From: Candidatus Heimdallarchaeota archaeon
GTDB lineage: Archaea; Asgardarchaeota; Heimdallarchaeia; JABLTI01
DNA length: 25,679 bases
Reading direction: 5' to 3'
NCBI GenBank assembly: GCA_019056785.1
Contig: DXJV01000013.1
Coordinates: 1 to 25,679 of the forward strand
Shown in pieces: positions 1 to 25,679 of this stretch (the first letter of the stretch is position 1; each line of letters begins with the position of its first letter). A program made the translations under genes and the position numbers. The notes under the pieces were generated by a model. That model saw only the letters and a list, made by a program, of their open reading frames with translations. It had not been told where the DNA came from and did not search any database.

Positions 1-1307
1 AAGGCCTTCAAGCGTGGGATGTTCGAGTCATAGGTGACATTGCCTATGTTGCCGGGGGACCAGATGGATTTTACACACTAAATGTTCAAAACCCTAGCAA
101 CCCAATACTTCTTGATCACTTACCTACTAACCCACATGTTGTTTTCCGCAAAATAGATGTCCAAGGACAATTTGCTTATGCAGTAAGTAATACCACAGTT
201 CAAATGTTCGACATTCAAGATCCTGCAAATATTGTCAATGTTAGCATCTTAAGCCTTGGAAACAACCTTTATGATATTTTCGTAGATGGACCATTTATTT
301 ATGTAACTTGGCAAAAAGGAGGTTTTGGACTTTTCAATTTAACAACAGCTTCAATGCTAAACTGGGGAAATAAGCTGGATGAGCCACACTTTGGTACCAA
401 TATAACAGCTATTTGGGTACAAGGTTATCGCATCTATGCAGTAGATTATAGCGGCTTAATTAAACAAAGTTTTTTCATGTTTGATCGCTTAACGCCAACA
501 GCTATTCACCAAACCGATGAAGCACCGCTATGGGGTTTAAACTTAGATCTTAAAGTAGATGGCGATGTAGCCTATCACGCAGACACCAATTGGTGTGTTC
601 TTAGTAATGTTTCAGACCCAACCAATAGACAATATATTATGGTTCTTAAAGATAATAATGGAGTGTATATTAATTCTACAGCAGTATGGAATTTTGGCCC
701 CTATGTTTTAACAGCTTCTCCTGATGGAGTTTATATAGTGAACACAATCAATTTTAACGCACTCACTTCAACGATGTATCCTAACACTCAAGGAGCATTA
801 GCCATAACCACAGCAGGGGACTACACTTACATTGCTAACCGCACATCTCTCATAATTCTTCGCCACTTTAAAAGCGCTGCAGATACTTATATTAAAGAAA
901 CCAATACAGCAGAATCTACAACAATCTTTACAATGCCTAATGGCACAATTAGTGCTGCAACAATGGACTATGAGGCTTGGGTACCTGCTGGCACTTTTAT
1001 CGAACTCTTTATGTCTGCAGATGGCGGATTGAACTGGGAAACAATATCACCTGCATTATTATATAACTTCATTAATACTGGCCGAGAACTTCGCTGGCGT
1101 GTAGTATTATACGGCGATACAGACCGAAGTGTTCATCTTCACCAAATTTCAATCTCCATAACTTTCGAATACGAACGACCTCCATGGTTTACATCACCAC
1201 TTTGGATTGGCATTCTTGCAGGTGCTGGTGGAGGTTTACTTCTTATCATTCTAATAATTGTTATCGCTGTTACAGTGAGTAAGAAGAAAAAAGCTAACGT
1301 AAGATAA
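1..1307 (+). CDS. LVIVD-repeat (beta-propeller) cell-surface protein with C-terminal beta-sandwich and TM anchor; 5' end lies outside the window
   Basis: Frame is open from position 3 (GLQAWDVRVIGDIAYVAGGPDGFYTLNVQNPSNPILL..., IDVQGQFAYAV, VDGPFIYV, VDGDVAYHA), i.e. LVIVD-type repeats. Also an Asp-box-like SADGGLNW and a C-terminal hydrophobic helix followed by KKKK. The ORF-track start at 204 is internal. Confidence 0.85.
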   Translation, partial: GLQAWDVRVIGDIAYVAGGPDGFYTLNVQNPSNPILLDHLPTNPHVVFRKIDVQGQFAYAVSNTTVQMFDIQDPANIVNVSILSLGNNLYDIFVDGPFIYVTWQKGGFGLFNLTTASMLNWGNKLDEPHFGTNITAIWVQGYRIYAVDYSGLIKQSFFMFDRLTPTAIHQTDEAPLWGLNLDLKVDGDVAYHADTNWCVLSNVSDPTNRQYIMVLKDNNGVYINSTAVWNFGPYVLTASPDGVYIVNTINFNALTSTMYPNTQGALAITTAGDYTYIANRTSLIILRHFKSAADTYIKETNTAESTTIFTMPNGTISAATMDYEAWVPAGTFIELFMSADGGLNWETISPALLYNFINTGRELRWRVVLYGDTDRSVHLHQISISITFEYERPPWFTSPLWIGILAGAGGGLLLIILIIVIAVTVSKKKKANVR

Positions 1308-1321
1308 TTAATTGAGAAAAT

Positions 1322-1356
1322 GAGATGATAAAATAAATCATCTCTTTTACTTTTTC
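1322..1356. terminator. Stem-loop plus T-rich tract between convergent genes
   Basis: GAGATGAT(1322-1329)-7 nt loop-ATCATCTC(1337-1344), then TTTTACTTTTT; the same stem recurs at 11449-11470. Confidence 0.6.
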
Positions 1357-1371
1357 TATAAAAACAATTAC

Positions 1372-1926
1372 TCAAGTTTTTTTTGGTTCTGTACCAACAT
1401 AATATAAATAACTTCTAGTTGCATCATCTATTTTTACCAGAACTAAAGAATGGAATATGAAAGTATTTGTAACTACTCGAGTTTCAGGAGATAATTCTTG
1501 AATCAATTTCTCTTCAAGTTTATTATTTGTACTTTGCAATAAATAACAAAAGACAACTGTAGCAGCACTAATATCTTCCTTAAAAAAGTTACCACAAATT
1601 ACTTTCACTTGTTTTCGCAATCCAAGAAAAGTAATGAGTATTTTACACCAAAATGCTTTTAATGGATCAATTTCAATACCAATTGCCTTTGCTTTGAAAC
1701 GTCGTGCTGCAGCTAGTAAAACCCGCCCATCGCCACAACCCAAATCTAAAACAGTGTCTTCTGGTTTCACGTTGGCCATTTGAAGCATTCGTATGACTTT
1801 TTTTCGAGGTGTAGGAAGCCAAGGTGCCCCTTTAGCATTTGTCCAAAGCATTAATACGATCAGGAAAAATAGTGCAGTAATAAGGAACCAAAAAATGATG
1901 ACTGTGATATTGCTCAAGAGTATCAA
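1372..1926 (-). CDS. Class I SAM-dependent methyltransferase with N-terminal TM helix (FAM173/archaeal protein-lysine methyltransferase-like)
   Basis: GAPWLPTP pre-motif, motif I VLDLGCGDGR, GIEID, VVFCYL. True start is probably TTG at 1926 or 1917 rather than 2013, because the upstream stretch is low complexity. Confidence 0.8.
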   Translation of the reverse strand: MILLSNITVIIFWFLITALFFLIVLMLWTNAKGAPWLPTPRKKVIRMLQMANVKPEDTVLDLGCGDGRVLLAAARRFKAKAIGIEIDPLKAFWCKILITFLGLRKQVKVICGNFFKEDISAATVVFCYLLQSTNNKLEEKLIQELSPETRVVTNTFIFHSLVLVKIDDATRSYLYYVGTEPKKT

Positions 1927-2226
1927 ATTTAATATAGGCTTATTTAGAAATAAAAAGTATTTGACAAGAAAAAGAAAAAAAAAGAACAGCTGTGACTTTT
2001 TGAAATAGAACATCAGTTTTTATTAGCCTAGAAGGATGCCCATTTGAGAGCCCTTTCCTCTCTTTTTTCCTGCTAAAAAGAGAAATACATTTCTTCTTAC
2101 AAAAAATAAAAAATTTCAACTATAAAAATCCCCTTCTCATTCAAAGATTTTCTATTTTATTATCCCATAACTTCACTTTTTAAAGCGGTGTATTCTATAG
2201 TTTCATTAAAAGAATGTAATTTACTA

Positions 2227-2720
2227 ATGAAAATTATGAATATTAAAGATATTCTTCTCCCATTGGCTTTGCTCTGGGGTTAAATAATCTTTCATCTTAT
2301 CGGAGAAAAAATCGCCAAAAAAATAACAAAATGACATTTCAAACTTCAGAGTTTTGGCGCGTTATAATGGTCGGAATAATCTTCCTTGAGCTACTGCCAC
2401 AAATTGTAACCGGACAAGAACACTTAGATAAGTACATTTACTTACCCTTTTTATTTGGATTTACAGTTATTGCCTTAATTGAAAAAATCATCTACAAACG
2501 AATTCAAGGTAAAGAATTGAAGCAAAAGGCAAGAAACACACTGGAACTGAATGACAAGGCAACCTACACTATTTTCGCATTTAGTTTAGAATTGATTCTC
2601 TATATTGTTGTCCGCTATATGATCCCTCTGGGAAAAAAGGCAAGCCGGCATTTTTTGTTTTTGGCGTTCTATTAGCTGTAAGTATCTTTTTAATCTTTGA
2701 GTTATTAATTTTCAACTAAA
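2227..2720 (+). pseudogene. Decayed ZIP-family-like metal transporter
   Basis: MNIKDILLPLALLWG*(TAA 2281)IIFHLIGEKIAKKITK*(TGA 2332)HFKLQSFG, frameshift into IMVGIIFLELLPQI...GFTVIALIEKIIY, then a jump to C-terminal-like FAFSLELILYIVVRYMIP. Central helices are missing. Confidence 0.6.
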
Positions 2721-2736
2721 AAATGGTAATAAACAT

Positions 2737-3990
2737 TTGAGCAAAAAGAGTAGTATTAATCTGCGTGAAAAAATGATTTTGCACCTGGTGGAAAGTTTAA
2801 AGGAAAAAGACTGGCGCGGGAAAATCCGGTTTTTACGGCAACTTTTGGAATTTCAGGAAGATGTAAAAATTGCAATTAATGAAATTTCAGATTTACTCTT
2901 TGATGACGATTTTCGTGTTCGTGAACGAGCAGCATGCGTATTAAAAAATGTAGGTTCAAGCCTTAAGACGATACTTCCCAAATTAACCAAAGCATTTCAT
3001 GAAGAAACAAATACTACTGTAAAAACCGCCTTAATAGAGCTGTTAGGGTTAACAAAAGATAATCAAACGGTGGAAATTTTAGAAGAAGAATTGAAAAAAG
3101 CCAAAGATGACTTTATTAAGCAAGCCATTATAGAAGCATTAAGTATTATCGAAACAGAAGAAGCAATAAAGATAATTTTAAACTCTTTAGAGCACGACCC
3201 GGCACCCAATGTTCGTTTTGCTGCTGCTAATGGTTTGCGCTGGGTTCATATCAAAGAGAAAATCCCCCCTCTTTTAAAAGCGTTACACGATAACGATCCT
3301 CTTGTCCGAGCAGGGGCAGCATGGGCATTAGCTACCATTGACGAAAACGAAGAGGTTGTAACTGTTTTACTGAATGTACTTGAAAACGAAGAAGACGATT
3401 ATGTCAAATATGACATAATAAAGGCTTTAGGAGAAATCGGCTCTGAAAAAGCAATTCCAAAATTAACTGAAATTGCACTCAAGAAAAACAGCCCAAAAAT
3501 ACGAGCGAAAGCTATTGAAGCCTTGGGAGCAATTGCTACGCGAAAAGCCCATCTCGCACTTTTAGAGATCTATAAGAAAACGTGCTCCAAGAATATTAAA
3601 TATCTAATTGAAAAAGAAATGAAAGATGTAGATGATGATATTGGCGAAGAGTTTGTAGATATAAAGAAAGAAAAAAGCCAAGAGATGACCGTAAAACGAA
3701 GAAAAACAAAAGATCGTATTTTAATTAATTATCAAACCTCAGAATTGCGCGAAATTCTTACAACCTTTCGAACCATTTCTATTGATTTATTGGCAGGATG
3801 GCTGAAAATTGATGGAAATAATAAATTAGTAGAATGGCTGCAACAATTACCAACAAACCTTGGTTTACGACTTAACAAAGGCTACGAATATGATTCACTA
3901 GTTATTCAAATGCCAAAAGAGTATAAAATTGCTCAAAAGAAAATCGAAGAGATCATTACGAACTTCAGAAATTTTTTCTCGGAAAAGTAG
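2737..3990 (+). CDS. HEAT/PBS-lyase repeat protein with C-terminal PCI/winged-helix-like region
   Basis: Repeated motifs DDDFRVRERAACVL, DPAPNVRFAAANGL, DNDPLVRAGAAWAL, VKYDIIKALGEIG, IRAKAIEALGAI; TTG start. Confidence 0.85.
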   Translation: MSKKSSINLREKMILHLVESLKEKDWRGKIRFLRQLLEFQEDVKIAINEISDLLFDDDFRVRERAACVLKNVGSSLKTILPKLTKAFHEETNTTVKTALIELLGLTKDNQTVEILEEELKKAKDDFIKQAIIEALSIIETEEAIKIILNSLEHDPAPNVRFAAANGLRWVHIKEKIPPLLKALHDNDPLVRAGAAWALATIDENEEVVTVLLNVLENEEDDYVKYDIIKALGEIGSEKAIPKLTEIALKKNSPKIRAKAIEALGAIATRKAHLALLEIYKKTCSKNIKYLIEKEMKDVDDDIGEEFVDIKKEKSQEMTVKRRKTKDRILINYQTSELREILTTFRTISIDLLAGWLKIDGNNKLVEWLQQLPTNLGLRLNKGYEYDSLVIQMPKEYKIAQKKIEEIITNFRNFFSEK

Positions 3991-4112
3991 AAAGGATAAC
4001 TATTTGGAATGAAATTGCTTAAATTGTTCAAAAAATTCGAACACTCTAAAAGAAAGCCGAAAATTAGGAGAGACATTGCTTAGTATCTTTTTACTTTCAA
4101 AAAAATGACTTT

Positions 4113-4805
4113 TTATTGCTTTTTTAGAGAACCATAATTCAACAGATAATGACTTTCAAAGAAACTGTGCAAATGTTCATCATGACTGACAGTAATCACA
4201 GTAAACCCCTTATTTTTTAGTGCTGTTATCTGCTTCCAAACGATTTCTTTGTTTTCTTCATCTAAATTGCCGGTCGGTTCATCTAATAATAACAAGCTAA
4301 CATCTTTTACCAAAAGCGCTGCCAATGCTACTCTCTGTCGTTCCCCACCGCTTAAGCTTGTTGGTAACAAGTTTGCCAGGTCTACTATCTTAAGCTCTTC
4401 TAACCATTCATAAGCCCGTTCTCGCGCTGATCGCATCCCCACTCCTGTTAAGAGTGCTTGGGCTTCGATGAATTGCTTGACTGTCAAATGCGAAGGGAGA
4501 TAAGGGCTTTGGAATAAATAACCGATTTTTTTTCTTATGGCATATATTTCATCTAAAGGGCTTTCTTTTGTTATTTTTTTCCCAAAGATTTTACGTTCAC
4601 CGCTCTTTTGATGTAGCATTAATGCAATTATGTGCATGAGAGTGGTTTTTCCTGAGCCTGATGGTCCCGTTATCAAACAAAATTCATTTTCATTCACTGT
4701 TAAGGAGAGATCTTTAATTACTGCTATTGATGTTGTTGTGTTTAGTGTTCTTCTTTTCTTTTCACTGAAATTGAATTGTATATTTTTTAAAGAAACTATT
4801 TCCAT
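4113..4805 (-). CDS. ABC transporter ATP-binding protein (LolD/MacB-like)
   Basis: Walker A GPSGSGKT, signature LSGGERQR, Walker B LLLLDEPTGNLD, H-loop VSHD. Confidence 0.93.
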   Translation of the reverse strand: MEIVSLKNIQFNFSEKKRRTLNTTTSIAVIKDLSLTVNENEFCLITGPSGSGKTTLMHIIALMLHQKSGERKIFGKKITKESPLDEIYAIRKKIGYLFQSPYLPSHLTVKQFIEAQALLTGVGMRSARERAYEWLEELKIVDLANLLPTSLSGGERQRVALAALLVKDVSLLLLDEPTGNLDEENKEIVWKQITALKNKGFTVITVSHDEHLHSFFESHYLLNYGSLKKQ

Positions 4806-5515
4806 TTAATTACCCTCCGTCCTTCTATTTTAAATGTGGTAGCCGGTTCAATAATTGTCATGTCATGTGTGGAGATAATAATTAAGCTTCTAATTGTTTC
4901 ATTTAGCTTTTTTAATAGAGTAAGAATCGTTTCCTTATTTTCTGCATCTAATTGCGCTGTGGGTTCATCCAATAACAAAAGAGAGGGATTATGAATCATA
5001 CTACAAGCTAAGGCTAAGCGTCGTAATTCACCACCGGAAAGAGAAAGTGTTTTTTGATTGAGTAATGACTCGAGATTTAGAGTGGTTGCTATCTCTTCTA
5101 CCTGTTTTTTTTCTTCTTCTCTTCCAGTTTTACGATAAAGCCTAAGGGAATATGTCAAATTCCTTCTTGCTGATAATGACAATGAAAGATATCTTGCTGG
5201 AAATTGATCCATATATCCCACACTTTTAAAATAATCAATTTTTTCTTTTCCTTTTAAAGTATGAATTGCTTGCCCGTTTAGAAAGACTTCGCCTGCACTT
5301 AACGGTTCTATTCCCATTAACATTCGCAATAGAGTAGTTTTTCCAGAGCCAGAGGGACCAATAATAAAATTTAAGTTGCCGGCACTCATTTCAAAAGACG
5401 CACCAGCAAAAATGGCGATATTTGTTTCTTTTTTCACTGGATGTGGAAAAATCTTTGTTATTTCTATTGCTTGAAGTTTGTTTTCGATGTTGCTATTATT
5501 TTTGTTATCTGTCAT
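4796..5515 (-). CDS. ABC transporter ATP-binding protein (LolD/MacB-like)
   Basis: GPSGSGKT, LSGGELRR, LLLLDEPTAQLD, STHD; overlaps the next gene by 10 nt; RBS-like GTGAGG upstream. Confidence 0.93.
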   Translation of the reverse strand: MTDNKNNSNIENKLQAIEITKIFPHPVKKETNIAIFAGASFEMSAGNLNFIIGPSGSGKTTLLRMLMGIEPLSAGEVFLNGQAIHTLKGKEKIDYFKSVGYMDQFPARYLSLSLSARRNLTYSLRLYRKTGREEEKKQVEEIATTLNLESLLNQKTLSLSGGELRRLALACSMIHNPSLLLLDEPTAQLDAENKETILTLLKKLNETIRSLIIISTHDMTIIEPATTFKIEGRRVIKWK

Positions 5516-5533
5516 TTGTCCTCACACTTCCAC

Positions 5534-8275
5534 TTATTCCGGGTAGCGATAAATTTCGCTTAAATCTATCTGATAATAGCGCCAATATTCCAAGCCATTT
5601 TGTACTGCCAAAAGAGTCGCAAAAAGTAAAAATAATATTATTGAATAAAGCAATGAAGAAGTTGATATGCCTACTAATCCTAAAGACAAGCAACTAATTG
5701 CCGGGAGAATGAGAAATGCCACAAAAAAGTTGATGAGAAAAATCATTCCAAGTGAGGCTAATAAAATAGCATCTTCAATAAGGAGGGTTTTTCGAAATGG
5801 CAAACGATAATCACTTTGCATTGCCACTAACCCCAATGTCTTAGCTGCTGGATCATTTACCAGCTCTTCAAGCTGTTGGAAAAGGAAAAATGCGCCAAAA
5901 AAGAATAAGCCTATTTCAAATAGTATTATTATAGGTATTAAAAAGACAATTCGTATGCCTGTGAATACGAGAGTGTCTAATGCTGTAAGTTTAACAAATG
6001 ACTCTCCCAATCCTTTCAAGTGTGGCTCGAGATAACTAATAGTCGCATTGATCTTCTTCGGTTGGATATGTAAATAATAGTTTACACTAAAATTATTCTC
6101 TCCTAAAAGAATTAAAGAGGTTTGTAAAGCAGAAGCGGGCATAATAATAATGAGTTCATTTCTACTATCATATTTATCGCATAGGACAGGCCAATCTTCA
6201 ATGAACCCGCCTATTTGATACTTTGAGCCATCAATAAATTCTATTATATCACCAATTAAAAACTCTAAAGATTTAAACCTATTACTGACGTAAAGCATTG
6301 AGGTGTTTGTACTAGTCAACTCACCTTCAGCAAGCCAATGTTTTTTATTCCAATTACTATAGAAGTTAAAATAATCTTCAGGGGAAATACCAAATAAATA
6401 AGCAGTTTGGTTCTCGAGATCTGTCTTAATTAAGGTGTGATTATCATAAGCTGTCATGTGATAGCTTTTTAGTACTGAAGTAAAATCTTCAATTGCAGAA
6501 TAGTTTTCCAGAAATGGATTTATGCTATCAATGTTAGGCAACTCTTTGGTTGTAATGGTTATCTCCGCTCCCTGAATATAAATATAACTCGAGGTGTAGC
6601 TGTCTGCAGTAAAGGTAGAATAAAAAAGCATTGAACTAATGAATGTCAAAGCAAATAAATAGATAAACATTTTTTGCGTCAAAGCTTTTTGTCTAAATTT
6701 AAAAAGAATGAAAGCTTTTGAAGCCGGTTTATTAGTCTTTAATTTATTTTTTACCTTTAATTGAATTATACCATTAACTAAAAAACGCATAAAATAATAA
6801 AAGAGGAAAGAGATAATTCCAACACCTATAATAATTCCTAACTCAATTAATGTAGCAAAATAGTCTCGGTAATTTAGTAACCAAGTAAATAGAACTAACA
6901 GTATAAAGCCAATACCACCTTTTAGACTCCTTCTCATTTTCCCCAAAGGGCGATATTCTTCTGAGTACAAACCTTTTACAAGGACCCTCCGAAGGTAAAA
7001 ATCAAAGTCAATAAAAGTGCTTAATATTAAAGTAAAAAGTACAACAAGACAGATACTCGCTCCTATGAAAATGTTGTTAGTGAAAACGAACCTCGTTCCG
7101 CCAAAGACAACTTGTAATCGTATAAATGGAAAGAGCAATAGGATAACAATTAAACTTGCCCCTAAGGAGATTAGTAAACTTTCCATGAATAGCCAAAGAA
7201 TCCTTTTGCGCCAAGAAATACCGCTTAGGATTGTTCTGAGTTCTTTATAGATGTTGCTCTTTTGTAATTTTGCTATAGTTAAGGCAATTAAGAATATTGA
7301 TAATAGCCAAACAAATATCTGAATAATTCTAATAAATGAATAAATAAGATATATTAACGGATTTTCCGATACAAAAAAGGATTCCATCAAGCTGCTAGGT
7401 TCTTGAACCAAAGTAAAAGTGCGTTCGATTGCTTTTAATTCAGATATTAATAATTTCAGAAACGAATGAACCTTACCGGGTGAATCTATCGACCAATACA
7501 TAATATCTCGTTGAAAAACTGTGAATTTCACAAAGGCATAAATACTCCATCGACCGGAAAACTGTTTTTTTACCGGTTGAAAAATTTCAGCGAATTTTCC
7601 TAATGGCATGAGGATAAGATGGTTTGCTTCTTGCAAGTTACGCTTTGATAAAAAATCATAAAAAGTAGGAAAATCCCTTCGGAATAAATCTTCTAATAAA
7701 TATGAAGTTATATTTAGTTGGAAATTAAAAGTGTTGTTTGTCCCATAAATTTGATAACTAAAAAGCCACTCTCCCAATGATATTGTTGACTGATTTGTAA
7801 TAATTAATGCATCCGTTTCAACATTCCCTTCTGAAACATTTAACAAAGACAAAAAAAGATCATTTGGAAGGCCTATCAGTAGTGTCTGATTAGTACTTTC
7901 GGTAAAATTCCACCCCGTTACAACTTCTTCAGATAAGGCAACCACTCTTTGTGGTTGATAAAGGCCAAAACTCTCTATTGAGCATTTTTCAACGATAGCA
8001 GAAAAATTATTCAAAAAAATTATTGATTCTTCACTCCAGGCATCAAAGATTTCAAAATCATTACCTGCTGCAAAACTATCTTCGAAATTTGAACTAAAAC
8101 TTTTTCCGGACCATCCTTGGCTAAAACTGTAAAAATGCTTGCGTAAAATGTGGGGGTTTGCTAATTGTGGGATAAAAAGCACTGAAATTGATGTTAGAAG
8201 AAGGAAACCACAAATAAGACTTATTTTCACAAGCATTCTCTTCCTTTCGAGAAGTCGATGTATAAACATTTTCAA
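5534..8275 (-). CDS. Large FtsX/MacB-like ABC permease (divergent)
   Basis: 913 aa with two extracellular domains separated by TM clusters; GAEITI motif comparable to GADILV/GSDILI in the other two permeases; directly upstream of two ABC ATPases. Confidence 0.75.
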   Translation of the reverse strand: MKMFIHRLLERKRMLVKISLICGFLLLTSISVLFIPQLANPHILRKHFYSFSQGWSGKSFSSNFEDSFAAGNDFEIFDAWSEESIIFLNNFSAIVEKCSIESFGLYQPQRVVALSEEVVTGWNFTESTNQTLLIGLPNDLFLSLLNVSEGNVETDALIITNQSTISLGEWLFSYQIYGTNNTFNFQLNITSYLLEDLFRRDFPTFYDFLSKRNLQEANHLILMPLGKFAEIFQPVKKQFSGRWSIYAFVKFTVFQRDIMYWSIDSPGKVHSFLKLLISELKAIERTFTLVQEPSSLMESFFVSENPLIYLIYSFIRIIQIFVWLLSIFLIALTIAKLQKSNIYKELRTILSGISWRKRILWLFMESLLISLGASLIVILLLFPFIRLQVVFGGTRFVFTNNIFIGASICLVVLFTLILSTFIDFDFYLRRVLVKGLYSEEYRPLGKMRRSLKGGIGFILLVLFTWLLNYRDYFATLIELGIIIGVGIISFLFYYFMRFLVNGIIQLKVKNKLKTNKPASKAFILFKFRQKALTQKMFIYLFALTFISSMLFYSTFTADSYTSSYIYIQGAEITITTKELPNIDSINPFLENYSAIEDFTSVLKSYHMTAYDNHTLIKTDLENQTAYLFGISPEDYFNFYSNWNKKHWLAEGELTSTNTSMLYVSNRFKSLEFLIGDIIEFIDGSKYQIGGFIEDWPVLCDKYDSRNELIIIMPASALQTSLILLGENNFSVNYYLHIQPKKINATISYLEPHLKGLGESFVKLTALDTLVFTGIRIVFLIPIIILFEIGLFFFGAFFLFQQLEELVNDPAAKTLGLVAMQSDYRLPFRKTLLIEDAILLASLGMIFLINFFVAFLILPAISCLSLGLVGISTSSLLYSIILFLLFATLLAVQNGLEYWRYYQIDLSEIYRYPE

Positions 8276-8331
8276 AGTCCAAATCTCTCCTTATTTTTGT
8301 AATGGATATTGTTGCTATTTTAATTTTTTTA

Positions 8332-8358
8332 ATAAAAAAGGGTGAAGTTTTCACCCTT
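8332..8358 (-). terminator. Stem-loop/U-tract terminator of the 8357-8920 gene
   Basis: AAGGGTGAA-gtt-TTCACCCTT (8338-8358) overlapping the stop codon, followed on the minus strand by a T run. Confidence 0.6.
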
Positions 8359-8920
8359 ACATTAAAACAATTTTTAAGTAAACACGAATCCCACCACCGT
8401 ATACATCGTAAAAGATATTCGAAGTCCAAAAGTAAGTATTATAATTCTCGTTATCACCAAAATAGAGAGCAATTTGTTCCGTTTTCAATGGATTGTGTCT
8501 TATTAATTTGAAACCAATGTAAAGCTCATTTCCACTCGTTGCATCAAATGGTAAACAATAGGACCACTCTATTTGTAAATTATTTTCATAGTATTTTGTA
8601 GGTTCACCAGCGCTAATTCCAGGGGGGTAAACATATTCCCTGCCGGACCAATCCTCGTAATCATAATCTGAACTTTGCAATCTATCACCATATATACCAA
8701 ATAAGCGTTTGTATTCCGGAACAAAGCGTAATTCATACCAAGTACCTACTCTTGGTTTATTTAAAGCTTCATAGACATGTACTCGATCTACATAAATGTA
8801 AATTTGTTTTAATGATTTGGTATCTGATCTGATCTTCATCAAATTGGTACAAACAAATGGCATAATTACTATACCAACAATTAGAAATAAAAATAAATAT
8901 TTTTCATTTTTCCTTTTCAA
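8357..8920 (-). CDS. Hypothetical secreted or membrane-anchored protein
   Basis: TTG start with GGAGG RBS; basic N-terminus plus hydrophobic helix; Tyr-rich body with no recognised family. Confidence 0.7.
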   Translation of the reverse strand: MKRKNEKYLFLFLIVGIVIMPFVCTNLMKIRSDTKSLKQIYIYVDRVHVYEALNKPRVGTWYELRFVPEYKRLFGIYGDRLQSSDYDYEDWSGREYVYPPGISAGEPTKYYENNLQIEWSYCLPFDATSGNELYIGFKLIRHNPLKTEQIALYFGDNENYNTYFWTSNIFYDVYGGGIRVYLKIVLM

Positions 8921-8941
8921 CTTTTTTCCTCCTTATTTTTT

Positions 8942-8963
8942 TGCTAAAAACAAAATTTTAGCA
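8942..8963. promoter_or_regulatory. Perfect 8-bp inverted repeat, candidate operator
   Basis: TGCTAAAA-N6-TTTTAGCA lying between a TATA-like tract and the RBS of the 8920 gene. Confidence 0.4.
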
Positions 8964-8968
8964 GTAAG

Positions 8969-8992
8969 TAAATAAATAAATAAATAAATAAA
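8969..8992. repeat. (TAAA)6 microsatellite, reading as TATA-like (TTTA)6 on the minus strand
   Basis: Six exact TAAA units, preceded by a degenerate TAAG. Confidence 0.8.
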
Positions 8993-9024
8993 TTTTTCCC
9001 AGTTTAATAAAAATGAAATAGCTG

Positions 9025-10047
9025 TTATTTACTAAGAATTTGCAATAGATTAGCAACAATTTTAGAATAGACAATTGAAGAGAGAGTTAATTCTTCTTTT
9101 CCACCTACTTTTCTGAAGACAATTTTCACTTCTTTTTCCTCCACTTGAATATGTTGTACAAACTTTATTGCTCGTGCAAATAGGCGTTCATCATCTGTTT
9201 GTATAATAAGTCGTTTTGTTGTTAGAAAGAGATTAAAAGGAGTGGATAAGTGAAATGCTCCACTACAACGTTCTATCCGCCCCCAGAACAGAACTGGCTC
9301 TGCTAAGGGGTCATAATCCGGGATATTCACTTTTAATTTATCTTCTACATCAATAATCGCTGATTCGCCTAGTATCCTTACTTTGCTTTCTAAGGAAGGC
9401 GTTTTTCCGTTAATTTTCCTCGTGGCTGCTACTAAGGTGAACATCTGTTGTATTATTCCTTTTGCAAACTTTAACATAACCTGTGACCCATTTGTCTCTT
9501 TTATGAAAAAGGCATCCCGTTCTCCAATAAGAAAGACCACCGGGATTTCACTCGAAATTACGTGGAGTTTAAGATCAAGTTCTTGACAAAGTTCTCGCAC
9601 TTTTCTTCCCATTTTTGCCAGTGGGTTCAGCCAGACATCTGTTACATCGCTCTTTCGCACCATGTTTATCATGGCGTTAATATTGTTAAAAATGGTCACT
9701 ACCGGTTCTGTTGTCCCATCTTGTTTTCTTGTTGTAAGTGTGTTCAATTTTGCTAGTACGTCTGTCATCTTCGCTGAAATTTCATCCAATGCTGTTGTTA
9801 TTGTTTCTACAGGTGATAGTGCGCGATAAAGCGCACCCTTTTCTGAGGTTATCTTTGTTATAAAGCCTTTTTCAACAAGCGCGTCTAATGTTTCATAGAC
9901 TTTTGCCCGAGGTACCGCTGATTTTTCTGCGATTACATATGCTGTTCCCTCTCCCAATGCAACCAGGGCAATATATACCATTGCCTGATATTTTGTTAGT
10001 CCTATTGTTGTCAGCCCGTCTATAATTGTTTCTTCTTCTTTAGCCAT
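9025..10047 (-). CDS. TrmB-family transcriptional regulator with atypical (PH/GRAM-like) C-terminal domain
   Basis: GLTKYQAMVYIALV...TAYVIAEKSAVPRAKVYETLDALVEKGFI...YRALSP matches the TrmB wHTH; coiled coil follows; C-terminal LFLTTKRLII. Confidence 0.85.
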   Translation of the reverse strand: MAKEEETIIDGLTTIGLTKYQAMVYIALVALGEGTAYVIAEKSAVPRAKVYETLDALVEKGFITKITSEKGALYRALSPVETITTALDEISAKMTDVLAKLNTLTTRKQDGTTEPVVTIFNNINAMINMVRKSDVTDVWLNPLAKMGRKVRELCQELDLKLHVISSEIPVVFLIGERDAFFIKETNGSQVMLKFAKGIIQQMFTLVAATRKINGKTPSLESKVRILGESAIIDVEDKLKVNIPDYDPLAEPVLFWGRIERCSGAFHLSTPFNLFLTTKRLIIQTDDERLFARAIKFVQHIQVEEKEVKIVFRKVGGKEELTLSSIVYSKIVANLLQILSK

Positions 10048-10107
10048 CGTTTTCAGCTTGTCTTTCTTTTTCTCTTACTTTTTTCTACTTTGTTATTATT
10101 AGAATAG

Positions 10108-10117
10108 GTTTATAAAC
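10108..10117. promoter_or_regulatory. Palindromic TATA box in a divergent intergenic region
   Basis: GTTTATAAAC reads TTTATAAA on both strands, ~60-70 nt from both flanking start codons. Confidence 0.5.
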
Positions 10118-10184
10118 GTAACCACCCAAGTAGTAACTATTTCATCTCTTGAAAAAAACTAAAAAATTAATTGTGTGAGGAAAA

Positions 10185-10895
10185 ATGACAGAAAGAAAAC
10201 GATATTTCACAGGGTTAACGGTCGTCGCGTTAGTCTTTACCTGTATATTATCAATTCCAACTTTGGCAGAAGGAGTTAATGTCGCTAAGAATTTAAATTA
10301 TGTTGCTTTAAATGAGACCTTAAATAATAAATCCTATGTTCATTTTTCACTCTATCTTTTAGAAAACAATGGCGTCTATATGAGTCTTTGGAGTGAACAA
10401 GCGAGCAACAGACAAGTAATCTTAGCGATCTTAACAGAAGATAATTTTAGTGCATGGATTTTTAATGGTGCACATGAGCCAACATTCAATGAGTCGTATT
10501 ATTATTTTAAGCAAGCAGAACTTGAGCTTTATAACTTAAAGTTTGTTGAAAATGAATACTATTTTATCATCTATAACAATAACACCGATGCGAGTTATAT
10601 TTCGTTTGAAGCAACAATACTACCTTGGGGGCACATCTTATCGACAGCAATCATTGGTTTCCCCTTTCTAATCTTTCTATCAATCTTTATTATAAAAATA
10701 CTCGCAACAGCAATCTACAATAGATCACTTACAATATCAACCACTAAGAAGGTCTCTGAAGAAGCAGAGAAAAGCAATAGTCTCCAACACAAAACAATAG
10801 AAGCAAAATTTTATTGCCCCTCCTGTGGAGCACCAATCAGCTCAAAAACCAAAGGAAACTTTTGTCCGCAATGTGGAGCAACAATAGAGGAATAA
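10185..10895 (+). CDS. Membrane protein: signal/TM, extracellular beta-sandwich, TM, cytoplasmic zinc ribbon
   Basis: C-terminal CPSCG...FCPQCG; two hydrophobic segments; GTGAGG RBS. Confidence 0.8.
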   Translation: MTERKRYFTGLTVVALVFTCILSIPTLAEGVNVAKNLNYVALNETLNNKSYVHFSLYLLENNGVYMSLWSEQASNRQVILAILTEDNFSAWIFNGAHEPTFNESYYYFKQAELELYNLKFVENEYYFIIYNNNTDASYISFEATILPWGHILSTAIIGFPFLIFLSIFIIKILATAIYNRSLTISTTKKVSEEAEKSNSLQHKTIEAKFYCPSCGAPISSKTKGNFCPQCGATIEE

Positions 10896-10973
10896 AACTC
10901 TCAAAGAAACAACTTCACTTTTTCTCTTTTTTTTATGTTACAAGTAACTATGATCTCAGTTTTTAAGAATTTA

Positions 10974-11432
10974 TTTATAATTCTCCGGCATTTCGAAAGC
11001 GCGGGAGATAGTTACTGCGATGAAATTAATACAGCAGAATCATTGCCAATCTTTAGCATGCCTAATGGAACAATTAGCGCAGCAACACTCGATTTCGATG
11101 CCTGGGTACCTAATGGCTGCACCATAGAATTCTTTATGTCAGCTGACAATGGACTCCATTGGGAAGCAGTAACACTTGGAATGTGGCTTAACTTTATGAA
11201 CACAAGTAGAGATCTTCACTAGAGAGCTGTCATAGATGGTGATACAGACCGAAGCGTCCACTTGTATCAAGTATCAATTTCATTTGTATTTGAATACGAA
11301 CGAGCATCCTGGTACACCTCAACACTCTTTATTGGTATTGTGGCAGAAGGCGGTGGTGAATTGCTTCTCATAGTCCTCATAATTGTCATTGCTGTTACAA
11401 TAAGTAAAAAGAAAAATCTACCAACTAGATAA
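10974..11432 (+). pseudogene. 5'-truncated paralog of the 3' end of the LVIVD surface protein gene
   Basis: IILRHFESAGDSY...MPNGTISAAT...MSADNGLHWE...DLH*(TAG 11220, W in the paralog)RAVIDGDTDRSVHL...IVIAVTISKKKNLPTR*; collinear with ~849-1307. Confidence 0.85.
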
Positions 11433-11448
11433 ATAATTGAATAAAGAG

Positions 11449-11489
11449 GAGATGATACTATAATCATCTCTTTCGACTCTTTTTTTTTC
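11449..11489. terminator. Stem-loop plus T-tract, homolog of the 1322 hairpin
   Basis: GAGATGAT-actata-ATCATCTC followed by a long T run; lies between convergent genes. Confidence 0.6.
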
Positions 11490-11540
11490 TTTAAATCTTA
11501 TTTGGATTTTAATAAACAATTAACTAGCTTTGTCTACAAA

Positions 11541-12227
11541 TTAACGAAAGTAATTTAGCAATGAATCAATAGACGAAACAACAAAATCAGGATTTAATTT
11601 TTTGACCAAGGTTTCTGGGTAATTATTTGTAGAAACTAAAATAGTTGCCATTTTAGCGGCTTTCCCTGCCAGAACGTCCGTTTGACTATCACCTATATAA
11701 ATGCATTTCTCTGGTGGAACCCCTAAAAGCTTTGCAGTATAAAGAAGTAAATCAGGAGCAGGTTTGTGGTTCTTAACTTCATAACCTGAAGCGATTACAT
11801 CGAAAAAATTTGCAAGCTTGAAGTGTTCCAAAGCTTCCATAATAAATGGTTTGTACTTAGTAGAAGCAAGGCCAATTTTGTAGTTGGCACGCTTTAAAGA
11901 GGAGAGAAGCTGCTTCACCCCTGGGAAAATTCTCACAAGTTCTAAATGATTCTTTGCATATATCTCCCGAATTTCTGAAACGAACTCTTTAATCTGTTCC
12001 TCAGTATAAGATGGCATAAATACTCGAAATAACTCCTCAATTGGGGTTCCAAAAAGCGTGGCAATTTTCTTTTTATTCGAAGGTATGCCTTTGGACTTGA
12101 GAAAAGTATAGACGGTTTCGATAATACCTTCTCGGGAATCAAGAAGAGTGCCATCAAGATCAAAAAGAAAAGCGTCCAAAGGTCTCTTCTTCAAAAATTC
12201 TCTAAAAGAAAACTCTGAAAAGATCAT
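11541..12227 (-). CDS. HAD-superfamily hydrolase (phosphoglycolate phosphatase/PpaX-like)
   Basis: Motif I FDLDGTLLDS, motif II ST, motif III KPAPD, motif IV YIGDSQTD; start uncertain (12227 or 12242). Confidence 0.9.
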   Translation of the reverse strand: MIFSEFSFREFLKKRPLDAFLFDLDGTLLDSREGIIETVYTFLKSKGIPSNKKKIATLFGTPIEELFRVFMPSYTEEQIKEFVSEIREIYAKNHLELVRIFPGVKQLLSSLKRANYKIGLASTKYKPFIMEALEHFKLANFFDVIASGYEVKNHKPAPDLLLYTAKLLGVPPEKCIYIGDSQTDVLAGKAAKMATILVSTNNYPETLVKKLNPDFVVSSIDSLLNYFR

Positions 12228-12451
12228 AAAAAGAAAAAACATTTCTCGTATATTAAAATGTAATTACAATTAAACAATTTATAGCTTGGCGCATTCTCAT
12301 AGATTATCTAAAAAGGAGAATAGCAAAAAACATAAACAACTTCGGAATCTGAAATGCCCTCAAGTTTAACTAAATTTAAAAATAAGGCAAGGCGATATTT
12401 TTTTTATTTTTCCATCTCGCATGTTATCCAATATTAATTACAGAAAAGTTG

Positions 12452-13224
12452 ATGATTTTGTCTAGTAAAAAGCATGTAATTATTATAATAAATGTTACAA
12501 CAATAGCAATTATAATTGCTATTGTTCTTGGGCTTGTTTTTTACGTCTGAAAGTTATTGACACAACACCGCCAGCTGTTGTGATTCATAGCCCAGAAGCA
12601 CAAGGCATTTATTATTCTCAGTTCCAAAATTTTCGGATCAAGGCGACTGATGATGTGGCAGTGGAAACGATCTGGTATTCATTGAATAGAGATAACAATA
12701 TCACTTATTACAGTATGGTTAGTCTCGCCTTTGCCAAAGGAATGAATACTCTGCAAGCCTGGACGAGAGACACTTCTGGAAACATTGGAACTATCTCAAT
12801 CACTTTTTATATATCAAGAGGGAATTTTATCACACGCTGGGATACAACGAACACCGCTTCTAACACCAGCGCTGAGAATCAGCTGCAGCTGCCACTGGAG
12901 CCCACCGGCGTGTATGATTTTCTCGTCGATTAGGGTGACGGTACAAGCGACCACATCACATCATGCGACCAGATAGCAACGCTGTATAATTATACAACTG
13001 CGGGCATTTACAAAATAAAAATCTCAGGTTTAATTAAAGGTTGGTGGTTTGCGTATAGTGGTAATTACGATGCTTTGCTTATTAGTTGGTCAGCTTTAAA
13101 TTTACAAAATGGTATTAGTTTTCATGGTGGCAACTCCAAATATAGCGCCGGCGCAGCAGCAACTGCGCGAGCGTATATCATTAGCACCTTTGGCTGGACG
13201 ATCATTGATGGAGGGCAAGTATAA
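12452..13224 (+). pseudogene. BspA/DUF285-type surface protein pseudogene (TM, Ig-like, PKD-like, C-terminal cap; repeats deleted)
   Basis: N-terminal TM ORF from ATG 12452; frameshift in T6 (12537-12542) into DTTPPAVVIHSP; FITRWDT; VD*GDG with TAG 12931 replacing W; frame continues ISGLIKGWWF...NYDALLISWSALNLQNGISFHGGNSKYS...FGWTIIDGGQV* (TAA 13222-13224). Confidence 0.8.
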
Positions 13225-13243
13225 GGTAAAAACTCTAAGTAAA

Positions 13244-13283
13244 TGGTATACCTCTTACGGAGCTATACCAGCTGTTTTTTTTT
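13244..13283 (+). terminator. Stem-loop plus T9 after the BspA pseudogene
   Basis: TGGTATAcCTC-ttacg-GAGcTATACCA followed by GCTG and T9. Confidence 0.55.
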
Positions 13284-13445
13284 CTTAAAAACATTGGAAG
13301 GTGGCTTTTCTTATTGCTCGAAAAATTTTTGAGTTGAATTGTTTTTTTTTGACTTGTCTTTACTCATTACTATCTATGATTTTGAGTCTAGACCAAGCAT
13401 TATTATTTAGGAAGTTATTTCCAAATAGAAATTATCCGGATTGAA

Positions 13446-15386
13446 ATGCTTATGATGTCTGTTGAAAAAATCTGTGAAATGTATGCTTTGAAAAACGCTT
13501 TGGAGTTTGGTAAAGCAGAAGTTAACCCTCTTATGCGAATAATCTTAGGAAAGCATTCCGAGTTGCGAACCAGAGCAAAAGAGGTTAAGGAAATCTTAGA
13601 ACGAGTTGTTGAAGAAATCAACAAATTGAAGAAAGAGGAAATTGAGAAAAGACTTTTGAAAAAATATCCTAAACTCCTTCAAGCAGAGAATTCAACAGTT
13701 GGCAAACAAGAACCAGAAATCGATTTTATTCGTGAAATGATTAATGAGGACATACGGACTGGTCGTTTTGGGGGGCGTGTCCACACTCGTTTCCCACCGG
13801 AACCTAATGGGTACCTTCATATTGGTCATGCAAAATCAATCAACCTTAATTATGGCATTGCACAAGATTACAATGGAAAATTCAATCTTCGCTTTGACGA
13901 TACCAATCCACTCACTGAAGAAGTGGAATATGTAAACAGTATTATTGAGGATGTTAAGTGGCTTGGCGCTGATTTTGAGGATCGATTATTCTTTGCCTCT
14001 GACTATTTTGATAAAATGTTCGAGTATGCACTTCAGCTTGTTGAAAAAGGTTTAGCATATGTCGATGACTCGAGTATTGAGCAAATACGAAAGGATCGAG
14101 GAACACTCACCCAGCCGGGAAAAGAAAGTCCTTATCGTAATCGCTCCATTGAAGAGAATAGAGATCTCTTTTTGCGTATGAAGAACGGAGAGTTTCCTGA
14201 GGGTTCAAAAGTCCTGCGAGCAAAAATTGATATGGCACATCCCAACTTGCTAATGCGCGACCCGATTATCTACAGGATTATTCATGCAAGCCATCATAGA
14301 ACAGGTGATAAATGGTGCATTTATCCGACCTACGACTGGGCGCATGGTTTGGAGGACTCAATTGAGGGTATAACTCATTCTATTTGTACTCTTGAGTTCG
14401 AGGTTCATAGGGAGTTGTATGACTGGTATTTGGACCAATTAACAGATGAAGAAGGAAAACCAATTTATCACCCTCAACAAATTGAATTCGCACGATTAAA
14501 TATCTCACATATTGTTCTTAGTAAAAGAAAGCAATTACGGCTGGTAAATGAAGGCTATGTTCGAGGTTGGGATGATCCTCGACTTTTAACTATTGCTGGT
14601 ATGCGTCGTGGGGGCATTACACCAGAAGCGATCAAGAAATTCACAGATCTCATCGGTGTCACGAAAAGAAATACCATCATCGATAGATCCATCTTCGACA
14701 AGTGCATCAGGGAGGATTTAGATGAACGTTGCTCTCGAGTTATGGCAGTATTACAGCCCTTAAAAGTTGTAATTACCAATTACCCAGAAAACAAAACCGA
14801 AACGCTCACCGCATCCAATCATCCCCGGAAAATAGAGATGGGTACGAGAAAAATAATCTTTACAAGAGAATTATATATCGAACGGGATGACTTTGCTGAG
14901 CAACCACCAAAAGGATTTAAACGCCTTTCGCCAGGGAAGGACGTACGATTGAAATATGCCTATATCATCAAATGTGAAAAAGTCATCAAAAATAAAAAAG
15001 GTGAAGTGATTGAGCTTCGTTGCAGCTATGACCCTGAATCAAAAAGCGGGGAAAAGGGCGAAGGACGAAAAGTGCAAGGAACAATCCATTGGCTTTCTGC
15101 TAAAAATGCAGCTAAAGCTGAAGTCCGCCTTTATGACCGGTTATTTTTAAAAGAAGATCCGCTCGAGACAGAAGAAGGAAAGGAATTCATTGACTATCTT
15201 AACCCAAATTCACTTACCATTGTAGGGGGCTTTGTAGAAGCACACCTCAAAAAAGCTGCCCCCGGCTCGAGGTACCAATTCGAACGATTAGGCTATTTTA
15301 ACATCGATCCTGTCGACTCGAGTGCGAACCATTTAGTTTTCAACAGAATTATTACCTTGAAGGATACATGGGCAAAGAACACTTAA
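13446..15386 (+). CDS. glnS: Glutamine--tRNA ligase (GlnRS) with archaeal GluRS-like N-terminal domain
   Basis: DFIREMINED, VHTRFPPEPNGYLHIGHAKS (HIGH), LRFDDTNP, WCIYPTYDW, HSICTLEF (Cys as in GlnRS, not the GluRS HxxRG), PQQIEFARL, LSKRK, GWDDPR, YQFERLGYF, VFNRIITLKDTW. Confidence 0.93.
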   Translation: MLMMSVEKICEMYALKNALEFGKAEVNPLMRIILGKHSELRTRAKEVKEILERVVEEINKLKKEEIEKRLLKKYPKLLQAENSTVGKQEPEIDFIREMINEDIRTGRFGGRVHTRFPPEPNGYLHIGHAKSINLNYGIAQDYNGKFNLRFDDTNPLTEEVEYVNSIIEDVKWLGADFEDRLFFASDYFDKMFEYALQLVEKGLAYVDDSSIEQIRKDRGTLTQPGKESPYRNRSIEENRDLFLRMKNGEFPEGSKVLRAKIDMAHPNLLMRDPIIYRIIHASHHRTGDKWCIYPTYDWAHGLEDSIEGITHSICTLEFEVHRELYDWYLDQLTDEEGKPIYHPQQIEFARLNISHIVLSKRKQLRLVNEGYVRGWDDPRLLTIAGMRRGGITPEAIKKFTDLIGVTKRNTIIDRSIFDKCIREDLDERCSRVMAVLQPLKVVITNYPENKTETLTASNHPRKIEMGTRKIIFTRELYIERDDFAEQPPKGFKRLSPGKDVRLKYAYIIKCEKVIKNKKGEVIELRCSYDPESKSGEKGEGRKVQGTIHWLSAKNAAKAEVRLYDRLFLKEDPLETEEGKEFIDYLNPNSLTIVGGFVEAHLKKAAPGSRYQFERLGYFNIDPVDSSANHLVFNRIITLKDTWAKNT

Positions 15387-15419
15387 CCTTCTCTAAAAGA
15401 AAAAAAAGAACGAAGAGAT

Positions 15420-15794
15420 TCAGGTATTGGGAACATAAATATCATGAATCTCTATGGGAATTGCCAATTCAAAGGATCCAATTTGAATTGTCACTTCACC
15501 ATTAATGATGCCCACATGTAACTGGTTCTTTATATAATATTCGTCATATAATCAAATGCCTTGTTCAATATTGCTTTCTGAAAAAGTAAAACTTTCTTGG
15601 AGAGAACCTTCTCCAGAAATTGTTCGTGGGGCTGCAGTCCAGTTGAAGTCTAAAGGTGTCAGAGAAATATTCGTTAGAATAGTATAGTCCCAAGTAGCTA
15701 CAAATGGAATCTCATAATAAGCACCATCGCCATCATCATAAACTAGAAACCCAGTAAAAGAAGTAATATTTATTTCAAAATTAACAAGGTTATA
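15420..15794 (-). pseudogene. 3' remnant of a secreted beta-rich protein gene, not in the ORF track
   Basis: Minus frame YNLVNFEINITSFTGFLVYDDGDGAYYEIPF...QGI*(TGA 15552-15554)LYDEYYIKNQLHVGIINGEVTIQIGSFELAIPIEIHDIYVPNT*; ~124 codons with one internal stop and no start codon. Confidence 0.6.
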
Positions 15795-16120
15795 ACAATA
15801 TGATTTATCTCACTTTTAGTGAAGAAATGAATAGTTTGAAGGCGTGGGCAAAAGACACTTCAGGAAATATCAGCACGGCAACAGCCACTTTTTATGTCTC
15901 GAGACCCAATTTCACCACATAATGTGACACGAAAAATACTTCTCCAGGTTCGAGTGCTGAGAATCAGCTGTAACTGCCGTTGGAACCCATCGGCGTGTAT
16001 AATTTTCTCATCGATTGGCGTGATGGTACAAGCGGCCGCATCACTTTTTGGAACCAAGCTACAACAGTTCATAACTATGACCTATGCAGGAATTCATAAA
16101 TACCACTTTTAAGGCATATA
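15791..16120 (+). pseudogene. Second, more decayed BspA/DUF285-type fragment
   Basis: MNSLKAWAKDTSGNISTATATFYVSRPNFTT*CDTKNTSPGSSAENQL*LPLEPIGVYNFLIDWRDGTS, collinear with ~12706-13020; stops at 15920 and 15971; frameshift near 16080. Confidence 0.8.
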
Positions 16121-16161
16121 CATTTTAAGGCGTTTAAACCAACATTTTGTTTTTAATTGCA

Positions 16162-16177
16162 AAAGAAAAATTTAAAA
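16162..16177 (+). promoter_or_regulatory. BRE/TATA promoter of the tRNA gene
   Basis: Purine-rich AAAGAAAAA followed by TTTAAAA, ~40 nt upstream of the mature 5' end. Confidence 0.55.
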
Positions 16178-16213
16178 CAGAGTGAGAAACTACAAAAGTG
16201 ATAACGAAACCAT

Positions 16214-16352
16214 AGGCCTGTGGTGTAGAGTGCCGAGAAATTCAAGCCGGCATGCACACTGGCAAGCATAAGGGACTTTGAAAGAAGTACCTGATAGCTT
16301 CGGGATTTCCAAGAATCCCTTGATCGGAGTTCGAATCTCCGCAGGCCTACCA
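16214..16352 (+). tRNA. tRNA-Gln(UUG) with two introns (16230-16258 at position 16/17; 33-nt anticodon-loop intron, best fit 16283-16315 at 38/39); CCA encoded
   Basis: Acceptor AGGCCTG/CAGGCCT-A-CCA; D-stem GTGT/GCAT; anticodon stem AGGGA/TCCCT with spliced loop CTTTGAA; T-arm CGGAG-TTCGAAT-CTCCG; mature length 77 nt; both inserts fold into bulge-helix-bulge-like motifs. Confidence 0.92.
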
Positions 16353-16355
16353 ACC

Positions 16356-16362
16356 TTTTTTT
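16356..16362 (+). terminator. Oligo-T terminator after the tRNA
   Basis: T7 starting 4 nt after CCA. Confidence 0.6.
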
Positions 16363-16557
16363 CAACAAATAATTAGACGATTTTATGAGATATGAGCTTA
16401 AAACAATTAAAAAACGACAAATGTAAATCCTGACTCAAAGTAATTCCGAAAACTTCCGCACGCTTAACATTTCCGGAAAAAAGGACAAATTGTCAATATT
16501 TTTTTAGATCGGTTTCAAGATTAAAAAAAGACAAAGGGAATGTGTAAAAGAATGCTA

Positions 16558-19374
16558 TTATAGCTGCTTAATCCCTTTTATTGTGTCTTTTCTGAATATT
16601 ATCCAAGAGGTAAGTGCTGCTGCAGCTAATGCTATTGAGAACAAAAGCACAAAGGCTAATGCAAATTGCCATTGTGGGATGATTAGTCGTACCGGCGGGA
16701 GGGTATAATCTATCGTCAATATTTCGAGGAACATTTTTGCTGAGAAGATACCGATTGCAGCACCGAGGACAGAGCCAAAAAGGACGATGGATAGTGCTTC
16801 ATAAGTGAACAAGCTAAACAATTGTTTAGGAGACATCCCCAATGTTTTCAACATTACGACTTCCATCTCATTTTCAATGGATTGGATGATAATCATAAGC
16901 GAAAGTGCCGCAACAATGATAACCAATGATGAGATGAACGAGGTATTTAAAGAGCCATAGAGCATTGTATTTCGCAAGCTGTCTCCCGAGGTTTTCATTA
17001 AGTCTTCTATGTTATCTACCGACCGTCCAAGTGTTAGCTCGATGTTTCGTGCGACCGTTGTGATAGAATAACCTGGGGCAACTTTCACCAGCAAATCACC
17101 TACGACACTAAATTGATTATAAGCCACTGCTTCTGTCAAGTTATAATTCCCAATGACGCTAAACCGATAGACTGTTGACCCTTCTCGCGGATAATTCATA
17201 AAGAATCGAGGGAAGTAATTGTATTGCCCAACGACTGTCAAGTTTAAACCTATAAGACCTGTTCCAGATTTCTCTACCCAGAGGACAATTTTACTATCAT
17301 CTACTACTCCCACTTGTCGTGCTTCATCTTTTTGCATGAGGACTTCAGAGGGACTCTGGATACGATCAAAGAACGCTTCTGGTTTGCCATCAAAATAGTT
17401 CTTTTCAAAATGAGCAACTTTTACAAATTCTTCTGGATCAATCCCAACAACTAGATAGGAATAGAGTACAGAGCCGTAACTAACCAATTGGCTGGTAAAT
17501 CTCACATATGTTCCGGCTTCCACGCCCTCTACACCTAAAACTTGCTCTTTAATGGTGTCAGTTGAGACTTTAACATTCCGAACAAGAATATCTGCTCCCA
17601 AGGAATAATAGGCTTGTTCAGCGTCATAATTTTTATAAGAGGAAATGGTTGTCATTGAAGAAATGATTAGTGTAAAGGTGAGGGATATTAACACCAAGGA
17701 TCTGATAACTGCGTTTCTTCTCCGCAGGCTTCGTTTCGCAGCTAAACCAAGAATGCCTAGCCGAGAGCGCTTCCAACCGATTTTTCCGAGGAGCTTAATA
17801 AAGTAGGGATAAATCCTTGTAACAAAGAGAATACTTCCAAGGATTAAGCAAACAGGGGCAGTTGTGCCAAAACCATACGCGAAGGAATAGGTTGCTAACC
17901 CTTTAAGTTGCAATTTGACAACAATCCAGAGTGAAACACCAATTACGATCAAAATAACATCTAGAAACATTTTTTGCCATGTGGGCTTCTTTTGAATGGT
18001 TGTCCCATAGGCCTCTTCTGTAGAGATATTACTCATCTCCCAGATAGATTTAGCATTAATTATTGTCGAAAAAATAAAGGCCGTCGCGATTATCGTGAAA
18101 AAGATTATCAAATTTATTGCCGGAAAAAGGCTCGTACCGGAAAAAGCTAAGAATCCGCTACTTCGAATCATTAGCCAAGCAAAAGGATAGCCAATGACAA
18201 AACAAATGAGTATGGCCATAATAGTGTACTCTACCACTTGAAAAGTTAGAAGAGTTAAGACTTCCTTTCTCGAGGAGCCTCTTTGGAGCATGTTAGAGAT
18301 GTGTCGTTTCTGTCGTTTTTTCATTAAATGAGTGGAATAATTCGTTAAAGAGAGAGCCATACCAATAATTGGCGTTATAAATAAGAGACCAAAAAGCTGG
18401 AAAATAACAAACTCTTCATTGAACTCGTATAACCGGTCCACAAGGTCCAAATCTATTTGTGCTGGAAGATCCAGTTCATCAAAAACACGTGCAAGCTCTT
18501 GCCCTAATTGCTGGAGATTTTTTATCTCACCTCCCACATTAAAAGCATCGATTTTTCGAAGGTCAAAAGCAAACCTGCATTTAAAGCCAGCAAATCCCTT
18601 GTCATAATTAATACGGTTAATAAAATTGAATAATCCATCGTATTTTGTTATAAGAAACTGATCTGTTAGATAATCGTCGAGCGCACGCATGTCTTCTTTT
18701 AGTGGCCCTAGATAATTCTCGAAATCCTCTGCTGCGACTACGCCGGTAATGTTAATATAATTTCCTGCTTCCGGGATTCCCAGCTCAACAGAATCCCAAA
18801 CGCTGGGGGGCATTTTTACAAAAACAGGGACATATAACGGAAAAAGTCCCAGCTTTGAAAGATTGGTGTTTTCAATCACACTTCTTTTTACTACTGCAAG
18901 CGCTTCATTTGTACGATATGGAAGGCTTCCATTATAGAGGAGTGATTCGAAGGCGCTATAATAATCGACAGGCAACCCAAAGAGACTAAGCCCTGAAATC
19001 AGCTGATCGTCCCCAGCAGGGTTATTAGAACTAAGATAAAGAATTCCCCCTCGTTCGGTAATAATATCCACACGTCGAACACGATCAACCATGCCGGCGT
19101 CTTCAATTGCTCTTTGTGTGGCATTTTTTATAGTGAAAATAATAGTCTCTCTGACATCTGTGACATCAAAAAAGTCGATTGAAACAGTAAGCTGTTTGGT
19201 TGGAGGGGTCTTATTGAAATTACTAAAAGCATCATATTGAAAACTATACATGAAAATGAGCCCCTCTGAAATAATTGCCAGGCTAATTCCCAGTCCCAAG
19301 AATATAACAATAGTGTTTTTTCTATTAAGATTGAGCATTTTGTAAAAAAATTTGATTTGCTCAAGCAGTTTCAT
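16558..19374 (-). CDS. FtsX-like ABC transporter permease with two FtsX modules
   Basis: RQKRHISNMLQRGSSRKE and ENEMEVVMLKTLGMSPKQLFSLFTYEAL coupling motifs; LGADILV; two large extracellular domains. Confidence 0.88.
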   Translation of the reverse strand: MKLLEQIKFFYKMLNLNRKNTIVIFLGLGISLAIISEGLIFMYSFQYDAFSNFNKTPPTKQLTVSIDFFDVTDVRETIIFTIKNATQRAIEDAGMVDRVRRVDIITERGGILYLSSNNPAGDDQLISGLSLFGLPVDYYSAFESLLYNGSLPYRTNEALAVVKRSVIENTNLSKLGLFPLYVPVFVKMPPSVWDSVELGIPEAGNYINITGVVAAEDFENYLGPLKEDMRALDDYLTDQFLITKYDGLFNFINRINYDKGFAGFKCRFAFDLRKIDAFNVGGEIKNLQQLGQELARVFDELDLPAQIDLDLVDRLYEFNEEFVIFQLFGLLFITPIIGMALSLTNYSTHLMKKRQKRHISNMLQRGSSRKEVLTLLTFQVVEYTIMAILICFVIGYPFAWLMIRSSGFLAFSGTSLFPAINLIIFFTIIATAFIFSTIINAKSIWEMSNISTEEAYGTTIQKKPTWQKMFLDVILIVIGVSLWIVVKLQLKGLATYSFAYGFGTTAPVCLILGSILFVTRIYPYFIKLLGKIGWKRSRLGILGLAAKRSLRRRNAVIRSLVLISLTFTLIISSMTTISSYKNYDAEQAYYSLGADILVRNVKVSTDTIKEQVLGVEGVEAGTYVRFTSQLVSYGSVLYSYLVVGIDPEEFVKVAHFEKNYFDGKPEAFFDRIQSPSEVLMQKDEARQVGVVDDSKIVLWVEKSGTGLIGLNLTVVGQYNYFPRFFMNYPREGSTVYRFSVIGNYNLTEAVAYNQFSVVGDLLVKVAPGYSITTVARNIELTLGRSVDNIEDLMKTSGDSLRNTMLYGSLNTSFISSLVIIVAALSLMIIIQSIENEMEVVMLKTLGMSPKQLFSLFTYEALSIVLFGSVLGAAIGIFSAKMFLEILTIDYTLPPVRLIIPQWQFALAFVLLFSIALAAAALTSWIIFRKDTIKGIKQL

Positions 19375-19494
19375 ACTAATTTTTCCTCAATCTGTACTTA
19401 CATTCTTAGGAACCAATTGCCTTTAATTGTCTTACTTCTACTTAAAGAAATAATACTTAACAAAATGGTTGGTTTTTTCTGGAAAAATGGATGA

Positions 19495-22302
19495 TTAAAT
19501 TTGCTTCATAGCTTTAATTGTTTCTTTTCGAAAGACGATGTAGGCTGTTAAGGCTGCTGCAATAATGGCGCTGGCAAAAAGAACAATGAACGCAAGTGAT
19601 AACTCGAGAGGACTGAAAATCATCTTCGTTGGGGGGATGACGGTCTGATATGTTAATATTTCAGTGAAAATTTTTGCAGTTAAAATGCCTGTGCCAATAC
19701 CTATAATACTACCAAAAAAGACGACTAGAATAGCTTCAATCAAAAACAGACTAAACAATTGTTTAGGCGACATTCCAAGAACTTTGAGTGTTGTTACTTC
19801 TCGCTCATTTTCTATCGATTGAATAAATATCATTAAAACAATTGCTGTGACGGTAATCACCAGTGATGAAAGAAAGGAGCTGTTCACAGAACCGTATAGC
19901 ATGATATTCCGCATACTTCCTTGAAAGGTATTCATTTGTTCCTCTACATTATCCACACCACGCCCCAATTGTTGTTCAATTGCCGTTGCAACTGCTGAAA
20001 TGGAATATCCTTCCTTGACTTTTACTAAGATATCACTGGCAATGCTATAATTAGAATAAGCAAATAAATTGACAAGAGCTTTTGTTCCAATAATCGAGAA
20101 ACGAAAGATAGGTTCCCCAGGAGTGGGAAATTCAACAAAAAAGCGTGGGAAATATTTGTAAATGCCAACTACATTCAATGATTGATTAAGTGTGCCATAT
20201 GCATATTTTTCATAACGAATATTAAATTGCTCGCCGGTATAAGTATTAATTAACTTCAGTTGGTCTTCTTGCATGACAACATCTGTTAGTGCATTAATTT
20301 TTTCAAAGAAAATTTCAGGAGATTGCCCTCTAAGATATTGCTTTTCAAAATAAGCCACTTTAGCAAACTCTGCAGGGTCAATGCCTATTACCAAATAGGA
20401 ATAAGTCAACAAGCCATAAGTAATAATTTGACTAGTAAAATGAATGGATGTAAAGCTTTCAATCCCTTCTATCGAACTGATTATTTGCTGTGTTCTGTTT
20501 GTCGTTGGGTCAACATTTCTAATTAGAATATCCGAACCTAAGTTATAATATGCCACTTCTTTGTCGAAATTTTCATAGGATTGAATTGTTATCAAAGAAG
20601 AAAAAATGATGGTGAATGTGAGAGTGATCAAGATTAAGGAACGCGTGACATCACTCTTTCGCCGGGAATTTCGTTTAGTTGCAATAGCCAAAATACCAAG
20701 TCGTCCTTTTTTCCAGGAGCGATTCGAGATGAATTTCAAAAAGATTGGATACAGCCGTGTTGCAAACATTATTACCCCTAAGACAAGTAGCACTGGTGCG
20801 GTTGTTCCAAACCCATAAGCAAATTGGTAAGCCGTTTCTTTTGTAAGCTGTGATCGAACGATTAGCCAGAGCACGATACCCACAACTATAAGAATAATGT
20901 CTAGATAGAATTTTTGCCAGGCCGCCTTTTTCACTTGATGTTCACTGTAAGCTTCTTGGGTGGTGATTTTACTCATTTCCCAAACATTCTTTGTATTAAC
21001 TATGAGCGATAATAGGAAGCCAATCCCTATAATGCTAAAAAGTATTGCAAGATTAATAAGAGGGGGTTTTCCGGCGCCTGAAAACTCGAGGAAATACGTG
21101 CTTTTAGTTAAAAACCATGTAAAGCCATAACCAATTAAAAAGCCAATCAACAATGCTGTGATTGTAAATTCCACAATCTCAACAATTAAGATGAACATAA
21201 TCTCTTTTTGAGAGGAACCACGTTGTAACATACTTGACACTTGGCGTTTTTGCCTTCTTTTCAACAAGTTAGCAGAATAGCTGGTGATTGATAACCCCAT
21301 TCCTATTAACGGTGTAAAGAAGAGAAGGCTGAATAATTGAAAAATAATGAATTCCTTTTGAAAGTCTTTCAAGTATTGTAACATATAGTTATAAATTAAT
21401 GGTTGAAATCCCTCTGCATTGAACATTCTATCAAGTTCTTGAGCAAAAGTACTTAGTTGAGTAATTTCATCGCGGATTTTAAAAGAATTTATTTTATCGA
21501 GTTTAAAGGTTATTCTCCCGGTCGCAGCAGCATACCCGGGATAATAACTAAGCTTGGAGAGAAAATAACCAAAATTAGTGTAACTTGTAAGAAGAAATTC
21601 ATCGGAAAAATAGTCAGTCATTGCAAGAAAATCTTCTCGCATTGCCCCGGCGACATTGCTAAAAACTTCTTTGGCAATCACACCACTAATATTAATATAT
21701 TGCCCTCCTGTCGGGATTCCCATATCTATTACATTTTCGAAAGATTGGAACAAGATTGGTGTATAAAGTGGAAATCTCCCTGTATCACTTAGGTTAGTGT
21801 TTAATAGCGTCGTTCCTTTGGCAACAACAAGCACATCATCAATCCTTTGAGGGAGAGTGCCATTATAAAGGATGGTTGCGAGAGTGCTAAAATAGTCCGT
21901 AGGAATTGCATAAAGGTTCAACTCCGGCAAGATAAACTCAGTTTCACTTTTCGTTTGCAAGACTGTAAAAAAACCTCGAGAGAGAAACCAGTCAACCCTT
22001 TTAATGCGCGTGGAAATGGTGCTGGTTTTCATAGCTTCATTTGTTGTCTCAAGTAAGAGAGGGACAGATTGTTCAGGGTATTCTCGGATATCATATGCAG
22101 ACAGGCTGACTGACATTTGTCGACGTGGAACACCGTTGTAAAAGCCAGTAAAAGCGCCATATTGGAAACTATAAAGAAAGAGCAACCCTTGGGAGATCAA
22201 CGCCAAGCTGATGCCTAAACCAAGAAAGGTTATGATTGTGGAACGCCGTCCCATGAGAATTAACCGGAAGTACAATTTAACTTTCTCTATGAGCTTCACC
22301 AT
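19495..22302 (-). CDS. FtsX-like ABC transporter permease, tandem paralog of the preceding gene
   Basis: RQKRQVSSMLQRGSSQKE, ENEREVTTLKVLGMSPKQLFSLFLIEA; full-length collinear with 16558-19374; start placed near 22302 by paralog alignment (ORF track gives 22323). Confidence 0.88.
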   Translation of the reverse strand: MVKLIEKVKLYFRLILMGRRSTIITFLGLGISLALISQGLLFLYSFQYGAFTGFYNGVPRRQMSVSLSAYDIREYPEQSVPLLLETTNEAMKTSTISTRIKRVDWFLSRGFFTVLQTKSETEFILPELNLYAIPTDYFSTLATILYNGTLPQRIDDVLVVAKGTTLLNTNLSDTGRFPLYTPILFQSFENVIDMGIPTGGQYINISGVIAKEVFSNVAGAMREDFLAMTDYFSDEFLLTSYTNFGYFLSKLSYYPGYAAATGRITFKLDKINSFKIRDEITQLSTFAQELDRMFNAEGFQPLIYNYMLQYLKDFQKEFIIFQLFSLLFFTPLIGMGLSITSYSANLLKRRQKRQVSSMLQRGSSQKEIMFILIVEIVEFTITALLIGFLIGYGFTWFLTKSTYFLEFSGAGKPPLINLAILFSIIGIGFLLSLIVNTKNVWEMSKITTQEAYSEHQVKKAAWQKFYLDIILIVVGIVLWLIVRSQLTKETAYQFAYGFGTTAPVLLVLGVIMFATRLYPIFLKFISNRSWKKGRLGILAIATKRNSRRKSDVTRSLILITLTFTIIFSSLITIQSYENFDKEVAYYNLGSDILIRNVDPTTNRTQQIISSIEGIESFTSIHFTSQIITYGLLTYSYLVIGIDPAEFAKVAYFEKQYLRGQSPEIFFEKINALTDVVMQEDQLKLINTYTGEQFNIRYEKYAYGTLNQSLNVVGIYKYFPRFFVEFPTPGEPIFRFSIIGTKALVNLFAYSNYSIASDILVKVKEGYSISAVATAIEQQLGRGVDNVEEQMNTFQGSMRNIMLYGSVNSSFLSSLVITVTAIVLMIFIQSIENEREVTTLKVLGMSPKQLFSLFLIEAILVVFFGSIIGIGTGILTAKIFTEILTYQTVIPPTKMIFSPLELSLAFIVLFASAIIAAALTAYIVFRKETIKAMKQI

Positions 22303-22462
22303 TGGCCAACTATCCACAACCATTTTTAATTGATTTTGCTAACTTATAACATAGTTGAGAATAATTAAGCATTATGTGTCATTTGAAAAAAGTTTGACAA
22401 AGAGCAACAAGGAAGCAAAGAATGAGAGCAGCAGCTGAAAAATAGTGGATGGAAACAAAGTA

Positions 22463-23860
22463 ATGACCCTCTCAAAGAAGCACAGAAGAACCTATGGAGA
22501 ACATTGGACACCGGTGAAAGTCTTTCAAGAGTTTATTTTTCCGAAAATAAAAAACGAGCTAAATAACTACTTATGGGTGGATCTCTTTGCAGGAGAAGGA
22601 AATCTGATCCTCCCAATATTAGCAAGCATTTCAAAAGAAAATCGTGTGGAATTTTTCAAGGAGCATCTTTTTCTCTTTGATGTTCAAGAGCATTCTATCA
22701 ACCAAGCCATCCTCAAGGCAGAAAAATGGGGCATCCCAAGAACAGTAGCAAAGCAAAATATCTTCAAAAAAGACACGCTACGTGATTTTCCAGCTTTTCT
22801 CCTTCAAAGAGAAAAACCAATTTATCATATTACTAACCCCCCATATCTTTACCTTGGGTATATTGCTAAACATAAGGAAACAAAAAAATATCTCGAATAT
22901 TTCCAGGGGAAAAATAAAGGCTATCAAGACTTATATCAAGTGGCTTTAATAAATGACCTACGACACCAATTGGAAAAAATGATTTACATCATCCCATCAA
23001 ACTTTCTTTTTGGGTATGCGGTTTCAAATAAGATACGAAAGGATATTTTATATCATTATTACATTAAAAAAACAATTATTTTTGAGAAAGTGATTTTTGA
23101 TCATACAGGGACAAATGTCGTCGTTTGTTTCTTTGAACGAAAAAGTGAACCAAAACATGAACCCCAAACCTTTCCAGGAATAAAATTGAATGATGGTGGG
23201 ATACAAAAAAGAACCTACAGTCTCTATCCGGAAGACCATTATCGTGCCGGCAATGAATTTACTACCTTTGTAAAACAAGCAAAGGCTCTATTACCATTAA
23301 AAATTAGTTTCTATTTAACAAAGGAAGAAGTACAACGAAATAGCGGTGAAAAAGAGTTAACAGTAATAGATGCAAATGCCTTTAAGGGGAAACAATATGA
23401 AAAAAAGAGCATTTTTGTCAATGAAAAACAATACGAGAAAGTAAAAAGGAACAGCTTATTTCTTAAAACAGTCGATTCCGGGACAAAAGAAGGTAGAGCA
23501 GGATTATATGAAATTGAAAAAGTCTTTAATGTTGATGGGATTTTGGTAACTAGAGCAAGATATAGAACACACCCGATACAAATCTTTATTGAACCACAAA
23601 TGTCAAAAGATGACCAACATCTCATTAAAGATTATTTTAATACCATGTTAGAGTATTTCCGTGAAAAAACCGACAGCGAATTTATGACCACCTACAAATA
23701 TTCAAAGAGCCGCTACACGCGCAAATATTTGGGGTTGAAACAAGCAAGACAATTGCTTGAAACATGCCCCATTAGAACCTTAAATGAAAAAGAAAAGAAA
23801 CAACTGGAAAAACAGCTACAGAAAAAACAGTTTGTTTTAATTAATCCTAATTTTTTTTAA
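22463..23860 (+). CDS. N6-adenine DNA methyltransferase (gamma-type motif order), solitary
   Basis: YGEHWTP (motif X), VDLFAGEGNL (motif I), ITNPPY (motif IV), DLYQVAL, YIIPSNFL, IFDHTGTNVVV; ATG 22463 or GTG 22445. Confidence 0.85.
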   Translation: MTLSKKHRRTYGEHWTPVKVFQEFIFPKIKNELNNYLWVDLFAGEGNLILPILASISKENRVEFFKEHLFLFDVQEHSINQAILKAEKWGIPRTVAKQNIFKKDTLRDFPAFLLQREKPIYHITNPPYLYLGYIAKHKETKKYLEYFQGKNKGYQDLYQVALINDLRHQLEKMIYIIPSNFLFGYAVSNKIRKDILYHYYIKKTIIFEKVIFDHTGTNVVVCFFERKSEPKHEPQTFPGIKLNDGGIQKRTYSLYPEDHYRAGNEFTTFVKQAKALLPLKISFYLTKEEVQRNSGEKELTVIDANAFKGKQYEKKSIFVNEKQYEKVKRNSLFLKTVDSGTKEGRAGLYEIEKVFNVDGILVTRARYRTHPIQIFIEPQMSKDDQHLIKDYFNTMLEYFREKTDSEFMTTYKYSKSRYTRKYLGLKQARQLLETCPIRTLNEKEKKQLEKQLQKKQFVLINPNFF

Positions 23861-23917
23861 TGAAAAAAAAATAAGGGAAAAAGAGGGAAAGTTTTGTTAT
23901 TTTGAATTGTTAATAAA

Positions 23918-24784
23918 TTATTTCCCCAGGATACTTTTCCAACCTGTTAAATTCATTTGTAAACCTAAAGCTTCTTCGTCTAGACCTAAAGCCAAACCAA
24001 TATATTGAGTCAGATAGAGTGAGGGGATTTTCAAGTCCTTCTGGATCATCCGTCCGGCGACTTCTTGTGAATTTCCGAGTTGCTTTTGGCAGAAAGGACA
24101 AATGTTACAGATGCCATTATATCCTCTTTGCTTAATGATATCAACTTTTGTTCCTGCTGCAGTTAAAGATTTCTCTGGGTTTACGCCGATGATATTTGCT
24201 CCACAACAATCCAAGAGTTCTGGATAGGTTGGAGCTTTTGCACCTAGTACTTCTAAAATCTCTTGCATTTTTGTTGGCTGCTCCGCATCATCTGGTCGAG
24301 TAATTGTTGTCGGGCGAATTGCGTGACAACCATAGTGAGCGGCGATTTTAAGTTTCTTTAATTTGTGTTTAACATGCTTCTTTATTTTTTCAAGTCCGAT
24401 GTCCTCATAAAGGATTGTCAGGATGTTTCGAACAGGCAATGGTTCATCATATTGCAGCCCTTCTTTTGCAAGAGCTTTATTCACTTTTTCTCTTAAATCC
24501 GGATGTTGAGAAAGCTCATATTCCAGTTCGGCAAGGCTCAAATCACACCCATTACAAATGGTTGCAATAGCATCAAAACCTTGCTTTCTAGCCAGAGCAT
24601 GCACTCTTGCTGCAAGGAATGCCCATAACTCGTATTTTGTGTTTTTAATTGGCGTTCCACAACAATTCTGATCCTCAATGTCTGCATAATCGATTTTAAA
24701 ATAAGTTAAAATCTCACGTGAGCTTAATTCGTTTTCATAGCTATCATTTTGAGATGTACAGCCGATGAAAAAACCATATTTCAT
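23918..24784 (-). CDS. hdrB: Heterodisulfide reductase subunit B (two CCG domains)
   Basis: FFIGC...NCCG...TICNGC and AAHYGCH...DCCGA...ICPFCQ; YIGLALG. Confidence 0.92.
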   Translation of the reverse strand: MKYGFFIGCTSQNDSYENELSSREILTYFKIDYADIEDQNCCGTPIKNTKYELWAFLAARVHALARKQGFDAIATICNGCDLSLAELEYELSQHPDLREKVNKALAKEGLQYDEPLPVRNILTILYEDIGLEKIKKHVKHKLKKLKIAAHYGCHAIRPTTITRPDDAEQPTKMQEILEVLGAKAPTYPELLDCCGANIIGVNPEKSLTAAGTKVDIIKQRGYNGICNICPFCQKQLGNSQEVAGRMIQKDLKIPSLYLTQYIGLALGLDEEALGLQMNLTGWKSILGK

Positions 24785-25320
24785 TTTTGAACCTCCGATT
24801 CTTTTAGAGCCAGGATTTCATTTAGTCCAACAACTTTCAAAGCTTCTTTGAACTGAGTAGGGTTTTTAATCCCTCGTTCTGGAAGGTCGAGGTCATCTCT
24901 TGAAAGAAAGTCAAAATCAATGGTGGAAACTTCCCGCGGTTTTAAAATCGCTCCTTCCTCGCTAATTGTTTTTATCATTTCGGGATAGATTTTTGGTGGG
25001 CTTATCCCCCATGAGACGGCTATGTTTGTTAGGGACATTATTGTTTGCACTGGTGAGGTCTTTTGTGGGCAGCGTGTTTGGCAAGTATAGCAAGTGAAAC
25101 AGTACCATAAAATTCCGGAGTTAATCAGCTCGTCAATAAAACCCATGTGCGCAGCAACTTGAATTTTATGCGGAGCAAATTCCTCGAATAATTTTGCAGC
25201 AGGACAACCATTTGTGCATTTTAAGCACGTATAACAATCTTCTGGTTTTGCCTCTTCGGAAATGGTTTTTATTTTGCTAATTATTTCAGTATCTCGTGTT
25301 GAGTATTCAATAGTATCCAT
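24781..25320 (-). CDS. hdrC: Heterodisulfide reductase subunit C (2x[4Fe-4S])
   Basis: CYTCLKCTNGCP and WYCFTCYTCQTRCPQ; ATGA overlap with hdrB; start 25320 (GGTGA RBS) or 25335. Confidence 0.9.
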   Translation of the reverse strand: MDTIEYSTRDTEIISKIKTISEEAKPEDCYTCLKCTNGCPAAKLFEEFAPHKIQVAAHMGFIDELINSGILWYCFTCYTCQTRCPQKTSPVQTIMSLTNIAVSWGISPPKIYPEMIKTISEEGAILKPREVSTIDFDFLSRDDLDLPERGIKNPTQFKEALKVVGLNEILALKESEVQK

Positions 25321-25331
25321 TTTTTTCACCT

Positions 25332-25679
25332 TCATTTGTTCAAAGGATTTGGTCCCAGTTGTTTTAGCTGTTCAACCATTTCAGTGATGGTGTCTGCAAA
25401 CTTGTTGCCTTCACCTGCTGAGATAAACGCAAGACGAAGGCGTTCTTTTTCAATCCCAATACTCTCAAAAAGTTTGTGTATAAGTTCTACGCGTTTTATT
25501 GTTTTATAGTTTTGATTAATGTAGTGGCAATCGCCTGGATGGCATGCTGCAATGAGCACACCATCCGCACCATTTTCTAGAGCATCGATTACAAATTGCG
25601 GGTCAACACGACCTGAACACATCGTGCGAATTATTCTGACATTATGCGGTACTTTTAACCTTGACAATCCTGCCAAGTC
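25332..25679 (-). CDS. mvhD: Hydrogenase [2Fe-2S] subunit MvhD/FlpD; 5' end outside the window, possibly an HdrA fusion
   Basis: DLAGLSR...RIIRTMCSGRVDP...GADGVLIAACHPGDCHY...RLRLAFISAGEG...LGPNP; frame open to the window edge. Confidence 0.92.
   Translation of the reverse strand, partial: DLAGLSRLKVPHNVRIIRTMCSGRVDPQFVIDALENGADGVLIAACHPGDCHYINQNYKTIKRVELIHKLFESIGIEKERLRLAFISAGEGNKFADTITEMVEQLKQLGPNPLNK

Follow-up and report, generated by a model that had tools for sequence, protein, structure and literature searches.

A bacterial-type glutaminyl-tRNA synthetase fused to an archaeal GluRS N-terminal domain in Heimdallarchaeia

Archaea are classically said to lack glutaminyl-tRNA synthetase (GlnRS), a statement that the initial annotation of the locus described here had repeated and that agrees with reviews up to 2022, in which no archaeon has the enzyme and its absence is ascribed to the divergent archaeal tRNA-Gln with A73 and an A1:U72 pair (PMC9499178, PMC8762117). 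That archaea never adopted GlnRS has been put down to an 'orthogonality barrier' (Tumbula et al. 2000, cited in PMC9499178). A preprint mentions GlnRS in Heimdallarchaeia in passing (10.1101/2024.07.04.601786); it is the sole literature trace that we found, and no publication describing the enzyme presented below appeared in a search that left most subscription journals outside.

We analysed a stretch of 25,679 nt from a Candidatus Heimdallarchaeota archaeon (contig DXJV01000013.1; hereafter the window), in which one open reading frame joins an N-terminal domain of archaeal GluRS type (N-domain) to a GlnRS core of bacterial type (Table 1). Bacterial GlnRS (E. coli GlnS, 1GTS/1QTQ/1O0B; P. aeruginosa, 5BNZ; TIGR00440) contains the same three Pfam domains and is collinear with residues 93-646; compared with it, the chimera adds ~92 N-terminal residues of archaeal GluRS origin. 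Archaeal non-discriminating GluRS (ND-GluRS; M. thermautotrophicus, 3AII; NF003169/TIGR00463) has an N-domain homologous to residues 6-79, likewise placed before the catalytic domain, and shares the class Ib fold family and the beta-barrel anticodon-binding domains with the core of the chimera; however, this core scores below the cut-offs of both GluRS models, and its identity to the GluRS of the same genome is no more than 33%. The GlnRS of Deinococcus radiodurans (2HZ7; NF011291; PMC1865053) also combines a bacterial-type core with a small helical domain from the glutamate/amidotransferase pathway, but there the extension is a C-terminal YqeY domain of 215 residues, whereas in the Asgard enzyme it is N-terminal, ~75 residues long and derived from archaeal GluRS. 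The NCBI pipeline labels the Asgard proteins after the NF011291 GlnRS/YqeY fusion; this database name is misleading, since of the 769 profile positions only 12-559 are matched and the chimera stops with the GlnRS core at residue 646, with no C-terminal YqeY. In eukaryotic GlnRS (yeast Gln4 NTD, 3TL4; human, 4YE6) an N-terminal helical domain is likewise tethered to the GlnRS core, and in yeast it raises the affinity for tRNA-Gln (PMC3333875). The chimeric GlnRS matched this eukaryotic domain neither in sequence nor by Pfam, and the core, in contrast to eukaryotic GlnRS, lies in the bacterial clade.

Table 1. Coordinates of the chimeric GlnRS gene, its parts and neighbouring features in the window
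Feature	Position	Strand	Basis or remark
Upstream copy of direct repeat	12705..12993	+	decayed fragment of surface-protein-like gene
Chimeric GlnRS gene	13446..15386	+	open reading frame, 646 aa with stop
N-terminal helical domain, archaeal GluRS type, residues 6-79	13461..13682	+	NF003169, identity to own GluRS
Polar/acidic linker, residues 80-92	13683..13721	+	predicted disordered
Bacterial-type GlnRS core, residues 93-646	13722..15383	+	Pfam, alignment to E. coli/P. aeruginosa GlnRS
First helix at front of GlnRS core	starts D93 = 13722	+	alignment with bacterial GlnRS
Rossmann catalytic domain	13779-14723	+	PF00749, residues 112-426
First beta-barrel anticodon-binding domain	14730-15032	+	PF03950, residues 429-529
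Second beta-barrel anticodon-binding domain	15081-15308	+	PF20974, residues 546-621
Downstream copy of direct repeat	15790..16078	+	same decayed repeat, between GlnRS and tRNA-Gln; two internal stops
tRNA-Gln(UUG), two predicted introns	16214..16352	+	custom covariance model; 828 nt 3' of GlnRS stop

The initial annotation had proposed that this reading frame is a chimera whose core resembles E. coli GlnRS from D93 to the end, and separate searches with the two parts bore this out; the positions given there for S5 (13458) and D93 (13722) are correct. Over residues 92/93-644 the protein is collinear with the E. coli and P. aeruginosa enzymes (E ~1e-199), all three Pfam domains clear their cut-offs by a wide margin, and the glnS model TIGR00440 is matched over its full length (profile positions 1-524 of 524) with 716.1 bits (cut-off 425.8). 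Compared with GlnRS of Ignavibacteria, Melioribacteraceae and Bacteroidota, the core shows 66-68% identity. The translation contains the class Ib motifs YLHIGHAKS (HIGH) and VLSKRK (MSK), and the Gln-pocket segments TRFPPEPNG, YPTYDW, HSICTLEF and PQQIEF are common to the chimeric and the bacterial enzymes; in E. coli we take the pocket residues to be R30, Y211, C229 and Q255. The motifs YPTYD, SICTLEF, PQQIEF and QFER, quoted in the initial annotation, are all present, as are VLSKRK and the HIGH region; they match bacterial GlnRS and differ from the genome's own GluRS, which has HVGRSAEF and PEIFHY in place of HSICTLEF and PQQIEF. Two tRNA modules specific to GlnRS and missing from ND-GluRS (PMC2978374), the loops for acceptor unpairing and for G36 recognition, are kept as well, in the segments RGTLTQPGKESPYRNRS and HPRKIEMGTRK. 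Their alignment with the P. aeruginosa enzyme is free of gaps; at these two loops the genome's own GluRS shows a 4-residue gap or unrelated sequence. From these signatures we infer that the product is a GlnRS, specific for glutamine and active. Translation may start at an alternative ATG at 13452 or 13455, as relatives begin with MKSVE in the alignment.

The N-terminal part is of a different origin. Residues ~5-78 had been described as following the N-terminal extension of archaeal GluRS; indeed, when residues 1-95 were searched alone against profiles, they matched whole-protein models of archaeal GluRS only, namely NF003169 (E 2.7e-16; residues 3-89 on profile positions 2-91) and TIGR00463 (E 4.4e-9). 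By BLASTP the N-domain and the N-terminus of the genome's own GluRS share 39% identity across 80 residues (E 5e-13), and a profile built from the fused N-domains scores the N-termini of Asgard GluRS with 17-84 bits; a word search restricted to residues 1-92 returned just three proteins and was uninformative. The AF2 model predicts helices at residues 6-21, 26-36, 38-59, 63-73 and 76-79, with a pLDDT of ~90 over residues 10-70. The value drops below 50 at residues 80-93, a linker that is thus predicted to be disordered and that differs in length and sequence between homologues.

Comparisons of the N-domain with other families and folds gave no significant match. Pfam searches on 36 N-domains yielded no match and no consistent family, Foldseek with the N-domain model found nothing in the PDB at E <= 0.001, and in VIA-align against 48,161 chains the top matches (talin F2, PadR-like and similar) did not exceed a Z of 6.5, which corresponds to helical-bundle noise. 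The tail subdomain of the human GlnRS NTD (118-181) falls into this noise range, too, at rank 22 (Z 5.2, rmsd 4.1 Å, 59 aligned residues). In GluRS the N-domain is disordered in the only crystal structure and has been called a 'YQEY' domain (PMC2978374). The kinship to YqeY and the GatB tail implied by this published name was not recovered by the Pfam searches, nor by hhalign, which gave a probability of 0.5% for the N-domain profile against the C-terminal region of the genome's own GatE (PF02637/PF09424).

The initial annotation had suggested looking for GluRS and GatD/GatE, and all three are kept in the window's genome, so that the genes for both routes to Gln-tRNA coexist there. Across the class, 78 of 83 genomes have GatE, and ND-GluRS together with GatDE is kept in every family that has GlnRS. 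Since GatDE is retained, GlnRS could be redundant or conditional. Vent and sediment samples contain the organism, but no RNA run was listed with the GlnRS locus among the public runs searched.

Downstream of the GlnRS gene we identified a tRNA-Gln(UUG), not noticed in the initial annotation, with predicted introns in the D-loop and after position 37. It was missed by RF00005 and ARAGORN in the genome search and found only with a custom covariance model trained on 17 Heimdallarchaeial tRNA-Gln genes (56.8 bits, E 1.6e-13); after removal of about 29-31 nt and 33 nt, ARAGORN reads it as a canonical tRNA-Gln(UUG). The tRNA has A1:U72, G2:C71, G3:C70, A37, A73 and an encoded CCA, as against U1:A72 and G73 in bacterial tRNA-Gln, while tRNA-Gln of relatives without GlnRS has G37 and A73. 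Two more tRNA-Gln genes are native to the window's genome, a CUG gene with A37 and A73 (contig C49) and a UUG gene with G37 and A73 (contig C64). Within the genus, such a linked, intron-bearing tRNA-Gln was likewise read in G084, G085 and G086, and a fourth match (G082:C20:10452-10557, ~100 nt 3' of GlnRS) is known by its coordinates. Linkage of GlnRS and tRNA-Gln is the rule in all three families: in family f3 the distance is 76-300 nt downstream of GlnRS in at least eight genomes, in family f1 it is ~100 nt (G086, and G082 by coordinates) or 3-4 kb (G084, G085). In Hodarchaeales, which belong to the same class and also keep GluRS and GatDE, the same kind of apparently imported, bacterial-type core is found, and tRNA-Gln genes likewise lie directly 3' of it. 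However, their GlnRS is without the N-domain and has a different loop insert, and the adjacent tRNAs have G73, A37 and no encoded CCA; a second tRNA-Gln set with A73 and G37 is located elsewhere in their genomes.

We favour, with moderate confidence, the reading that the gene encodes a working GlnRS of bacterial descent, transferred and fused to a GluRS N-domain that serves as a native tRNA handle, beside the GatDE route. A Heimdallarchaeial lineage would have gained a bacterial GlnRS by horizontal transfer, and a duplicate of the ~75-residue helical N-domain of GluRS would then have been attached to the imported enzyme via the short disordered linker. With its HIGH/MSK motifs, Gln pocket, acceptor-unpairing loop and G36-recognition loop, the core would activate glutamine and charge tRNA-Gln directly; the grafted N-domain would most likely provide an additional native grip on the archaeal tRNA-Gln with its A1:U72 and A73, and the chimera would act alongside the older ND-GluRS/GatDE route. 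The initial annotation had assumed that the N-domain binds tRNA; a handle of this kind would resemble the YqeY extension of the Deinococcus enzyme and, in yeast, the N-terminal domain of GlnRS. Several observations speak against such a handle: the N-domain is about neutral (median net charge -0.5 in the fused enzymes; +5 in the window copy), it has no significant structural neighbour and no Pfam family, and the same core runs without it in Hodarchaeales and bacteria. As a tentative extension, the grafted N-domain might let the bacterial core accept the native A73 tRNA-Gln, while Hodarchaeales might have solved the barrier on the tRNA side with their G73/A37 set. If this holds true, Heimdallarchaeia possess two natural, comparable routes of wiring a foreign synthetase into the archaeal code, each beside GatDE. 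A strict split, with A73 tRNAs for fused and G73 tRNAs for unfused enzymes, was rejected: a tRNA-Gln(CUG) with G73 lies near a fused GlnRS in four genomes, all from a single f3 genus, so that the N-domain does not simply stand in for a retuned tRNA.

It appears unlikely, but deserves attention, that the core is a genuine GlnRS and the N-domain a protein docking module for a partner of GluRS (GatDE, EF-1alpha or a synthetase complex), serving channelling or regulation. The neutral charge and the lack of resemblance to any known RNA-binding fold would fit such a module, as would the presence of the N-domain on all Asgard GluRS and its maintenance by purifying selection, and two coexisting pathways make coordination plausible. 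However, the gene neighbourhood in the window points to no partner, and the published domains appended to GlnRS are tRNA binders (PMC1865053, PMC3333875).

We consider it improbable that the N-domain is merely a passenger, left when the incoming gene obtained a native promoter and start by recombination into, or behind, the 5' portion of a gluX-type duplicate. A near-identical core does work unfused in bacteria and is kept in Hodarchaeales, the N-domain evolves faster than the core (mean identity ~48% versus ~68%), and it recombines independently of the core. On the other hand, the N-domain is kept by purifying selection, with a dN/dS of 0.08-0.34 in 12 close pairs; two Heimdallarchaeial families (f1 and f3) yielded 29 GlnRS genes, every one of which carries it, none lost or broken; and N17, G22, A24 and N59 are invariant in the GlnRS-fused and the GluRS copies alike.

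Similarly little weight falls to the idea that the enzyme has drifted, so that it charges only the linked A37 tRNA-Gln conditionally, has changed its amino-acid specificity or has become a regulatory paralogue. Such a drift would be in line with the retention of GatDE and ND-GluRS in the GlnRS-bearing families, with clade-specific changes of the fused enzymes, e.g. the 6-residue insert before PQQIEF that bacterial GlnRS lacks, and with the report of GlnRS beside cox genes in related lineages (10.1101/2024.07.04.601786). Against this, the catalytic and Gln-pocket motifs are all conserved, the dN/dS of the core is 0.04-0.13, and the TIGR00440 score lies far above the glnS equivalog cut-off.

With regard to ancestry, the initial annotation had left the choice between a bacterium-to-archaeon transfer that acquired a native domain and a lineage that would shed light on how GlnRS arose; the former is supported, the latter is not. 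In the core tree the fused enzymes form a clade (support 100/100) that is sister to FCB/PVC-type GlnRS of Ignavibacteria, Bacteroidota, Omnitrophota and Planctomycetota (99/93), deep within the bacterial GlnRS radiation. Eukaryote-type GlnRS, represented by sequences with long N-terminal extensions, forms a separate clade (support 100) outside the bacterial and Asgard sequences, and Asgard GlnRS is only 41-49% identical to these representatives. In the N-domain tree the fused N-domains join those of Hodarchaeales GluRS (97/90), among Heimdallarchaeial GluRS. Since the core is nested in bacterial GlnRS and the eukaryotic enzymes stand apart, the chimera looks like an imported bacterial GlnRS with a native domain and not like an ancestor of the eukaryotic enzyme. 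An evolutionary intermediate, descended from the step from archaeal GluRS to GlnRS that yielded eukaryotic GlnRS, might be suspected, as the host belongs to the Heimdallarchaeia, among the nearest archaeal relatives of eukaryotes, and GluRS and GlnRS features are joined in one chain; yet the nesting and the high identity of the core to bacterial GlnRS, the separate eukaryote-type clade, the absence of the eukaryotic N-terminal domain by Pfam and the absence of GlnRS from all other sampled Asgard families (0 of ~330 genomes) make this very improbable. In the ML tree the Hodarchaeales core does not group with the fused enzymes, but the AU test speaks neither for nor against one common Asgard clade (p = 0.229); no indel common to the fused and the Hodarchaeales cores was seen in the alignment.

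Finally, that a bacterial gene received its archaeal 5' end through an assembly or binning artefact, as the origin of the window from a metagenome bin (82.5% complete, 4.1% contamination) might suggest, is ruled out for all practical purposes by contigs from four other, independent studies that bridge the junction with 0-23 differences, by recurrence of the junction in 29 assemblies including two closed single-contig genomes of 3.1 and 3.3 Mb (G015 and G016), and by the uniform GC content over the window. The fusion of the N-domain to the GlnRS core is real. Continuity over the junction, which the initial annotation had wished to see confirmed, is thus given, and ~60 full-length homologues carry the names Heimdallarchaeaceae, Heimdallarchaeota or Asgard group.

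Contrary to the reviews, an entire archaeal clade has GlnRS. The locus displays changes on both sides, i.e. an enzyme with an added GluRS N-domain and a linked tRNA-Gln with A37 instead of the G37 of relatives without GlnRS, and the unfused version with G73 tRNA in Hodarchaeales offers a natural comparison that makes the old explanation directly testable. After Deinococcus and eukaryotes, this is also the third time that a GlnRS has independently taken up a small domain of the glutamate/amidotransferase pathway.

The GlnRS gene is bracketed by two copies of a direct repeat, which share 72% identity over 255 nt by blastn (upstream copy versus 15790-16044) and 57% over 96 codons by tblastx; the upstream copy, too, has an internal stop. 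In a related metagenome contig (run X5), 1247 other letters replace positions 15793-16134.

By all sequence criteria tried, the chimeric gene is a GlnRS gene. The TIGR00440 glnS equivalog model (NCBIfam) scores the protein at 716 bits against a cut-off of 426, and the whole protein stays under the cut-offs of both archaeal GluRS models. In Pfam, residues 112-426 match the class I Glu/Gln catalytic domain, and residues 429-529 and 546-621 correspond to the two anticodon-binding beta-barrels. Among solved structures, residues 92-644 are collinear throughout with those of E. coli and P. aeruginosa GlnRS (E about 1e-199). Pfam assigns no domain to residues 1-95; searched alone, much as the initial annotation had proposed for residues 1-80, they match only the archaeal GluRS models, NF003169 (E 2.7e-16, profile positions 2-91) and TIGR00463 (E 4.4e-9). 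The initial annotation was right about the coordinates of the gene and in describing a GluRS-type N-terminal domain (N-domain) joined to a bacterial-type GlnRS core. Asgard homologues owe their database name to a match with the 'GlnRS/YqeY fusion' model NF011291; this match ends at profile position 559 of 769, so that the Deinococcus-type C-terminal YqeY domain is absent and we rejected membership in the Deinococcus fusion family. The reading frame begins MLMMSVEK (13446-13457) and every relative begins MKSVE or MNSVE; judged from these N-termini, translation probably begins at codon three or four (13452 or 13455).

Features with coordinates in the window and in related genomes (G, genome; C, contig)
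Feature	Location	Strand	Basis or detail
Chimeric GlnRS ORF, 646 residues, open	13446..15386	+	translation
tRNA-Gln(UUG), two introns	16214-16349, 828 nt downstream of GlnRS stop		covariance model, 56.8 bits, E 1.6e-13
tRNA-Gln CUG	G000:C49:24354-24468		A37, A73, D-loop intron
tRNA-Gln UUG	G000:C64:3927-4032		G37, A73
Extra tRNA-Gln-like gene	G018:C139:14595-14666		
Extra tRNA-Gln-like gene	G034:C173:20164-20235		
Extra tRNA-Gln-like gene	G027:C108:10978-11049		
Extra tRNA-Gln-like gene	G025:C50:10105-10176		
Bridging contig, 3,997 nt	13271-16600		
Bridging contig, 2,064 nt	13397-15460		
Bridging contig, 927 nt			
Bridging contig, 530 nt			

Continuity over the junction (13680-13730), which the initial annotation wished to see confirmed, is borne out: four runs, each from a different study, yield contigs that span it with 0-23 differences; the probable source sample was left out of this comparison. 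Some 60 homologues of full length (636-657 aa, 58-86% identity) carry the names Heimdallarchaeaceae, Heimdallarchaeota or Asgard group, and the next-ranked matches are bacterial GlnRS (Ignavibacteria, Melioribacteraceae, Bacteroidota) with 66-68% identity over the core only. Among 400 Asgard genomes, GlnRS is confined to one class and, within it, to three families: that of the window (f1, 9 of 11 genomes), a second family with fused GlnRS (f3, 21 of 31 genomes, including two closed ones) and f6, the Hodarchaeales by NCBI names (12 of 22). The N-domain is present in all 29 GlnRS genes read from f1 and f3 and absent from all 12 of f6. For 12 close pairs, dN/dS amounts to 0.08-0.34 in the N-domain compared with 0.04-0.13 in the core, and N17, G22, A24 and N59 are invariant among fused GlnRS and GluRS copies of the domain; the low ratios and the four invariant positions indicate that the N-domain is maintained by selection. 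We conclude that the chimeric GlnRS with its linked tRNA-Gln gene is real, conserved and selected. Synonymous divergence of N-domain and core clashes between close genomes (e.g. 0.19 vs 1.23; 2.6 vs 0.33; locus pairs L028/L038 of genomes G086/G082, L037/L042 of G085/G084 and L045/L048 of G024/G031), so the two halves recombine independently of each other among strains. The window's own N-domain is unusually divergent (48% identity to the nearest relative vs 73% for the core).

For the ancestry of the core, trees were built with FastTree (182 rows) and IQ-TREE (LG+G4, 82 rows) from Asgard GlnRS, their closest bacterial matches and 50%-identity GlnRS representatives, the outgroup being either the GluRS of the window's genome or eukaryote-type GlnRS. 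In both trees all Asgard GlnRS are nested deep in the bacterial radiation. The fused clade (support 100/100) has a sister group of Ignavibacteria, Bacteroidota, Omnitrophota and Planctomycetota sequences (99/93, IQ-TREE), and the Hodarchaeales enzymes form their own clade (support 100) near Desulfobacterota-like sequences. In an AU test, a single Asgard clade remains acceptable (delta lnL 25.4, p = 0.229), and the inserts before PQQIEF differ between the fused clade and Hodarchaeales, basal members of the latter having none; one or two transfers are both compatible with these results. Either way, the topology indicates transfer from bacteria to archaea, as the initial annotation had suggested. 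Its other suggestion, a lineage informative about GlnRS origin, is not supported: eukaryote-type sequences, with their long N-terminal extensions, form a separate clade in both trees, so that membership in the eukaryotic GlnRS was rejected and the chimeric enzyme does not appear ancestral to them. Some Desulfobacterota-like neighbours of the Hodarchaeales clade carry a C-terminal tRNA-binding domain, PF01588 (EMAP/Trbp111-type), seen in Desulfatiglandales and 'Deltaproteobacteria' proteins (P0322, P0336, P0362, P0375 and others), a further independent case of an appended domain.

The N-domain itself is found on every Asgard GluRS examined. A profile of the fused N-domains scores GluRS N-termini at 17-84 bits, with one Hodarchaeales GluRS type on top, and in a 99-column tree, indicative only because the alignment is short, the fused copies join that type at 97/90, nested among Heimdallarchaeial GluRS N-domains. 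Hodarchaeales genomes have one of two distinct GluRS types, which read RLPPEPSGYLHIGH or RLAPYPSGPLHIGN in the region of the HIGH motif (loci L140-L143; genomes G067, G075 vs G058, G074); the closest GluRS relative of the fused domain is the N-domain of the RLPPEPSGYLHIGH type. AlphaFold2 (36 aligned sequences) predicts four to five helices (6-21, 26-36, 38-59, 63-73, 76-79) packed into a compact bundle (pLDDT about 90), after which the linker (80-93) is disordered. The sole published statement on the domain describes a disordered 'YQEY domain' in M. thermautotrophicus non-discriminating (ND-)GluRS (PMC2978374). Kinship with YqeY or the GatB tail was not confirmed: Pfam gave no match, hhalign against the GatE tail of the same genome reached a probability of 0.5%, Foldseek with the model found no match, and the VIA-align score against a tail-like part of the N-terminal domain of human GlnRS was only Z 5.2, within noise. 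A 1,214-aa GluRS in a small (0.9 Mb) Asgard genome (L151 723-4364, G284:C85) has the usual N-domain and core preceded by ~640 extra residues, in which a zinc ribbon is the only family match.

The window is a complete contig (C91, 25.7 kb) of a bin (2.87 Mb, completeness 82.5%, contamination 4.1%) that also encodes the older indirect route to Gln-tRNA-Gln, for which the initial annotation had advised a search: an archaeal GluRS of usual type on contig C47 (546 bits) and both GatD and GatE (G000:C11 and C4/C2), in two paralogues each. Between this GluRS and the chimeric GlnRS, identity is 39% in the N-domain (E 5e-13) and drops to 33% elsewhere. In most genomes of the genus a canonical GatE (about 640 bits) is accompanied by a divergent one (about 430 bits); contamination therefore does not explain the duplication, at least for GatE. 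GatE was surveyed genus-wide and GatD in the window's genome alone. In f3 only the divergent GatE occurs, and in two genomes the divergent copy shares a contig with GlnRS. Nearly every genome of the class keeps GluRS and GatE, so that the direct route exists side by side with the indirect one. Other genes of the window (a TrmB regulator, MvhD/HdrBC-like proteins, FtsX-type permeases) are compatible with an archaeon and uninformative on GlnRS.

Downstream of the chimeric gene, a covariance model from 17 Heimdallarchaeial tRNA-Gln genes located a tRNA-Gln(UUG) gene that ARAGORN and RF00005 did not detect, with A1:U72, G2:C71, G3:C70, A37, A73 and an encoded CCA. All three tRNA-Gln genes of the genome have a D-loop intron, a non-canonical position. 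Genome-wide, RF00005 yields only 28 tRNAs in this bin, where intron-rich tRNAs are probably under-detected. For E. coli GlnRS, A37 is an identity element. The discriminator base, the 1-72, 3-70 and 10-25 pairs and the anticodon are identity elements as well (PMC9976931). In f1 the GlnRS-linked tRNA-Gln is the intron-bearing UUG/A37 type, 100 nt to 4 kb downstream; A73 is found in 26 of 27 tRNA-Gln genes and U73 in one. This eukaryotic discriminator belongs to a tRNA-Gln(UUG, A37) of the window's genus (G082:C41:228195-228267). In f3 the GlnRS gene is followed, after 76-300 nt, by a UUG/A37/A73 gene (8 genomes read, 4 more by coordinates) and A73 occurs in 32 of 36 tRNA-Gln genes; in one genus, four genomes carry a G73 tRNA-Gln(CUG) at 1.2-4.6 kb from the fused gene. 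Hodarchaeales place tRNA-Gln(CUG) and tRNA-Gln(UUG), with G73 and A37 and without encoded CCA, directly after the unfused GlnRS, and two closed genomes have a second set elsewhere with A73 and G37. GlnRS-less relatives (families f5 and f7, one f6 genome) have G37 and A73. According to this census, linkage of GlnRS and tRNA-Gln is the rule, and the linked tRNAs show bacterial-style changes: A37 throughout, G73 mainly with the unfused enzyme. One f3 genus has an extra tRNA-Gln-like gene at 260-295 nt (G018, G034, G027) or about 4 kb (G025) from the fused gene, with A1:U72, A73 and CCA; its anticodon stem seems to enclose six letters only (UUUAGG in three genomes, UUUUGG in one), and it may be a pseudo-tRNA or an unusual gene of another sort.

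Ordinary GlnRS function is very probable for the core, which keeps the catalytic motifs, the Gln-pocket residues and two tRNA-reading loops, the latter absent from ND-GluRS (PMC2978374). We infer, as the best-supported reading, that the N-domain would act as a native handle helping the foreign core to hold archaeal tRNA-Gln, by analogy with two domains appended to other GlnRS, YqeY in Deinococcus (PMC1865053) and the N-terminal domain in yeast (PMC3333875). The directly adjacent tRNA-Gln keeps A73 in every fused-enzyme genome, which fits a tRNA handle. On the other side, G73 tRNAs are present in some of these genomes, so G73 and the N-domain do not exclude each other. Docking of a shared protein partner instead of tRNA is a live alternative; in net charge the family as a whole is nearly neutral (+5 in the window's copy), and neither charge nor fold checks pointed to RNA binding.

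Reviews describe archaea as lacking GlnRS (PMC9499178, PMC8762117), and a preprint notes in passing that GlnRS neighbours cox genes in Hodarchaeales and Kariarchaeaceae (10.1101/2024.07.04.601786). Our literature search, which did not cover most subscription journals, found no paper on a GlnRS chimera or the tRNA-Gln linkage. The chief interest of the chimeric enzyme is that the old argument over why archaea have no GlnRS is now open to experiment. Two direct copies (12705-12993 and 15790-16078, 72% nucleotide identity) of a decayed surface-protein-like gene fragment with internal stops, reading '...FITRWDTTNT...LPLEPTGVYDFLVD', bracket the GlnRS gene and may be traces of an insertion or duplication of this gene or of a 3.1-kb unit. 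A 12-kb contig of metagenome run X5 matches the flanks of 15793-16134 but carries 1,247 other letters for these 340; thus the spacer between GlnRS and tRNA-Gln varies between strains.

What the first reader, a model, noticed from the sequence alone, without database searches (positions are those of the whole stretch)
13446..16352. glnS plus an adjacent tRNA-Gln with hybrid identity elements: candidate direct glutaminylation module
Seen: the cognate tRNA-Gln(UUG) starts ~830 nt after the glnS stop on the same strand, separated only by pseudogene debris. The spliced tRNA has A1-U72 and discriminator A73, plus G2-C71, G3-C70 and A37. Established: A1-U72 is the archaeal tRNA-Gln hallmark read by GatDE; G2-C71, G3-C70, the YUG anticodon and A37 are E. 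coli GlnRS determinants. The archaeal tRNA-Gln sequences I recall begin AGC/AGU and carry G37. Inference: a native archaeal tRNA has co-adapted to an acquired GlnRS, and the fused N-domain may compensate for the non-E. coli 1-72 and 73 positions. This would replace or supplement transamidation.
Basis: partly seen in the sequence, partly recalled or inferred. Interest (0 to 1): 0.8.

Follow-up and report, generated by a model that had tools for sequence, protein, structure and literature searches.

The report
Archaeal GlnRS with its own tRNA-Gln
A Heimdall-group (Asgard) archaeon carries a bacterial-type glutaminyl-tRNA synthetase, an enzyme reviews say archaea lack, fused to an archaeal helper domain and kept next to a glutamine tRNA whose recognition base 37 has changed; the classic two-step GatDE route and an unchanged glutamine tRNA are still present.

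Summary
Window 13446-15386 encodes a genuine GlnRS. A two-intron tRNA-Gln(UUG) lies 827 nt downstream on the same strand (16214-16352), with A1-U72, G2-C71, G3-C70, A37 and A73. A gene remnant sits between them.

- **Supported:** glnS-tRNA-Gln linkage is conserved in three Heimdall families. Every GlnRS-positive genome examined has a tRNA-Gln with A37. GlnRS-negative relatives have G37/A73, with one exception.
- **New:** in the family whose GlnRS lacks the N-domain, the partner tRNAs also switched A73 to G73.
- **New:** the A37 tRNA is an extra paralogue. Several lineages also keep G37 copies (UUG/G37 in this genus, full G37/A73 sets in family f3).
- **Supplement, not replacement:** GatD is found in nearly all relatives and is duplicated in this family.
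- **Not supported:** G3-C70 is not conserved in orthologous tRNAs (A-U, U-A, C-G), and the enzyme has lost the Asp/Asn that reads that pair in E. coli.

The enzyme core is nested among bacterial GlnRS. The N-terminal 90 residues are homologous to the archaeal GluRS N-terminal ("YqeY") domain. Charging specificity is inferred, not shown. This scan had already noted the chimeric enzyme in other Heimdall genomes, and G73 tRNAs next to GlnRS in Thermoplasmatota.

The parts
13446..15386 (+). glnS: chimeric glutaminyl-tRNA synthetase, 646 aa. Relatives begin at MKSVE/MTSVE, so the true start may be the Met at 13452 or 13455.
   Evidence: TIGR00440 at 716 bits, PRK14703 at 865 bits. PDB bacterial GlnRS at E 1e-199. 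HIGH and LSKRK motifs and the Gln-pocket residues R30, Y211, C229, F233 and Q255 (E. coli numbering) are conserved.
13446..13721 (+). N-terminal domain (residues 1-92): a helical bundle plus a flexible linker, homologous to the N-terminal ('YqeY') domain of archaeal GluRS.
   Evidence: NCBIfam PRK04156 positions 2-94, E 3e-16. About 40% identity to the genome's own GluRS N-terminus. Absent from the 80 closest bacterial GlnRS, whose matches start at residue 60-94 (one at residue 14). AF2 gives helices at 6-82 with pLDDT about 90 and a disordered linker at 79-94.
13722..15383 (+). Bacterial-type GlnRS core: catalytic domain plus two beta-barrel anticodon-binding domains.
   Evidence: Pfam PF00749, PF03950 and PF20974. 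60-67% identity to Ignavibacteriota, Bacteroidota, Chloroflexota and Planctomycetota GlnRS. Nested in the bacterial-type clade.
15522..15791 (-). Pseudogene remnant: the last ~90 codons of a DUF3712/LEA_2-like gene.
   Evidence: tblastn with the intact 416-aa orthologue of G004 (L192:3433-4680:-) gives 51% identity, E 1e-27. Pfam on that orthologue. Stops flank the fragment. A related strain has 1247 nt in place of 15794-16133.
16150..16189 (+). Conserved A/T-rich element upstream of the tRNA, a likely tRNA promoter (TTTAAAA box about 40 nt before +1).
   Evidence: 82-90% identical 29-40-nt match at the same place before the linked tRNA in G008, G010 and G009. Promoter function is inferred.
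16214..16352 (+). tRNA-Gln(UUG) gene with encoded CCA: A1-U72, G2-C71, G3-C70, G10, A37, A38, A73.
   Evidence: Orthologues lie downstream of glnS in 8 congeners (G002-G005, G007-G010) and in family f2.
16230..16258 (+). Intron 1 (29 nt) in the D-loop, position 16/17.
   Evidence: Bulge-helix-bulge: central helix 16224-27/16253-56, bulges GAG and CAC, inner helix 16231-35/16248-52.
16283..16315 (+). Intron 2 (33 nt) in the anticodon loop. 16282-16314 gives the same product.
   Evidence: Central helix 16277-80/16310-13, bulges AAA and AAU, inner helix 16284-88/16305-09.
16356..16362 (+). T7 run after the CCA, a likely archaeal terminator.
   Evidence: Read directly from the sequence. The same T-runs follow the linked tRNAs of family f3.

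Best explanation
glnS and the downstream tRNA-Gln(UUG) form a conserved direct-glutaminylation module of three Heimdallarchaeial families.

**Shown**
- A GlnRS core of bacterial descent with an intact glutamine pocket.
- In families f1/f2, a fusion to the small helical N-terminal domain that archaeal GluRS carries.
- A tRNA-Gln paralogue kept close to the gene. It retains the archaeal A1-U72/A73 acceptor end but has A37 instead of the archaeal G37.
- In family f3, where the enzyme has no N-domain, the partner tRNAs (UUG and CUG) have A37 and also the bacterial discriminator G73.
- GatD is kept throughout, and G37 tRNA-Gln copies are kept in several lineages (UUG/G37 in this genus, complete G37/A73 sets in f3).

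**Inferred**
- GlnRS preferentially charges the A37 tRNAs directly with glutamine. G37, normally m1G37, would disturb the anticodon-loop conformation that bacterial GlnRS imposes.
- The N-domain acts in cis as a tRNA-affinity enhancer, like the YqeY domain of Deinococcus GlnRS. This offsets weak acceptor-end recognition (A73, and no Asp235-type readout of pair 3-70).
- ND-GluRS plus GatDE continue to serve at least the G37 tRNAs.
For: **Enzyme identity and pocket:**

**N-domain homology:**. Nureki 2010 (PMC2978374) names GluRS residues 1-85 a disordered YQEY domain. Deniziak 2007 (PMC1865053) shows that the YqeY domain of D. radiodurans GlnRS enhances tRNA affinity only in cis.

**Distribution:** GlnRS was found in f1 6/10, f2 21/29 and f3 12/21 genomes, and in 0 of about 240 genomes of 27 other families of the phylum.

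**Linkage**
- Same strand, 0.1-5.5 kb downstream, in G000, G002, G004, G005, G008, G009, G010, G012, G020, G024, G028, G038 and G040.
- A convergent tandem UUG+CUG pair 48-620 nt from the glnS stop in 9 f3 genomes, including the closed genome G262.

**tRNA features**
- Linked tRNAs are A37 everywhere, and G73 in f3.
- Unlinked copies in the same f3 genomes are G37/A73.
- GlnRS-negative relatives (G013, G014, G015, G018, G023, G032, G036, G039) show G37/A73 only.
- The acceptor stems of linked tRNAs match the native ones (AGCCCCG in f3), so they are duplicated archaeal tRNAs and not imports.

**Enzyme adaptation:** the position of E. coli Asp235 is V/I in 15/17 f1/f2 sequences and T/S in 8/8 f3 sequences, against D/N in 74/80 bacteria.

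**GatD:** present in 38/41 relatives, with two copies in nearly all f1 genomes.

**Origin:** the GlnRS is nested in a starred clade with bacterial sequences.
Against: - No biochemical or RNA data exist, and no RNA run holds the locus.
- A37 is not exclusive to GlnRS-positive genomes. G022 (93% complete, no GlnRS found) has UUG/A37.
- The combinations are not tidy:
  - In this genus the CUG isoacceptor exists only as A37 and is unlinked.
  - Closed Heimdallarchaeum-like genomes have just UUG/A37 plus CUG/G37, 13-16 kb from glnS.
  - Genus g7 has CUG/G37/G73 despite the N-domain.
  - In closed genome G248 the A37/G73 pair lies 117 kb from glnS.
- Nothing shows that ND-GluRS rejects A37 tRNAs, so insulation of the two routes is unproven.
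- The YqeY-like fold of the N-domain is only weakly supported (Z 5.6-6.4, in the noise range for helical bundles; no Pfam match).
- The genomes are related, so counts overstate independence.
Confidence: 0.62

Rival explanations
1. Generalist enzyme with historical linkage. The acquired GlnRS charges every tRNA-Gln of the cell whatever its 37/73. The A37 and G73 changes are neutral or serve decoding or modification needs. The tRNA sits next to glnS because the transferred DNA landed at, or duplicated, a tRNA gene, as integrating elements often do.
For: - The combinations of 37 and 73 vary between genera: CUG/G37 in g6 and g7, and G022 with A37 but no GlnRS.
- In G248 and G016/G026 the tRNAs are 13-117 kb from glnS.
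- The spacer of the window holds debris, and a strain variant has a 1.2-kb replacement, so the region is rearranged.
Against: - Linkage is to tRNA-Gln specifically, in two different arrangements (co-directional in f1/f2, convergent tandem in f3). The chance of a tRNA-Gln within 6 kb is about 1% per genome.
- In f3 the glnS-associated pair differs from the unlinked pair at exactly two positions known as E. coli GlnRS identity elements (37 and 73), while the acceptor stem is unchanged.
- The glnS-less f3 genomes examined (G013, G015, G023, G039) showed no A37/G73 tRNA.
- No integrase or repeat was seen beside the window's module.
Confidence: 0.2
2. Replacement in progress. The direct route already does essentially all the decoding. 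The G37 tRNAs and GatDE are relics on the way out, or have been retooled for another task.
For: Several 'native' copies look impaired:
- C33 instead of the near-universal U33 in the UUG/G37 tRNA of G002, G003, G006 and G007, and in the CUG/G37 tRNA of G262.
- A tRNA-Gln-like gene with a 6-nt anticodon loop and a variable middle base in genus g7.
- U10/U73 in G010.
Against: - GatD is intact in 37/41 relatives and is even duplicated throughout family f1. GatE is intact in the window's genome.
- The odd tRNAs keep compensatory stem changes, which indicates selection.
- Coexistence spans three families, so it is old and stable.
Confidence: 0.12
3. Artefact or non-translational paralogue. Either the contig is a bacterial contaminant or chimera, or the protein no longer aminoacylates tRNA.
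For: The MAG is 82.5% complete with 4% contamination. No expression data exist.
Against: - The same contig carries a BHB-intron tRNA and a TrmB regulator.
- The protein itself is half archaeal.
- The same module is present in closed single-contig genomes (G016, G026, G262).
- An independent assembly bridges the locus.
- All catalytic and Gln-pocket residues are conserved in 25/25 Heimdall sequences.
Confidence: 0.03

Closest known systems
Bacterial GlnRS / tRNA-Gln (E. coli GlnS, PDB 1GTR/1QTQ/1O0B; P. aeruginosa 5BNZ; NCBIfam TIGR00440)
   Same: Same domain order in the core, with 60-67% identity to bacterial enzymes. The HIGH/KMSKS-type motifs, the glutamine pocket (R30, Y211, C229, F233, Q255) and the wedge position Leu136 (L/I/V) are kept. 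The tRNA partner has G2-C71, G10, U35, G36 and A37, as in E. coli.
   Different: The host is an archaeon. The tRNA has A1-U72 (not U1-A72), A73 (not G73), A38 (not U38) and two BHB introns. The enzyme has Val where E. coli has Asp235, and it carries an extra N-terminal domain.
Deinococcus radiodurans GlnRS with C-terminal YqeY domain (PDB 2HZ7; Deniziak et al. 2007, PMC1865053; NCBIfam PRK14703)
   Same: A GlnRS chimera that borrows a small helical, GatB/GatE-tail-related module from the indirect pathway through a flexible linker. There the module raises tRNA affinity only in cis. GlnRS coexists with an amidotransferase.
   Different: Here the module is N-terminal, about 85 residues, and homologous to the archaeal GluRS N-domain, not to free YqeY. 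Its function has not been tested.
Eukaryotic GlnRS N-terminal tRNA-binding domain (yeast 3TL4, human 4YE6; Grant et al. 2012, PMC3333875)
   Same: An N-terminal appended helical domain on a GlnRS. These domains are weak structural neighbours of the model (Z 5.6-6.4).
   Different: The eukaryotic domain is about 200 residues in two subdomains. The core of the Heimdall enzyme groups with bacterial GlnRS, not eukaryotic GlnRS. There is no evidence of common descent of the appended domains.
Archaeal ND-GluRS + GatDE transamidation route (M. thermautotrophicus GluRS 3AII, GatDE 2D6F)
   Same: The route is present in the same genome (GluRS at C47; GatD and GatE at C11, plus second copies). The tRNA keeps A1-U72, which reviews give as an archaeal tRNA-Gln hallmark (PMC9499178).
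   Different: The module studied here bypasses that route. Its tRNA has A37 instead of the G37 seen in all GlnRS-less relatives but one.
Helicobacter pylori GluRS2 / tRNA-Gln and other duplicated synthetase-tRNA pairs
   Same: One cell holds two enzymes with divided tRNA substrates for the Glu/Gln box.
   Different: There a GluRS paralogue specialises on tRNA-Gln within the indirect route. Here a direct and an indirect route coexist, with duplicated tRNA-Gln genes that differ at identity positions.

Membership tests
Glutaminyl-tRNA synthetase (class Ib, TIGR00440) | Profile score above the curated cut-off, and higher than for GluRS models | tested here: met
   716 bits against a cut-off of 426. 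The archaeal GluRS model TIGR00463 scores 393, below its cut-off of 402.
Glutaminyl-tRNA synthetase (class Ib, TIGR00440) | HIGH and KMSKS-type motifs, and glutamine-pocket residues (E. coli R30, Y211, C229, F233, Q255) | tested here: met
   HIGH at residues 125-128 and LSKRK aligned to E. coli MSKRK. The five pocket residues are invariant in 25/25 Heimdall sequences.
Glutaminyl-tRNA synthetase (class Ib, TIGR00440) | Attaches glutamine to tRNA-Gln | not testable with these tools
   Needs an aminoacylation assay.
E. coli-type tRNA-Gln identity set (U1-A72, G2-C71, G3-C70, G10, U35, G36, A37, U38, G73; PMC9976931, PMC1865053) | Acceptor end: weak 1-72 pair, G2-C71, G3-C70, G73 | tested here: not met
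   The window tRNA has A1-U72 (weak, but reversed), G2-C71, G3-C70 and A73. G3-C70 is not kept in orthologues. G73 is present only in the f3 partner tRNAs and in the g7 CUG tRNA.
E. coli-type tRNA-Gln identity set (U1-A72, G2-C71, G3-C70, G10, U35, G36, A37, U38, G73; PMC9976931, PMC1865053) | Anticodon loop: U35, G36, A37, U38 | tested here: inconclusive
   U35, G36 and A37 are present. Position 38 is A, or C in some orthologues.
Canonical archaeal tRNA-Gln (GatDE substrate) | A1-U72 and A73 | tested here: met
   Review statement in PMC9499178.
Canonical archaeal tRNA-Gln (GatDE substrate) | G37, as in GlnRS-less relatives | tested here: not met
   The window tRNA has A37. G37 is found in the second UUG gene of the genome (C64:3927-4032) and in 9 of 10 GlnRS-less relatives.
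Archaeal BHB-intron tRNA genes | Two 3-nt bulges separated by a 4-bp helix at each splice junction | tested here: met
   Both introns.
YqeY / GatB-GatE tail domain (Pfam PF02637, PF09424) | Profile match or clear fold match | tested here: inconclusive
   No Pfam match even at E 10. Foldseek finds nothing. VIA-align gives Z 5.7 to Vibrio YqeY and Z 5.6-6.4 to GlnRS N-domains, within the noise range for helical bundles. The name rests on Nureki 2010 for the homologous GluRS domain.
Archaeal GluRS N-terminal domain | Sequence homology over the whole ~85-residue domain | tested here: met
   PRK04156 positions 2-94, E 3e-16. Aligned with the genome's own GluRS residues 10-83.

The most novel reading that the evidence does not exclude
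Heimdallarchaeia stably run two Gln-tRNA channels in one cell, each with its own tRNA identity set. One is GlnRS with A37 tRNAs, plus G73 where the enzyme lacks the helper domain. The other is ND-GluRS/GatDE with G37/A73 tRNAs. On this reading they are natural, partly orthogonal synthetase-tRNA pairs for the same amino acid, perhaps dividing codons (CAA versus CAG) or growth conditions. The two lineages found two different solutions (mutate the discriminator, or bolt on a GluRS domain) to the incompatibility that was thought to bar GlnRS from archaea.
Probability: 0.3. Interest if true: 0.85.

Novelty: new variant of a known kind. Interest (0 to 1): 0.74.

Why it matters
Reviews as late as 2022 state that no archaeon has GlnRS. 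They explain this by the incompatibility of archaeal tRNA-Gln with the enzyme (PMC9499178, PMC8762117, citing Tumbula 2000). The only mention of Heimdall GlnRS I found is a passing gene-neighbourhood remark (bioRxiv 10.1101/2024.07.04.601786).

This locus and its relatives show how the barrier was crossed in nature:
- The tRNA changed at position 37, and at 73 in one family.
- The enzyme lost its 3-70 readout residue.
- In two families the enzyme gained an archaeal tRNA-binding-type domain.

That turns a long-standing argument about the co-evolution of tRNA-Gln, GatDE and GlnRS into a set of directly testable mutants. It also supplies candidate orthogonal pairs. Finally, it shows that the closest archaeal relatives of eukaryotes use both Gln-tRNA routes, although their GlnRS is of bacterial and not eukaryotic type.

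Tried and rejected
- **tRNA detection.** ARAGORN default and Rfam gathering found no tRNA in the window. ARAGORN -i miscalled the three multi-intron tRNA-Gln genes as Ile, Pro and Asp. These calls were rejected after manual and covariance-model analysis.
- **N-domain homologue search.** The search for homologous proteins with the N-domain alone returned only 3 proteins because of its word index, so it says nothing about spread.
- **N-domain fold.** Pfam at E 10 and Foldseek/PDB gave no YqeY match.
- **Expression.** No RNA holder is listed for the locus, so expression and splicing could not be checked.
- **Ancestral, pre-eukaryotic GlnRS.** I considered that the Heimdall GlnRS might retain the GluRS N-domain from such an ancestor. 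I rejected this because the core is nested inside the bacterial-type clade, apart from the N-extended (eukaryote-like) clade, in a GluRS-rooted tree.
- **One or two acquisitions.** IQ-TREE separates f1/f2 from f3 with weak support, and the AU test does not reject a single clade (p 0.475). This stays unresolved.
- **Thermoplasmata contig L038.** It carries a GlnRS nested among bacterial sequences and has no tRNA-Gln on its 4.9 kb. I did not pursue it.
- **Asp235 citation.** A literature search for GlnRS Asp235 in the held library found only an AlaRS residue. The role of Asp235 therefore rests on my knowledge of Rould/Perona/Steitz 1989.
Full report
**What is there**

The window is contig C91 of a 2.87-Mb, 102-contig archaeal MAG that is 82.5% complete. 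Earlier notes of this scan call it a Heimdall-group Asgard archaeon. That fits its relatives, which include closed 3.1-3.3-Mb genomes, and its many BHB-intron tRNAs.

The ORF at 13446-15386(+) encodes 646 aa with Pfam tRNA-synt_1c, _C and _C2.
- It passes NCBIfam glnS (716 bits, cut-off 426) and fails the archaeal GluRS models.
- Its best solved relatives are E. coli and P. aeruginosa GlnRS (E 1e-199). Eukaryotic GlnRS score 1e-132 or worse.
- A separate archaeal GluRS lies on C47.

The tRNA gene lies 827 nt after the stop, on the same strand, at 16214-16352. Standard finders miss or miscall it.
- It has two introns, each with a 4-bp central helix between two 3-nt bulges.
- The spliced 74 nt plus encoded CCA folds as a perfect cloverleaf.
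- Its features are A1-U72, G2-C71, G3-C70, G10, anticodon UUG, A37, A38 and A73.

The spacer contains the 3' remnant of a DUF3712-like gene that is intact in a congener. It also contains a conserved A/T-rich element just before the tRNA. A contig from an independent study spans the gene, the spacer and the tRNA.

**The enzyme is a chimera**

Residues 93-646 are 60-67% identical to GlnRS of Ignavibacteriota, Bacteroidota, Chloroflexota, Planctomycetota and others. With one exception those 80 matches begin at residue 60 or later.

Residues 1-92 match the N-terminus of archaeal GluRS (PRK04156 positions 2-94, E 3e-16). They are about 40% identical to the genome's own GluRS over residues 6-78.
- Nureki et al. 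describe this part of M. thermautotrophicus GluRS as a disordered 'YQEY domain' (PMC2978374).
- AlphaFold2 on 17 aligned sequences gives a confident helical bundle (residues 6-82) followed by a disordered linker.
- Fold searches give only weak neighbours. Among them are Vibrio YqeY and the N-terminal tRNA-binding domains of yeast and human GlnRS (Z 5.6-6.4; nothing by Foldseek or Pfam). The YqeY-like fold is therefore plausible but not shown.

**Origin**

I built a tree of 163 sequences rooted on eight Heimdall GluRS. It combined 50%-identity representatives from 1.8 billion proteins, close bacterial hits and the Heimdall sequences.
- GlnRS splits into an N-extended, eukaryote-like clade (95) and a bacterial-type clade (97).
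- The Heimdall enzymes sit deep in the bacterial-type clade, in a 45-row group (97) with the bacterial phyla named above.
- The core therefore came from Bacteria, and the N-domain was added afterwards.
- Families f1/f2 (with N-domain) and f3 (without) each form a clade (100). Whether they share one acquisition is unresolved (AU p 0.475).

**Distribution**

Among 301 genomes of the phylum, GlnRS was found only in f1 (6/10), f2 (21/29) and f3 (12/21). It was found in none of about 240 genomes of 27 other families. All f1/f2 enzymes carry the N-domain. The f3 enzymes start about 35 residues before the catalytic core, like bacterial ones.

**Linkage is conserved**

- A tRNA-Gln(UUG) lies downstream of glnS on the same strand:
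  - at 0.1-0.8 kb in G000, G008, G009, G010, G012, G020, G024, G028, G038 and G040;
  - at 3-5.5 kb in G002, G004 and G005.
- In genus g7 one cluster of about 6 kb holds glnS, UUG, an odd tRNA and CUG.
- In f3, nine genomes have a tandem UUG+CUG pair 48-620 nt from the glnS stop in convergent orientation (G017, G019, G025, G027, G029, G031, G033, G037 and closed G262).
- Exceptions are closed G016/G026 (13-16 kb away), G030 (other contig) and closed G248 (117 kb away).
- With about three tRNA-Gln genes per 3-Mb genome, chance proximity within 6 kb is about 1%.

**tRNA identity positions**

| Group | tRNA-Gln genes found |
|---|---|
| GlnRS-less relatives: G013, G014, G015, G018, G023, G032, G036, G039 (f3, f4, f5, f6) | G37 and A73 only |
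| G022 (no GlnRS found) | UUG/A37 plus CUG/G37, the one exception |
| Genus g1 (this genus) | linked UUG A37/A73; unlinked CUG A37/A73; unlinked second UUG G37/A73 |
| g3 and g8 | UUG and CUG, both A37 |
| g6 (closed genomes) | UUG/A37 and CUG/G37 only |
| g7 | UUG A37/A73 and CUG G37/G73 |
| f3 | four genes (closed genomes G262 and G248 confirm this): glnS-associated UUG and CUG with A37 and G73; unlinked UUG and CUG with G37 and A73, mostly with introns |

In f3 both sets share the acceptor stem AGCCCCG. The associated set is therefore a duplicate of the native tRNAs that changed at two positions, and both positions belong to the E. coli GlnRS identity set (PMC9976931; PMC1865053).

Pair 3-70 of the linked tRNA varies: G-C in the window, A-U in the other g1 genomes, U-A in f2 and C-G in f3. 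It is not a conserved determinant.

**The enzyme side agrees**

All glutamine-pocket residues are invariant. The position of E. coli Asp235 differs: V/I in 15/17 f1/f2 sequences and T/S in 8/8 f3 sequences, against D/N in 74/80 bacterial sequences. In the E. coli complex that residue contacts the minor groove at G3-C70 (my knowledge of Rould/Perona/Steitz 1989; not retrievable from the held library).

**The indirect route stays**

GatD passes its cut-off in 37/41 relatives, including GlnRS-positive ones. Family f1 has two copies in nearly every genome, so the duplication in this MAG is real and not contamination.

**Mechanism**

The following is inferred, not shown.
- Bacterial GlnRS remodels the anticodon loop and uses A37. 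A G37 that archaea normally methylate would interfere, so a duplicated tRNA-Gln with A37 became the enzyme's substrate.
- The acceptor end remained archaeal (A1-U72, also a weak pair that the Leu136 wedge can open, and A73).
- The lost discriminator contribution is compensated in one of two ways:
  - by G73 in f3;
  - by an appended GluRS-type domain in f1/f2, acting as a cis affinity enhancer as shown for Deinococcus GlnRS.
- This contrast rests on two lineages only, and the g7 CUG/G73 tRNA does not fit it neatly.
- Whether ND-GluRS/GatDE still act on the A37 tRNAs is unknown. In this genus the only G37 species is the second UUG tRNA, and it has an unusual C33 in four congeners.

**Literature and earlier scan notes**

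Two 2022 reviews state that archaea lack GlnRS, and they explain this by tRNA incompatibility. A 2024 preprint mentions GlnRS beside cox genes in Hodarchaeales/Kariarchaeaceae without analysis. Further searches found nothing on the tRNAs or the fusion.

Earlier AI notes of this scan reported:
- the chimeric enzyme in other Heimdall genomes;
- bacterial-type GlnRS flanked by G73 tRNA-Gln genes in Thermoplasmatota;
- one GatDE-less case.

I did not test those genomes. If correct, they would make the G73 solution convergent.

**Caveats**

- Most genomes are incomplete MAGs and are related to each other.
- tRNA inventories depend on my pattern search and model R1.
- Taxon names come from unverified notes.
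- No expression or activity data exist.

Noticed in passing
L198:5039-5110 (G020), L199:1165-1236 (G024), L133 (G028), L200:6306-6377 (G038): In genus g7 a tRNA-Gln-like gene (AGCCCUG acceptor, A73, CCA) lies between the two tRNA-Gln genes of the glnS cluster. It has a 6-nt anticodon loop (UUUAGG, UUUCGG or UUUUGG) whose fourth base differs between genomes, while its stems keep compensatory changes. It could be a decaying native tRNA-Gln or an RNA with another role.
   Followed up: partly
G000:C11:14702-18118, C4:4177-6132, C2:5532-6740, and the same in G001-G011: Family f1 carries two GatD genes per genome, and G000 also carries two GatE genes. No other family in the sample has a second GatD copy above the curated cut-off (f5 genome G032 is the one exception). 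The duplication is lineage-wide and unexplained.
   Followed up: partly
L101, L106, L114, L118 (G002, G003, G006, G007); L229 (G262): The G37-type tRNA-Gln genes have C33 in place of the almost universal U33 (loop CCUUGGA, or CCCUGG before the intron).
   Followed up: no
L212 (G010:C41:228195-228267): The second tRNA-Gln(UUG) of G010 has A37, discriminator U73 and U10. This is a eukaryote-like 37/73 combination, unlike its G37/A73 orthologue in sister genome G008.
   Followed up: no
window 15794-16133: A related strain in another metagenome (run X6, 12-kb contig) has 1247 other bases in place of these 340. The spacer between glnS and the tRNA is therefore a site of recent deletion or replacement.
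   Followed up: no
L218 (G005:C48:36619-36641): An isolated 3' half of a tRNA (T-arm, acceptor 3' strand CGGGUCU, A73, CCA) with no recognisable 5' half within 120 nt upstream. It may be a remnant or a split tRNA gene.
   Followed up: no
window 4113-8275 and 16558-22323: The module is flanked by two tandem genes for about 940-aa FtsX-type permeases. Further upstream lie two ABC ATPase genes next to a 913-aa protein with no Pfam match. There are no cox genes here, unlike the GlnRS neighbourhood described for Hodarchaeales/Kariarchaeaceae in the 2024 preprint.
   Followed up: no
G000 genome-wide: ARAGORN with intron search finds 31 tRNAs and mislabels those with D-loop or multiple introns. A complete tRNA inventory of these genomes needs BHB-aware tools.
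   Followed up: partly
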